Below are positions 1 through 64,000 of a stretch of 64,000 nucleotides of DNA, in pieces. A program made the translations under genes and the position numbers. Source of the stretch: Mobula hypostoma (lineage: Eukaryota); the NCBI RefSeq assembly GCF_963921235.1, contig NW_026948141.1, positions 62,001 to 126,000 on the forward strand. Direction: 5' to 3'. The notes beneath the pieces are model-generated. The model saw only the letters and a program-made list of their open reading frames with translations. It made no database searches and had not been told where the DNA came from. Position 1 is the stretch's first letter, and each line of letters begins with the position of its first letter.

Positions 1-230
1 ACACAGAGCGTCATAGGAAGTCATTCCTGCCTGTGGCCATCAAACTTTACAACTCCTCCCTTGGAGGGTCAGACATCCTGAACCAATAGGCTGGTCCTGG
101 ACTTATTTCATAATTTACTGGCATAATTTACATATTACTATTTAACTATTTATGGATTTATTATTTATGGTGCAACTGTAACGAAAACCAGTTTCCCCCG
201 GGATCAATAAAGTATGACTATGACTATGAC
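1..230 (+). mobile_element. Rex1/Babar LINE 3' end, AATAAA + (TATGAC)n tail
   Basis: Reads TERHRKSFLPVAIKLYNSSLGGSD; nearly identical to the 3' end of the element at 53972-56403. Confidence 0.85.
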
Positions 231-429
231 AAAACCACTCTGAAACTGCCATGCTCAGAGAATGACTACTCCTCTTGCACCTGCATTATTCTGATTCATC
301 CTTTCAAATGAATCCCTCTTGTTGATTGGTCGCGGCCCATTTCAGCGAAGCTCTGCCTTTTAAATCTTGACCACGGACCTGATTGAAAGGTAGCTCTTTT
401 TACACACTCCCTCTCTTTAATTGGTTGCT

Positions 430-831
430 GCCCAACTCAGGACTCACACCACCAGGTTTGGGAACAGTTATTGTGCGTGAACCATCAGGCTCTTGAACCA
501 GAGGGGATAACTTCAGTCAGCTTCACTCACCCCATCACTGAACTGTTCCCACAACCTAAAGACTTACTTTCATGGAATTTTCAACTCATGTTCTCAATTT
601 TTTTGCTCATTTATTAATTATTATTATTATTTCTGTCTTTCTATTTACTTTTGCACGGTTTGTTGTCATTTGCACATTTGTTGTTTGTTTGTCCGTCCTG
701 TTGTGTACAGTCTCTCATTGATTCTATTGTGCTTCTTGGACTTACTGTGAATGCCCACAAGAAAATTCATCTCAGGGTTATATATGGTGACGTTTTTGTA
801 CTTTGATAATAAAATGACTTTGAACTTTGAA
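430..831 (+). mobile_element. Rex1/Babar-type LINE 3' fragment, (CTTTGAA)n tail
   Basis: RTHTTRFGNSY...TIRLLN-like C-terminus plus a 3'UTR shared with 44680-44850 and 59848-60070. Confidence 0.7.
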
Positions 832-994
832 TGGAAAAGGAGAGAATGGGAGCAGTGAGAAATTACTGGAAATCTGAGAAATTGATAGTCGTGTTAGTTA
901 AGCTGAAATGTTAAGTGTTTCTTCATAGCTGGCACTTAGATAAGATACTAAAGGAACGACTCATTGGGTAAATACAGAAGAACACATGCTGCTG

Positions 995-1140
995 TTTAAT
1001 TAGTCAGGGTGTCAAAGGTTATGGGGAGAAGGCAGCAGAATGGGGTTTAGAAGTATAATAAAGCAGCCATGATGGAATGGTGTAGTAGACTCAATAGGAT
1101 GAGTGGCTTAATTCTGCTCCTAGGTTTTATGATCTTATGT
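995..1140 (+). mobile_element. CR1 LINE 3' end
   Basis: Typical 3'UTR (cagccatgatggaatgg...aattctgctcct) with a (TCTTATGG)-like tail. Confidence 0.75.
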
Positions 1141-1624
1141 GCAACTGCAGAGAGACATGCACGGACACACACATGAAATATGGAAACTGTTCTGACTGTC
1201 TTGAAAAACACTGACAGTAATGGAAGCTTTATAATACACAGTGAGTTTTTGCAGAGAACGCACGGAGCTGTACAACAATAATTGATGTCATTCAGTGCTG
1301 TCTAGATCATCTTAAGCATTGTTTCATGTTTGCTTGTTAGCCTGTGATATGTGCTATGTTTCAGACACTTAGCTTCACATGGTCTAGACTAGAGCCTCTC
1401 AGAGGCCTAGCTGCCTGAACAGTAGAATGTTGCCATCTGGAAACTCCATTTGATGAATTCCTAATTCCTCAAAAATTCAGAAAACAAGTGGGTTATTTAA
1501 GTTTGGAAGTTTGTGCCTTGTTCCAACATCATTCAGATTGTAAAGTGTTGACAAGCCATAAGCTCACAGTGCGTGGGCCTGAGAAGTGAAAGATTAAACA
1601 AGTAAGTGTGTGATGCAGGCCGTA

Positions 1625-2195
1625 GGTCCTTAAGGTTGTTATACCTGGTAGTGTGGATGAGCTCCCAGTACCTATTAAATGCTCTGAATGGCACGCATCT
1701 CAATACCAAGTCCAGCTCACGACCTTCATGCATGGCTTAACTACTAAACCCAGTGGAACTGATAGCAGAGGGGCAAAGGTGGGTTACTCACACCTTAAAA
1801 CCAGTCACTTTGTGCAGATGAGGCTCGTCAGCTGTGTTTGGTAACTCATCTAGGAGAAGGAAAACTCTGATCTCAAAACTCCGCTGCCTTGCGGCTTTAC
1901 CCAATCATTGGAAAGGTTTCAAGAGTAAACCCCGAGGAAAATCCGGAGGTGGTGTCCCTAAGGCAGTCCTACATTGTGCTCAATACTGACTGGCAACTCC
2001 TGCGATGTCACTGGTGCCAGACTGTATCGGTGTTTGTCATTCCTTTGGATTCATCAACTGCATGGAGAGGGGGAGCCTGCTGCACGGGCAACAGCTTGCT
2101 GTCCATATTGTACTGCCCTGGCTTGTGTATCAAGCATACAGTAAATAGCTAGGACACAACATCCATGGTCAACCCTAACCAACGGAGGGCCTCCT
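1625..2195 (+). mobile_element. ORF-less RTE-related short element, family A copy 1 (degraded)
   Basis: Collinear with 3686-4517 over ~550 bp; carries the ggagaaggaaaactctga motif I associate with RTE 5'UTRs. Confidence 0.65.
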
Positions 2196-3685
2196 CCTGT
2201 TGGAAGCTGCGGATCAATGATTTCCTTTTTACAAATGACCCGAGCGCTGTGTTAGTTCAGCTGTAAGGGTGGGATAATTTGGACTGTGAGGATTGCAAGG
2301 GCCTCTCTGTGGATAATGCTTCATGCTGTTCAGTTCAAACAGGAAGCTGGGTCACGTCTATCAGTTCTTATTTTTTTGGCTCTGGTTCCTTCCCCCACCC
2401 CTAAAGCTGGAAATTGACTGCTTTCAATATTGCATGCTTGATTACTTCAAGCTGCAGTGCAGATTGACAATCTGAAAAACCAGATTAACTGAGCTAGAAA
2501 GATGTTCTAAGTAAGATATGACTTCAGGACTTGAAGTTGCAACATTCTGCCTGTTTGAGTAATGGTGCTTCCTGTTTTTTTCTGCAATGGTTTGAAGTAT
2601 TGCCTCCTGCTTGTAAGCCAGTGGTGGTTTTGCATTCTGCAGGCACGTGCCAGATTGTAGCCAATTGAGTTCAGAATTTGCCATCTTTTTAGCATTTGTT
2701 TTTTTTATACAGAAATGCTGTAAACTGTGGCCCATTATGCAGTAATGACATTCATAATTGCTAACAATTGGCAGTCTCCTGGAGTGGTATTGCCGTTTTA
2801 TATGGCTTTGTAGCAGGGCATTTGCACAAGCTGGTGTTGTGTAGTTTTGATGCAATCCTTTTATATTTAAAACTTTCCCTTTCAAACATCTCGTAGTGAT
2901 CTCCAGAGTTGTTGATTGTAAGAGTAAACTGAAAGATCACACGTGTGTGTTTTGATGGGCAATTTATTAAAAACTGGTGTGCACCAGGAGACCAATCAAA
3001 GCTGATCTACTAAGCATAAATTTGGTACAGCTTTTACATTTTCAGTTGATGAGATTTACCAAGAAAACTACATTTTGATGACAGGATGGTGACTACAGGA
3101 AGACTTAATTAAGAAACGGACTTGGTCCTGATTACAGGCTGAAATGATTGTCCACAGGTCTAACAGTAAATCCAGTTTTCTATTACAACAATGGGTGCAT
3201 GCCACTGTTCTGTCTAAACTGCACGGGTGCGTGGCCGTGCAGTAATTGAAATGCTCCTAAGCACGTAGCCTTTGTTGCCGTGCAGCTAGAAAAAAGACAT
3301 GAGAGAATGTTTATGAAACATGAAAGATTTTCTTTGTTATACTGTAGCTCATTATACCCTTTAAATAAAATCAATAATATGTGATTTTTCAATTTTCATT
3401 TGAAATATACATAGTATGCATATCAAAATAAAAACATTTAAAGTGACTCGCATTTTTCAGGCCTTGTAAAAATTTCCTGCTCAGAGCAATGGTTGGTTTG
3501 TGCAGCTGTAAAAAAACATTAGAGGGAATGTCGGTGCATGCTGTAACGTAATTAATGACACTCCTGAAACTTGGTTGTCGTTGCTGCCGCATTCCGTGTC
3601 TACTTCTAGGCTTTGTCTGTGGTTCCCTGTTACAACAGTAGCCAGTTAACAAGTTCAAGTTTAATTATTATCTTAAATGTGTTAA

Positions 3686-4517
3686 GGTTCTTAAGGTTGT
3701 CATAGCCAGGGGAAGGGGCTGTAGTGGGAATAAGTCCCCACTACCTATTAAATGCTCCCAATGGTATGCGTCTCAAATAGCTTCTAACAACCAAATGCAG
3801 CTCCCGGCCTTTACGTGTGGGTTGGCTACTAAGCCCAGCAGAACCATTTCTTCTACGGGGTGATATTTAGATGAGGAAGCATTTATTTAGCCAGAGAGGG
3901 GTGAATCTGTGGAATTTGTTGCCAAACACCTGTGGAGGCCGTCTTTATGGATATTTAAGGCAGAGGTTGATAGATTCTTGATTGATTAAGGCAAGAGATT
4001 AGGGCTGAGAGGAATAATGGATCAGCCATGATGAAATGATAGAGCAGACTTAATGGGCCAAATGGCCTAACTCTGCTCCTATATCTTATGGTCTTACGGA
4101 CAGGAGGAGGGGCAAAAGTTGGTGACTGGTGCCTTAGAGCCAGTAGCTTTGGAAAGATGGGGCTCGTCAGCCAGGGTTGGTAGTAGATCCAGGAGAAGGA
4201 AACTCTGATCTCACACTTCCGCTGCCTTGCAGCTATACCCACACATAGGGAAGGCTTCAGGACTAAACCACAAGGAAAACTCCAGAGCTGGAGTCCCTAA
4301 GGCAGTCCTACATTCAGTTCAACGCTGACTGGCAACTCCTGCGATGCTGCTGGCGCCAGCCAAACTGTATCAGTCTTTGCCATTCCTTTGATTCATCAGC
4401 TGCATAAAGAGTGGGAGCCTGCTGCATAGGCAACAGCTTGCTCTCCATGTTGTACTGCCCTGGCTTTCGTATCACATAGACAGTTGGGACGCAACACCCA
4501 ACTGACGAGAGGCCTCA
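3686..4517 (+). mobile_element. ORF-less RTE-related short element, family A copy 2, split by a CR1 3' end (3859-4094)
   Basis: Collinear with copy 1; the CR1 insert is flanked by a TACGG duplication (3854-58 / 4095-99). Confidence 0.7.
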
Positions 4518-4630
4518 AATACAACCCCATTACTCATCCCTGATGGACAGTACACCCAACATACATGCCCAATACTGATCTCCAGAATAAAGGCCAGAAA
4601 CTGCTGCTGGAACAAGTGGTCTCAGAAGTG

Positions 4631-5748
4631 ACCACACGGTAGGTTTATTCAGAAAGTTAGAAGGCATGGGATCCAGGGAAGTTTGGCCAGGTGGATTCAG
4701 AATTGGCTTGCCTGCAGAAGGCAGAGGGTGGTGGTGGAGGGAGTACATTCAGATTGGAGGATTGTGACTAGTGGTGTCCCACAAGGATCCGTTCTGGGAC
4801 CTCTACTTTTCATGATTTTTATTAACGACCTGGATGTCGGGGTAGAAGGGTGGGTTGGCAAGTTTGCAGACGATACAAAGGTTGGTGGTGTTGCAGATAG
4901 TGTAGAGGATTGTCAAAGATTGCAGAGAGACATTGATAGGATGCAGAAGTGGCAGATGGAGTTCAACCCAGAGAAGTGTGAGGTGGTACACTTTGGAAGG
5001 CCAAACTCCAAGGCAGAGTACAAAGTAAATGGCAGGATACTTGGTAGTGTGGAGGAGCAGAGGGATCTGGGGGTACATGTCCACAGATCCCTGAAAGTTG
5101 CCTCACAGGTAGATAGGGTAGTTAAGAAAGCTTATGGGGTGTTAGCTTTCATAAGTCAAGGGATAGAGTTTAAGAGTCGCAATGTAATGATGCAGCTCTA
5201 TAAAACTCTGGTTAGGCCACACTTGGAGTACTGTGCCCAGTTCCGGTCACCTCACTATAGGAAGGATGTGGAAGCATTGGAAAGGGTACAGAGGAGATTT
5301 ACCAGGATGCTGCCTGGTTTAGAAAGTATGCATTATGATCAGAGATTAAGGGAGCTAGGGCTTTACTCTTTGGAGAGAAGGAGGATGAGAGGAGACATGA
5401 TAGAGTTGTACAAGATAATAAGAGGAATAGATAGAGTGGATGGCCAGCGCCTCTTCCCCAGGGCACCACTGCTCAATACCAGAGGACATGGCTTTAAGGT
5501 AAGGGGTGGGAAGTTGAAGGGGGATATTAGAGGAAGGTTTTTTACTCAGAGAGTGGTTGGTGCGTGGAATACACTGCTTGAGTCAGTGATGGAGGCAGAT
5601 ACACTAGTGAAGTTTAAGGAACTACTAGACAGGTATATGGAGGAATTTAAGGTGGGGGCTTATATGGGAGACAGAGTTTGAGGGTTGGCACAACATTGTG
5701 GGCCGAAGGGCCTGTACTGTGCTATACTATTCTATGTTCTATGTTCTA
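4631..5748 (+). mobile_element. Young 5'-truncated CR1 LINE with open RT C-terminus (ORF 4683-5681)
   Basis: [25 protein letters not shown] motifs; (TTCTATG)n tail; near-identical to 56409-57585. Confidence 0.95.
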
Positions 5749-6005
5749 AGTGTATAAAATCACGACAGCATGGCGAGTACAGTCTTTTCCCCTGGGAAAG
5801 GGAATGAAAAACTAGAGGTCACAGGTTTAAGGTGGGAAGGGAAGGGTTTAAAAGGGACCTGAGGGGCAATTTTTTCACACAGAGAGTGGTGCATATATGG
5901 AACGAGCTGCCAGGTGAAATGGTTGAGATGGGTAACGTAACAAGATTTGAAACATATTCAGAATCACAATCAGGTTTATTATCTCTGACCTATGTCGTGA
6001 AATTT

Positions 6006-6177
6006 ATGGAAGTGAATAAACAGTCAACATTTTGGGCAAAGACCTTTCTTCAGGTCAGATCTCGACCTGAAATGTTGACTGTTTATTCCACTCCATCGAT
6101 GCTGCCTGACCTGCTGTGTTCCTCCAGCATTTTGTGTGTGTTGCTTTGAATTTCCAATATCTGCAGAATTTCTTGTT
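6006..6177 (+). mobile_element. Penelope-derived short insert with inverted 5' piece and degenerate hammerhead motif
   Basis: 15-bp TSD tatgtc(g/a)tgaaattt (5991-6005 / 6178-6192); internal inverted repeat gaataaacagtcaacattt...aaatgttgactgtttattc. Confidence 0.7.
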
Positions 6178-6546
6178 TATGTCATGAAATTTGTTATTTT
6201 GTGGCAGCAGTACAGTGCAAGACATAAAAAGTACTATACATTACAATTAAAAATGCATATATAAAAATTAAATAAAATGAGGAGTGCCCAGAGAGCAAAA
6301 ATTAGCGAATGCTTGAAATCACAGTGAGCAAAACAGTTCTGAATTGTCTTATTTCCGACTTCTGGCCAACTACCAGTGACAAAAAATGCTGCTTTTTGAA
6401 CACAAGCACGCACAACTGGCACCGTTTAAAAACTGTTTGCTCTAAGCACAGTGTAGTGTCCACAGGCCACCCAAATGCATGTATTTAATGCTAGTTAGAA
6501 ATTGTTCAGCAGCAGTCACCAATTAAATGGCATGGTGTCCTAAGTA

Positions 6547-7935
6547 AATCAGAATCAGGTTTAATATCACTGGCTCATGTCATGAAATTTTGTTGTTTTG
6601 CGGCAACAGTACATTGTAATAATTAATAAAAACTATAAAATACATTGAGAAGTATAAATAAAAAAAGAAAATTACGTAATACAAAAAGAAAGGAAAATTA
6701 GTGAGGTAGTGTTCATGAGTTCATTGTCTATTCAGAAATCTGATGGTGATGGGAAAGAAGCTGTTCCTGAAATATTGAGCGTGGGTCTTCAGGTTCCTGT
6801 ACATCCTACTTGATCGTAGCAACGAGAAGAGGGCATGTCCTGGGTGATTAATGATGGATAGTGAAGTTGTCCTGGATGCTGGGGAGGCTAGTGCCCATGA
6901 TGGAGCTGGCAGAGTTAACAACTTTCAGTTAAAGTGCTCTCCACGGTATATCTTTAGAAATTTGTGAGTGTCTTCGCTGGCATACAAGTTCTCCTCAAAC
7001 CCATAATGAAAGATAGTTAATGTCATGCCTTTCTTAAAATTGGATCAATATGTTGGGCCCAGGATAGATTCTCAGAGATGTTGACACCCAGGATCTGAAA
7101 CTGCTCACCCTTTCCACTTCTGATCCCTCGTTGAGGACTGGTGTGTGTTCCCTCGACTTCCCCTTCCTGAAGTCCTCAATCAGTTATTTGGTCTTACTGC
7201 ATTGAGTTCAAGGTTGTTGCTGCAACACAACTCAACCAGCTGATCTATTTCACTCCAGTACATCTCCTCATCACCATCTGAAATTCTGCCAGCAATAGTT
7301 GTGTCGTTACGTTAGCAAATTTATAGATGGCATTTGAGCTGTGCCTAGCCACACAGTTGTGGGTGTAGAGAGAATAGAACACACATCCTTCAAGTGTGCC
7401 AGTGTTGATTGTCAGTGAGGAGGAGATGTTATTTCCGATCTTCACAGACTGTCGTCTCTCAGTGAGGAAGTCAAAGATCCAGATGTAGAGTGAGGTACAG
7501 ATGATCATGTTTTGGAGCTTGTTGATGAGATTATGTTGAATGCTGAGCTGTAGTCAGTAACTATTTCTGTTGTCCATGTGATGGAAGGCCGAGTAGAGAG
7601 CCAGTGAGATTGCATCTGCTGTAGACCTATTGTGGCTAAAGTCAAATTGCAGCAGATCCAGGTCCTTGATTAGGCAGGAGTAGTCCTAGCCATGATCAAC
7701 CTCACAAAGTACATGTGAGTGCCACGGGGCAAGATTCATTGAGGCAGCTCACCCTGTTCTTCTTGGGCACTGGTATGATTGTCACCCTTTTGAAGCGTGT
7801 CAGAACCTCCAGCTGCAACAATTAGAGATTGAAATTATCTTTGAACACTCCCACCAGCTGGTTGGTATAGGTTTTCAGAAAACCACCAGGTACACCATCA
7901 GGGCCTGACAGTTTGTAAGGGTTCACCCCCTTGAA
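6547..7935 (-). mobile_element. Decayed Rex1/Babar LINE, (CTGATT)n tail
   Basis: Minus-strand WIFDFLTERRQSV, YSLYTHNC, HPGHALFSLL...RNSFFPITIRFLN. Confidence 0.85.
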
Positions 7936-8942
7936 ATAAGTGAACCCTGGTTGTTTTCTGAATTAGGTTTTATTCTTTAAGAGTTGCCCCAAATAAAGGG
8001 CTTCCCTGATTAACTGATGGCCCAACTAACCGGAATCCACTGTATTTATTAAGAGCCTCCCCTACCTCCTCTGGTCCTGGCATGTCTTCTGTTTTATTCC
8101 TGATTGATCTTATGCTCACTCTAGTTATCCTCCTGTTCTTCACGTATGTGTGTAACACCTTGGGGTTTTCCTTAATCCCACTCGCCAAGGCCTACTCACA
8201 ACCCCTTCTCACTGTCCTAACAGGATCAAAGTGTGCTATAATCCTTCTCTGGGTCCGTGATTCATTTATTGGCCCGCGGGTTTCCAAATGCAAATTAATT
8301 TTGACATGGAAATATATTGTTCTCTTTGTTCCTAAACATTATACCTCTCTTCAAGTGTTTGTACAGTTTATCTTGATGTAATATTTGCTAATACTGTGTT
8401 AACTGTTACTCTTTTTATCAAATGACTCCTGCCTTTTTCAAATTCCCAAACTCCCTTCTATATATTTTTCATCACTGTGTGCTGTTAACATAATTTCCTT
8501 TCTGTTTTTAACTCTCCATATGAATTATGTCATATGCAGCCCCTCAGGGCAGCCGAGCTGGATACAAATCATATACTAGCAGTCACCCCACACCCTTATT
8601 TCCTACTGAAAAACTCAAACTAGGTTTCCTACATACAAGCCTCTCCCATCTGTTGTAGCAATCATAGCACATCCTTTCGCAGCTCATAGTGCTCCAGACC
8701 TCATTGTAGAGTGGTATTGTTCCACTTGAGCTCAACTTCAGCCTGGTAAACTCACAACAAAAACGCTTATGCTACCAGGAATCTGAAATAAAAACGTAAG
8801 TCAAATCGAGTTCACTGTCATATGCACAAGTACATGTATGCATAGGTGCAATGAAAACTTACTTGTAGCAGCATCACAGGCTTGAGATAAGCAGCATTCT
8901 CAGGGGAAAATACAGGTTAAATCTAAATTATACACAATTTTT

Positions 8943-9480
8943 ATAAGACCCGTAAGACCATAAGGCAGAGGAACAGAATTATGCCATTCAGCCCATCAAG
9001 TCTGCCATTCCATCATGGCTGATTTATTCTCCCTCTCAACCCCATTCTCCTGTGCCTTCTCTCCATTTCTGTTGACGCCCTGGCTAATCAAGAACCTATG
9101 AATTTCTGCTTTAAATATACCCAATGACCTGGCCTCCATAGCCATCTGTGTCAATAAATTCCACAGACTCACCACCTTCTGGCTAAAGAAATTTCCCCTC
9201 ATTTCTGTTCTAACTGGATATCTTGCTATTCTGAGGCTGTGCCCTCTGGTCCCAGACTCCCCCACTATAAGAAACATCCTCTTCACATCCACTGTATCTA
9301 GGCCTTTCAATACTTGATAGGTTTCAATGAGATCCCCCATTATTCTTCTAAACTCCAGTGAATATAGGCCCAGAACAATCAAACATTCCTCATTTGTTAA
9401 CTCTTTCATTCCTGGGATCTTGCTCTTGAACCTCCTCCAGACCCTTTCCAATGCCAGCACGTCTTCTTAGATAAGGGGCT
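8943..9480 (-). mobile_element. CR1 LINE 3' fragment
   Basis: ORF 8996-9460: LERVWRRF...GLYSLEFRR...TRGHS...NFFSQKVV. Confidence 0.9.
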
Positions 9481-9654
9481 TAAAATAAAGAATATATGGA
9501 ACAAAAAAAGACCATTTTAGTGCCAAATGATCATAACGTTGCTAAAATATATTGATTAGGTTTTTGCCAGTTGGTTCATAGTCAAAGTTAATATAAATTT
9601 ATTATCAGAGTAGATATATGTTACTAGGTACTACCTTAAGATACATTTTCTTGC

Positions 9655-10310
9655 AGGCAGAGGGTGATGGTAGATGGAGTGTATTCTGCCTGGATGTCAG
9701 TGACCATTGGTATTCTTCAGGAATCTGTTCTGGGACCGGTGCTCTTTGTGGCTTTTAGAAATGATTTGGATGAGTACATGGAAAAATGGGGTAGTAAGTT
9801 TGCAGATGACATGAAGGTTGGTGGTGTTGTGGATAGTTTAGAAGGTTGTTGTAGGTTACAGTGAGACATTGGCAGGATGCAGAGCTGGCAGACAAGTGGC
9901 AGATGAAGTTCAATCCAGAAAAGGGTGAAGTGATTGACCTTGGAAGATCAAATTTGAGGGCAGAGTACAAAGTTAATGGTAAGATTCTTAGTGGTATAGA
10001 GGAACAGAGGGATCTTGTGGTCCACATCCGCAGATCCCTCAAGGTTGCTGTGCATGTTGATAGAGTGGCTCGGAAGGCCTACGGTGTGTTGGCCTTTATT
10101 AGGAGGAGATTGAGTTCAAGAGCCATGAGGTAATATTGCAGCTCTTATAAAACCCTGGTTAGACCATACCTAGAGTATTATGTTCAGTTCTGGTAACCTG
10201 AGGGGAGTGTGCAGGGTATATAGAACTAGCTGCCAGAGGAAGTGGTAAAAGTGGGTTCAATTACAACATTTAAAAGCCTTGAACTGAAGAGCTTAGAAGG
10301 ATATGGGTCA
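9655..10310 (+). mobile_element. CR1 RT fragment
   Basis: SVLGPVLF, KFADD, KWQMKFN motifs with frameshifts. Confidence 0.85.
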
Positions 10311-10469
10311 AATGGAGGTTAGCTGGAGTACCTCGTCCTGAATTTTTGTTTCTACCACACAGAGGTAGATGAATAATTTCAGTAGTCACTCAGCAAGGAT
10401 GGATGGAGGTGCCATGTTTTAGAATGTTTTTTATTTGGTCATTTTATATGAACGTTATTGGCAAGACCA

Positions 10470-10870
10470 TCATTTGTTAGAGCGATACAGCATGGATAGA
10501 GGCTCTTCCGCCCAGTCAGTGTCCACTCAATTTCCTGTGTTTACCCCATATCCCTCTAATCCCTGGTCCTCCATGTACCTATCTGACTACTTCTTAAATG
10601 ATACTATTGTACCTGCCCCAACCACTTCTCCTGCTTGTTGCATACACTCACCACCCTCTGTGTAAAAAAGTTGCATCTCAGGTCCTTTTTAAATCTTTCC
10701 CCTCTCATTCTAAATCTATTCCCTCAAGTTTTGTATCCCCTTTACCCTTGGGGAAATACTGTAATTGTCCATGTTACCTATACTTCTCATAACACCCCTC
10801 ATTCTCCAAAATTCCAAGGATAAAGACCCAGACTAGCCAACCTCTACCTATAACTCAAGCTCCCTGGTCA
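10470..10870 (-). mobile_element. CR1 3' fragment
   Basis: Minus strand reads ...DLRCNFFTQRVVS..., followed by a CR1-type 3'UTR. Confidence 0.7.
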
Positions 10871-11489
10871 TGGCCACAGTCACAGACAGGCAAAACCAGA
10901 TAGTGAACCAAGTGATTCTTTTTCACAACAGTCCTGTGCTTCCACAGTGTGTGTTACTGATGCTAGACTTATTTAATGACTGAAATTTAAATTCCCCAGC
11001 CTCCATGCTGGGATTGAAACTGGTGTTTCTGGATAAATACCTCAACCCCCTGGATTTTTAGACTGCAGCAATTGCTGTGTTACTACGTAAGCCATAGAAA
11101 CAGAAAACCAATGTCCTTTTTGTCTTCAGGAGTGGGGGTGGGGACATGGGGGTAAGATGCCTTCCCATTTTGGGGAAAAATTGTTCTGAGATGTGCTGGT
11201 TATATGTATCCCCAAACTTATTTGTTTGGAGCTAGGTTAGTGGCATTCAGGTCTGGCATCCCTGAAAAGTAAAAGAGGTCTAGGTACGACCTCCAGAAAG
11301 CTACCTTATATGCAAAGAAGCAATTCCGAATCAAACTTGAAACATGGGAGGATGCTCAAAAACTGGGGCAGAGTTTGAATGCTCTTACCTCCTATAAAGC
11401 AAAACCAAGTAAACCATAGTGGATAACTTCACTTCCAAGGACTTTACATGATCCTGGGACCATGACCATTCATAGTGAAGAAATAAGAT

Positions 11490-11790
11490 TAAAGGTTAGC
11501 TTTACTTGTTGCATTTACATCAAAAGATGCAGCAAAGTGCACCGTTTGCATCAGATCAAATCAACGAGGAAGTGCTGGGGGTCACCTGCAAGTGTTGCCA
11601 CACTTCTGGCGCCAACATAGCGTGTCCGTAACTTACTAGTACTAACTGGTATGTCTTTGGAATGTGGGAGGAACCCCACCCAGTGATGGGAAGAACATAC
11701 AAACTCCTTACAGACAGCAGCAGGAATTGAACCTTGATCTTACAACCGGCTGCTGTAAAACATTACATTGACTACTATGCTACAGTGCCA
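11490..11790 (-). mobile_element. tRNA-derived V-SINE-like element
   Basis: Reverse complement contains a B-box-like ggttcaattcc and the V-domain ttcctcccacattccaaagac. Confidence 0.65.
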
Positions 11791-13179
11791 TCCCTCATGC
11801 TACCATGCCACTGTAGTACTGGAAGTAATGTATCACTGATCAAATACCCATTAGCATACCCCATCATGTATTACAGGAGGTGCTTGTCCCACTTGTGCTC
11901 AGCAGCCACCTCCGAACCCTCAGAACACCATTGAAAATGTGTTTATCCCAACCTTGAAGGGTTCTCTAACAAGATAAAGATGACTCAGTTATTTTGCAAG
12001 CTCTTGCTTAAAGCAGAACAAAATGTTTTCTCTGCACAACGTATACTACTGTTAATCTTTTCCTTTTTAAATCTTGATGGCCTTGCTAATCTGCCTTGTA
12101 CATTGTTTGGTGACATTAAATAACTTCATTCAGCAACTTTCTGAGGCAACTTTTTTATGACTGAATTATGTAATCTTCAACAGAAGACTCCAGCTGTAAC
12201 ATTCTTCATGTACTGTGACCTTGAATATGATGCAGGTGGCTCATGGCTCACTCATAAACAGAGAGTCTTTGATTGAATAAACGCACATTTATTTCTGTGG
12301 CTTCAAAACCATTAGTGTTGGATTCTGCTACTGCAATCAGTCACGTCTGCTCCGTAGTTTGGTCTATAATATCTTGTAGCATTTTGAATATTTGTATTGG
12401 CACAATGTGTGTTAGCTAAATGAAATGTAGTTTCTCCCTTCTAGTTCAAGTTTCTTTGTCATTCAACCATACCGATGAATACAGCCAAATGGAGCCGCAT
12501 TCTTCCAGGGCCAAGGTACAAAACACAGTACCAACAGTCACACACAGCACAAGGTACATATAATATGTATAACTACAATAGCAGTAAAACATACAGTCAT
12601 GATAATGATGTAGCCCAAGTCTCTGAGTGTCAGGTCTGTGGATTGATGGTGCATGTGATGTTGTCCTGGAACCACGTTTCTACAAGGACAAGCCACACTG
12701 CTCTAGTGTAGCTGCAGACGAATGCAATCAAGCTTGTCTTCCACCAATGAACACTGGAGGGCAGTACCAATGGGAGAGGCCAGTCCCCATCCTAGCATGG
12801 ATGCCTGCTGTGCCACACCACCTCCAGTGTCTCCTCCCCTGGATGCCTACAGCAGGCAAGCCTGTGGATATACACACGCACTTTCTAAGCATTTAAGCGA
12901 TAGGTGTGCCTAAGGATACACACACACTTTCGAAACATTTGGGTGACTAGCGAGCCTGCGGATATGCGCATGCTTTCTAACTGTGTAGATGACAGGCAAG
13001 CCCATAGATACATACTCACTTTTTAAATGTTACCATGGAAGTGAATCCAAGAACCATGTGGACACATGACACTTGACATGGAAATCATGCACATGGATGT
13101 GTGACTTTGACAGCCATCATGTGGACATAATGCTGAAATGGGACTCGTGCACACGGACACCAGCCCTTTCCCTAAAGCA

Positions 13180-14690
13180 GAAGTTAAGTTTCTGCTTTAG
13201 TTCCAATGATGACGCTTCTTTCTGGGTGCCTCTAAACTGTCCTCTGTACTGAAACATGCCTTCCCCTCTGCAATAGTGGACTAAGCTCTCATCCACATTT
13301 TCTCTCTTTCCACCCCTTTTCCCCTGGGGAATAACAGGGATAGAGTTCCCCAGCACTCACCTTCCACCCCTCCAAACTTCATATTCTACCTATTATCCTT
13401 CACAATTTCTGTATCAACATGAAGCTCCACCCTCCTTCTCTCTGTTTTTGCATTCCATGGGTACTGCTCTTCTGTCCCCACCCAATGGGGGACCTGCCAC
13501 ACCTACCCCTTCTTTTCTCTTCCACCAACCAGAACCCTCCAGATGGAGCACTCCATAGATCACTCAAAGTTACCATGCAAATTGGTAAGGTGTTTAAGAA
13601 GGCATGTGGAATGTTGGCCTTCATTAGTCAGGGATTGAGGAGCTGTTGCTCCGTAAAACCCTGATTAGACCACACTTGGAGTATTGTGTTCAGTTCTGGT
13701 CATCTCATTATAGGAAGGATGTGGAAGCTTTAGAGAGGAGATTTACCAGGGTGCTGCCTGGATTGGAGAGCATGTCTTATGAGGATAGGTTGATTGAGTT
13801 AAGTCTTTTCTCTTTTGAGCAAAGGAGGATGAAAGTTGACTTGATAGAGGTTTACAAAATGGTAAGATGCATAGATAGAGTGGACAGTCAGCCTTTTCCC
13901 AGAGTGGAAATGACTAATATGAGGGGACATAATTATAAGGTGATTTGAGGAAAATAAACAGGATGTCAAGGATAGGTTTTCTTTACGCAGAGAGTGGTGG
14001 GTAAATGGAATATAGGGATGGTGGTAGATGAATATACATTAGCAACATTTAAGAGACTCTTAGATAGACACGACAGCGTAGCGGTTAGTGCAACACTATT
14101 ACAGCCCGGGTCTCAGAATTTGAAGTTCAAGTCTGGCATGCTCTGTAAGAAAGTTCGTATGTTCTTCTTGTGACCTCATGGGTTTCCTCTGGGTGCTTTG
14201 GTTTCCTCCCTCATTCCAAAGACATACCAGTTAGTAAGTTAATTGGTCATTATAAATTGTCCCGTGATTAGACTCGGGTTGCTGGACACCGCAGCTTGAA
14301 GGGCTTGATTCACTCTGTACCTCTAAATAAAGATTAAACAATAAACAATAAAATAAAACATGGATGATAGAAAACTGGGGGGCTATGTGGAAGGGAAGGA
14401 TTGATCTTAGTGTACGTTGAGGTCGACACAACTTTGTGGGCCAAACTGTGCTGTAATGTTATGTATTCTATGTCGCATGGTTCACTTGCATCTCTTCCAG
14501 TCGAACGCACTGCATCCAGTGTACCCAGTCTAGGCTCCTCCGCACTCGAGAACGATCACTTTGTCACAAGGGTGATCCTAAATTTCACTTCAATTCTCAA
14601 TCTCTCTCTTAATATGTCTGGGGGCTTCCTCCACTACCAGAGTGAACTCAAAGAACAGCACCTTATCTCCAGCTTCAGGTAAGTTGCCTA
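13180..14690 (+). mobile_element. Old Penelope-like fragment, interrupted by a CR1 (~13545-14470), which is itself interrupted by a SINE
   Basis: NRDRVP..TFHPS..HI..IILHNF linker upstream and ..KEQHLIS GIY-YIG C-terminal remnant downstream; CR1 ORF at 13646-13948. Confidence 0.6.
14072..14350 (+). mobile_element. V-SINE (HE1-like)
   Basis: A-box-like tagcggttag, gttcaag, V-domain gggtttcctctgggtgctttggtttcctccc...ccaaagac, A-rich tail. Confidence 0.85.
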
Positions 14691-16434
14691 CTCATTGCTT
14701 CCCATTGTAATAATCACCTCAAAAGATAATTGGTAGGTCAGCTTTTTTGAACCTTTCAAAAGTGTGGAATTCAATATCTAAAACTTCTTATAGAATGCAA
14801 ACTCAGTTGATAGTTTTAAATGGCAGTTCAAAACCTATTTATTTAACCTTGCTTTTCACTGACATTGTTTTGTCTTTTATTTTCATGTTTATTTTTATTT
14901 TATTTTCTTGCTTGCACTTTATCCCATTGTACAGCACTGCCAATCACATTGTCTGAACGAAAAGTGCTTGAAATAAGTTATTGTTATTATTATTATTATT
15001 GTCATGCTGATGTCTCTTTGTCAGCTCATTTCTATTAAATAACTTTTTCCTAAATGTTTGTACTCATCCACCTTATCACCTGATCTGTCTTTGACAATCT
15101 CCATCTCGTCTTTTACCTGACCCGTCTCTCCTCCCAGCTCTGCTTTGAAAACTCTAACCCCTCTGGAAGATCACTGACTGGAAACATTAAACTGTTTTCT
15201 TTTTCCACAGACACTGCATGAATACTTTCAGATTATTTTTTTCTTTTTTTGTTTCAGATTTCAACATCTGCATTTTTATTTGTTTTCCAAATATAATTAA
15301 TAACTTCCGTTTTGCATGTTCTGCTGGGGAAAGGTGATCATAAAGTGACAGAATTAGATTTGTAAATTGGTTTATTATTGTCACATGTACAATGGAAACA
15401 TTTACATACTGTCCTTGCAGATGAACAGTGCATTGAGGTAAAACAAGGTAAAACTTTTAACAAAATGCAAAATGAAGTGTAACAATTACACAATTACAGA
15501 GAAAGTGCAGTGCAGGTAGACAAATATGTGCAAAAGTCATGATCAGATAGATTGTGAGGTTGAGTCCGTTTTATCGTACTAGGGAACTGTTTAATAGTCT
15601 TATAACAGTGGGCTGGAAGCTGTCCTTCAGCCTGGTGGGATGTGCTTTCCCACCAAAGGGAGAAGGAGAAGAGGGAATGTCCGGGGGGCACTTTGATTAT
15701 GCTGGCTGCTTCACTGACGCTGGTATACATGGAGTCCAGGGAGGGAAGCTTTTCTCTGAGGGGAACGAAGTGGTGGAATTATAAATTAAAGTACTGAAGC
15801 TGAATAAAGAGGATGAGGTTGAATTGGCTATGATAGGTGGGGGAACTTTACGAAACGGGCTGGCAGTGAAAAGGTCAGAATGAGAATCGAGTTTATTATC
15901 GCTGACACACATCATGAGGTTTATTGTTTGCAACTGCAGTCCAGTGTAAGACATAACAATTATATAAGCTACAAAAATAAATTACTAATGCAAAAAAAAG
16001 AATAGTGAGGTAGTGTTGGTACATAATATTTTTTAAAAGTCTACATGAATTAAAGCAGCAATTCATTCTGATCTGGCATAAAAAGTAAGTTTAGAACAAG
16101 GGCTCAACTGTGGCTGACAAAGGAAATGAGGGGTAGAGGAGACACACAAAACTGCCAGTAAAAGCAACTGGCCTGAGTTTAGAATTCAACAAAGGAATAC
16201 TGAAAGGTTGATTAGGGGGCACAGATGGAATCAGAGATACGTTTGCGGGGAATATAAAACTGACTGCAAAAGCTTCTATAGATATGCGAGGAGGAAAAAT
16301 CTTGGTGATATAAATCTAGGTCACCTGTAAGAAATAGGGGGAAATTACAACTGGGAAGAACGAAATGATAGAGTAATATCTTTGTTTTCTGCCTTCACAA
16401 AAAGGATGCATATCATTTCCCAGAAATGTTGGGG

Positions 16435-17665
16435 ATTCAAGATTGTTTAATATCATTTCCAGTACACAAGTGTAAAGGAAAACAAAATAATTGTTACTTC
16501 AGATCCAATGCAGCACAAAAAAATACAATAAGATAAAGAACACAATAATAAAAAAAACACCACAAATACAAATACACAAGATAGCTTACATACATAGATT
16601 AATTGTATGTCTGTAAAGTGACGTTAGGTACAGGAGTGTCTGTACATAAGGTGACTGACAGGAAGTGATACAGTAGTTGTGGTTGGAGTGTGGAGGGGTG
16701 AGTTAGTGGGTAGAGGTGCTGATCAGCCTTTCTGCTTGGGGCAAGTTACTGATTTTGAGTCTACACAAAATGCTGGAGGATTGCTGAAGGATCTTTGCCC
16801 GAAACGTTGACTATACTCTTTTCCATAGATACTGCCTGGCCTGCTGAGTTCCTCCAGCATTTTGTGTGTGTTACTTGAATTTCCAGCATCTGCAGATTTT
16901 CTCCTGTTTTTGAGTCTGCTGGTCCTGACATGGATGCCATGTAGCCTCCTCCTGATGGGAGTGGGACAAACAGTCCATGAGCAGGGTGGTGGGATCCTTC
17001 ATGATGTTACTGGCCCTGTTCTGGCATTTTCTCTACATATATCTTTGATGGTGGGTAGGCTGGTGTCAGAGTCTTAGAGTTTTAGAGTCTTCCTGTCCGT
17101 TTCTGTTCCATGTAATGATGCAGTTTGTTAGGATGCTCTCTACTGTGCATCATTAGAATGACGTGAGCATGGATCAAAGGTTCATTAATTATCGAAGCAT
17201 GTGGCCATATACAACTCTGAAATTTGAATTTCTCAGATAGCCACAAAACAAAGAACGTGGAAATCATTCAGAGGGAAACATCAACCCTCCCCCCACACCG
17301 TACGAAAAAAGAATGGCATCCTGTTCTATAGATGTGCGTAATCTAGCTTTCTTCCTGCTTCTCAGAGAGTGAGGTGTTGGTGAGCTTTCTAATAGTGTAC
17401 TATTAGTGTTTTCTAATGTGCACTCCCAGGAGTTTGAAACTGCTCACAGTTTCCACTGTTGTGTCACCGATTTAAAAAGGGGTGTGAGTGGTTTGAGTTC
17501 TCCTGAAGTCAATAACCATCTCCTTTGTTTTGTTGTCATTGAGGAAGGGGTTATTTGCCTGGTGCCAAGCCTTGAACTCTTCTAACTCCTCTCTGTAGGC
17601 TGCCCCATTATTGTTGGTGATGAAACCCACCATTGTTGTGTCATCAGCAAACCTGACAAAGTTGA
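16435..17665 (-). mobile_element. Decayed Rex1/Babar LINE, (TCTTGAA)n tail family, with nested inserts
   Basis: 3'UTR shared with 44860-45372; minus-strand ...IMKDPTTL..., and FADDTTMVGF near 17650. Confidence 0.7.
16763..16907 (+). mobile_element. Penelope-derived short insert with inverted 5' piece and partial hammerhead
   Basis: 10-bp TSD ttttgagtct (16753-62 / 16908-17); acacaaaatgctggagga is inverted relative to tcctccagcattttgtgt; contains cccGAAACGTTgact. Confidence 0.7.
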
Positions 17666-18312
17666 CAGAGAGAGAAAGTGAGGGAAATCAGTATTAGCAA
17701 ATGTTTTACAGTTGAGTCCAATTCAGGATTTATTTGTCATACGTACAAGTAGGAATTACCAGAGACAGGTAAGAAAAGAAGATGGAGTGGTCAGAATGTG
17801 ATACGGGTAGAGGAGGCAGAAACTTTCAGTACGTTTATGCAGTTGCCGAGCCGAACCTGCAGCAGTATTGGCCAAGGGGAATAGACCTACACTCTGTTCC
17901 TGGGTGGTGGGAATAAACTGACCTGGTGGTTCTGTAAATCTCTCTGAGTCTATGATACCTGCTGAATATACTTGTCACAGTGCAGATTGATAGCTACACA
18001 ACAAGCTTTACACCACAGTGACTAGTGCAGCCATGGATAAACGAGTTCCATCATGCATTCTGAGACACAGGTTGTGAGTTTCTCATGTGATAAAGTTTTC
18101 TGAAAAACTGTTCAAATATTGCATCTTTGAGACAAAGTGTTGTTACTTCACTCTGCACCGTGAATTGAAGATTAGCTTTATTTGTCACAAGAAAAGAAAA
18201 ATATAAAGATGACCAACACACTATGAGAATGCGCTGGGGGCAGTCCGCAAACATCGCCGTGCTTTTTGGCACCTACATAGCAAGCCCACAACTCATGAAC
18301 CTTGACCCATAC

Positions 18313-20325
18313 ATAAGACCATAAGATATAGGAGCAGAATTAGGCCACTTGTCCCATCGAGTCTGCTCCACTATTTCATCATGGCTGATCGAATTTTCCT
18401 CTCAACCCCAATCTCCTGCCTTCTCCCCATATCCCTTCATGTCCTGACCAGTCAAGAATTTATCAACCTGTGCCGTAAATATATATAACGTCTTGGCCTT
18501 CACAGCTACCTGTGGCGAAGAATTCCACAGATTCACCACTCTCTGGCAAGAAATTCCTCCTCATCTCCATTCTATAATGTCGCCCCTCTATTCTGAGGCT
18601 GTGTCCTCTGATCGTAGATTCTCCCACCATAGGAAACATCCCCTCCACATCTACTATATCAAGGCTTTTTACCATTCAGTAGGTTTTAATGATGTCATCC
18701 CTCTTTCTTCAGAATTCTAGTGAATAGAGGCTCAGAGTCATCAAACGTTCTTCATATGACAAGCCATTCAATTCTGGAATCAGTGTCATGAACCTTCTTT
18801 GAACCCTAGCCAGTTTCAGCACATCCTTTCTAAGATAAGGGGCTCATAACTGTTCACAATACTCCAAGTGAGGCCTCGCCAGTGCTTTATAAAATCTCAA
18901 CATTACATCCTTGCTTTTATATTCTAGTCCTCTTGAAATGAATGCTAACATTGCATTTGCCGTCCTCACCACAGACTCAACTTGCAATTTACCTTTTAGG
19001 GAATCCTGTCCAAGGGCTCCCAAGTCCCACTGTACTTCAGTTTTTTTGTATTTTCTCTCCATTTAGAAAATAGTCAACCCTTTCATTTCTTCTACCAAAC
19101 TACATGACCGTACTTCCAAACACTGTCTTCCATCTGCCATTGCTTTGCCCATTTTCCCAATCTGTCTAAGTCCTTCTGTAGCCTCTCTACTTCCTCAAAA
19201 CTTCCTGCCCCTCCACCTACCTTCATATCATCTGCAAACTTTGCAACAAAGCCATCAATTCCATCATCCAAATCATTGATATATGGCATAAAAAGGATCG
19301 GCCCCAACATAGACACCTGTGGATCACCACTAGTCACCAGCAGCCAACCAGAAAAGGCTCCGTTTGTTTCCACTCTTTGCCTCCTGCCAATTAGCCACTG
19401 CTTTATTGATGATAGAACCTTTACTTTAATACCATGGGCTTGTTAAGCAGCCTTATGTGCGGAACTTTGTCAAAGGTCTTCTGAAACTCCAGGCATACAA
19501 CATCAACCGATTCTCCTTTGTCTATCCTACTTGTTACTTCTTCAGAGAATTCCAATAGATTTGTCAGGTAAGATTTTCCCTTGAGGAAACCATGCTGCCT
19601 AAAGCCTATTTTATCATGTGACTCCCAGTATCCTGAGACTTCATCCTTAATAATCGACTCCAATATCTTCACAACCACTGAGGTCAGACTAACTGACTAA
19701 CTAGCCTACAGTTTCCTTTCTTTTGCCTCTCTCCCTTATTGAAGAGTGGAGTGACATTTCCAATTTTCCAGTCTTCTTGAACCATTCCAGAATCTAGTGA
19801 ATCTAGTGAAGGATCATTACTAATGCCTCCATGATCTCTTGAGCCACCTTTTTCTAAAGACTCGGGTGCACACCATCTGGTCCAGGAGACTTATCTACCT
19901 TCAGACCTTTCAGTTTCCAAAGAACCTTCTCTCTAGTCATGGCAACTTTACACGCTTCATGCCCCCTAATACCTGGAACTTTTACCATGATGCTAGTGTC
20001 TTTCACAGGGAAGACTGATGCAAAGTACTTCTTCAGTTTGTCCGCTATTTCGCTGTCCCCCATTACTACCACTCAGCATTGTTTTCCAACGGTCCAATAT
20101 CCACTTCCCCCTCTCTTTTACACTTTATGTATCTGAAGAAACTTTTGATATCCTCTTTAATATTATTAGGTAGCTTACTTTCGTATTCCATCTCTACCTT
20201 CTTAATGACTTCTTTAGTTGCCTTCTATTGGTTTTTAAAAGCTTCCCAATCTCCTAACTCCCCACTAATCTTTAATATACCATCTCTTTGACTTTTATGT
20301 TGGCTTTGACTTCTCTTGTTAGCCT
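18313..20325 (-). mobile_element. 5'-truncated CR1 LINE (~2 kb), frameshifted
   Basis: [34 protein letters not shown] motifs; (TCTTATGG)n tail. Confidence 0.93.
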
Positions 20326-20718
20326 TGGTTTTGAATGTGGGAGGAAAGCTGAGTGCCCAGAGGAATTCCATGTGGTCATGTGATGATTGTACAAACTCCT
20401 TACAGAAAGCAGTGGGTATTGAACCCTGATCGCTGGGGCTGTAACATGGAGAGGAGATTTCCTGTAGTAGGTGTATCAAGGACCAAAAGGCACAGCTTCA
20501 GAATAGGGGAAGGTCCATTTAGAACATAGATGAGGAGGAATTTTTTTAGCCAGAGGGCAGTGAATCTGTGAAATTCATTGACACAGATGGCTGTGGAGGC
20601 CCAATCAGTGAGTAAATTTAAAGCGAAGGTTGATAGGTTCCTGATTAGTCAGGGCATCAAAGGTTATGAGGAGAAGGCATGCGAATGGGGAGAGAGGGAT
20701 GATAAATCAGCCATGATT

Positions 20719-21011
20719 TATTCCTGCCTGTGGCCATCAAACTTTACAACTCTTCCCTTGGAGGGTCAGACACCCTGAGCCAATAGGCTGGTCCTGGACT
20801 TATTTCATAATTTACTGGCATAATTTACATATTACTATTTAACTATTTATTACTATTTTTCTATTACTATTCTATTACTAGTTATTATTTCCATTACTAT
20901 TTACTAGTAGTAATATTACTATTACTATTTCTATTACTATTTATTATTTATAGTGCAACTAACGAAAACTAATTTCCCCCGGGATCAATAAAGTATGACT
21001 ATGACTATGAC
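20719..21011 (+). mobile_element. Rex1/Babar 3' end inserted in a CR1 3'UTR (CR1 ~20446-21055)
   Basis: Same sequence as 25-230 with a (TATGAC)n tail; internal (ACTATT)-like expansion at ~20830-20950. Confidence 0.85.
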
Positions 21012-21207
21012 GGAATGGCTTAATTCTGCCCCCATATCTTCTGGACTTATGGTTATCAACATGACTATGCTCCCGTCGGCACCAATGAACAGATTGTATT
21101 TATTTAATCCCTGTTTCCATTGCAAGGTGGCGATTATCCAATGGTCCTGTTGGTGTTGCCATTGATTTTCCATTATTGCTATGACTGTGTGATCCGTGGA
21201 AATGGAG

Positions 21208-22680
21208 TTTAGAAGATAGAATACTACCACACAGTGCAGGCCCTTCAGCCCACAATGTTGTCTTCACCATTTAATATACTCTAAGATCAATCCAACCCTT
21301 CCCACCTGTCTAGCCCTCCACTTGTTCTATCATCCATGTGCCTACCGAAAACTTTCTTAAATGCCTCTACAACGCCCCCCCCAGCAGTGCATCCACATAC
21401 CCACCAACCTCTGTGTAAAAAAAAAATATCTCTAACCCCTTATACTTTCCTCCAATATCCTTAAAATTATAAGACATAGGAGCAGTATGAGGCAATTCGG
21501 CCCATCAAGACTTCTCCAGTATCCCATCATGGCTGATTTATTATCCCTCACAACCCTGTTCTCTTGCCTTCTCCCTGTAACCTTTGACACCTTGACTAAT
21601 CAAGAACCTATCAACCTCCGTTTTAAATAGCCAGCGACCTGGCCTCTGCAGCTGTCTGTGGCAACGAATTCCACAGATTCTCCACCCTCTGGCTGAAGAA
21701 ATTCCACCTCAACTCTGTTTTAAATGGATGTCCCTCTATTCTGAGGTTCTGCCCTCTGGTCCTAGACTTTCCCACTACATGAAATATTCTCTCCACATCC
21801 ACTCTATCTAGGTCTTTCAATGAGATCCCCTTGTATTAAGACCATAAGATACAGGAGCAGAATTAGTCCATTTGGCCCAATGAGTCTGCTCCACCATTTT
21901 ATCATTGCTGATCAAATTTTCCTGTTAGCCCCAATCTCCTGCCTTCTCCTCGTATCCCTTCATGCCCTGACCAATAAAGAATCTATCAACCTCTGCCTTA
22001 AAAATACATAAAGACTTGGTCTCCACAGCCGCCTGTGGCAAAGATTTACACAGATTCACCACTCTCTGGCTAAAGACATTACTCCTCATCTCTGTACTAT
22101 AAGGACAACCCTCTATTCTGAGGCTGTGTCCTCTGGGCTTAGACTCTCCCATCACAGGAAACATCCTCTCTACATTCACTCTATCAAAGCCTTTCACTAT
22201 TTGATAGGTTTCAGTGATCACTTCTGAATTCTAGTGAGTACGGACCCAGAGCCATCAAATACTCTTCACATGACAGGCCATTCAATCCTGGAATCATTCT
22301 CGTGAACCTCCTTTGAACCCCCTCTAGTTTCAGCACATCCTTTCTAAGATAAAGGGGCCAAACCTGCTCACAATACTCCAAGTGAGGCCTGACCAGTGCT
22401 TTCTAAAGTCTCAACATTACATCCTTGATGTATTTAGCCATTTATGCCCTAAGGAAAAAGTCTCTGGCTGTCCACTTGATGTGTGTCTTTTATCATCTTG
22501 CGCTCCTCTACCAAGTGTCATCTCATTCTCCTCCTCTCCAAAGAGAAAAGCATTAGATCACTCAACCTATCTTCATAAGACTTGTTCTTTTGTATACCTT
22601 GTACTCCTCTATCAAGTCGCATCTCATTCTCCTCCTCTCCAAAGAGAGAAGCATTAACTCACCGGCCTATCCTCACAGGA
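21208..22680 (-). mobile_element. Cluster of about four CR1 3' fragments
   Basis: ORFs 21623-21820 and 21925-22221 encode CR1 C-termini; several separate CR1 tails. Confidence 0.8.
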
Positions 22681-23399
22681 TGGAGACCAAAAGCTCAAAT
22701 ACAGTAACCATAAAAAGTGTTCATTGCCCTTGGAAGTTTTCATGTTTTATTGTTTTACAACATTGAATCACAATGGAGTTAATTTGGCATTTTTGACACT
22801 GATCAACAGAAAAAGACTTGCATGTTAACGTGAAAACAGATCTCTACAAAGTGATCTAAATTAATTACAAATATAAAACACAAAATAACTGATTGCATAA
22901 GTATCTTCCCCCCTCTTTAATATGACACACCAAATCATTACTGGTGAAGCCAATTGGTTTTAGAAGTCACATAAATAGTTAAATGGAGATCACCTGTGTG
23001 CAGTCAAGGTGTTTCAATTGATTGTAGTGAAAATACACCTGTATCTGCAAGGTCCAACTACTGGTGAGTCAGTATCCTGGCAAAAACTACACCATGAAGA
23101 CAAAAGGACACTCCAAGCAACTCCACAAAAAGTTTATTGAAAAGAACAAGTCAGGAGATGGATATAAGAAAACTTCCCAGTCACTGAATATCCCTTAGAG
23201 TATAGTTAAGTCAATCATCAAGAAATGGAAAGAATATGGCACAGTTGTAAATTTGCCTAGAGCAGGCCATCCTCAAAAATGGAGTGACTGTGCAAGAAGG
23301 GGACTAGTGAGGGAGGCAACCAGGAGACCCATGACAACAGTGCAAAGTGTAAACAGTAAAAACCCATGATAACAGTGCAGACAGTGCAAAGAATTAAAT

Positions 23400-26300
23400 T
23401 GTGCCATAGAGGCAAAATTGAAAATGGCAAAGAATGTAGGACTGAAGGTGCTATATTTAAATGCACGTTGTATTCAGAATAAGGTGGATTAACTTATGGC
23501 GCAGGTAGAGATTGGTTGGTATGACATTGCGGGCATCACTGAGTCGTGACTGAAAGAAGGCCATAGTTGGGAGCGTAACATCAAACGATATACTTTGTGT
23601 TGAAATGACAGGCAGGAAGGCATAGGCGGTGGTGTGGCTCCATTGGAAAGAGATGGAATGACATCTTTAGAAAGAGGTGACATAGGATCAGAGTATGTTG
23701 AATCTTGGTGGGTAGAGTTAAGAACCTGCAAGAGTGAAAAAAAAAACATATGGGAATCATATATAGACCTTCAAATAGTAGTCAAGATGTGGGGTTGAGA
23801 TTGTAAAGGGAGCTAGAAAAGGCATGTAATAAGGGTAAAGTCACAATTGTAATGTGGGACTTCAGTATGCAGGGGGATTGGGAAAGTCAAGTTAGTGTTG
23901 GATCGCAAGAGAGGAAATTCGTTGAATGCCTAAGAGATGGCTTTTTAGAGCAGTTTGTGCCTGAGCCTACTCGGCAAAAGGTTATCTTAGATTGGGTGTT
24001 GTGTAATTATCCAGATTTTATTAGGGAGCTTAAGGTAAAGGAATACTTAGAAGCCAATGATCATGATATGATTGAACTCGTACTACAATTTGAGAAGGAA
24101 AAGCATAAGTCAGATGTATCAGAATCACAATGGAATAAAAGGAATTACAGAGGCATGAGAGAGGACCTTATCCAGGTGGATTGGAGGAGGATACTGGCAG
24201 GGATGATAACAGAGCAGAGGTGGCTGAAGTTTCTGTGAATTGTCACAAGGCACAAGATAGATATGTCCCACAGAAGAAGTTGTTCTCAAATGGAAGGGGT
24301 AGGCAACAGTGGCTGTCAAAGGAAGTTAATGACTGCATAAAGGCCAAGGAAGGGGTATATAAGGTAGCAAAAGTGAGTGGGAAGTTGGATGATTGAGAAG
24401 CTTTTAAAATCCAACAAAAGCCAACTAAAAAAGCTATAAGAAGGGAAAAGATGAAATATAAGGGCAAACTGGCCAATAATATAAAGCAGGATACTAAAAG
24501 TTTTTTTCAGTTATATAAAAAGCAAAAGGGAGGTACAGTTGATATTGGACCGGTGGAAAATGATGCTGGTGAGGTAGTAATGGGGGACAAAGAAATAGCG
24601 GATGAACTTAATAAGTACTTTGCATTAGTTTTCACTGTGGAAGACACTAACAGTGTGCTAGAGGTCTGTGAGTATCGGGGAACAGGAGTGAGTGCCATTG
24701 CTATTACAAAGGAAAAAGTGCTAGGTAAACTGAAAGGTCTTCAGGTGGAAAATTCACCTGGACCATATGGACTACATTCCAGAGTTCTGAAAGAGTGTGC
24801 TGAAGAGATAGCAGATGCATTGATAATGATCTTTCAAATCACTTGGTTCTGGAGCACTGAAAAATTGCAAATGTCACTCCGCTCTTTAAGAAGGGAGGAA
24901 GGCAAAAGAAAAGAAATTATAGGCCAGTCAGCCTAAACTCAGTGATTGGGAAGATGTTAGAGTCACTTGTTAGGATGAGAAAGTGCTGATTGGGAAAGTG
25001 TTGGAATCCATTATTAAGGATGAAGTTTCAGGGTATTTGGAGACTAATGATAAAATAAGTCAAAGTCAGCAAGGTTTCTGTCAAGGAAAATCTTGCCTGA
25101 CAAATCTGTTTGAGTTCCTCTAGGAAGTAACAAGCAAGATGGACAAAGGAGAAGCAGTGGATGTCATTTACTTACATTTTCAAAAGCCATTTGATAATGT
25201 GTGAGGGAAGAGAAGTGGGTGCAGTTACTATTACCAGAGAGAAGGTGCTCAAAAAGCTGAAAGACCATAAGTCACCTGGACCAGATGAGTTGCACCCTAG
25301 GGTTCTGAAAGATGTAGCGTTAGAGATCGTGGTGGCATTAGAAACAATCTTTCAAGAATCATTGGACTCCAGTATAGTGTCAGAGAAATAGAAAATTGCA
25401 AATGTCACTCCACTCTCTAAGAAAGGAGGAAGGCAGCAGAAAGGAAATTATAGACCGGATAGCCCAACCTCAGTGGTTGGGAAGATGTTACAGTCAATTG
25501 TTAAGGATGAGGTGATGGCGTACTTGGTGACACAGGACAAGATAGTACATGGTTCCTTTCAGAGAAAATCCTGCCTGACGAACCTGCTGGAATTCTTTGA
25601 GGAGATTACAAGTAGGATAGATAAAGGGGATACAGTGGATGTTGTATATTTGGACTTCCAGAAGGCCTTTGACAAGGTGCCACACATGAGGCTGCTTACC
25701 AAGTTAAGAGCCCATGGTATTATGGGAAAGTTACTAACATGGTTAGAGAATTGGCTGATTGGTAGGAGGCAGTAAGTAGGAATAAAAGGATCCTTTTCTG
25801 GTTGGCTGCCAGTGACTAGTGGTGTTCCGCAGGGGTCCGTGTTGGGACTACTTTTTATGCTGTATATGAATAATTTAGATGATGCCTTTGTTGCCAAGTT
25901 TGCAGGTAATATGAAGATTGGTGGAGGGGCAGTTAGTGTTGAGAAAACAGTTAGATTCAGAAAGGAGATCCAACAATTTCGTCCTAGAAAAGATTGGTAT
26001 GAAACCAATACTTCTGGAAACCGTTACCCAAAGGAAACTTTGCTATTTTGGACACATCTCAAGAACTGATGACGCACTGGAACACACTGTGCTTGAAGGC
26101 AGAGTAGAAGGAAGACTCTCCTGAGGCAGACAGAGGACAACCTGGATCGACAACATCAAGAAGTGGAGCAGCCTCACCGCCAGAGATGCAAGAGGTTTGA
26201 TTGCCGACAGACCGCAGTGGAAGAACGTGGTCACCGAGGCTCTGGCAGAGTATGGCACACGATGATGATGATGACGGAAGGAATTAGACAGATTAGGAGA

Positions 26301-28248
26301 ATGGGCAAGAAATTGGCAAATGAAATACAATGTTAGAAAATGCATAGTCATGCACTTTGGTATTAGAAATAAACGTGTGGACTATTTTCTAAATGGGGAG
26401 AAAATCCGAAAATCTGAGATGCAAAGGGACTTGGGAATCCTTGTGCAGAACACCCTAAAGGTCAACTTGCAGGTTGAGTCGGTGGTGAGAAAGGCAAATA
26501 TCATGTCAGCATTCATTTCAAGAGATCTAGAATACAAGAGCAAAGATGTGATGCTGAGACTTTATAAGGCACTGGTGAGGTCTCACCTTGGGTATTGTGA
26601 ACAGTTTTGGGCCCCTCATCTTAGAAAAGATATGCTAACATTGGTGAAGGAAGGGAAGTGGGTGCAGTTACTACTACAAGAGAGAAGGTGCTCAAAAAGC
26701 TGAAAGACCTAGAGGTACATATGTCACCCGGACCAGATGAGCTGCACTCTAGGGTTCTGAAAGAGGTAGTGTTAGAGATTGTGGTGGCATTTGAAATGAT
26801 CTTTCAAAAATCATTGGACTCTGGCATGGTGCCAGAGGACTGGAAAATTGCAAATGTTAGTCCACTCTTTAAGAAGGAGGAAGGCAACAGAAAGGTCGTT
26901 GGGTGTATTTAAGGCAGAGATTGATAGGTTCTTGATTGGACGTGCTTCAAAGGTTACAGGGAGAAGGCTGGGAACTGGGGTTGAGGAGGAGAAAAAAAGA
27001 GGGATCAACCATGATTGAATGGCAGAGCAGATTCAATAGGCCAGATGGCCTAATTCTGCTCCTGTGTCGTATGGTCTTATGGATAAGGTGCCACATATGA
27101 GGTTGCTTTATAAGATAAGATCCCATGGGTTACAGGAAAGATATTTACATGGACAGAGGAATGGCTGACAGGCAGGAAGCTGCAAGTGGGAATAAAGGGG
27201 GCCTTTTCTGGTTGGCTGCCAGTGACTAATGGTGTTCTTCAGGGGTCAGTATTGGGACCGTTACTTTTCACATTGTTTGTCAATGATTTAGATAATGGAA
27301 TTGATGGCTTTGTGGCAAAGTTTGCGGATGATACGAAGATAGGTGGAGAGGTAGGTAGTGCTGAGGAAGCAATGTGATTATGGAAGGATTTAGACAAATT
27401 GAAAGAATGGGCAAAAATTTGTCAGATGGAATACAGTGTTGGAAAACATATGATAATACATTTTTGCATTTTGGTAAAAGGAACAAAAGTGCTTACTATT
27501 ATCTAAATGGGGAGAAAATTCAAACATCAGTAGTGCAGAGGGACTTGGGAGTCCTCTTGCAAGACTCCCAGAAGGTTAATTTAGAGTTTGAGTCTGTAGT
27601 AAAGAAAGCAAATGCAATGTTGGCATTTATTTCAAGGATAATAGAACATAAAAACAAGGAGATAATGCTGAGGCTTTATAAGACACTGATCAGGCCACAC
27701 TTGGAATATTGTCAACAGTTTTGGGCCCCATATCTCAGAAGGGATATGTTCTCATTTGAGAGAGTCTAGAGGAGGTTCACGAGGATGACTCTGGGAATGA
27801 AGGGGTTAACATTTGAGGAAAGTTTGGCAGCTTTGGGCCTGTACTCACTGAAATTTAGAAGAATGCGGGGGGATTTCATTGAAACCTACTGAATGTTGAA
27901 AGTACTAGACAGGGTGGATGTGGAGAGCATGTTTCCTATGTTGGTGGTGTTCAGAACTAGAGGGCACAGCCTCAGAATTGAGGGGTAACCCTTTCGAACT
28001 GAGGTAAGGAGGGATTTTTTTAGTCAGAGAGTAGTAAATCTGTGGAACGCTCTGCCACAGACTGCTGTGGAAGCCAAGACTGTGGGTATATTTAAAGCAG
28101 AAATTGATAGTTTCGTGATTGGTCAGGGCACCAAATGTTATGGCGAGAAGGCAGGTGTATGGGGTTGAGTGGGACCTGGGATCAACTATGATGGAGCAGA
28201 CTGGATGGGCTGAATGGCCTAATTCTCCTCCTATGTCTTATGGTCTTA
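23400..28248 (+). mobile_element. CR1 ORF2 (APE + RT) interrupted by a second CR1 at 25198-27081
   Basis: YLNARCI, GITES, WDFS, DHDMI endonuclease motifs. The RT stops at ..FD(N) 25197 and resumes DKVPHMR at 27082. GATAA is duplicated at both ends of the insert. Confidence 0.88.
25957..26274 (+). mobile_element. RTE-clade LINE 3' fragment, (TGA)n tail, inside a CR1
   Basis: RKLCYFGHISR...LEGRVEGRLS*GRQRTTWIDNIKKW...DRPQWK is a typical RTE C-terminus. Confidence 0.88.
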
Positions 28249-29477
28249 CAGTTTAACTCTGGAGGAGTTACAAGCTTCAGTGGCTGAGATGAGAGAGAGG
28301 CTGCACAAACAAAACCTGTTGCTCAGGTGCTTCACCAGTTGCAGCTTCATGGGAGAGTGACAAAGAGTAAGCCACTGTTGAAAAAAACTCACATGAAATC
28401 TTGGTTAGAGTTTGGCAGAAGGGATATAAGAGGCTATGAAGTCAGCTGGTAGAAGGTTCTATGATCGGATGAAACCAAAATTGAGCTTTTTGGCCATTAG
28501 ACTAAACACTATGTTTGGCATAAGCCAAACCCCGTACATCATCAAAAACACACCATCCCTACAGTGAAGCTTGGTGGTGGCTGCATCATGCTGTGGGAAT
28601 GCTTCTCTGCAGCTGTCCCTGGTAGGCATGTGAAGGTAGAGGGTAAAATAAATGCAGCAGGATCAGGGAAATTCTGGAGGAATATAGCCAAAGCTATATA
28701 GGAATGGCTTAAAAACAATAAAGTTAATGTCCTGGAGTGGCCAAGTCAATTCTCAATCCAATTTTTGGCTGTTTTCTCATGATCCCCAAGCAATCTGACA
28801 GCTCTTCAGCAGTTTTGTAAAGAATGGGGAAAATTTGCAGTGTCCAGATGTGCAAAGCTGATAAAGACCTATCCACATTGACTCAAGGATGTGATTGTGC
28901 CACAGGTGCATCTACTAAATACTGACTTGAAGGAGGTAATAATTATGCCATCAATTACTTTGTGTTTAATAATTTAGGCCAATTTGTAGAAATTTGTTTT
29001 CACTTTGAGACAAAATAGTCTTTTTCTGTTGATCAGTGTCAAAAAAGCCAAATTAAATCCACTGTGATTCAGTGATGTAAAACAATAAAACATGAAACCT
29101 TACCGGGGTGGAGGGGGGTGGATACTTTTTATAGGCACTGTAAATTCAGTCTTTATAGGCTGTTCTTTTGTACTGTAATTAACAAAACAATAATCTATAA
29201 ATCAGTGGAGAAAGGCTGAGTGCTGTTATGGCTGCACTCATGTCTTTAACGTTCTGTTCGATTTGAGTGATATTGATGGGTTCAGCTGTTTTTTTTATTG
29301 CCTTCATGCTGCATATTGATGTCCCTGTGAGTCACCTATTAATTCCAAGCACTCTGGATATAAAGCCCACTCTAGAGATTTGCACATCAGATGTGCATTG
29401 TGATGCTAAGGGATACTTATTGGCAAAGGTAGCATCTTTTCATAGTGGGCCTAAAATCCATCTCTTTGTTCAGCATC

Positions 29478-31190
29478 ACACATACAAAATACTGGAGGAA
29501 CTCAGAAACATTTATGGAGCAGAATAAACATTTGATATTTTGGGCTGAAACTCTTCATCAGGACAGGAGCAGAAGCCAGCATAAGGTTAAGGAGGGGCAT
29601 AGCTGGCAGGTGATTGGTGAGACCAGATGAGTGGGGGGGGGGGGGTGGCTAGGTGAAGTCAGAAGCTGGGAAGTGATAGGTGGAAAAGCTAAAGGGCTGA
29701 GGAAGAAGGAATCTGATAGGAGTAGAGAGTGGGCTATGGACGAAAGGGAAAGGGAAGGGGAGCCAGAGGCAAATGATGGATAGGTGAGAAGAAAAGTAGG
29801 GGTAAGAAAGGAACAAGATTGAGGAATGCAAAAACAAGAGAAGGGAAAGGGGAAGAAATTACTGGAATTTAGAGAAATCAATGTTTACACCTTCAAGTTG
29901 GAGACTAGAAACATAGAAACATAGAAAATCTACAGCACAATACAGGCTCTTCGGCTCACAACGTTGTGCTGAACATGTCCCTACCTTAGAAATTACTGGG
30001 GTTACCCATAGCCCTCTATTTTTCTAAGCTCCATGTACCTATCCAAAAGTCTCTTAAAAGACCCTATCATTTCCGCCTCCACCACCGCCGCCAGCAGCCC
30101 ATTCCACGCACCCACCACTCTCTGCGTAAAAAACTTACCCTTGACAGCTCCTCTGTACCTTCTTCCAAGCACCTTAAAATTATGCCCTCTCGTGCTAGCC
30201 TTTCAGCCCTGGGAAAAAGCCTCTGACTATCCACATGGGCAATGCCTCTCATCATCTTGTACACCTCTTTCAGGTCACCTCTCATCCTCCGTCGCTCCAA
30301 GGAGAAAAGGCCGAGTTCACTCAACCTATTCTCATAAGACATGCTCCCCAATCCAGGCAACATCCTTGTAGATCTCCTCTGCACCCTTTCTATGGTTTCC
30401 ACATCCTTCCTGTAGTGAGGCGACTAGAACTGAGCACAGTACTCCAAGTGGGGTCTGACCAGGGTCCTATATACAGTACATAGCTGCAACATTACCTCTC
30501 GGCTCCTAAATTCAATTCCATGATTGATGAAGGCCAATACACCACATGCCTTCTTAACCACAGAGTCAACCTGCGCAGCTGCTTTGAGCGTCCTATGGAG
30601 TCAGACCCCAAGATCCCTCTGATCCTCCACACTGCCAAGAATCTTACCATTAATACTATATTCTGCCATTATATTTGACCTACCAAAATGAACCACTTCA
30701 CACTTATCTAGGTTGAACTCCATCTGCCACTTCTCAGCCCAGTTTTGCATCCTATCAATGTCCCACTGTAACCTCTGACAGCCCTCTCCCTCTACACTAT
30801 CCACAACACCCCCAACCTTTGTGTCATCAGCAAATTTACTAACCCATCCCTCTACTTCCTCATCCAGGTCATTTATAAAAATCACGAAGAGTAAGGGTCT
30901 CAGAACAGATCCCTGAGGAACACCACTGGTCACCGACCTCCATGCAGAATATGACCCGTCTACAACCACTCTTTGCCTTCTGTGGGCAAGCCATTTCTGG
31001 ATCCACAAAGCAAGGTCCCCTTGTATCCCATGCCTCCTTACTTTCTCAATAAGCCTTGCATGGGGTGCCTTATCAAATGCCTTGCTGAAATTCATAGCTA
31101 GCCGGATGGAATATGAGATGTTGCTCCTCCAATCTGAGTGGCCTCCACCTGACAATAGAGGAGGCCATGGCCACGTTGGAATGGAAAGAG
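29478..31190 (-). mobile_element. Penelope-like 3' fragment (GIY-YIG C-terminus + terminal repeat) split by a CR1 at 29909-31097
   Basis: Minus-strand HGLLYCQ..LRLEEQHLIF | SLQLEGVNIDFS is continuous across the CR1 (CTAG duplicated). Degenerate ctgatga motif at ~29560. CR1 ORFs 30067-30402 and 30601-31155. Confidence 0.8.
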
Positions 31191-32198
31191 GTTTTGTTTG
31201 TGTTGCTCAAGATTTCCATCATCTGTAGAATCTCTTATATTTATTTTGCTTCTTCAGGTCTAGTTGAACAACCCTGTGAAATTCTTTGAAGGATATGATC
31301 TTACCACTATTTATCACCAAAACTTACTGTTGTTTATCCCATCCAGATAAAAAATAGAAAGCATTCAAAATACTCAACAGATCAGTAGCATCTGAGCAAA
31401 AACTTCACATTGCAGGTCAAAGGCATTAGCTTTAAATTGCCGAAAGAGCTGGGGAGCTGGGGATTGTCACTGCAAGTCCCATGCCTGCCACGAGATATGC
31501 TGTTTACAAATTGCAGGGTTAATAGATTCATAAAGTTTCAGAACACTACAGCACAGAAGCAGGCTCTTTGGCCCGTCTAGTCCATGCTGAGCTATTAAGT
31601 ATCCCATTGACCTGCTCCTAGACCATCTCCCTCCATAATCCTCCCATCCATGTACCTATCCAAACTTCTCTTAAATGTTGAAATCAAACCTGCGTCCACC
31701 ACTTCCATTGGTAGCTCGTTCCATCCTCTAGGTGAAAAAATTCTCCTTCATGTTCCCCTTAAAGCCATGACCTCTACTTCTAGTCTCACCCATCCTCAGT
31801 GGAAAAAGCCTGCTGGATTTACCCTATTTATACCCTCATAATTTTATATTTTAATGAGGGTAATTACTGAGAAGGAGGAGACCAAAAGCCTGTGTGAAAC
31901 CTGAAGATGGTGCTCAATGAAATGGTCACCTAATCCTTCAGTCTGTGGGGTTAGTCCTTGAACTTCCAGGTACCTATTGCTTTAATTCTCCAGGCCACTT
32001 CCACATCTCTGGGGCCTTCTGCAAAGTTCTAGTGAGGCCCACAGCACCTCTTCTTTCCTCTGGACATGTTGCCATTATAGGCATTCGGTGAATTCAGATA
32101 CCTTGTTTCTTCTCTTTGTATCCGAACTGTCTAGTTCTCCCGTTTGTGTTTTCTGTCACCGCACGCTGTGTGGCAGATCTGATTGGTACTCCCAGCCT

Positions 32199-32328
32199 CC
32201 CCCTCCCCCTCCAACTTTCAAATCCCTTACTCACTCTTCCTGATGAAGGGTCTCAGCCTGAAACGTCGACTGCACCTCTTCCTACAGATGCTGCCTGGCC
32301 TGCTGCGTTCACCAGCAACTTTGATGTG
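32199..32328 (+). mobile_element. Penelope-derived short insert with hammerhead core
   Basis: Perfect 15-bp TSD tggtactcccagcct (32184-98 / 32329-43); CTGATGA...GAAACGTC. Confidence 0.8.
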
Positions 32329-32351
32329 TGGTACTCCCAGCCTTCTCCCTT

Positions 32352-32780
32352 TGACCATAAGGCATAGGAACAGTATTAGGTCATTTGGCCTATTGAGTCT
32401 GCTCCACCATCCAATCATGGCTGATTTATTACCTTCTCAACCTCATTCTCCTGCCTTCTCACTGTAACCTTTCACGCCCTGACTAATCAAGAACCTAGCA
32501 ACTTCTGCTTTAAATATACCTAATGATTTGGCCTCCACAGCCATACATGGCAATGAATTCCACAGATTCATCCTCTGGCTAAAGAAATTCCTCCTCATCT
32601 GTTCTAAAGGGATGTCCTTCTATTCTGAGGCTCTGAGGCTCTGATCTCTGGTTCTAGATTCCCTCACTATAGGAAACTTCCTCTCCACATCTCCTCTATC
32701 TAGGCCTTTCAATATTCAATATGCTTCAATGTGATTTCCCTTTATTCTTCTAAACTTCAGCGAATATAGGCCCAGAGCTA
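32352..32780 (-). mobile_element. CR1 3' fragment
   Basis: Same family as 8943-9480. Confidence 0.8.
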
Positions 32781-33221
32781 GAGCGCTTACTAAATTTCAC
32801 AGATTTTCCATTTTTCTGAGTTTGTCTTTTCTTTCTCTCCAACTCCTATCATTAACCTATTGCCCAACAGCTCTGTAAACAGTGGAAATGACCTTGTTCT
32901 GTCTCCCTTATGTTAGAGATTGTGTGATTGTTGTTATTGCTATTATTGTTCTCTGTGCTTCAAAGCCAGTGAATTGACTGTGGAATTCACTGTGGAACAT
33001 CCTGAACCAGGAGCAGTTTTCTATAAAAACACATTAGCTTGGTCTTGGTAAAGCAATGAGAACGCTGGTATGAGCTCTCTTGAATAGTTTCCAATAATTA
33101 CTCCTCCAGAATGAGTTTTGTTAGTTTTTCAGCAAGTTAATATAGTTATATTTAAGTTACAATGGCTGAAAACTTGTCAAATAGAAGGAATTGATTTTCC
33201 ATTTTCTCTGTCAATGTATAG

Positions 33222-33318
33222 GGACCTCGGAACATCATTAACCAACCTGCAGGTGCTCTGGATGGCTCGCTCCGGACTAACAGACTTGGATGGAATTCCT
33301 GCTTTCTCTTCTCTAAAG
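33222..33318 (+). CDS. LRRC56: LRRC56 internal coding exon (97 nt; (R)DLGTSLTNLQVLWMARSGLTDLDGIPAFSSLK)
   Basis: Acceptor ttttctctgtcaatgtatAG and donor AAG|GTGATG. The peptide closely matches vertebrate LRRC56 (human RDLGTSLGHLQVLWLARCGLADLDGIASLPALK, recalled). It ends in phase 0, compatible with the next exon. Confidence 0.93.
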
Positions 33319-34137
33319 GTGATGTGCACCCTGAAACTTTGAGGTTATAACTGGTCAGAGCATAGAAAATTACAGCACACAATGTTGTGCCGCCCTTTTA
33401 ACCCAGCTAAGATCAATCTAACCCTTCTCCCCACACAGCCCTCCATTTTTCTATCATCCATCTGCCCATCTAACAGCCTCTACCACCACCCCTGGCATTG
33501 TATTTCATGTACCCACCGCTCTCTGTGTAAACAAAAAGCCTCCTTTGACATTCCCCTTAGCACCTTAAAATTATGACCCCTGGTATTAGCCATTTCTGCC
33601 CTGGATATGACTCTGTTACTGAGTGAAAGAAACAACTGGAATTGTGCAGAGACGAAGGACCGGCTAACTTGCTGTTTACCATTGCTTTGTGACAGTGTTC
33701 ATGATCAGGAATTCACTCAGATTAATTGGACACTGCCTAGACCCACTGGATCCACAAGTTCCTGTCAGCAAACTTATTTAAGTCCTTACAATATCAATGT
33801 TCACAGCAGAGGGGAGGCTATTCTTTCCATGATGTTTTGCCAGCTCTTTGCTGCTGCATTTCAAACTCTTCCACTCTGTCCTGGCCCACCTGGGAAATGG
33901 GGACTTATATGCCAGGCTGCTGTTTATAGACTTCAGTCCATCATACCCCAGAAATTGGTGCAGAAACTGTCCTTGCTGGGTCTCAACACCTTCCTCTGCA
34001 ACCGGATGCTAGACATCTTAACAGAAAGGCCACAGTCAGTCCGTGTTTTTTTTTATTCATTTACGGGATGTGGGCTTTGCCAGTTAAGTCAGCATTTATT
34101 GTCTGCTTAGTTGCTCAGTCCCATTCCACTGAGCACC

Positions 34138-35303
34138 GGTGCTCCCCAGGGCAGTGTACTCAGGTGCTCCCCAGGGCTGTGTACTCAGGTGTACTCAGGT
34201 GCTCCCTGGGCTTCCCAGGGCTGTGTACTCAGGTGTACTCAGGTGCTCCCCAGGGCTCTGTACTCAGGTGCTCCCCAGGGCTGTGTACTCAGGTGCTCCC
34301 CAGGGCTGTATACTCGGGTGCTTCCCAGGGCTGTGTACTCAGGTGCTCCCTGGTGCTCCCCAGGGCTGTGTACTCAGGTGCTCCCTGGGCTCCCCAGGGC
34401 TGTGTACTCAGGTGTACTCAGGTGCTCCCCAGGGCTGTATACTCGGGTGCTCCCCAGAGCTGTGTACTCAGGTGTACTCAGGTGCTCCCTGGGCTCCCCA
34501 GGGCTGTGTACTCAGGTGTACTCAGGTGTACTCAGGTGCTCCCTAGGCTTCCCAGGGCTGTGTACTCAGGTGTACTCAGGTGCTCCCCAGGGCTGTGTAC
34601 TCAGGTGCTCCCCAGGGCTGTGTACTCAGGTGCTCCCCAGGGCTGTATACTCGGGTGCTTCCCAGGGCTGTGTACTCAGGTGCTCCCTGGTGCTCCCCAG
34701 GGCTGTGTACTCAGGTGCTCCCTGGGCTCCCCAGGGCTGTGTACTCAGGTGCTCCCCAGGGCTCTGTACTCAGGTGCTCCCCAGGGCTGTGTACTCAGGT
34801 GCTCCCCAGGGCTGTATACTCGGGTGCTTCCCAGGGCTGTGTACTCAGGTGCTCCCTGGTGCTCCCCAGGGCTGTGTACTCAGGTGCTCCCTGGGCTCCC
34901 CAGGGCTGTGTACTCAGGTGTACTCAGGTGCTCCCCAGGGCTGTATACTCGGGTGCTCCCCAGAGCTGTGTACTCAGGTGTACTCAGGTGCTCCCTGGGC
35001 TCCCCAGGGCTGTGTACTCAGGTGTACTCAGGTGTACTCAGGTGCTCCCTGGGCTCCCCAGGGCTGTGTACTCAGGTGTACTCAGGTGTACTCAGGTGCT
35101 CCCTGGGCTTCCCAGGGCTGTGTACTCAGGTGCTCCCCAGGGCTGTGTACTCAGGTGTACTCAGGTGCTCCCTGGGCTTCCCAGGGCTGTGTACTCAGGT
35201 GCTCCCCAGGGCTGTGTACTCAGGTGTACTCAGGTGCTCCCCAGCGCTGTGTACTCAGGTATATTCAGGTGTACTCAGGTGCTCCCCAGGACTGTGTACT
35301 CAG
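34138..35303 (+). repeat. Complex minisatellite A1 (25-bp ggtgctccccagggctgtgtactca with 10-bp sub-repeats)
   Basis: Directly visible; modules ggtgtactca, ggtgctccct, gggcttccca. Confidence 0.97.
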
Positions 35304-35737
35304 CCCGCTGCTGTTCACACTGCTGGCCCATGACTGTCACAGGATTCAGCTCAAATGTTTGTGGATGACACAACAGTGGTTGGCCTCATCAACAATGATG
35401 AGGAGTCAGAGTAAGAGAGGAAGTGAAGCGACTGATGTGAGAATAACAACCTAAGTCTGATTGTGGAGAAGGCCACAGAAACGTTGTGGACTTCAGGAAG
35501 TTGCAAATGGACCATCCTCCTCTGCATACATGGCTTCTCCATAGAGAGAGTTAAGTGCACCAAGTTCCTGGGAGTTCACATCACGGATGATCTCACCTGG
35601 TCCCTTAATAGCTCTTCCCTGAACAAGAAGGCACAGAAGTGCCTCCACTTCTGAAGGAGGTTGAGGTAAACAAGGCTCTCCCACGTCCGCCCCACCCCAA
35701 TCTTAATTGCAATTTACAGAAGCACCACTGAGAGCAT

Positions 35738-37513
35738 CCGGACAAGCTGCATCTCCATCTGGTCTGGGAGCGGCAGAGCATCGGACCGGACAAGCTGCAT
35801 CTCCATCTGGTCTGGGAGCGGCAGAGTATCGGACCGGACAAGCTGCATCTCCATCTGGTCTGGGAGCGGCAGAGCATCGGACCGGACAAGCTGCATCTCC
35901 ATCTGGTCTGGGAGCGGCAGAGCATCGGACCGGACAAGCTGCATCTCCATCTGGCATGGGAGCAGCAGAGCATCGGACCGGACAAGCTGCATCTCCATCT
36001 GGCATGGGAGCAGCAGAGCATCGGACCGGACAAGCTGCATCTCCATCTGGTCTGGGAGCGGCAGAGCATCGGACCGGACAAGCTGCATCTCCATCTGGTC
36101 TGGGAGCGGCAGAGCATCGGACCGGACAAGCTGCATCTCCATCTGGCATGGGAGCAGCAGAGCATCGGACCGGACAAGCTGCATCTCCATCTGGCATGGG
36201 AGCGGCAGAGCATCGGACCGGACAAGCTGCATCTCCATCTGGCATGGGAGCGGCAGAGCATCGGACCGGACAAGCTGCATCTCCATCTGGTCTGGGAGCG
36301 GCAGAGCATCGGACCGGACAAGCTGCATCTCCATCTGGCATAGGAGCGGCAGAGCATCGGACCGGACAAGCTGCATCTCCATCTGGCATGGGAGCGGCAG
36401 AGCATCGGACCGGACAAGCTGCATCTCCATCTGGCATGGGAGCGGCAGAGCATCGGACCGGACAAGCTGCATCTCCATCTGGCATGGGAGCGGCAGAGCA
36501 TCGGACCGGACAAGCTGCATCTCCATCTGGCATGGGAGCGGCAGAGCATCGGACCGGACAAGCTGCATCTCCATCTGGCATGGGAGCAGCAGAGCATCGG
36601 ACCGGACAAGCTGCATCTCCATCTGGCATGGGAGCAGCAGAGCATCGGACCGGACAAGCTGCATCTCCATCTGGCATGGGAGCAGCAGAGCATCGGACCG
36701 GACAAGCTGCATCTCCATCTGGTCTGGGAGCAGCAGAGCATCGGACCGGACAAGCTGCATCTCCATCTGGTCTGGGAGCGGCCGAGCATCGGACCGGACA
36801 AGCTGCATCTCCATCTGGCATGGGAGCGGCCGAGCATCGGACCGGACAAGCTGCATCTCCATCTGGCATGGGAGCGGCAGAGCATCGGACCGGACAAGCT
36901 GCATCTCCATCTGGCATGAGAGCGGCAGAGCATCGGACCGGACAAGCTGCATCTCCATCTGGCATGGGAGCGGCAGAACATCGGACCGGACAAGCTGCTT
37001 CTCCATCTGGCATGGGAGCGGCAGAGCATCGGACCGGACAAGCTGCATCTCCATCTGGCATGGGAGCGGCAGAACATCGGACCGGACAAGCTGCTTCTCC
37101 ATCTGGCATGGGAGCGGCAGAGCATCGGACCGGACAAGCTGCATCTCCATCTGGTCTGGGAGCGGCAGAGCATCGGACCGGACAAGCTGCATCTCCATCT
37201 GGTCTGGGAGCGGCAGAGCATCGGACCGGACAAGCTGCATCTCCATCTGGTCTGGGAGCGGCAGAGCATCGGACCGGACAAGCTGCATCTCCATCTGGCA
37301 TGGGAGCGGCAGAGCATCGGACCGGACAAGCTGCTTCTCTATCTGGCATGGGAGCGGCAGAGCATCGGACCGGACAAGCTGCATCTCCATCTAGTCTGGG
37401 AGCGGCAGAGTATCGGACCGGACAAGCTGCATCTCCATCTGGTCTGGGAGCAGCAGAGCATCGGACCGGACAAGCTGCATCTCCATCTGGTCTGGGAGCG
37501 GCAGAGCATTGGA
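35738..37513 (+). repeat. 48-bp minisatellite B1, 37 units
   Basis: Unit ccggacaagctgcatctccatctgg(tct/cat)gggagcggcagagcatcgga; 1776 bp = 37 x 48. Confidence 0.97.
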
Positions 37514-37612
37514 CCGGAAGTTCCTACAAAGGATTGTGAGAACAGCTGAGAGGATCCTAGGGGTCTCCCTACCATTTATTGAGGACCATTTATCAGGAGA
37601 ACTGTGTACACA

Positions 37613-38114
37613 GGCGCTCCCCAGGGCTGTGTACTCAGGTGCTCCCCAGGGCTGTATACTCGGGTGCTTCCCAGGGCTGTGTACTCAGGTGCTCCCTGGT
37701 GCTCCCCAGGGCTGTGTACTCAGGTGCTCCCTGGGCTCCCCAGGGCTGTGTACTCAGGTGTACTCAGGTGCTCCCCAGGGCTGTATACTCGGGTGCTCCC
37801 CAGAGCTGTGTACTCAGGTGTACTCAGGTGCTCCCTGGGCTCCCCAGGGCTGTGTACTCAGGTGTACTCAGGTGTACTCAGGTGCTCCCTGGGCTTCCCA
37901 GGGCTGTGTACTCAGGTGCTCCCCAGGGCTGTGTACTCAGGTGTACTCAGGTGCTCCCTGGGCTTCCCAGGGCTGTGTACTCAGGTGCTCCCCAGGGCTG
38001 TGTACTCAGGTGCTCCCCAGGGCTGTGTACTCAGGTGTACTCAGGTGCTCCCCAGCGCTGTGTACTCAGGTATATTCAGGTGTACTCAGGTGCTCCCCAG
38101 GACTGTGTACTCAG
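37613..38114 (+). repeat. Complex minisatellite A2
   Basis: Same modules as A1. Confidence 0.97.
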
Positions 38115-38548
38115 CCCGCTGCTGTTCACACTGCTGGCCCATGACTGTCACAGGATTCAGCTCAAATGTTTGTGGATGACACAACAGTGGTTGGCCTCAT
38201 CAACAATGATGAGGAGTCAGAGTAAGAGAGGAAGTGAAGCGACTGATGTGAGAATAACAACCTAAGTCTGATTGTGGAGAAGGCCACAGAAACGTTGTGG
38301 ACTTCAGGAAGTTGCAAATGGACCATCCTCCTCTGCATACATGGCTTCTCCATAGAGAGAGTTAAGTGCACCAAGTTCCTGGGAGTTCACATCACGGATG
38401 ATCTCACCTGGTCCCTTAATAGCTCTTCCCTGAACAAGAAGGCACAGAAGTGCCTCCACTTCTGAAGGAGGTTGAGGTAAACAAGGCTCTCCCACATCCG
38501 CCCCACCCCAATCTTAATTGCAATTTACAGAAGCACCACTGAGAGCAT

Positions 38549-41044
38549 CCGGACAAGCTGCATCTCCATCTGGTCTGGGAGCGGCAGAGCATCGGACCGG
38601 ACAAGCTGCATCTCCATCTGGTCTGGGAGCGGCAGAGCATCGGACCGGACAAGCTGCATCTCCATCTGGTCTGGGAGCGGCAGAGCATCGGACCGGACAA
38701 GCTGCATCTCCATCTGGCATGGGAGCAGCAGAGCATCGGACCGGACAAGCTGCATCTCCATCTGGCATGGGAGCAGCAGAGCATCGGACCGGACAAGCTG
38801 CATCTGCATCTGGTCTGGGAGCGGCAGAGCATCGGACCGGACAAGCTGCATCTCCATCTGGCATGGGAGCGGCAGAGCATCGGACCGGACAAGCTGCATC
38901 TCCATCTGGCATGGGAGCGGCAGAGCATCGGACCGGACAAGCTGCATCTCCATCTGGCATGGGAGCGGCAGAGCATCGGACCGGACAAGCTGCATCTCCA
39001 TCTGGCATGGGAGCGGCAGAGCATCGGACCGGACAAGCTGCATCTCCATCTGGTCTGGGAGCGGCAGAGCATCGGACCGGACAAGCTGCATCTCCATCTG
39101 GTCTGGGAGCGGCAGAGCATCGGACCGGACAAGCTGCATCTCCATCTGGCATGGGAGCGGCAGAGCATCGGACCGGACAAGCTGCTTCTCCATCTGGCAT
39201 GGGAGCAGCAGAGCATCGGACCGGACAAGCTGCATCTCCATCTGGCATGGGAGCAGCAGAGCATCGGACCGGATAAGCTGCATCTCCATCTGGTCTGGGA
39301 GCAGCAGAGCATCGGACCGGACAAGCTGCATCTCCATCTGGTCTGGGAGCGGCCGAGCATCGGACCGGACAAGCTGCATCTCCATCTGGCATGGGAGCGG
39401 CCGAGCATCGGATCGGACAAGCTGCATCTCCATCTGGCATGGGAGCGGCAGAGCATCGGACCGGACAAGCTGCATCTCCATCTGGCATGGGAGCGGCAGA
39501 GCATCGGACCGGACAAGCTGCATCTCCATCTGGCATGGGAGCGGCAGAACATCGGACAGGACAAGCTGCATCTCCATCTGGCATGGGAGCGGCAGAACAT
39601 CGGACCGGACAAGCTGCTTCTCCATCTGGCATGGGAGCGGCAGAGCATCGGACCGGACAAGCTGCATCTCCATCTGGCATGGGAGCGGCAGAACATCGGA
39701 CCGGACAAGCTGCTTCTCCATCTGGCATGGGAGCGGCAGAGCATCGGACCGGACAAGCTGCATCTCCATCTGGTCTGGGAGCGGCAGAGCATCGGACCGG
39801 ACAAGCTGCATCTCCATCTGGTCTGGGAGCGGCAGAGCATCGGACCGGACAAGCTGCATCTCCATCTGGTCTGGGAGCGGCAGAGCATCGGACCGGACAA
39901 GCTGCATCTCCATCTGGTCTGGGAGCGGCAGAGCATCGGACCGGACAAGCTGCATCTCCATCTGGCATGGGAGCGGCAGAGCATCGGACCGGACAAGCTG
40001 CATCTCCATCTGGCATGGGAGCGGCAGAGCATCGGACCGGACAAGCTGCATCTCCATCTGGCATGGGAGCGGCAGAGCATCGGACCGGACAAGCTGCATC
40101 TCCATCTGGCATGGGAGCGGCAGAGCATCGGACCGGACAAGCTGTATCTCCATCTGGTCTGGGAGCGGCAGAGCATCGGACCGGACAAGCTGCATCTCCA
40201 TCTGGTCTGGGAGCGGCAGGGCATCGGACCGGACAAGCTGCATCTCCATCTGGCATGGGAGCGGCAGAGCATCGGACCGGACAAGCTGCTTCTCCATCTG
40301 GCATGGGAGCGGCAGAGCATCGGACCGGACAAGCTGCATCTCCATCTGGTCTGGGAGCGGCAGAGTATCGGACCGGACAAGCTGCATCTCCATCTGGCAT
40401 GGGAGCAGCAGAGCATCGGACCGGATAAGCTGCATCTCCATCTGGTCTGGGAGCAGCAGAGCATCGGACCGGACAAGCTGCATCTCCATCTGGTCTGGGA
40501 GCGGCCGAGCATCGGACCGGACAAGCTGCATCTCCATCTGGCATGGGAGCGGCCGAGCATCGGACCAGACAAGCTGCATCTCCATCTGGCATGGGAGCGG
40601 CAGAGCATCGGACCGGACAAGCTGCATCTCCATCTGGCATGGGAGCGGCAGAACATCGGACCGGACAAGCTGCTTCTCCATCTGGCATGGGAGCGGCAGA
40701 GCATCGGACCGGACAAGCTGCATCTCCATCTGGCATGGGAGCGGCAGAACATCGGACCGGACAAGCTGCTTCTCCATCTGGCATGGGAGCGGCAGAGCAT
40801 CGGACCGGACAAGCTGCATCTCCATCTGGTCTGGGAGCGGCAGAGCATCGGACCGGACAAGCTGCATCTCCATCTGGTCTGGGAGCGGCAGAGCATCGGA
40901 CCGGACAAGCTGCATCTCCATCTGGTCTGGGAGCGGCAGAGTATCGGACCGGACAAGCTGCATCTCCATCTGGTCTGGGAGCAGCAGAGCATCGGACCGG
41001 ACAAGCTGCATCTCCATCTGGTCTGGGAGCGGCAGAGCATTGGA
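38549..41044 (+). repeat. 48-bp minisatellite B2, 52 units
   Basis: 2496 bp = 52 x 48. Confidence 0.97.
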
Positions 41045-41143
41045 CCGGAAGTTCCTACAAAGGATTGTGAGAACAGCTGAGAGGATCCTAGGGGTCTCCC
41101 TACCATTTATTGAGGACCATTTATCAGGAGAACTGTGTACACA

Positions 41144-41876
41144 GGCGCTCCCCAGGGCTGTATACTCGGGTGCTTCCCAGGGCTGTGTACTCAGGTGCTC
41201 CCTGGTGCTCCCCAGGGCTGTGTACTCAGGTGCTCCCTGGGCTCCCCAGGGCTGTGTACTCAGGTGTACTCAGGTGCTCCCCAGGGCTGTATACTCGGGT
41301 GCTCCCCAGAGCTGTGTACTCAGGTGTACTCAGGTGCTCCCTGGGCTCCCCAGGGCTGTGTACTCAGGTGTACTCAGGTGTACTCAGGTGCTCCCTGGGC
41401 TTCCCAGGGCTGTGTACTCAGGTGCTCCCCAGGGCTGTGTACTCAGGTGTACTCAGGTGTACTCAGGTGCTCCCTGGGCTCCCCAGGGCTGTGTACTCAG
41501 GTGTACTCAGGTGTACTCAGGTGCTCCCTGGGCTTCCCAGGGCTGTGTACTCAGGTGTACTCAGGTGCTCCCCAGGGCTGTGTACTCAGGTGTACTCAGG
41601 TGCTCCCTGGGCTTCCCAGGGCTGTGTACTCAGGTGCTCCCCAGGGCTGTGTACTCAGGTGTACTCAGGTGCTCCCTGGGCTTCCCAGGGCTGTGTACTC
41701 AGGTGCTCCCCAGGGCTGTGTACTCAGGTGTACTCAGGTGCTCCCTGGGCTTCCCAGGGCTGTGTACTCAGGTGCTCCCCAGGGCTGTGTACTCAGGTGT
41801 ACTCAGGTGCTCCCCAGCGCTGTGTATTCAGGTATATTCAGGTGTACTCAGGTGCTCCCCAGGACTGTGTACTCAG
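41144..41876 (+). repeat. Complex minisatellite A3
   Basis: Same modules as A1. Confidence 0.97.
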
Positions 41877-42310
41877 CCCGCTGCTGTTCACACTGCTGGC
41901 CCATGACTGTCACAGGATTCAGCTCAAATGTTTGTGGATGACACAACAGTGGTTGGCCTCATCAACAATGATGAGGAGTCAGAGTAAGAGAGGAAGTGAA
42001 GCGACTGATGTGAGAATAACAACCTAAGTCTGATTGTGGAGAAGGCCACAGAAACGTTGTGGACTTCAGGAAGTTGCAAATGGACCATCCTCCTCTGCAT
42101 ACATGGCTTCTCCATAGAGAGAGTTAAGTGCACCAAGTTCCTGGGAGTTCACATCACGGATGATCTCACCTGGTCCCTTAATAGCTCTTCCCTGAACAAG
42201 AAGGCACAGAAGTGCCTCCACTTCTGAAGGAGGTTGAGGTAAACAAGGCTCTCCCACATCCGCCCCACCCCAATCTTAATTGCAATTTACAGAAGCACCA
42301 CTGAGAGCAT

Positions 42311-42982
42311 CCGGACAAGCTGCATCTCCATCTGGTCTGGGAGCGGCAGAGCATCGGACCGGACAAGCTGCATCTTCATCTGGTCTGGGAGCGGCAGAGC
42401 ATCGGACCGGACAAGCTGCATCTCCATCTGGTCTGGGAGCGGCAGAGCATCGGACCGGACAAGCTGCATCTCCATCTGGCATGGGAGCGGCAGAGCATCG
42501 GACCGGATAAGCTGCATCTCCATCTGGCATGGGAGCAGCAGAGCATCGGACCGGACAAGCTGCATCTCCATCTGGTCTGGGAGCGGCAGAGCATCGGACC
42601 GGACAAGCTGCATCTCCATCTGGTCTGGGAGCGGCAGAGCATCGGACCGGACAAGCTGCATCTCCATCTGGTCTGGGAGCGGCAGAGCATCGGACCGGAC
42701 AAGCTGCATCTCCATCTGGCATGGGAGCGGCAGAGCATCGGACCGGACAAGCTGCTTCTCCATCTGGCATGGGAGCGGCAGAGCATCGGACCGGACAAGC
42801 TGCATCTCCATCTGGTCTGGGAGCGGCAGAGTATCGGACCGGACAAGCTGCATCTCCATCTGGTCTGGGAGCAGCAGAGCATCGGACCGGACAAGCTGCA
42901 TCTCCATCTGGTCTGGGAGCAGCAGAGCATCGGACCGGACAAGCTGCATCTCCATCTGGTCTGGGAGCGGCAGAGCATTGGA
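42311..42982 (+). repeat. 48-bp minisatellite B3, 14 units
   Basis: 672 bp = 14 x 48. Confidence 0.97.
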
Positions 42983-44859
42983 CCGGAAGTTCCTACAAAG
43001 GATTGTGAGAACAGCTGAGAGGATCCTAGGGGTCTCCCTACCATTTATTGAGGACCATTTATCAGGAGAACTGTGTACACAGGCCCCTTAGTATTAAGAA
43101 CCCCAACGATCCATCCAGCATCTCCTTTGACTTTCTACCATCAGGCAGGAGACTTCAATGCATAAGGACAAGAACAGTCAGAATGGGAAACAGTTTCTTC
43201 CTCAGGCCATGAGGCTTCTGAATTCCCAGCCGCATTGCATTTGAAGTGCCACCAGTTAATTTGTTCTGCACCCTACAAAATGTAATTTATGCACTTTGTT
43301 TATTTATGTGTAATTCATCTGTGGATTTTATTGTTACTTTCCTAAGTTATTGTGTGTTATACGTGTGCTATGTGTACTTCTGTGCTTTACACCCTGGTCC
43401 ACGTTGTCTTGTTTGACGGTTTACATGTATATAGTTAAATGACAATAAACTTGACTTGACTTAATATTGCAAAGTCTCCTGTCTGTGTGGGTGCCATATC
43501 CGTGTATCCTTGTACCTGTTTAAGATGGCACTACTGAACAAGGGCGACAGCTCACTGGTAGTTTAAAAAAAAGGCAAGAGTTTCGACAAAAAACCACTAA
43601 AAACAGCTTTTCTGAGTTAAATAGTGTTAAATTATCACCGCAAACAGTGAGGGGATGAGCGATGGTGAAGTGAGTTCGGGATTGAGCCAGGATGGTGAGA
43701 TGCAGAATTGATGCAGTCAGATGCAGTGAAGTTCCGATGCCCGTACAGCTGGCTCAGGGGTGAGATTGGATCGCTCTGGGTGCCGAGAGGAGAAATCAGG
43801 GCAGAGGAGATTCAATGCCTGTACAGCTGGCTCAGGTGCGAGATTGGATCACTCTGGGCATTGAGCTGATTTGAAGAGCTTGAGAGTGGCTTCAGACTAG
43901 GCCATGAAATCTGGGCCTGGAGTGAATCACTGGGCGGCTTCATCTAGTCCCCGAACCCTTCACAGCAGCTGGGTACTACTGCGGTGGACAATCTGCTGTT
44001 TACACAATTTAAACACTGGCCCAGATCGTAGGTGAGAGCCAATTTTGCTCGCTCTCCATGATGTTCACTCCCTCTCCAGGGCATCCGAACCTTTCACTGT
44101 TCCATTGTTTGGTCAGTTTCAACGCTAGCCCAGACTGAAAAGACAAGGTGTCAGGTTCTGAGGCATGAGCCGATTTTGCTTGTTCTCCATGATGGTCACT
44201 GCTCTCTCCATGGTGCTGAGGCTATGAAGACAGCCCTGGCTGCTGTCTCTGTGCCTGCTAATATGATGAACTGGTAAGTGAGGCCTTGGGCCTACTCCAT
44301 TGTGCTCTGGGATTTCGATCTGAGGTCTCAATTTGGTTCAGAATGCTGTTGTTCGCTTCAGTTACTGGCATGATTTGTGTCCTTTTTTCCCCTTTCTCTT
44401 GCACTTCAGGTGATGGTATTTTATTATTTTTTTTCTTTTAATTGGGTTTTTTTGGGTTTCTTGATTTGTGTTTATCTGTAAGCAAACAAATCTCAAGGTT
44501 GTATAATTTAATCTCTTTGATAATAAGTGTACTTTGAATCTTTATATCAGTTTGAAGCTAGTCAACTGCCTGGACTGCTCTTCCCATCAATGAATCAATC
44601 TGAAACAATTTGACTGCCTTTTCTCCATAGTCCATGTAGTCGCAAATCAATTCTGCTCTTCTGACATCTCCACTTATATTCGTATTTGCAGTTTGTTGTC
44701 TTTTGAACATTTGTTGTTTATCTGTCGTGTTGGGTGTGGTCTTTCATTGATTCTATCATGTTTCTTATATTTACTATGAATGCCCACAAGAAACTGCATC
44801 TCAGGGTTGTATATGGTGATAATAAATCTACTTTGAACTATGAACCTTGAAATTTTTTT

Positions 44860-45372
44860 TGATTCAAGATTGTTTAATGTAATTTCCAGTACACAAGTAT
44901 AAAGGAGAATAAATAACTTTTACTCCAAAAGTAGCACGAGAAAACACAATAAGATAAAGAAGACAATAATAAAAAAGCACAATAAATATAAGTACACAGA
45001 TAGCTTATGCATTGTATGTCGGTAAAGTGACGCCAGGCACAGGAGTGTCTGTACATAGGGTGACTCTGGCAGGAAGTGATGAGGTAGTGGTGGTTGGGGG
45101 TGTGGAGGGGTGGGCTAGTGGGTTGAAATATTGATCAGCTGGACTGCTTGGGGAAAGTAACTATTTTCGAGCTGGTGGCCCTGATGTGGATGCTGATGTG
45201 AGTGGGACAAACAGTCCTCGAGCAGGGTGAGTGGGATCCTTCATGATGTTACTGGCCCTTTTCCGGCACCTTTCTGTGTATATGTCCCTGATGGCAAGTA
45301 GGCAGATACCAACAATGCATTGGACAGTTTTGACTGTCCGTTGTAGAGACATCCTGTCTGCTGCAGTGCAGT
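44860..45372 (-). mobile_element. Rex1/Babar 3' fragment
   Basis: ORF 45161-45352 LQRTVKTVQCIVG..IRDIYTERCRKRASNIMKDPTHP; 3'UTR shared with 16435. Confidence 0.85.
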
Positions 45373-46591
45373 CTATTTCAACATTTAACTGCTTTTTGAT
45401 TAAAGGTTCAATTGTCTTTGCTTCATTAGTTCCCTGTCACAATGCATTCTCTGCTCCATCAGTCCTGTATGGAAAACATTCGGATAACCCTTTTCCCCTC
45501 TCCCTTGGTGACAATTTTCTTTGTCACTGATTCACATCGCAGGAAATGATCTTTCTTCATTCACTGGATGTAAGGTTAGCTATTTATACCCAGGCCCTGA
45601 GATGTTTAGACCCTCAGCGGGCTGTGTTACTAGGACACAGAGCGTGGTTGAGGCCACTTCATTTTTGAATTTGCAATTGCATTTTATGAATTTTTCATGC
45701 TTTGTGTGCGAGAGTACTTGACAGTGTGGATCAGGGATACTTGTGGATCTTGTATCCTCTTATCACGACCATCAGGGCAGAGCTACATGTGGCTGAAGAC
45801 ACACACCCAATGATTCAGGAACAGCTTCTGCCCCTCAGCCATCTGAATGGACATTGAACCCATGAACTTCACTTTAAAAAAATTTTTTTGCTTTCTTTTT
45901 GCACACTTACTTTAATATTTTATATGTATTTCTTATTGTAATTTATAGTTTTCTTATTATTAAGTATTGCAGTGTACCACTGCTACAAAACAACAAATTT
46001 CACAATATGTGCCAGTGATATTAAATCTTATTCTGATTCTGATTTTAGGAGATGCTTTGAATTGGAATGAGATCAGGGACATTAAAACTGGGAAACAAGT
46101 GTTCATGTTATATGTTTTGCAAATAATAAAGACAGAACGTGGTCAGGTGGAAAGGTGGAGTTACAGAGTTACTGATCAGGAAGGATTCAGATTCACATTA
46201 ATTTATTTGTCGTTATGTACAATACGTCAAAACAACGTGAAATGCTAACAACCATCACACCTAATGATATGCTAGGGGAGGTTGCAGGTGTCGGAAGTGC
46301 AGGGAGACACCAATGCCCTTGAATGGGAAAAGCCTGCAGAAAGTAGTAGATACAACCCAGTCCATCGGGGTAAAGCCTTCCCAACTGTTGAGCACATCTA
46401 CGTAGAGTGCTGTTACAGGAGAGTAGCATCCATCATCAAGGACCCCCACAATGCAGATTATGCTCTCTTCTCGCTGCTGCCAACAGGAAGGAAGTACAGG
46501 ATATTCAGGACCCACATCACCAGGTTCAGGAACAGTTAATACCCCTCAACCATCAGGCTCCTGAACCAGAGGGGAGAACTTCACTCAACTC

Positions 46592-47860
46592 AGAACCAGA
46601 ATCAGAATCAGGTTTAGTATCACTGGCATATGTTGTGAAATTTGTTGTTTTGCAGTAGCAATATTGTGCAATATATAATAAAATTTATAAATTACAATAA
46701 GTATATATATATATATATATAAAAAGAAAATTAACTTAAAAAAAGTGCAGAACGAGAGGGGAAAATACTGAGGTAGTGTTCATGGGTTCATTGTCCATTC
46801 AGAAATCTGATGGCGGTGGGGGGGGGGGGGAAGCAAGCTGTTTCTGAAGGCTCCTGTACCACCTCCTTGATGGTAGCAGTGAGAAGAGGGCATGTCCTGG
46901 GCGATGGGGGTCCTTAATGATAGATACCCCCTTTCTGAGACATCACCTTTTGAAAGTGTCCTTGATGCTGGGGAGGCTCGTGCCCATGATGGAACTGGCT
47001 GAGCTTACAACTTTCTGCAGCCTTTTTCAATTCAATGTGGTGGCTCCTTTATTCCTGAATATGATGCAACCAGTTAAAATGCTCTCCACAGCACATCTGT
47101 AGATACTTGCGATAGTCTTTCGTGACATGCCAAGTCTCCTGAAGCTCCTAATGAAATCTAGCTGCTGTCATGCCTTCTTTGCAATTGCATCAATATGTCA
47201 GGATAGATCCTCAGAGATAGTGGCACCCAGGAACTTGAAATTTCTCGCCCTTCCCACTTCTGATCCCTCAATGAGAACTGGTGTGCGTTCCTTCCCGAAG
47301 TCCACAATCAACTCCTTAGTCTTACTGACGTTCAGTGACACCACTCAACCAGCAGATCGATCTTGCGCCTGTATGTCTCCTCGTCACCATCTGAAGTTCT
47401 GTCAACCAGAGGTCCCCAACCATTTTTATGCCATGGATCCCTACCATTAGCTGAGGGGTCCATAGAACCCAGATTAGGAACTCCTACAAGTGCCAACAAT
47501 AAATGTATTGTTGGCATATTTATAGATGGCATTTGAGCTGTGCCTAGACACACAATCGTGGGAGTACAGAGAATAGAGCACACATCCTTGAGGTTGATTG
47601 TCAACAAGTAGGAGATATTATTTCTGATCTGCACAGACTGTGATTTCCCAATGAGGAAGTCAAAGGATCCAGTTGCAGAGGGAGGTAGAGGCTTATGTTT
47701 TGGAGCTTCTTGAGTGGAACTGAGGGTATGATTGTGTTGAGCACTAAGCTGCAGTCAATAACAGCAACCTAACATAGCTATTGTTATTGTCCAGGTTATC
47801 CAAAGCCAAGTAGCAAGTCAGTGAGATTGCATCTGCTATAGACCTATTATGCCGATAGAC
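46592..47860 (-). mobile_element. Decayed Rex1/Babar LINE inserted into a + strand Rex 3' fragment (46290-46590 and 47861-47988)
   Basis: Same family as 6547-7935. The host fragment SIIKDPHNADYALFSLLPTGRKYR..RFRNS continues with aacttcactca on both sides. Confidence 0.8.
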
Positions 47861-47988
47861 AAACTTCACTCACCAACACTGAAATGTACCCACAATCTAT
47901 GGACTTACTTTCAAGGACTCTTCATCTCATGCACTCAAGATTTATTGTTTGTTATTATTAATTAGTTTGCTTTTTTTCTTTGTATTTA

Positions 47989-50259
47989 GACCATAAGACC
48001 ATAAGATATAGGAGCAGAAGTAGGCCATTTGGCCCATCAAGTCTGCTCTGCCATTCAATCATGAGCTGATCCAATTCTTCTAGTCATCTCCACTCCCCTG
48101 CCTTCTCTCCATACCCTTTGATGCCCTGGCTAATCAAGATCCTATCTGTCTCTGCCTTAAATGCACCCAATGACTTGGCCTCCACAGCCACTCGTGGCAA
48201 CAAATTCCACAGATTTACCACTCTCCGACAAAAGTAATTCCTCTGCAGCCCTGTTCTAAATGGACATCCTTCAATCCTGAAGTCGCGCCCTCATGTCCTA
48301 GACTCCCCTACCATGGAACATAACTTTGCCATATCTAACCTGTTCAGGCCATTTAACATTCTGAATGTTTCTATGAGATCCCCCCTCATTCTCCTAAACT
48401 CCAGGGAATACAGCTCAAGAGCTGCCAGACATTCCTCATATGGTAACCCCCTCATTCCTGGAATCATTCTCGTGAATCTTCTCTGAACCCTCTCCAATGT
48501 CTGTATATCCTTCCTAAAATAAGGAGCCCAAAACTACATACAATACTCCAAGTGTGATCTCATGAGTGCCTTATAAAGCCTCAACATCACATCCCTGCTC
48601 TTATATTCTATACCTCTAGAAATGAATGCCAACATTGCATTCGCCTTCTTCACAACTGATTTAACCTGGAGGTTAACCTTTAGGGTATCCTGCACAAGGA
48701 CTCCCAAGTCCCTTTGCATCTCTGCATTTTGAATTCTCTCCCTATCTAAATAATTGTCTGCCCGTTTATTTCTTCCACCAAAGTGCATGACCATACACTT
48801 TCCAACATTGTATTTCATTTGCCACTTCTTTGCCCATTCCACTAAACTATCTAAGTCTCTCTGCAGGCTGTCTGTTTCCTCGACACTACCCGCTCCTCCA
48901 TCTATCTTTGTATCATCAGCAGGTATATGGAGGAATTTAAGGTGGGGGCTTATATGGGAGGCAGGGTTTGAGAGTCGGCACAAAATTGTGGGCCGAAGGG
49001 CCTGTACTGTGCTGTACTATTCTATGTTCTATGTTCTAAATTTAGCCTCAAATCCATTAATCCCGTAGTCCAAATAATTGACATACATCGTAATCATGCT
49101 AGTAACCCCCTTGTAATTCCTTGGGTTCTTATCTTGCTAAGCAGCCTCACTTGTCAACGGCCTTCTGAAAATCCAAGTACACCACATCTACTGCATCTTC
49201 TTTGTCTACCCTGCTTGTAATTTGCTCAAAAAATTGCAGTAGGTTAGTCAGGCAGGATTTTCCTTTCAGGAAACCATGCTGGCTTTGGCCTATCTTGTCA
49301 TGTGCCTCCAGTTACTCCGTAATCTCACCCCTAACAATCGATTCTAACAATTTACCAGCCACAATTTACCAGCCACAATTTACCTGTCAGGCTATCAGGT
49401 CTAAACAGGTCTATAGTTTCCTTTCTGCTGCCTCCCACTGTTCTGAAATAGAGGAGTAACAGTTGCAATTTTCCTGTCGTCCGGTACAATGCCAGAAGCT
49501 ATCGATTCTAGAAAGATCATCGTTAATGCCTCCGCAATCTCTCCAGCTACTTCCTTCAGAACCCGAGGGTGCAGTCCATCAGGTCCAGGAGATTTATCCA
49601 CCCTCAGACCATTAAGCTTCCTGAGCATCTCCTCAGTTGTAATTTTCACTGTACATACTTCACTTCCCTGACACTCTTAAATATCTGGTATACCACACAC
49701 GTCTTTCACTGTGAAGACTGATGCAAAATACACATTCAGTTCCTCTGCCATCTCTGTGTCTTTCATTACAGCATCTCCAGCATCATTTTCTATTGGTCTT
49801 ATATCTTCCCTCAACTCTCTCTTACCCTTTATATACTTAAAAAAAGATTTTAGTATCTCCTTTGATATTAGTTGCCAGCTTCCTTCCATAATTCATCTTT
49901 TCCTTCCTAATGACCTTCTTAGTTTTCTTCTGAAAGCTTTTAAAAGCTTCCCAATCCTCTATCTTCCCACTAGCTTTGGCTTCCTTGCATGCCCTCTCTT
50001 TTGCTTTTACTTTGGCTCTGACTTCACTTGTCAGCCACGGTAGCGTCCTTCCATTTGAAAATTTCTTCCTGTTTGGAATATATCTGGCTTACACTTCCCT
50101 CATTTTTCGCAGAAACTCCAGCTCTGTCCTTCCTGCTAGTGTCTCTTTCCTGTCACCCTTGGCCAGTTCCCCTCTCATGCCATTGTAATTTCCTTTATTC
50201 CACTGAAGTACTAACATTTTGGAATTTATTTTCTCCTCAAATTTCAAAGTGAACTCGAT
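47989..50259 (-). mobile_element. 5'-truncated CR1 (~2.2 kb) containing a small + strand CR1 3' insert (48921-49037)
   Basis: ORFs 48291-48497, 48534-48983, 49401-49649 and 49677-49889 carry CR1 motifs. Confidence 0.92.
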
Positions 50260-50425
50260 CAGTGAGTGAGTGGGCCAGTGAAGGAGTGGAGCTTTGAGGC
50301 TTTGACTCGAGAGATTCTGGCAGTTGGTCTGTGCAATCAAGTCAATCAAGATTTGAATAGATCAGCAGAAAGCCGTTGATTAGACAATCAAGATTTGAAT
50401 AGCTAAGACTCAGCAGAAAGCACAT

Positions 50426-51025
50426 GAGTGTGGATTCATCTTTACAGTAGAGGAGGCCATGGATAGACATATCAGAATGGGAATAGGATGTGGAATTAAA
50501 ATGTGTGGCCACACTCAGGTTGGAGGAACAACACCTTATATTCTGTCTGGGTAGCCTCCAACCTGATGGCATGAACATTGACTTCTCAAACTTCCACTAA
50601 TGCCCCACCTCCCCCTCGTACCCCATCCGTTATTTATTTATAACACATTCTTTCTCTCTCTCTCTTTTTTCTCCCTCTGCCCCTCTCACTATACCCCTTG
50701 CCCATCCTCTGGGTTCCCCCCCCCCACCGCTTTTCTTTCTCCCTGGGCCTCCTGTCCCATGATCCTCTCGTATCCCTTTTGCCAATCACCTGTCCAGCTC
50801 TTGGCTCCATCCCTCCCCCTCCTGTCTTCTCCTATCATTTTCAATCTCCCCCCCGCCACTTTCAAATCTCTTACTAGCTCTTCTTTCAGTTAGTCCTGAC
50901 GAAGGGTCTCGGCCCGAAATGTCGACTGTACCTCTTCCTCGAGATGCTGCCTGGCCCGCTGTGTTCACCAGCAACTTTGATGTGTGTTGCTTGAATTTCC
51001 AGCATCTGCAGAATTCCTCGTGTTT
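50426..51025 (+). mobile_element. Penelope-like 3' fragment with 5' inversion and hammerhead-bearing terminal repeat
   Basis: Minus-strand VATHFNSTSYSHSDMSIHGLLYCKDESTL followed by plus-strand TLRLEEQHLIFCLGSLQPDGMNIDFSNF (GIY-YIG C-terminus), a pyrimidine tract and the HHR motif. Confidence 0.85.
50892..50928 (+). ncRNA. Minimal type I hammerhead ribozyme motif
   Basis: Stem I AGUC/GACU; CUGACGA; extra A; stem II GGGU-cucg-GCCC; GAAA; palindromic minimal stem III (A[U/C]GU); GUC cleavage triplet ending at 50923. Confidence 0.72.
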
Positions 51026-51179
51026 GCGGATAAACAGAGGGGTAGCTCAAGCGGAGTGGCCTGTGGAAAGCGGCCAGTGCGTGAGTGGGCCAGTGAAGGA
51101 GTGGAGCTTTGAGGCTTTGACTCGAGAGGCTTTGATGAGAAGAGGCGGAGGACAAGCTTGCTCGCAGTTAGTCTTTACA

Positions 51180-52121
51180 ATGCCTCCTGAGACGGTGATG
51201 TGCCTCTCATGTGAGATGTGGCAGTCTTGGGGGAACGCCCCTCTCCCGCAGAGTCACATCTGCCAGAAGTGCATACGGCTGGGCGATCTGGAAGATCGTG
51301 TAAGGAATCTGGAGCAGCAGCTGGATGACTTTCGACTCATAAGGGAGAATGAGGCAGTCATAAATGAGAGCTACAGGGAGGTAGTCACACCTAGGCTGTC
51401 GGAAGCAGGTCGTTGGGTGACAGTCAGAGGGGGGAAAGCGAAGGTGAGCAGATAGGTAGTGCAGAGCACCCTTGTAGCCATTCCCCTGAATAACAAGTTT
51501 ACCGTCCTGGATACTGTTGGCGGGGACGACCGACCAGGTGTGAGCCACGGTGGCAGGGCCTCCGGCGCTGAGTCTGACCCTGTGGTGCTGAAGGGTGGGA
51601 AGGAGAAGAGGAGAGCTGTCGTCATTGGAGACTCTATAGTCAGGGGAGCAGACAGGAGATTTTGTGGATGTGAGAAGGACACCCGCATGGTTTGTTGCCT
51701 CCCGGGTGCCAGGGTCCGGGATGTCTCTGACCAGGTGCACAACGTCCTGGTACAAGAGGGAAAGCAGCCAGAAGTCGTGATACATGTTGGTATCAATGAC
51801 ATAGGCAGGAAGAGGGATGAGGCCCTGAAGTGTGGGTTTCGGGAACTAGGCAGAAGGCTGAAGAACAGGACCTCAAGGGTGGCGTTCTCAGGATTGCTGC
51901 CAGTGCTACGTGACAGTGATGGTAAGAATTGGAGGAGATGGCAGTTGAATGCGTGGCTGAGGAGCTGGTGCAGGGTGCAGGGTTTTAGATTTTTGGATCA
52001 CTGGGATCTCTTCTGGGGAAGGTGGGACCTGTACAGATTGGATGGGTTGCACCTGAACTCGAGGGGGAGCAATATCCTTGCAGGTAGGTTTGCTAGCATG
52101 GTTCGGGAAGGTTTAAACTAA
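51180..52121 (+). pseudogene. CR1 ORF1: CxxC..CxxC zinc finger, coiled coil, SGNH esterase; one in-frame TAG at 51453
   Basis: CLSC...CQKC, LEDRVRNLEQQL, GDSIVR, PGAR, HVGIND, DGLHLN. Confidence 0.9.
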
Positions 52122-53971
52122 TTTGCAAGGGGGATGGAACCTGGGGCGATAGAGCAGTGAAAGAAGTGCATGGAGTAAAGCCAGATCTAACATACAGAGA
52201 GGCTTTAAGGAAAGAGAAGCAGAATAAACGGTGTAAAGACAGTAAGGTAGAAGGGCTGAAATGTGTGTACCTCAATGCAAGAAGCATCAGGAACAAAGGT
52301 GATGAACTGAGAGCTTGGATACATACATGGAATTATGATGTAGTGGCCATTACAGAGACTTGGCTGGCACCAGGGCAGGAATGGATTCTCAATATTCCTG
52401 GATTTCAGTGCTTTAAAAGGGATAGAGACGGGGGAAAAGGGGAGGAGGGGTGGCATTACTGGTCAGGGATACCATTACAGCTACAGAAAGAGTGGGTAAT
52501 GTAGCAGGATCCTCTTTTGAGTCAGTATGGGTGAAAGTCAGGAACAGGAAGGGAGCAGTTACTCTACTGGGGGTATTCTATAGGCCCCCTGGTAGCAGCA
52601 GAGATACAGAGGAGCAGATTGGGAGGCAGATTTTGGAAAGATACAAAAATAACAGGGTTGTTATCATGGGTGACTTTAACTTCCCTAATATTGATTGGCA
52701 CCTGATTAGTTCCAAGGGTTTAGATGGGGCAGAGTTTGTTAAGTGTGTCCAGGACGGATTCCTGTCACAGTATGTGGACAGGACGACCAGGGGGAATCCA
52801 TACTAGATCTAGTACTAGGTAATGAACCGGGTCAGGTCACAGATCTCTCAGTGGGTGAGCATCTGGGGGACAGTGACCACCGCTCCCTGGCCTTTATAAT
52901 TATCATGGAAAAGGATAGAATCAGAGAGGACAGTAAAATTTTTAATTGGGGAAAGGCAAATTATGAGGCTATAAGGCTATATCTTGTGGGTGTGAATTGG
53001 GATGATGTTTTTGCAGGGAAATGTACTATGGACATGTGGTCGATGTTTAGGGATCTCTTGCAGGACGTTAGGGATAAATTTGTCCTGGTGAGGAAGATAA
53101 AGAATGGTAGGATGAAGGAACCATGGGTGACAAGTGAGGTGTAAAATCTAGTCAGGTGGAAGAAGGCAGCATACATGAGGTTTAGGAAGCAAGGGTCAGA
53201 TGGGTGTATTGAGGAATATAGGGAAGCAAGAAAGGAGCTTAAGAAGGGGCTGAGGAGAGCAAGAAGGGGGCATGAGGCCTTGGTGAGGAGGGTAAAGAAA
53301 AACCCCAAGGCATTCTTCAATTATGTGAAGAACAAAAGGATGACAGGAGTGAAGGTAGGACCGATTAGAGATAAAGGTGGGAAGATGTGCCTGGAGGCTG
53401 TGGAAGTGAGCAAGGTCCTCAATGAATACTTCTCTTCGGTATTCACCAATGAGAGGGAACTTGATGATGGTGAGGACAATATGAGTGAGGTTGATGTTCT
53501 GGAGCATGTAGACATTAAGGGAGAGGAGGTGTTGGAGTTTTAAAATACATTAGGACGGATAAGTCCCCGGGGCCTGACGGAATATTCCCCAGGCTGCTCC
53601 ACGAGGCGAGGGAAGAGGTTGCTGAACCTCTGGCTAGGATCTTTATGTCCTCGTTATCCACGGGAATGGTACCGGAGGATTGGAGGGAGGCAAATGTTGT
53701 CCTCTTGTTCAAAAAAGGTAGTAGGGATAGTCTGGGTAATTATAGACCAGTGAGCCTTACGTCTGTGGTGGGAAAGCTGCCGGAAAAGATTCTTAGAGAT
53801 AGGATCTATGGACATTTAGAGAATCATGGTCTGATCAGGGACAGTCAGCATGGCTTTGTGAAGGGCAGATTGTGTCTAACAAGACTGATAGAGTTCTTTG
53901 AGGAGGTGACCAGGCATATAGATGAGGGTAGTGCAGTGGATGTGATCTATATGGATTTTAGTAAGGCATTT

Positions 53972-56403
53972 AGTAGTAGTGGTAGTAGTCATACTTTATT
54001 GATCCCGGTGGAAATTGGTTTTCGTTTCAGTTGTACCATTAATAATTAAACAGTAATAAAACCATAAATAGTTAAATAGTAATATGTAAATTATGCCAGG
54101 AGATAAGTCCAGGACCAGCCTATTAGCTCAGGGTGTCTGACCCTCCAAGGGAGGAGTTGTAAAGTTTGATGGCCACAGGCAGGAATGACTTCCTATGACG
54201 CTCTGTGTTGCATCTCAGTGAAATGAGTCTCTGGCTGAATGTACTCCTGTGCCCACCCAGTACATTATGTAGCGGATGGGAGACATTGTCCAAGATGGCC
54301 TGCAACTTAGACAGCATCCTCTTTTCAGACACCACCATGAGAGAGTCCAGTTCCATCCCCACAACATCACTGGCCTTACGAATGAGTTTGTTGATTCTGT
54401 TGGTGTCTGCTACCCTCAGCCTGCTGCCCCAGCACACAACAGCAAACATGATAGCACTGGCCACCACAGACTCGTAGAACATCCTCAGCATCGTCCAGCA
54501 GATGTTAAAGGACCTTAGTCTCCTCAGGAAATAGTGACGGCTCTGACCCTTCTTGTAGACAGCCTCAGTGTTCTTTGACCAGTCCAATTTATTGTCAATT
54601 TGTATCCCCAGGTATTTGTAATCTTCCACCATGTCCACACTGACCCCTGGATGAAAACAGGGGTCACCGGTACCTTAGCTCTCCTCAGGTCTACCACCAG
54701 CTCCTTAGTCTTTTTCACATTAAGCTGCAGATAATTCTGCTCACACCATGTGACAAAGTTTCGTACCGTAGCCCTGTACTCAGCCTCATCTCCCTTGCTG
54801 ATGCATCCAACTATGGCAGAGTCATCTGAAAACTTCTGAAGATGACAAGACTCTGTGCAGTAGTTGAAGTCCGAGGTGTAAATGGTGAAGAGAAAGGAAA
54901 ACAAGACAGTCCCCTGTGGAGCCCCAGTGCTGCTGATCACTCTGTCGGACACACAGTGTTGCAAGCACATGTACTGTGGTCTGCCAGTCAGGTAATCAAG
55001 AATCCATGACACCAGGAAAGCATCCACCTGCATCGCTGTCAGCTTCTCCCCCAGCACAGCAGGGCGGATAGTGTTGATCGCACTGGAGAAGTCAAAAAAC
55101 ATGACCCTCACAGTGCTCGCTGGCTTGTCCAGGTGGGCGTAGACACGGTTTAGCAGGTAGACGATGGCATCCTCAACTCCTAGTCGGGGCTGGTAGGCGA
55201 ATTGGAGGGGATCTAAGTGTGGTCTGACCATAGGCCAGAGCAGCTCCAGAACAAGTCTCTCCAGGGTCATCATGATGTGGGAGGTCAATGCCACTGGTCT
55301 GTAGTCATTGAGGCCGCTGGGGCGCGGTGTCTTCTGCACAGGGACGAGGCAGGATGTCTTCCACAGTACAGGAACCCTCCAGAGCCTCAGGCTCAGGTTG
55401 AAGACATGGTGAAGTACTCCACATAGTTGAGGGGCACAGGCTTTGAGCACCCTGGTACTGACACCATCCAGTCCTGCAGCCTTGCTCGGGTTGAGACGTT
55501 TCAGCTGTCTTCTCACCTGTTCAGCTGTGAAGCCCACCGGTGGTTTCGTGTGGGGAAGGGGTATAGTCTTGAGAGCAGGGTGGGGGACTGTGAGGAGGGG
55601 TAGGAGGGGAGAGTGGAATATGTGTTGGCTGGGGGCTGACAACAGATGACTCATGTGGGGGCTGGGCAAGGGCCACAATGTCAAATCTGTTAAAGAACAG
55701 GTTAAGTTCGTTGGCCCTGTCCACGCTGCCTTCAGCTCCTCTGTTGCTAGTTTGCCGGAACCCAGTGATGGTCCTCATCCCACTCCAGACCTATCTCATG
55801 TTGTTCTGCTGAAGTTTCCACTCAAGCTTCCTCCTGTACCTGTCTTTAGCCTCCCTGATCCTGGCTTTCAGATCCCTCTCTATTGCCCTCAGCTCCTCCC
55901 TATTTCCATCTTTAAACACCCTCTTTTTAGCGTTCAGGATATCCTTAATGTCCTTTATTACCCATGGCTTGTTATTTGAATAACAAAGGATAGTTCTTGT
56001 CGGAACATTGCAGTCCACACAGAAGTTGATGTAATCAGTGATGCACTCTGTGAGCCCATCAATGTCCTCTCCATGTGGCTCACAGAGTGTCTGCCAGTCT
56101 GTCACCTCAAAACAACCCTGGAGCGCCTCATTAAGCCTCCTCCGACCATTTCCTCACTGTCCTCGAGGTTGCAGGTTTACTCTTCACCAGAGGCCCGTAG
56201 CAGGGTTTTAGATGCACCAGGTTGTGATCTGACCTTCCCAATGGGGGGAGGGGAGAGGAGCTGTATGCATCCTTAACGTTAGCGTACATCAAATCCAGAG
56301 TCCTCTCCCCTCTGGTCATACAGCTCACATACTGCGTGAAGTTGGGCAGTCTTCTAGCCTTGGTTACATGGTTGAAGTCACCCGAGATGGTAATGAGGGC
56401 ACT
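53972..56403 (-). mobile_element. Young 5'-truncated Rex1/Babar LINE (APE C-terminus + RT)
   Basis: SGDFNH, SDHNLV, KAAGLDG, DYRPVALTS, FFDFSSA, TGAPQGTV, QKFSDD; AATAAA + (CTA)-like tail; CATTT at both ends (53967-71 / 56404-08). Confidence 0.95.
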
Positions 56404-58161
56404 CATTTGACAAGGTTCCAAATGGTAGTCTTATTCAGAAAGTCAGAAGGCATGGGATCCAGGGAAGTTTGGCCAGGTGGATTCAGAATTGGCTTGCTTG
56501 CAGTAGGCAGAGGGTCGTGGTGGAGGGAGTACATTCAGATTGGAGGGTTGTGACTAGTGGTGTCCTACAAGAATCTGTTCTGGGACCTCTACTTTTCGTG
56601 ATTTTTATTAACGACCTGGCTGTGGGGGTGGAAAGTGGGTTGGCAAGTTTGCAGACGACACAAAGGTTGGTGGTGTTGTAGATAGTGTAGAGGATTGTCA
56701 AAGATTGCAGAGAGACATTGATAGGATACATAGACATCTGTACATAGACAGATACATAGCCCATAGACATTGTGGGCTGAGAAGTGGCAGATGGAGTTCA
56801 ACCCGGAGAAGTGTGAGGTGGTACACTTTGGAAGGATAAACTCCAAGGCAGAGTACAAAGTAAATGGCAGGATACTTGGTAGTGTGGAGGAGCAGAGGGA
56901 TCTGGGGGTACATGTCCACAGATCCCTGAAAGTTGCCTCACAGGTAGATCGGGTAGTTAAGAAAGCTTATGGGGTGTTACCTTTCATAAGTCGAGGGGTT
57001 GAGTTTAAGAGTTGCGATGTAATGATGCAGCTCTATAAAACTCTGGTTAGGCCACACTTGGAGTACTGTGTCCAGTTCTGGTCGCCTCACTATAGGAAGG
57101 ATGTGGAAGCATTGGAAAGGGTACAGAGGAGATTTACCAGGATGCTGCCTGATTTAGAGAGTATGGATTATGATCAGAGATTACGGGAGCTAGGGCTTTA
57201 CTCTTTGGAGAGAAGGAAGATGAGAGGAGACATGATAGAGGTGTTCAAGATATTAAGAGGAATAGATAGAGTGGATAGCCAGCGCCTCTTCCCCAGGGCA
57301 CCTCTGCTCAATACAAGAGGACATGGCTTTAAGGTAAGGAGTGGGAAGTTCAAGGGGGATATTAGAGGAAGGTTTTTTACTCAGAGAGTGGTTGGTGCGT
57401 GGAATGCACTGCCTGAGTCAGTGGTGGAGGCAGATACACTAGTGAAGTTTAAGAGACTACTAGACAGGTATATGGAGGAATTTAAGATGGTGGGTTATAT
57501 GGGAGGCAAGGTTTGAGAATTGGCACAACATTGTGGGCTGAAGGGCCTGTACTGTGCTGTACTATTCTATGTTCTATGTTCTATGATCTTTGGACTGTGG
57601 CGGGAAACCAGAGCATCTCTCTTACCTTAAGTGTATGCCCTCTGGTATTATACATTTCAACTCTGGGGGAAAAGGTACCGTCTGTCTACTCTATCTACAT
57701 CTCTCATAATCTTGTAAACCTCTGTCAGATCTCCCCTCAGTCTCTGCCACTCCAGAGAAAACAACCAAAATTTGTCCAACCTCTTGTTATAGCTCCTACC
57801 CTCTAATCCAGTAAGTATCCTGGTAAACCACTTGTGCACCCTCCCCAAAACCATTCTAATTGAGTGACAGAATTTAGTTTATATTTATGAAAGGGATGTG
57901 GGGTTCACAGGCTGAGCCAGTGTTCAATTGTCCATCCCTAGCTGCCCTGGAGAAGATGGCTGTGAGCTGCCTTTTCAAACTCCTGCAGGCCTTGAGGTGT
58001 GGGCGGAATGCTGTTTCGGGGGTTATTTCCAGTGACTGTTCAACTTCAAGTTCAATTGTCATACAACCAAAGGAAACTACATTTGTCTGGGGCCAAGGTG
58101 CAAAACACAGAACCATCGCTCACACACAGCACACAGTGCATATCGCACATATCACACATAT

Positions 58162-58688
58162 GATGATGGCTGGTTCTTTATTTGTGAAGATCAGGAGGGA
58201 ACTCCATCGCTATAGGACTTTTCTTCCTGCCTGCGCTGCATAGGTTTATAGTGGCGATTGGTGTGCACGGACCGATTCCACTCTTTAGGCCAGGGGACAT
58301 TCCCCAATGGCACAGTGAGCTGCAGCGACTGCAAGGCTGTAGGTCGAGTATCGGAGTTTTCCTTCTCCGAGAGACTGCCTGGCACAGCCAACAAATCCCA
58401 TCTACCCAGGTTTGGAATCGGAGTTGTCCTTCTCCTAGCCAAGGCTGATGAGCCCACCCAGTAATACTGCTGGATACTCGGTCGCGTCATCAGATAGTAA
58501 ACTCAGTAAGAACAGGGACGCCACGTGAAGGCGTTGCTATGGGCACAGTCGTGTAGGAGAGGCCATATGCGAGTGACCTCCTGCGTAGCAAACCTAACAG
58601 TGATCCTACAGCTGGAAAAGAGGGGCTATGGGGGTGCTTTACCTTCCTTAAGTGAGCAGGACATCCAGCCCAAGGCTCACCTGTCCCC
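58162..58688 (-). mobile_element. ORF-less RTE-related short element, family B, apparently full-length (~527 bp)
   Basis: Two ggagaagga(a/c)aactccgat motifs; AATAAA...(CAT)n tail; imperfect TSD at(ca/ag)cacatat on both sides. Confidence 0.7.
58494..58688 (-). ncRNA. Candidate HDV/CPEB3-like self-cleaving ribozyme (P4-less)
   Basis: P1 GGGGAC/GUCCCU with G1.U wobble; P3 GCC/GGC; L3 UUCACGU; GU after P1'; J4/2 CUGA; P2 AUAGCAAC/GUUUACUAU. G1 coincides with the element's 5' end. Confidence 0.7.
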
Positions 58689-59109
58689 ATAGCACATATA
58701 ATTATAGCAAGAAAATAAACACAGATACAAAAAATAACAATAGTACTAATAGTATTAAAAAATAATAATCTAGCCCTAGTGTCTGAATGGCTTGGCCTGT
58801 AAATTGACGGTGCATGGGATGTTGTCCTGGAGCTTCTTGTTTGTAAGAACAGTTCCGCAGCCGTTCCAAATCTCACGCAATGCAGCCACAGACAGAGAAA
58901 ATCCAGGTTGTCTCCCACCGAACAAACACTGGAGAGCGGCACTGACAGGAGAAGCCAGCTTTCAACCCAGCGCGGAATCCAGCAGCACACAGCCAGCTCT
59001 CACGTCTCCTTCCCCGAGACCACAACTGGCAACCCCAGTACATAAATGAGGCCTGTTCCACACCACAACCAAGGCCACGCGGCTACCCTGCTGTTGATTT
59101 GACCAATGA

Positions 59110-59490
59110 AAAACATAGAAACATAGAAAACCTACAGCACAATACAGGCCCTTCGGCCCAAAAAGCTGTGCCGAACATGTCCTTACCTTAGAAATTACTA
59201 TGCTTACCCATAGCCCTCTATTTTTCTGAGCTCCATGTACCTGTCCAAAAGTCTCTTAAGAGACCCTATCGTATCCGCCTCCACCACCGTTGCCGGCAGC
59301 CCATTCCATGCACTCACCACTCTCTGAGTAAAAAACTTACCCCTGACACCTCATCTCCTCTGTACCTACTCCCCAGCACCTTAAACCTGCGTCCTCTTGT
59401 AGCAAGTATTTCAGCCCTGGGTAAAAGCCTCTGACTATCCACACAATCAATGCCTCTCATCACCTTATACACATCTATCAGGTCACCTAT
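59110..59490 (-). mobile_element. CR1 3' fragment, (TTTCTATG)n tail
   Basis: Same family as 29909-31097. Confidence 0.85.
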
Positions 59491-59508
59491 ATATAACAGC
59501 AATATATT

Positions 59509-59605
59509 CAGTCCTGCTGAAGGGTCTCTGCCCGAAATGTCGACTGTATTCTTTTCCATAGATGCTGCCTGGCCTGCTGAGTTCCTCCAGCATTGTGTGC
59601 GTTTT
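59509..59605 (+). mobile_element. Penelope-derived terminal repeat with mutated hammerhead core
   Basis: cagtc-CTGCTGA-agggtctctgccc-GAAATGTC-gactg. Confidence 0.7.
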
Positions 59606-60444
59606 GCTGATATATTTCCAAGTTAGGATAGTGTGTGGTTTGGAGGGCAACTTCCAGGGGCTGGTGGTTAGAGGTGGTGGATCTTGGTGGGTTACTGCAG
59701 TGTGTCCTGTAAATGATACAAACAGCTACTATTGCGCATCAGTATTGGAGTGAGTAAATACAGGTAGTTGTGCATGGTCTGCCTGTCAAATGGGCTGCTG
59801 TGTCCTGTATCTGTTGTCAAGATTCTTGTGTTATTGAAGCTGCACTTAAAGTTCAAAGTAAATTTATTATCAAAGTACATATGTGTCACAATATACAACA
59901 CCGAGATTCATTTCCGTGTGGGTACTCACAGTAAATACAAAGCAACACAATAGAATCATTGAAAGACCACACCCAACAGGACAGACAAACAACCAATGTG
60001 CAAAAGACAATACGTAAAGAATAAAGAAACAGTAGATATTGAGAACATGAAATGAAGTCCTTGAAAGTGAAAGACGAATGGAGAGTGTTCTACCACACTC
60101 CCGACTTGAGCCTTGTAGATGATGGATGGGCTTTTGGCAGGTGGGGGGTGAGTTACTCACTGCAGGAATCCCAGTCTCTGACCTGTTCTTGTAGTCATAC
60201 AGTGTGCTCAGCGAATCCAGTTCAGACTCTGATGATCTACAATGCTCGATATCAATAGTGGGGCCTTCAGTGATTGTAATACTATCAAATGTCAGGGTGG
60301 GAGCTGGATCTTGTTGCATATCGTCATTGCCCAGCTCTGGTGTGGCAGTCATGTTATTCATCACCTATCAGCCCAGCCCGGATATTGTCATTTGGATATT
60401 GGTTGCTTCATTATCTGAGGAGATACAAATGGTCTTTCTTTTTA

Positions 60445-60690
60445 GTGATACAGCACGGTAACAGGCACTTTTGGCCCAACAAGCCCATGCTGCCCAGTAA
60501 CATCCATGTAGGCAATTAATTTACTAACCTGTACATCTTGGGACTGTGGGAGGAAACCAGAGCATCCGGAGGAAACCCACGCGGTCATAGGGACAATGTA
60601 CAAACTCCATATAGACAGTGGCAGAATTGAACCCGGTTTGCTGGCACTGTAATAGCGTTCTGCTAACCACTACAATACTGACCACCCCAT
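60445..60690 (-). mobile_element. V-SINE (HE1-like)
   Basis: Reverse complement contains gggttcaattc and gcgtgggtttcctccggatgctctggtttcctcccacagtcccaagatg. Confidence 0.85.
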
Positions 60691-61049
60691 ATTCTGACCT
60701 TACGTGGAATGAAGGTGACTGATGAAGTAGCTGAAGATGGCTGGGCTGAGGATACTGCCCAGGGAACTCCTGCAGAGTTGTCGTGGTGAGATGATTGACT
60801 CCAACCTGCACGACCATCTTCCTCTGAGCTCAGTACGATTCCAGTCAGTGGAGGGATTTCCCCCCGAGTTCCACTGATTCCAGTTTAACTAGTGTTCCTT
60901 GATGCCGAACTTGATCAGATGTTGCTGTGATGGTGAGGGCAGTTCCCCTCATTCCACATCTGGAGTGCCGCGCTTTGTCCATGTGTGGGCCGAGCTGCAG
61001 TGAGGTCAGGAGCCGAGTCAATCTGGCAGAACCCGAGAGTCAGGGGACA

Positions 61050-62166
61050 CCATAGCACAGAAACAGACTCTTCAGCTCATTTAGTTTGTGCCAACTAGTA
61101 TTTTGCCAAGTCCCATCAACATGCACCTGAACCATAGCCCTCCATACCCCTGCCATCCATATACCTGTGTAAGCTGTGCTGAAATGTTGGCATCAAATCT
61201 GCATTCAACACGTCTGCTGGCAGCATGTTCCACACTCTCACCATCCTCCGAGTGAAGAAATTCTTCCTCATGTTCTCCTTAAACACTTCATCTTTCATCC
61301 TTAGCCCAAAACCTCTAGTTCTAGGCTCACCCAACCTCAGTGGAAAATGCCTTCTTACATTTATCATACCTATAACCCTCATATTCTGTATACTTCTACC
61401 AAGTCTCCACTCATTCTCCTACGCTCCAGGAAATAGGATCCTAACCTATTCAAACTTTCCCTGTCACTCGGGTCCTCAAGTACTGGCAACATCCTTGTCA
61501 ATTTTCTCTGAACTCTTTTAATCTTATTGATACTGTATCTTTCCTGTAGGTAGTTGACCAAATCTGTACACAATACTCCAAATTAGGCCTTACCAATGCC
61601 TTATACAATTTCTGCATAACATCCCACCTCCTGTACTCAATACTTTGAATTATGAAGGCCAGTATGCCAAAAGATCTCTTTGTGGCCCTCTCTACCTGGG
61701 ATTCCGCTATGTGGATCTATATTCCCAGATCCCATGTCCTATTGCATTCCTTCATGTCCCATGTAAGTCCTACCCTTTGTTCTCCCAAAGTGCAACACAT
61801 TATACTTGTCCGCAGTAAGTTCCAATTTTCAGTCCATTTTCCTGCTGGTCCACTGCATTCTGCAACTTTGACAGCCTTCCTCACTATCCACTACAGCCCA
61901 GTCTTGGTGTCACCCACAAAGTTGCTGATCTAGTTTATCACATTGTCATCCGGATCATTGATATAGATGATAAACAAAGGTCCCAGAGTGATTCTGCGGC
62001 ACACCACTAGTCACAGGCTGCCCGTCAGTGAGGCAACCAGTCTCAGGCTTCTCTCATGAGGTCAATGTTTAATCCAATTGACTACCTCATCCTGAATGCT
62101 GCGCGACTGAATCTTCTTGACCAATACTGTACCCCATGTGGGACCTTGTCAAATGCCTTGCCAAAG
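61050..62166 (-). mobile_element. Decayed CR1, 5'-truncated at the FGKAFDKVP motif
   Basis: ORFs 61116-61382 and 61379-61573; gggaccttgtcaaatgccttgcc at its 5' end. Confidence 0.85.
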
Positions 62167-62277
62167 TAACGCTCATCCTAAATTTTGTGAGTGGGTGTCA
62201 CCGCAAGGAAGAAGCACCATTGGTTATCCCACTGATATTTTCCTTGTGTTCCTAATGTTCCCTTCTTTTTTCCACAG

Positions 62278-62475
62278 GAACTGTATGTGGCGTACAACAA
62301 CATCTCAGACGTTAGCCCGGTCAGCATGCTAGAGCACCTGGAAGTGCTCGACCTGGAAGGGAACAATATCGAAGATATTGTGCAGATCCACTACATAGCT
62401 CTGTGCCACAGGCTGAATACCCTCACGCTGGAAGGAAACCCTTTGTGCTTTCAACAAAACCCAGGGGCCGCAGAG
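62278..62475 (+). CDS. LRRC56: LRRC56 next coding exon (198 nt; ELYVAYNNISDVSPVSMLEHLEVLDLEGNNIEDIVQIHYIALCHRLNTLTLEGNPLCFQQNPGAAE)
   Basis: Strong polypyrimidine tract ending ccacAG, donor GAG|GTAACA. The LRR repeats match recalled human ELYASYNNISDLSPLCLLEQLEVLDLEGN...LTLEGN and join the upstream exon in frame. Confidence 0.95.
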
Positions 62476-62777
62476 GTAACATGAGTACATTACTTTCATT
62501 ATGAGTGTGGTTATGATGGTTTTCATTAAATATTATTTACAATCATTGGAACTAATTTAGGAATTACTGTAATGTTGTGATTACCTTCCTGGACTAGTAA
62601 TGCAGAGGCCTGAACTGAAGATGTGTTCAAATTCCACATTACACCTGGGAAGTCAAAGTCAAAGTGACTTTATTATCAACGTACACAAATGTCACCATAT
62701 ACTACCCTGAGATTCATTGTTTTTTGCATTTATAGGAAAATAAAGAAATGCAATAGAATTTATTAAAAACGGTATAT

Positions 62778-63035
62778 GGCATGGCAACATAGCAGTTAGC
62801 GTAATGCTTTAAAACACCAGTGACGTGGGTTCAATTCCTTCCACTGTCTATAAGGAGTTTGAGTGTTCTCCCTGTGACTGCATGTTTTCCTCCGGGTGCT
62901 CTGGTTTCCTCACATATCCCAAAGACATGCGGGTTAGTAGATAATTGGTCATATAGGTGTCATTGGGCAGTGCGGCTTGGTGAACTGGAAGTGCCTGTTA
63001 CTGTGCTGTATCTCTAAATAAAATAAAAATAAATA
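62778..63035 (+). mobile_element. V-SINE (HE1-like)
   Basis: A/B-box-like head, V-domain core, ctgtatctctaaataaa tail. Confidence 0.85.
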
Positions 63036-63357
63036 CAAAATAAACAAAGATTGGCAAACAACCAATGTACAAAAGAAAACAAATAAAAAATAAATAATAC
63101 TGAGAACATGAATTATCAAGTTCTTGAAAGTGATCACCTAATTAAATATCGAATTAAAATGATCAAATGAGTCTTCCTTCCTTTGTGTGCAGTCTATACA
63201 TATGAGCAAGTGTTTGAGTTTGGATTTGCCGGGTGCTCCAGGCAGCGGGCATCTTCAGCTCAGCGCTGTATTTCTGACTGGCAGGTGGGTCAGGGATATG
63301 AAATCCTGCCATAACCCGGAGAACACAACGGTCAGTAACAAATTAGTATCTTTATGG

Positions 63358-63628
63358 GACACCATGGTAGCATAGCTGTTAGCACCACTCTAACATAGCT
63401 GAGAGCGTCAGAGTTCAATTCTGGCATCCTCTAAGAAAGTCTGTATGTTCTCCCTGTGAACCCATGGGTTTTCTCCGGGTGCTTTGGTTTCCTCCCACCA
63501 TCCAAAGATGTACCAGTTAGTAGGTTAATTGTAAATTGTCCTGTGATTAGGCTAGGGTGGGTTGCTGGGCAGTGCGACACATTGAGCCAGAAGGCCCTGT
63601 GCAGCGCTGTATCTCTAAATAAATAAAT
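63358..63628 (+). mobile_element. V-SINE (HE1-like)
   Basis: Same organisation as 14072-14350. Confidence 0.85.
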
Positions 63629-64000
63629 GATCGGACCCTAAGAGCACTGGGTTGCTGCAAACACCCAACAAGTTTGGTGAAGGAAGTCCACTGTCCTTAT
63701 TAATCCAGTTTTAGAGTAACGAGGGCTGGCCAGTAAATGCTGTACTCGTACATGATGCCTGGATCTGAATAATGAATGAAAACAACAGGTGGATGATCCT
63801 GCATAGGAAAGAGAGCAGCTGATAAAGCATTTATATACTTTGTTCTGTATGATATTTAAGCCTTTTTGAATTGTGTAGGAATGTGAAAGGCATTAAGAGC
63901 TCAGTCGATGGACTCCTGGGATGATTGAGGGAATGTTGCAGAATCCCTGTTTCAAATTCCAGCCTCCCAGACTGCTGTACAGATACACACTGCAATTTAC

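Follow-up and report, generated by a model that had tools for sequence, protein, structure and literature searches.

An intron of LRRC56 in Mobula hypostoma (a devil or manta ray), ~29 kb in length, was found to host a triplicated piece of a dead LINE that encoded a reverse transcriptase (RT). The window analysed comprised 64,000 nucleotides, in which the repeat parses as three head-to-tail units, each made up of array A, a 434-bp spacer, array B and a 98-bp spacer, with a total of 8947 bp. The repeat is probably neutral, specific to this locus and the product of four steps: the LINE inserted, gave rise to two minisatellites, was partly duplicated in tandem and was then copied in part once more.

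All the features are on the forward strand. The coding exon upstream of the repeat (33222–33318, 97 bp with AG/GT borders) matches residues ~110–141 of P0004 (LRRC56), and the next coding exon lies at 62278–62474, with the repeat in the intron between them. With exons of the annotated LRRC56 protein on both sides, the intronic setting proposed in an earlier, sequence-only reading was borne out; a PDB search with the exon returned generic LRR matches only. The RT region of the LINE begins as a single-copy 5' part (33869–34136), and the first unit is made up of array A1 (34137–35303, 1167 bp; 52 units of 10, 25, 34 and 35 bp), spacer 1 (35304–35737, 434 bp; the RT end and a PF09004-like region with stops and frameshifts, and a private G at 35685), array B1 (35738–37517, 37 units of 48 bp) and spacer 2 (37518–37615, 98 bp), which ends at junction 1, between 37615 and 37616.

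The second unit contains array A2 (37616–38114, 499 bp, 23 units; its first 280 bp equal A1 from 34776), spacer 1 (38115–38548, 434 bp by sequence parse), array B2 (38549–41048, 52 units of 48 bp with a block duplication inside) and spacer 2 (41049–41146), ending at junction 2, between 41146 and 41147, with the same join as junction 1. The third contains array A3 (41147–41876, 730 bp, 35 units; its first 255 bp equal A1 from 34801), spacer 1 (41877–42310, no difference from copy 2), array B3 (42311–42986, 14 units of 48 bp) and spacer 2 (42987–43084), which holds the donor site of the junctions (43070–43084) and runs on into unamplified LINE. The single-copy 3' end (43085–43462) includes the last codons, the 3' UTR, an AATAAA signal (43444–43449) and a short (GACTT)n tail. 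The parse by 48-bp units places the ends of B1, B2 and B3 at 37512, 41043 and 42981.

The offsets of 2811 and 3762 bp claimed for the spacers were correct for spacer 1, those of spacer 2 being 3531 and 1938 bp, and the duplicated parts (2840, 3531 and 1938 bp) are of kilobase size. The spacers are indeed near-identical, the sole difference in 3 x 532 bp being G35685 against A38496 and A42258. A growth from 1.2 to 9.5 kb, starting 600 bp from the exon, had also been proposed; this holds for the whole LINE fragment, with a collapsed length of ~1.27 kb, but not for the amplified part, which is 610 bp when collapsed against 8947 bp now and starts 820 bp past the exon end at 33318. As minisatellite makes up ~7.3 kb of the 8.9 kb, most of this length was supplied by array growth and not by the triplication.

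The origin of the fragment from a dead RT-type LINE was supported by tblastn, in which relatives aligned across it (E 1e-12 to 1e-18 for intact relatives over the single-copy 5' part), and by the stops and frameshifts in the spacers. The relatives, at ~50–62% identity, carry RVT_1 followed by PF09004 (in 6/8 and 8/8 of those scanned, respectively). The copy is 5'-truncated inside the RT, with similarity beginning near 33869, and its 5' part has ~54 extra nt from a T run near 34045, seen as an 18-codon gap in the tblastn alignment. It lies in sense orientation relative to LRRC56; it inserted in this orientation, already truncated, before the split from organism B, a relative diverged by ~2%, and then decayed. 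Its (GACTT)n tail (~43451–43462) consists of short oligonucleotide repeats after the 3' UTR; 160–236 contigs per run continue with the same word at 43462, and loose ends were found there in all four runs.

The parent LINE may be a Rex1/Babar element, as it was named in the sequence-only reading. The clade name fits two features, the RT and the 3' oligonucleotide repeats, an agreement in features and not a placement by RT phylogeny. As characterised in PMC6274825, Rex1/Babar LINEs have a non-LTR reverse transcriptase and an AP endonuclease in the same ORF, and short oligonucleotide repeats after the 3' UTR. A literature search for a pairing of DUF1891 with Rex found none. Long open frames spanning the arrays (up to 1141 codons) were rejected as coding sequence; they are a by-product of units that are stop-poor and of a unit length, 48, that is a multiple of 3, and the spacers have stops and frameshifts.

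Array A has grown from codons of the RT motif GAPQGCVLS, with a 25-bp base unit, and array B, with a 48-bp unit, from codons of the LINE C-terminus that are bounded by a CCGGA pentamer on each side. In most intact relatives the motifs are single (GAPQGCVLSP in 22/37 motif matches). The arrays are formed by head-to-tail units of 10–100 bp with interspersed variant units, as in element-derived minisatellites. The founding unit of B has CCGGA at both ends and AGAGCAT just before each, and that of A is flanked by a 1-nt repeat only. In the second step, the two motifs duplicated locally, B probably by slippage at CCGGA, and grew into minisatellites that gathered variants. Hairpins were discarded as a cause of array instability, as folding was no better than that of dinucleotide shuffles (z -0.56 and +1.92), 54/200 and 194/200 of which folded at least as well as the arrays.

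The arrays diversified before the triplication, since variants and their order are common to all three copies. The A copies have an internal block and four terminal units in common. In the B arrays, 6 unit positions carry variants common to all three copies, in an order that scored above 1000/1000, 1000/1000 and 993/1000 shuffles; no indels were found in the 103 B units. Private substitutions among the copies (6, 6 and 2 per copy) were transitions in 12 of 14 cases, an excess with P = 8e-5 against random error. Both a T at B position 6 and the A at the spacer SNP are present in copies 2 and 3 and absent from copy 1.

Both junctions read ACTGTGTACACAGGC followed directly by GCTCCCCAGGG, and the last copy continues CCCTTAG, as had been described. 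The join was confirmed as homology-guided, into an internal array A unit that matches the downstream site of the LINE at 12/13 nt. The best 13-nt match between array A and the 958-nt rest of the LINE falls exactly at the breakpoint, a match reached by 0/300 shuffles, and a 12-bp palindrome (43071–43082) lies inside the donor site. Directly before the switch a C is opposed to a T, so that the join lacks perfect microhomology; the explanation is either the extension of a mispaired 3' end or a later T-to-C change. A join into the start of array A (34132–34140) was rejected, with 5/7 bases matching and a downstream sequence that is internal A1 and not the first unit.

According to the sequence-only reading, the minisatellite had created the homology that drove the larger duplication. 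That part of the claim proved overstated: the unexpanded terminal motif of the LINE (35291–35303) already matches 43070–43082 at 12/13, equal to the array word, and what array A contributed was one further G in the match and an increase in targets from 1 to 26. As the unexpanded motif matches the donor equally well, the array multiplied the homology rather than created it. A strict version, in which the larger duplication would have been impossible without the minisatellite, is quite unlikely. It could draw on the fact that the join hit an array-internal unit, where 250–280 bp agree exactly with the inside of A1, and that the bases after the join owe that context to the array alone. However, numbers alone lead one to expect an internal join, as the array offers 26 targets and the LINE itself 1, and each of the two sites encodes Cys-Val in the LINE frame.

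In the third step, one template switch or unequal exchange would have joined 43070–43084 to the internal array A unit via the 12/13-nt match, giving a tandem duplicate of part of A, spacer 1, B and spacer 2. The junction and its register are those seen in the sequence, and the repair pathway may have been either of the two. Array A would have multiplied the landing sites and may itself have been the unstable spot.

The reality of the triplication was examined in reads from two runs of one sample (X1 and X3), possibly the source of the assembly; all deep runs of the ray are from this sample, and the array lengths and order are those of the assembly alone. As the three spacers are nearly identical and the contigs come from this one sample, one unit or two haplotypes might have been written three times by the assembler. 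Against this, contig X3-9 showed no difference over 42996–43084 and then 30 other letters, in agreement by length with the predicted junction path, and a read-derived contig departs from the flank path exactly at 43084, at ~2.2 times single-copy depth. Copy number from depth was n = 3.3 (X1) and 2.5–2.6 (X3). Each copy also has its own array pattern and private changes rich in transitions, and three differing copies are not derivable from two single-copy haplotypes. An assembly artefact, the objection foreseen in the sequence-only reading, is thus highly improbable; a 2/3 or 3/4 heterozygote is possible.

In organism B, the same insertion was found at single-copy depth (n = 1.1), and therefore the triplication is lineage-specific. 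Among the pieces listed for organism C (run X9), none had under ~9% difference. Alternatively, the compound unit could belong to a mobile family with dispersed members, as an SVA-like retroposon that bears a VNTR and inserted here in tandem; the parent LINE family is in fact abundant (a single copy has a depth near 12, and the summed contig depth reaches ~72,000). This summed depth mixes paralogues, and copy number was taken from locus-exact pieces. At that level, spacer 2 has about three copies' depth, so near-identical copies are not dispersed, while organism B has one copy, and the 3' tail is absent from the units and present once, after copy 3. Such a family is extremely unlikely.

In the fourth step, unequal crossover or conversion would have copied the second unit again with reuse of the same junction, as suggested by the identical junctions and shared variants. 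Ordinary unequal exchange would suffice, because kilobases of homology were by then in tandem, and the six arrays probably kept changing length. The identical junctions, together with copies nearly equidistant in private changes (6, 6, 2), might equally come from a circle closed at the junction and reinserted by rolling-circle copying, with both extra copies arising in one event. This is unlikely, as two states common to copies 2 and 3 are missing from copy 1 and the unit numbers of the arrays vary by a factor of up to 3.7. Later changes would then be needed, and stepwise exchange, which takes fewer steps, was therefore favoured.

The amplification came after inactivation of the LINE, as previously proposed, since the spacers agree, stops included, at every base except one. 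The event had also been called recent, which stands in a relative sense only, at ~6–17% of the interval back to the divergence from organism B. An absolute dating based on the mutation rate of the epaulette shark given in PMC10587355 (7e-10 per generation) was attempted and set aside: it placed the event at ~1–2 million generations and the split at ~14 million, and because the latter looks too old, only the relative age was used.

Function is neither needed nor indicated, and nothing points to an effect on LRRC56. A repeat that tunes LRRC56 splicing or expression might be imagined from its position 820 bp from a coding exon, the 98 CAGGT words in array A and the sense-oriented LINE. However, the stronger donor context CAGGT[AG]AG was found at 0/98 of these words, both arrays fold no better than shuffles, organism B has a single copy, and both flanking exons match the annotated protein; a functional role is accordingly hardly credible.

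The term macrosatellite, used in the earlier reading, is apt for a kilobase-size, head-to-tail unit but not for three copies of 1.9–3.5 kb, where tens or more would be expected. With three copies of unequal length, the locus is a tandem triplication and at most a nascent macrosatellite. The described macrosatellites D4Z4 and DXZ4 similarly have kilobase-size units, head to tail at one locus, although D4Z4 reaches up to 100 copies of a 3.3-kb unit.

The human genome holds 7,276 element-derived tandem repeats, 23% of its mini/satellites, according to Ahmed and Liang (2012, PMC3389668). As in the cases reported there, our arrays were born in one element copy after insertion and grew by local duplication, and array B agrees with a model cited by these authors in which short direct repeats flank the founding unit; unlike those cases, a single copy here gave rise to two minisatellites separated by 434 bp, and a higher-order triplication now contains both. 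In the system described in PMC3648361 (2013), one illegitimate junction in a retroelement likewise sets the monomer, which homology-based exchange then copies, but that element is an LTR element with large centromeric arrays, whereas ours is non-LTR, intronic and in three copies, with a junction guided by a minisatellite unit.

The squamate SINE-derived satellites of Vassetzky et al. (2023, PMC10702118) are also partial retroposons in tandem with a terminal unit continuing into the normal element, and many of their loci remain short, single instances. Their source is a SINE, with simple monomers at many loci, as opposed to a LINE coding region and a compound monomer at the one locus seen here. 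At human 16q24.1, the account of Dharmadhikari et al. (2014, PMC4411736) places a large unstable minisatellite at a duplication breakpoint, with truncated minisatellite segments in the junction, and explains the duplication by replication template switches. That duplication is de novo, megabase-size and complex, and ours is a simple 3-kb tandem unit, fixed in the haplotype and amplified once more. This is an ordinary kind of repeat growth, in which each step has precedent (PMC3389668, PMC3648361, PMC4411736).

A bolder extension, which we regard as very doubtful, is that the LINE family has a built-in look-alike pair (Cys-Val codons in the RT and a Cys-Val palindrome further downstream) that, together with slippage-prone motifs, would lead dead copies to repeat the birth of minisatellites and then the minisatellite-guided kilobase duplication, this locus being a still-polymorphic macrosatellite at three copies. 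If true, the family, with its thousands of copies, would serve as a natural experiment to learn whether a minisatellite makes larger duplications more frequent in proportion to the number of targets that it offers.

The locus is a legible worked example: the sequence on which it was founded, the origin of each minisatellite, the one junction and an orthologue at single copy are all readable, and the order from element to minisatellite to higher-order repeat is seen at one locus and not merely assumed. If the junction recurred across the LINE family, or if animals differed in copy number, it would become possible to measure how minisatellites act as seeds of larger duplications, and the repeat would also serve as a highly variable marker. 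For the biology of rays, it means that introns can grow without new insertions, in this case from 0.6 to 8.9 kb.

Parsing of the window sequence recovered three units at 34137-43084, each composed of array A, a 434-bp spacer 1, array B and a 98-bp spacer 2, the layout given by the sequence-only reading, and its spacer 1 offsets of 2811 and 3762 bp were obtained again. The arrays A of copies 1-3 (A1-A3) were 1167, 499 and 730 bp long (52, 23 and 35 units), and the arrays B (B1-B3) had 37, 52 and 14 units, every one of exactly 48 bp. Spacer 2 was identical in 3/3 copies, and the sole difference in spacer 1, noticed already in that reading, was seen again (G35685 vs A38496 and A42258 in copies 2 and 3). 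At both junctions (37615/37616 and 41146/41147) ACTGTGTACACAGGC is joined to GCTCCCCAGGG, whereas copy 3 runs on into the LINE 3' end. An earlier estimate of growth from ~1.2 to ~9.5 kb, ~600 bp from an exon, roughly describes the whole LINE fragment (about 1.27 kb collapsed, starting about 550 bp from the exon end at 33318), but not the amplified part, which is 8947 bp long, collapses to 610 bp and lies 820 bp from that exon end.

For a real multi-copy structure, a graph branch at 43084 with a junction path ending 30 letters past it was predicted beforehand. The 15 public runs, all as contigs, comprised four deep runs from one sample of organism A, the carrier of the triplication (perhaps the source of the assembly), four of organism B, a relative about 2% diverged, four of a third organism, C, and three tiny ones. 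Contigs of four runs were compared with 42920-44919 (8 pieces per run among the matches listed, 73,786 further), and rows with at least 6 differences per ~100 nt were excluded from the copy-number reading as paralogues; contig depth is a rough measure of copy number, and the contigs bear on the junction and copies, not on array lengths. In run X3 of organism A, record 9 (119 nt) matched 42996-43084 without difference and then continued for 30 letters unlike the flank, known by length alone; its depth of 14.2 vs 7.08 and 5.9 for two difference-free flank contigs gives 2.5-2.6 copies. In run X1 of the same organism, record 1 (43012-43152, no difference) had a depth of 23.7, against an average of 12.65 over four flank contigs free of differences, which gives an estimate of 3.3 copies (12.6, 17.6 and 22.5 expected for one, two and three). 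In run X5 of organism B, record 17 spanned 43084 with 2 differences at a depth of 5.82 vs a mean of 5.59, or 1.1 copies, where three would give a depth of 10.2; record 19 crossed from the LINE end into the flank. Therefore, organism B has the same LINE insertion with spacer 2 in single copy.

As evidence independent of the runs, of 14 substitutions private to one of the three copies, 12 were transitions (P = 8e-5 vs random error); indels were found in 0 units of array B. The triplicated structure is genuine and local, and specific to organism A's lineage: an assembly artefact, raised in the sequence-only reading, was run as a check and gave way to the branch at 43084 and a depth of 2.5-3.3 copies, and a dispersed mobile family, checked by the contigs, to about three copies of spacer 2 in A and one in B.

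The C-terminal piece of the LINE, used as a protein-search query, matched 2066 proteins with E values no higher than 0.001, and the relatives examined were the 150 listed among these. RVT_1 was present in 6/8 and PF09004 in 8/8 of those scanned. When six relatives were aligned to the window, five spanned all three single-copy pieces and one spanned two, revealing stops and frameshifts in the window LINE. Array A consists of codons of the RT motif GAPQGCVLS, and array B of 16 codons from the C-terminal region. The single-copy 3' end (43085-43462) closes with AATAAA and a brief (GACTT)n tail. In each run, 160-236 contigs part from the window sequence at 43462 and carry on with the same word. Therefore, 43462 is the 3' end of the LINE family. 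The RT and the tail agree with the features of Rex1, a candidate clade, in PMC6274825. Just before array A, some 54 additional nt that open with a T run interrupt the LINE (~34045-34120); they have no second copy within the window and could be the tail of a further retroelement in opposite orientation.

When the array A unit was compared with every 13-mer in the remaining 958 nt of the LINE, the highest-scoring match (12/13) fell exactly at the breakpoint, the donor site at the end of spacer 2 of copy 3 (43070-43084), and 0/300 shuffles gave a 12/13 match anywhere. Therefore, the join was guided by homology, into an internal array A unit. The minisatellite had been proposed to have created this homology; the internal target agrees with this, but the unexpanded terminal motif at 35291-35303 already matches 43070-43082 at 12/13, and the array's share is one further matching G and a rise in target number from 1 to 26 (exact words in A1). 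In the LINE frame, each of the two sites encodes Cys-Val. In the downstream motif of 37 relatives, Val followed Cys in 0/37 and Ile in 23/37, so this look-alike match may be special to the subfamily or copy of the window LINE. The base just before the switch is a mismatch, which would mean that a mispaired end was extended or that T became C ahead of the second step. The partner of junction 2 is preceded by a 12/15 word and that of junction 1 by an 11/15 word; having the better template, junction 2 may be the original form.

As junctions 1 and 2 are identical, the join between donor site and array A arose once. Copies 2 and 3 have A at the spacer difference and T at position 6 of array B, both absent from copy 1, states that would fit a further step in which unequal exchange duplicated the second unit, crossing over near the unit's end; one rolling-circle event, then later change, seems an improbable source of the extra copies. 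Organisms A and B differ at 26/1318 bases (2.0%) over six orthologous pieces, a rate at which at most one difference in 532 bp would have P = 3e-4. Private changes number 1/1596 in the spacers (0.06%) and 14/8309 overall (0.17%), equal to about 6-17% of the distance between A and B accumulated per lineage. The triplication, previously called recent, is young relative to the A/B species split, though not a new mutation.

Arrays A and B predate the triplication, because the copies have internal A1 blocks, rare units, B variants and unit order in common. A2 starts with 280 bp identical to A1 from 34776 (also 34270), and A3 with 255 bp identical to A1 from 34801 (also 34295); the last four units are rare ones and are shared by A1-A3, apart from a private change to one of them in A3. 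Variants at six unit positions of array B are common to all three copies and two more to copies 1 and 2, and unit order is common beyond chance (observed scores reached by 0, 0 and 7 of 1000 shuffles). At 42969, most of the family has A, the letter that a minority of array B units carry at unit position 35; the array-majority G is therefore probably derived. Two CCGGA pentamers 48 bp apart, with AGAGCAT before each, flank array B, consistent with birth by slippage between short direct repeats, a route for such arrays described in the accessible part of PMC3389668. The ends of array A share one base only, and its start has a 12-bp palindrome (34132-34143) and the ~54 extra nt. Perfect 12-bp palindromes, of which the window has 25 (9 in one TA run), occur both where array A starts and at the donor site (43071-43082); this pairing was observed post hoc and is in part tied to the near-palindromic array word.

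As judged from exon matches, the repeat lies inside an intron of about 29 kb of the leucine-rich-repeat gene LRRC56. The exon at 33222-33318 and the next, at 62278 to about 62474, located by protein matches, map to consecutive parts of Mobula birostris LRRC56 (P0004), to which the latter is 100% identical (97% to that of Hypanus sabinus). These matches make the source most likely a devil or manta ray. No LRRC56 exon was found in 1-33221 by tblastn with the proteins P0004 and P0005, and the intron ahead of 33222 may thus exceed even the 29-kb one in length. Enlargement of introns by repeats is reported for sharks and rays (10.1101/2025.06.08.657570), and a preprint names L2/CR1/Rex as the main LINE family of batoids, at 12.5-22% of the genome (10.64898/2026.10.27.761883). 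At 51456-57583, a long LINE encodes a GDSL-esterase ORF1, an endonuclease and an RT; an RT + PF09004 element on the opposite strand, its frames well preserved, splits it at about 54050-56400, and the host LINE continues near 56418. LINE 3' parts at 4632-5748 and 56418-57583, ~94% identical and 52 kb apart, are probably young dispersed copies. An open frame of 164 codons on the minus strand (59873-60364) is acidic and Ser/Thr-rich, with no Pfam match.

Neither array A nor B folded better than shuffles, 0/98 CAGGT words had a strong donor context, and organism B is without the extra copies; these features indicate no function for the triplicated repeat.

Near-identical second copies of pieces of the same LINE type were counted by eye in 7 of the 150 predicted proteins listed, from other genomes (P0125, P0132, P0135, P0136, P0162, P0236 and P0247; a script filter named four, one wrongly); they could reflect duplication in tandem or young insertions side by side. 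In P0247, from another genome, the C-terminal piece of this LINE type stands three times in tandem, nearly unchanged, at an offset of 121 aa, each copy ending near the motif that holds the window junction; in this protein sequence the ends may be gene-model exon borders. The term macrosatellite, used in the sequence-only reading, is ruled out by copy number, three being too few. In the accessible parts of the sources, the repeat works like the element-derived repeats that make up 23% of human mini/satellites (PMC3389668), SINE-derived satellites (PMC10702118) and a duplication with a minisatellite at its breakpoint (PMC4411736), and homology-based growth after one illegitimate junction (PMC3648361) is a precedent. 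A search that left most subscription papers and supplements outside found no report of precisely this nesting, in which one LINE copy gave rise to two minisatellites that lie within a higher-order unit; this is a weak indication; the triplicated repeat is a well-resolved case of a mechanism class already known.

Follow-up and report, generated by a model that had tools for sequence, protein, structure and literature searches.

A candidate minimal HDV-like ribozyme heading a non-autonomous LINE derivative

The window, a 64,000-nucleotide stretch of DNA, carries on its minus strand a retroelement copy without open reading frames, whose family numbers 300-500 candidate copies starting at the same base (G1), and the question raised by this locus is what sets so precise a 5' end. 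The first-pass annotation attributed it to a self-cleaving ribozyme like those of HDV and CPEB3. HDV-like ribozymes that trim retrotransposon RNAs are already known, as are 'minimal' versions without P4; new here, relative to the literature compared, is the predicted position of the minimal form, which heads LINEs of a chordate genome, ORF-less derivatives of these, and related elements of several other organisms. From comparative sequence analysis we consider it likely that window positions 58688-58494 constitute a minimal HDV-like ribozyme with a CPEB3-type core, located at the 5' terminus of a LINE derivative that is non-autonomous.

The element, its parent LINE and the predicted ribozyme

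The components of the element are as follows.

58161..58688, minus strand: the complete ORF-less retroelement copy, 528 bp (BLAST against 29 further copies in the genome)
58494..58688, minus strand: candidate HDV-like ribozyme, minimal (P4-less), in which J1/2 is long (sequence, descriptor, covariance model CM R1, cross-lineage table)
58683..58688, minus strand: P1 5' strand GGGGAC, 6/6 pairs with 58514-58519; G58688 is G1, the first base of the repeat
58541..58682, minus strand: J1/2 insert, 142 nt, homologous to J1/2 of L147 and L134
58533..58540, minus strand: P2 5' strand AUAGCAAC, AUAGCAA(C) (family and cross-lineage pairing)
58530..58532, minus strand: P3 5' strand GCC (cmscan, alignment A8, six-lineage table)
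58523..58529, minus strand: L3 UUCACGU (cmscan; identical to L3 of the Rfam CPEB3 consensus)
58520..58522, minus strand: P3 3' strand GGC (cmscan, six-lineage table)
58514..58519, minus strand: P1 3' strand GUCCCU; U58514 pairs with G1 (G1.U wobble)
58512..58513, minus strand: GU after P1'; its G presumably pairs with the L3 C in P1.1
58507..58511, minus strand: 5-nt linker UCUUA where P4 is expected (sequence, six-lineage table)
58503..58506, minus strand: J4/2 CUGA; C58506 is the candidate catalytic cytosine
58494..58502, minus strand: P2 3' strand GUUUACUAU, with an A in the window copy where the family majority has G
58202..58493, minus strand: retained part of the parent LINE 5' UTR, collinear with L048:~1030-1359
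58161..58201, minus strand: last ~41 nt of the parent 3' end with CAT-repeat tail (...GAACCAGCCATCATCA), matching L048:4826-4865 and L050:4570-4611
58689..58700, minus strand: 5' flank, probably a copy of the target-site duplication (TSD), imperfect; compared with the 3' flank 58149-58160

The window copy matches the full-length copy L048 at 838-1359 and again at 4826-4865, and both L048:838-4865 and L050:689-4611 share their first ~487 and last ~42 nt with the short element. The ORF-less, non-autonomous retroelement proposed in the first-pass annotation is thus recognisable as the two ends of an RT-encoding LINE, and on this collinearity the window copy is an internal-deletion derivative of a ~4-kb element. 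The deletion form was itself amplified, with 20 of the 29 other loci aligning across the junction unbroken, and tails are visible in the copies. The parent copies L048 and L050 encode RVT_1 within an element of ~4.0 kb, homologues of the parent LINE are ~1050-aa APE+RT proteins, and the nearest solved structures to its protein are L1 ORF2p, then R2; 39 ORF pieces taken from three decayed LINE copies yielded no AP endonuclease domain. Its size, domain order and microsatellite-like tail give the parent an RTE-like layout, and the host genome carries chordate-type LINEs. A Pol III SINE was considered and rejected: ARAGORN found no tRNA-like gene in 58000-58900, no Rfam small-RNA family matched in a scan of 57900-59100, and the entire element is collinear with the LINE ends.

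Contigs from three runs under the same species label, presumed to be RNA, contain relatives of the element (80% likeness), without transcript starts or ends. One joint in a low-depth contig skips 58147-58748; one of its sides is 28 nt long and we gave it no weight.

The predicted ribozyme occupies the first 195 bases of the 528-base copy, and the predicted cleavage site is the bond 5' of G58688. Each coordinate in the first-pass annotation checks on the minus strand, the J1/2 described there as ~140 nt measuring 142 nt; its P1 with a G1.U wobble pairs throughout (GGGGAC/GUCCCU), and the CPEB3 core that it cited, UUCACGU with GU following P1', is the one in the consensus lines of Rfam. The window's GCC/UUCACGU/GGC likewise has the HDV-like arrangement in which a P3 of 3 bp closes an L3 of 7-8 nt bearing the pattern U.C..CG, as seen against the consensus lines of RF00622 and RF00094. 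The C-N-R-A pattern in J4/2 is that of published descriptors for HDV-like ribozymes. A P4 hairpin is absent from the window copy, its place being taken by the linker, although P4 is dispensable for membership of the HDV-like class, since minimal drzs without it still cleave (PMC10879173). The window copy is intact in P1 (6/6), P3 (3/3), L3, GU and J4/2, and its P2 is paired at 6/7, with a U bulged out and one C x A mismatch. The family majority has G at the mismatch site, which gives seven contiguous P2 pairs (7/7). Most family copies have a J1/2 of ~160 nt, and the subfamily of the window copy has an ~18-nt deletion within it.

Chance resemblance, the 5' boundary and variation within the family

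The pairing scheme alone does not beat chance, and it is the comparative evidence that carries support. A loose descriptor, which accepted any L3, a J1/2 of at most 260 nt and a 'P4 region' of at most 120 nt, gave 173 and 157 redundant matches on the two strands of the window, and a P4-less descriptor, run over unrelated LINE loci (2 x 311 kb), gave 73 and 109 distinct sites. Such loose descriptors match about once per 1-3 kb, and we rejected our own HDV descriptors as evidence because they are too permissive. At the ribozyme site our descriptor gives a single match, with G1 = 58688; a version allowing no bulge after J4/2 misses the site. The J1/2 fold is similarly unremarkable, at -45.4 kcal/mol against a shuffle mean of -44.5 (z = -0.24), so that its predicted three hairpins are no stabler than those of shuffles, and RNAalifold finds a weak consensus on the family J1/2 (-3.2). 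In the nested-only MFE structure predicted for the 199-nt stretch, G1-G3 pair not with P1' but with a CCC directly 5' of P2, an alternative pairing that could compete with P1.

Rfam gave no matches at gathering thresholds over the whole window, and no HDV-like family in 57900-59100 at E <= 10, where the sole matches, CrcZ and SOX2OT_exon3, were dismissed as chance. With the window core as query, RF00622 (the CPEB3 ribozyme) was the best of 4227 Rfam families, at 11.6 bits (E 0.66) against a gathering cut-off of 35. The core covariance model CM R1 has one match in the window, at the ribozyme site, with 73.6 bits, a score that is true by construction since the window copy is a seed row of that model. 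The site is raised above chance by a P1 that begins at the first base of the repeat, and by the match of L3 and its surroundings to the Rfam CPEB3 consensus.

A search of the genome for relatives gave 497 first-look candidates, of which the 40 scored are 73-86% identical to the window copy. In alignment A1, which comprises 54 non-redundant 5' ends of family copies, the consensus opens with GGGGAC after non-conserved flank columns, and the copies diverge from each other immediately upstream of G1. A TSD adjoins G1 in four copies (L014, L020, L021, L030) and does so approximately in two more (L001, L002), and it is clearer in L007, L014, L020, L021 and L030 than in the window copy. The earlier proposal that the ribozyme marks the 5' end of the element thus finds support in the divergence point and in the clear TSDs, whereas the TSD suggested for the window copy itself stands in part: its flanks resemble each other, but imperfectly, at about 9-11 of 12 positions.

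In A1, 84.6% of pair cells are paired, compared with 31-46% when the partners are slid. Covariation among genomic copies, a check that the first-pass annotation proposed, is not significant in these 54 copies, 22 of 500 shuffles reaching the paired percentage and 86 of 500 the covariation score. This is a test without power, as the copies decay neutrally and mostly at CpG sites. Of the family copies, 87% have a paired P1.1 C-G cell; the pair never varies, and so says nothing for or against the structure. An apparent compensatory change in P1 of L003 (GGAGAC/GUCUCU) was set aside, since it represents one insertion with a single 99% duplicate.

A chance resemblance, in which an ordinary LINE 5' UTR owes its uniform 5' end to an internal promoter starting at G1, would fit the permissive descriptors, the unremarkable J1/2 fold, the lack of an Rfam match at gathering and the non-significant covariation within the family. 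We nonetheless regard it as very improbable, on the strength of the comparison among lineages described below.

A different question is whether the window copy still acts as a ribozyme. It is old, as judged from its divergence from its relatives, and together with the C x A mismatch in P2 and the J1/2 deletion this age argues for an inert fossil of a genuine family ribozyme, one that does not cleave and has no present function at the locus. Against this, the core of the window copy has the family majority at all positions but one P2 pair, and both of its deviant features, the P2' variant and the J1/2 deletion, are common to L002. The flanks of L002 are not homologous to those of the window copy, so it is a separate insertion, and a source copy bearing both features was therefore still able to retrotranspose. 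We give the fossil reading a little less than an even chance; whether the window copy may still cleave in vitro we judge to be about evenly balanced.

Conservation of the predicted fold across lineages

The same P4-less core is present in the 5' UTRs of related elements of other organisms (L147, L141/L079, L122 and L134), and the genome of the window copy contains a second, compact P4-less family (family B), in which J1/2 is 2 nt long. L141 and L079 are two loci of one family, whose divergence lies exactly upstream of the P1 G-run, and in L122 G1 directly follows a (TGTA)n tract. We compared six lineages in a table built by script from explicit coordinates. In P1, 35 of 36 cells are paired, with two to three pair types at positions 4-6 and a G.U at position 1 in 6/6 lineages; in P2, 40 of 42 cells are paired and every position has two to four pair types; P3 is paired in 18/18. 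GU ('GT' in the DNA) is kept after P1' in 6/6 lineages, as are a linker of 5-7 nt in the P4 position and the C-N-R-A of J4/2 (CTGA, CCAA, CTAA, CGGA, CAAA and CAAA). P1 pairing is kept across J1/2 lengths of 2, 42, 46, 142, 164 and 283-284 nt.

The table and a model-fitted alignment of 15 rows, A8, replaced whole-ribozyme cross-lineage alignments made with MAFFT (A3 and A6), in which the structural elements were not in register. The rows of A8 were fitted to the structure of the model itself, and seven near-identical family-B rows inflate its cell counts; with these limits, 96.9% of its cells are paired, compared with 73.1 +/- 2.9 in shuffles, and its covariation score is 0.518, compared with 0.195, neither value being reached by any of 500 shuffles. 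Both sides change in 9 of its 11 pairs (7/8 in P2), and P3 is paired in 100% of cells. Two of the 15 rows were rejected as ribozyme copies and are still counted among them, L144:1390-1428, which lies inside an ORF match without P3 or L3 (20 bits), and L120:796-815, a partial match to the covariance model.

This comparison shows the predicted helices P1, P2 and P3 to change in a compensatory manner over six lineages while L3, GU and C-N-R-A stay fixed, and the HDV/CPEB3-like P4-less class to which the first-pass annotation had assigned the site recurs with the same architecture in all six. The pattern argues against a chance resemblance, as does the survival of P1 pairing over so wide a range of J1/2 lengths. 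Two further observations point the same way. Of 21 matches to an HDV-type P3-L3-P3' motif, 13 are on the plus strand upstream of an ORF, a space that makes up 13.7% of the bases searched (p = 4e-7), and HDV-type cores are 10-fold enriched in the 5' UTRs of related LINEs. In addition, family B reaches the gathering score of RF00622 in all eight of the loci fetched (36.4-43.8 bits), bearing out the CPEB3 likeness claimed for the window site; genome-wide, it does so in 10 of the 43 matches listed. As a separate observation, L138:87-160 matches RF00094 end to end, with 36.4 bits.

Proposed release mechanism and relation to known ribozymes

Catalysis, read-through transcription and trans-mobilisation are steps that we infer. 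The element would have no upstream promoter of its own and would be transcribed within a longer host or neighbouring transcript, in which the ribozyme would fold into a nested double pseudoknot. C58506 of J4/2 would then act in scission of the bond just 5' of G58688, so that the released RNA would start exactly at G1. The ~4-kb parent LINE would supply in trans a reverse transcriptase that would recognise the common ~41-nt 3' end with its CAT-repeat tail and copy the RNA into new sites, giving copies that all begin at G1 and are flanked by short target-site duplications. The read-through and release steps follow reviews on RTE and R2 elements (PMC6765202). For annotation, a ribozyme at this position would account for the precise 5' end of the family without a promoter. 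An internal promoter initiating at G1 would also give a sharp 5' end.

Among retrotransposon ribozymes, those of R2, L1Tc, baggins and RTE are not known to lack P4. They are like the predicted window ribozyme in occupying the first bases of the element and in their presumed release from a co-transcript; HDV-like ribozymes process the 5' ends of all four, which are elements without promoters of their own (PMC6765202). R2 ribozymes are also alike in having ~184 nt with an extended insert (PMC6765202), and NARTc provides a parallel for the ORF-less derivative, being a non-autonomous partner that bears the ribozyme of L1Tc (PMC3383444). The absence of P4 instead recalls the minimal HDV-like ribozymes such as drz-Mtgn-1 and the phage theta ribozymes, in which a short linker replaces P4. 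The order of elements in drz-Mtgn-1 is the same, with L3 UUCCCGU (as in L147), a linker, CUAA and P2' (PMC10879173). The minimal drzs differ in having a 2-nt J1/2 and in lying in phage or metagenomic DNA, often beside tRNA genes, whereas the window ribozyme has a long J1/2 and heads a chordate LINE derivative. In the literature compared, which includes PMC10879173, we found no description of P4-less ribozymes in RTEs, and phages and unassigned metagenomic DNA are the only settings to which it links the minimal form.

Most HDV-like ribozymes have a P1 of 6 or 7 bp and a P2 of ~7 bp, and large J1/2 domains occur naturally (PMC4908430). The drz-Agam-2-1 ribozyme found in mosquito has, like the window ribozyme, a natural extra domain between P1 and P2, but in that ribozyme P1 and P2 are held together by a 'pinch' formed by a stable P1.2 helix and a P2 of 12 bp (PMC4908430), whereas in the window ribozyme P2 is 7-8 bp and J1/2 has no above-chance stability. 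Long J1/2 linkers without such a stabilising 'pinch' cleave slowly, and catalysis is greatly slowed when they are unstructured (PMC4908430). The natural series of J1/2 lengths, from 2 to ~283 nt, offers a means to ask at what distance between P1 and P2 catalysis breaks down.

These considerations, together with the competing G1-G3 pairing, raise the alternative that the fold is selected in the long-J1/2 family for another role, with little or no cleavage and a 5' end set otherwise. It might serve as a binding site for an element protein or in translation initiation, roles that have been suggested for R2 and L1Tc; the extended R2 ribozyme contains a pseudoknot to which the R2 protein binds, and an IRES-like action of HDV-like ribozymes is considered possible (PMC6765202). 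We think this improbable, although less so than a chance resemblance. The catalytic features G1.U, L3 sequence and C-N-R-A are kept in all lineages, the 5' ends of the copies coincide with the predicted scission site, and the ORF-less derivative, which has nothing to translate, kept the module and was amplified.

A minimal self-cleaving ribozyme, our preferred reading, places the element close to the CPEB3 ribozyme. Both have a predicted or known double pseudoknot, L3 UUCACGU, a GC-rich 3-bp P3, a G-rich P1 with G1.U, GU after P1' and C-N-R-A in J4/2. They differ in P4, the 5 nt of the window ribozyme standing in place of a 21-nt stretch in the RF00622 model, and in J1/2, which has a few nucleotides in CPEB3; moreover, the CPEB3 ribozyme is found at a single intronic locus of the mammalian CPEB3 gene, whereas the window family is dispersed and multi-copy at retroelement 5' ends.

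In 2024 it was described as an open matter whether minimal P4-less drzs arose in eukaryotes, bacteria or viruses (PMC10879173), and the LINEs considered here would give them a eukaryotic home. It is possible, although we hold the idea only tentatively and think it unlikely on balance, that the minimal drzs include a large class, unassigned until now, heading RTE-like LINEs of chordates and marine animals, and that the mammalian CPEB3 ribozyme descends from this LINE-borne lineage, a family-B-type 5' end having landed in an intron and been kept. The near-identity of family B to the Rfam CPEB3 model would supply the CPEB3 ribozyme with multi-copy retroelement relatives and makes the origin of the mammalian ribozyme testable. 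Family B is multi-copy and begins at a repeat boundary, and an endonuclease-like ORF follows. The RF00622 match spans its whole length, and by manual count 37 of the ~46 aligned non-P4 positions are identical to the consensus; at the P4 position the 21-nt stretch of the model is matched by 7 nt in family B.

Layout of the candidate ribozyme and its fold relative to chance

The first-pass annotation had described an HDV/CPEB3-like ribozyme lacking P4 on the minus strand, and the sequence agrees exactly with that layout, the parts of which are listed in 5' to 3' order.

Parts of the candidate ribozyme in the window copy
58688-58683, minus strand, P1 GGGGAC
58682-58541, minus strand, J1/2, 142 nt
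58540-58533, minus strand, P2 AUAGCAAC
58532-58530, minus strand, P3 GCC
58529-58523, minus strand, L3 UUCACGU
58522-58520, minus strand, P3' GGC
58519-58514, minus strand, P1' GUCCCU
58513-58512, minus strand, GU after P1'
58511-58507, minus strand, linker UCUUA
58506-58503, minus strand, J4/2 CUGA
58502-58494, minus strand, P2' GUUUACUAU

A C x A mismatch and a bulged U break P2 of this copy. We aligned 54 non-redundant 5' ends from the same genome (A1); where the window copy has A in P2', most of the family has a G, restoring a 7-bp P2.

By itself, the ribozyme fold is not beyond chance. Rfam at gathering thresholds gave no matches in the whole 64-kb window, and HDV-like families were absent from a 1.2-kb scan at E <= 10. 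Our own descriptor (a 6-7-bp P1 with first base G and last base U, a 3-bp P3, a 6-8-nt L3, C-N-R-A, a P2 with 6 or 7 of 7 pairs, J1/2 of at most 260 nt and a P4 region of at most 120 nt) gave 173 and 157 redundant matches on the window's two strands, and a P4-less descriptor found 73 and 109 distinct sites in unrelated LINE loci (2 x 311 kb). The 142-nt J1/2 folds at -45.4 kcal/mol, against a shuffle mean of -44.5 (z = -0.24). Because descriptor matches are common and the J1/2 fold is ordinary, pairing potential over a 140-nt gap often misleads, and support must therefore rest on context and comparison. A nested-only minimum free energy fold pairs GGG.ACAG (58688-58681) with CUGU.CCC (58548-58541) on the minus strand, just 5' of P2; this predicted helix would either be in competition with P1 or enclose the J1/2 domain. 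The loose descriptor also matched a conserved stretch, CCCTATT CAG ... CTG CTYTCT ..., common to three related LINE loci (L104:~418, L120:~1357 and L139:~728). The stretch is not an HDV-type L3 and may represent a conserved motif of coding sequence or UTR.

The retroelement, its parent LINE and its 5' ends

A 531-nt query against the animal's own 3.48-Gb genome gave 497 first-look candidates, 40 of which were scored (73-86% identity). Of the 30 loci returned, 29 are non-self, and BLAST aligned 20 of these in a single piece from about G1 through the 3' end. Element copies terminate in ...GAACCAGCCATCATCA followed by CAT/ATC repeats, and ARAGORN found no tRNA-like head in the element. The short element corresponds to the first ~487 nt and last ~42 nt of longer forms of about 4.0 kb (L048:838-4865 and L050:689-4611), with the intervening 3.47 kb absent. 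In the long form we identified a reverse transcriptase (PF00078, E 1e-17), nearer to L1 ORF2p than to R2 among solved structures. Homologous proteins of ~1050 aa, on 3.5-4.4-kb contigs, combine AP endonuclease and reverse transcriptase domains, and the best of them (70% identity) is from a lancelet; in the decayed genomic LINE copies an AP endonuclease was looked for and not detected. We call the parent LINE 'RTE-like' as a name that describes the layout, not clade membership. Given the single-piece alignments and the long forms with their extra 3.47 kb, the window copy is, on sequence comparison, an amplified ORF-less internal-deletion derivative of this LINE, in line with the non-autonomous retroelement that had been proposed. 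In three runs bearing the same species label (presumed to be RNA, and available as contigs), a 680-750-nt contig related to window 58204-58438 has depths of 172, 35 and 45, far above those over the ribozyme part.

The expectation that 5' ends coincide at G1 was borne out, the A1 consensus opening with GGGGAC after non-conserved flank columns. Clear target-site duplications adjoin G1 in four copies (L014, L020, L021 and L030), and adjoin it approximately in the window copy and in L002. Extra bases of 1-3 nt are present at the 5' end of L007 (T) and L004 (GTT), and microhomology with the G-run is seen in L013 and L016. The start is missing from ten of the 54 copies, through 5' truncation or for another reason; these were retained in A1 and removed for the J1/2 consensus fold only.

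Standard pairs fill 84.6% of the pair cells in A1; with the partners shifted by 1-3 columns the share falls to 31-46%. Covariation is not significant within this family, 22/500 shuffles attaining the paired percentage and 86/500 the covariation score; being old and separated mainly by CpG transitions, the copies are almost uninformative on pair selection. L002 and the window copy have in common the P2' A and an ~18-nt J1/2 deletion, and their flanks are unrelated; a source copy carrying both changes therefore still transposed. Another copy, L003 (G000:C48:125833-126101), recurs at 99% identity on a second small contig (G000:C49:103744-104012), 10 nt of its flank included. Contigs C47-C49, which neighbour one another, may represent haplotigs or segmental duplicates.

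Relatives of the core within and outside the genome

Likeness to the mammalian CPEB3 ribozyme had been put forward in the first-pass annotation, and CPEB3_ribozyme (RF00622) is indeed the best of 4227 Rfam families for the 66-nt core, at 11.6 bits (E 0.66) with a cut-off of 35; its model positions 18-41 align to the window core through P2, P3 and L3. Genome-wide, 43 RF00622 matches were listed at E <= 10 from 59 candidates scored, and 10 of the 43 listed, each ~63 nt and spread over many contigs, exceed the cut-off. All eight loci that we fetched attain it (36.4-43.8 bits) and belong to a second family, B.

L152:73-124, L153-L157, L158 (minus strand) and L159, second dispersed repeat with a compact ~52-nt P4-less ribozyme at its start

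In the family-B alignment (A5) the copies have a common start, (G)GGGCC, and differing upstream sequences. J1/2 is 2 nt, P4 is lacking, and 7 nt stand against the model's 21-nt P4 stretch. Common sequence continues in 3/8 loci (L152, L153 and L159), and in L152 this continuation reads as an ORF that weakly matches an endonuclease family (E 1e-4; 22.6 bits, under the cut-off of 24.5). The other five (L154-L158) diverge into unrelated sequence 75-110 nt past the start (A5 columns ~175-200 onward), which looks like 3'-side truncation or chimeras and is unusual among LINE copies. The window family is best regarded as this minimal core carrying a large insert that separates P1 from P2.

Whether the predicted ribozyme structure is real is decided, as far as sequences allow, by relatives outside the genome. 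Metagenome contigs scanned with the LINE-protein alignment returned 80 loci. Searched on both strands, these contain 21 matches to a core pattern that requires a 3-bp Watson-Crick P3 enclosing an HDV-type L3 (U-Y-C-N-C-G-H). Of these matches, 13 fall upstream of the ORF match on the coding strand, a space amounting to 85.0 kb out of a total of 621.5 kb (binomial p = 4e-7 for enrichment). Downstream of several of the cores lies a P4 hairpin, and one such core (L138:87-160) aligns end to end with the Rfam HDV_ribozyme at 36.4 bits (cut-off 50); P4 is absent in L147, L141, L079 and L122, as in the window copy. A covariance model of P2 and P3, built from seven seed sequences and run on the 80 loci, the eight family-B loci and the window, gave 15 matches at E <= 1. 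Its single match in the window is the candidate itself, whose 73.6 bits follow by construction from its being a seed row; another relative found with the model, L134:2196-2244 (38.1 bits), has a long J1/2.

Six lineages compared, with coordinates checked by script (P1; P2; P3; L3; J4/2; J1/2 in nt)
Window: GGGGAC/GUCCCU; AUAGCAA/UUACUAU; GCC/GGC; UUCACGU; CUGA; 142
Family B: GGGGCC/GGCCCU; GGUAGAA/UUCUACC; GCG/CGC; UUCACGU; CCAA; 2
L147: GGGGGG/CCCCCU; AUAGCAG/CUGCUAU; ACC/GGU; UUCCCGU; CUAA; 283-284
L141: GGGGGG/CCCCCU; ACCACAC/GUGUGGU; GCC/GGC; UUCUCGU; CGGA; 46
L122: GGGUGU/ACACCU; GAUAGCU/AGCUAUC; ACC/GGU; UUCACGU; CAAA; 42
L134: GGGGGC/GCCACU; AUAGCAA/UUGCUUU; GCC/GGU; UUCACAU; CAAA; 164

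Across these lineages 35/36 P1 cells are paired, with 2, 3 and 3 standard pair types at positions 4, 5 and 6, as are 40/42 P2 cells, with 2-4 pair types at each position, and 18/18 P3 cells. All six have GU directly after P1', 5-7 nt replacing P4 and J4/2 of the form C-N-R-A. The J1/2 sequences of L147 and L134 are recognisably common with that of the window family and their P1 strands homologously placed, and the P1' changes in both match their P1 strands. The two loci L141 and L079 belong to a single family and begin to diverge immediately upstream of the P1 G-run. G1 of L122 directly follows a (TGTA)n tract, which also ends the element; (TGTA)n/(ATGT)n tracts bound this LINE on both sides (L122:4-52 and L122:4325-4372), which fits tandem insertion or a microsatellite target.

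The cross-lineage core alignment (A8) was fitted to the structure; seven of its rows are near-identical family-B sequences, and two (L144 and L120) are doubtful. It has 96.9% of cells paired against 73.1 +/- 2.9 in shuffles and a covariation score of 0.518 against 0.195, with 34 cells changed on both sides where 12 are expected (0/500 shuffles in each case), and both-side changes in 9/11 pairs (3/500).

Proposed working and other features of the window

According to a review (PMC6765202), R2, L1Tc, baggins and RTE elements begin with HDV-like ribozymes that release the element RNA from a co-transcript, RTE and baggins elements being without their own promoter. Most HDV-like ribozymes have a P1 of 6 or 7 bp and a P2 of ~7 bp, and natural examples can bear large J1/2 domains, stable J1/2 structure giving faster cleavage and long loose linkers slower (PMC4908430). 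Minimal forms without P4 still cleave, and their origin and roles were described as open (PMC10879173). The 5'-terminal HDV-like ribozymes of LINEs are already known, as are P4-less and long-J1/2 forms, each separately. In the searchable literature, a scope outside which the likeliest primary papers lie, we found neither a link between P4-less HDV-like ribozymes and eukaryotic retrotransposons nor a description of retroelement-borne CPEB3-type ribozymes.

The sequences show the anatomy, the boundaries and the comparative support; we infer catalysis, read-through and trans-mobilisation. Transcription would read through the element from outside, and the pseudoknot would form in the read-through RNA. 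The J4/2 cytosine, C58506, would participate in scission 5' of G58688, and the parent LINE's enzyme would reverse-transcribe the G1-starting RNA via the common 3' end. Counted against this working are the ordinary J1/2 stability, the predicted competing pairing of G1-G3 with CCC, and the P2 mismatch in the window copy. On the boldest reading, which we leave open, a LINE 5' end of this kind may have been the source from which the CPEB3 ribozyme of mammals was recruited.

Other LINE remnants are present in the window.

4632-5681, plus strand, LINE remnant
30601-31206, minus strand, LINE remnant
54524-55774, minus strand, with 54123-54674, minus strand, LINE remnant
51456-52121, plus strand, LINE remnant

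RVT_1 is found in three of their ORFs, in one followed by an ALKBH8_N-type C-terminal domain, and one remnant ORF has a GDSL-lipase/esterase-type domain; an Atlas look-up with a 416-aa reverse transcriptase from the window led to chordate LINE clusters. From 35594 to about 43100 lies a GC-rich (58-61% GC) tandem array of more than 100 copies of a 48-bp unit at 94-100% identity, which creates many long spurious open frames.
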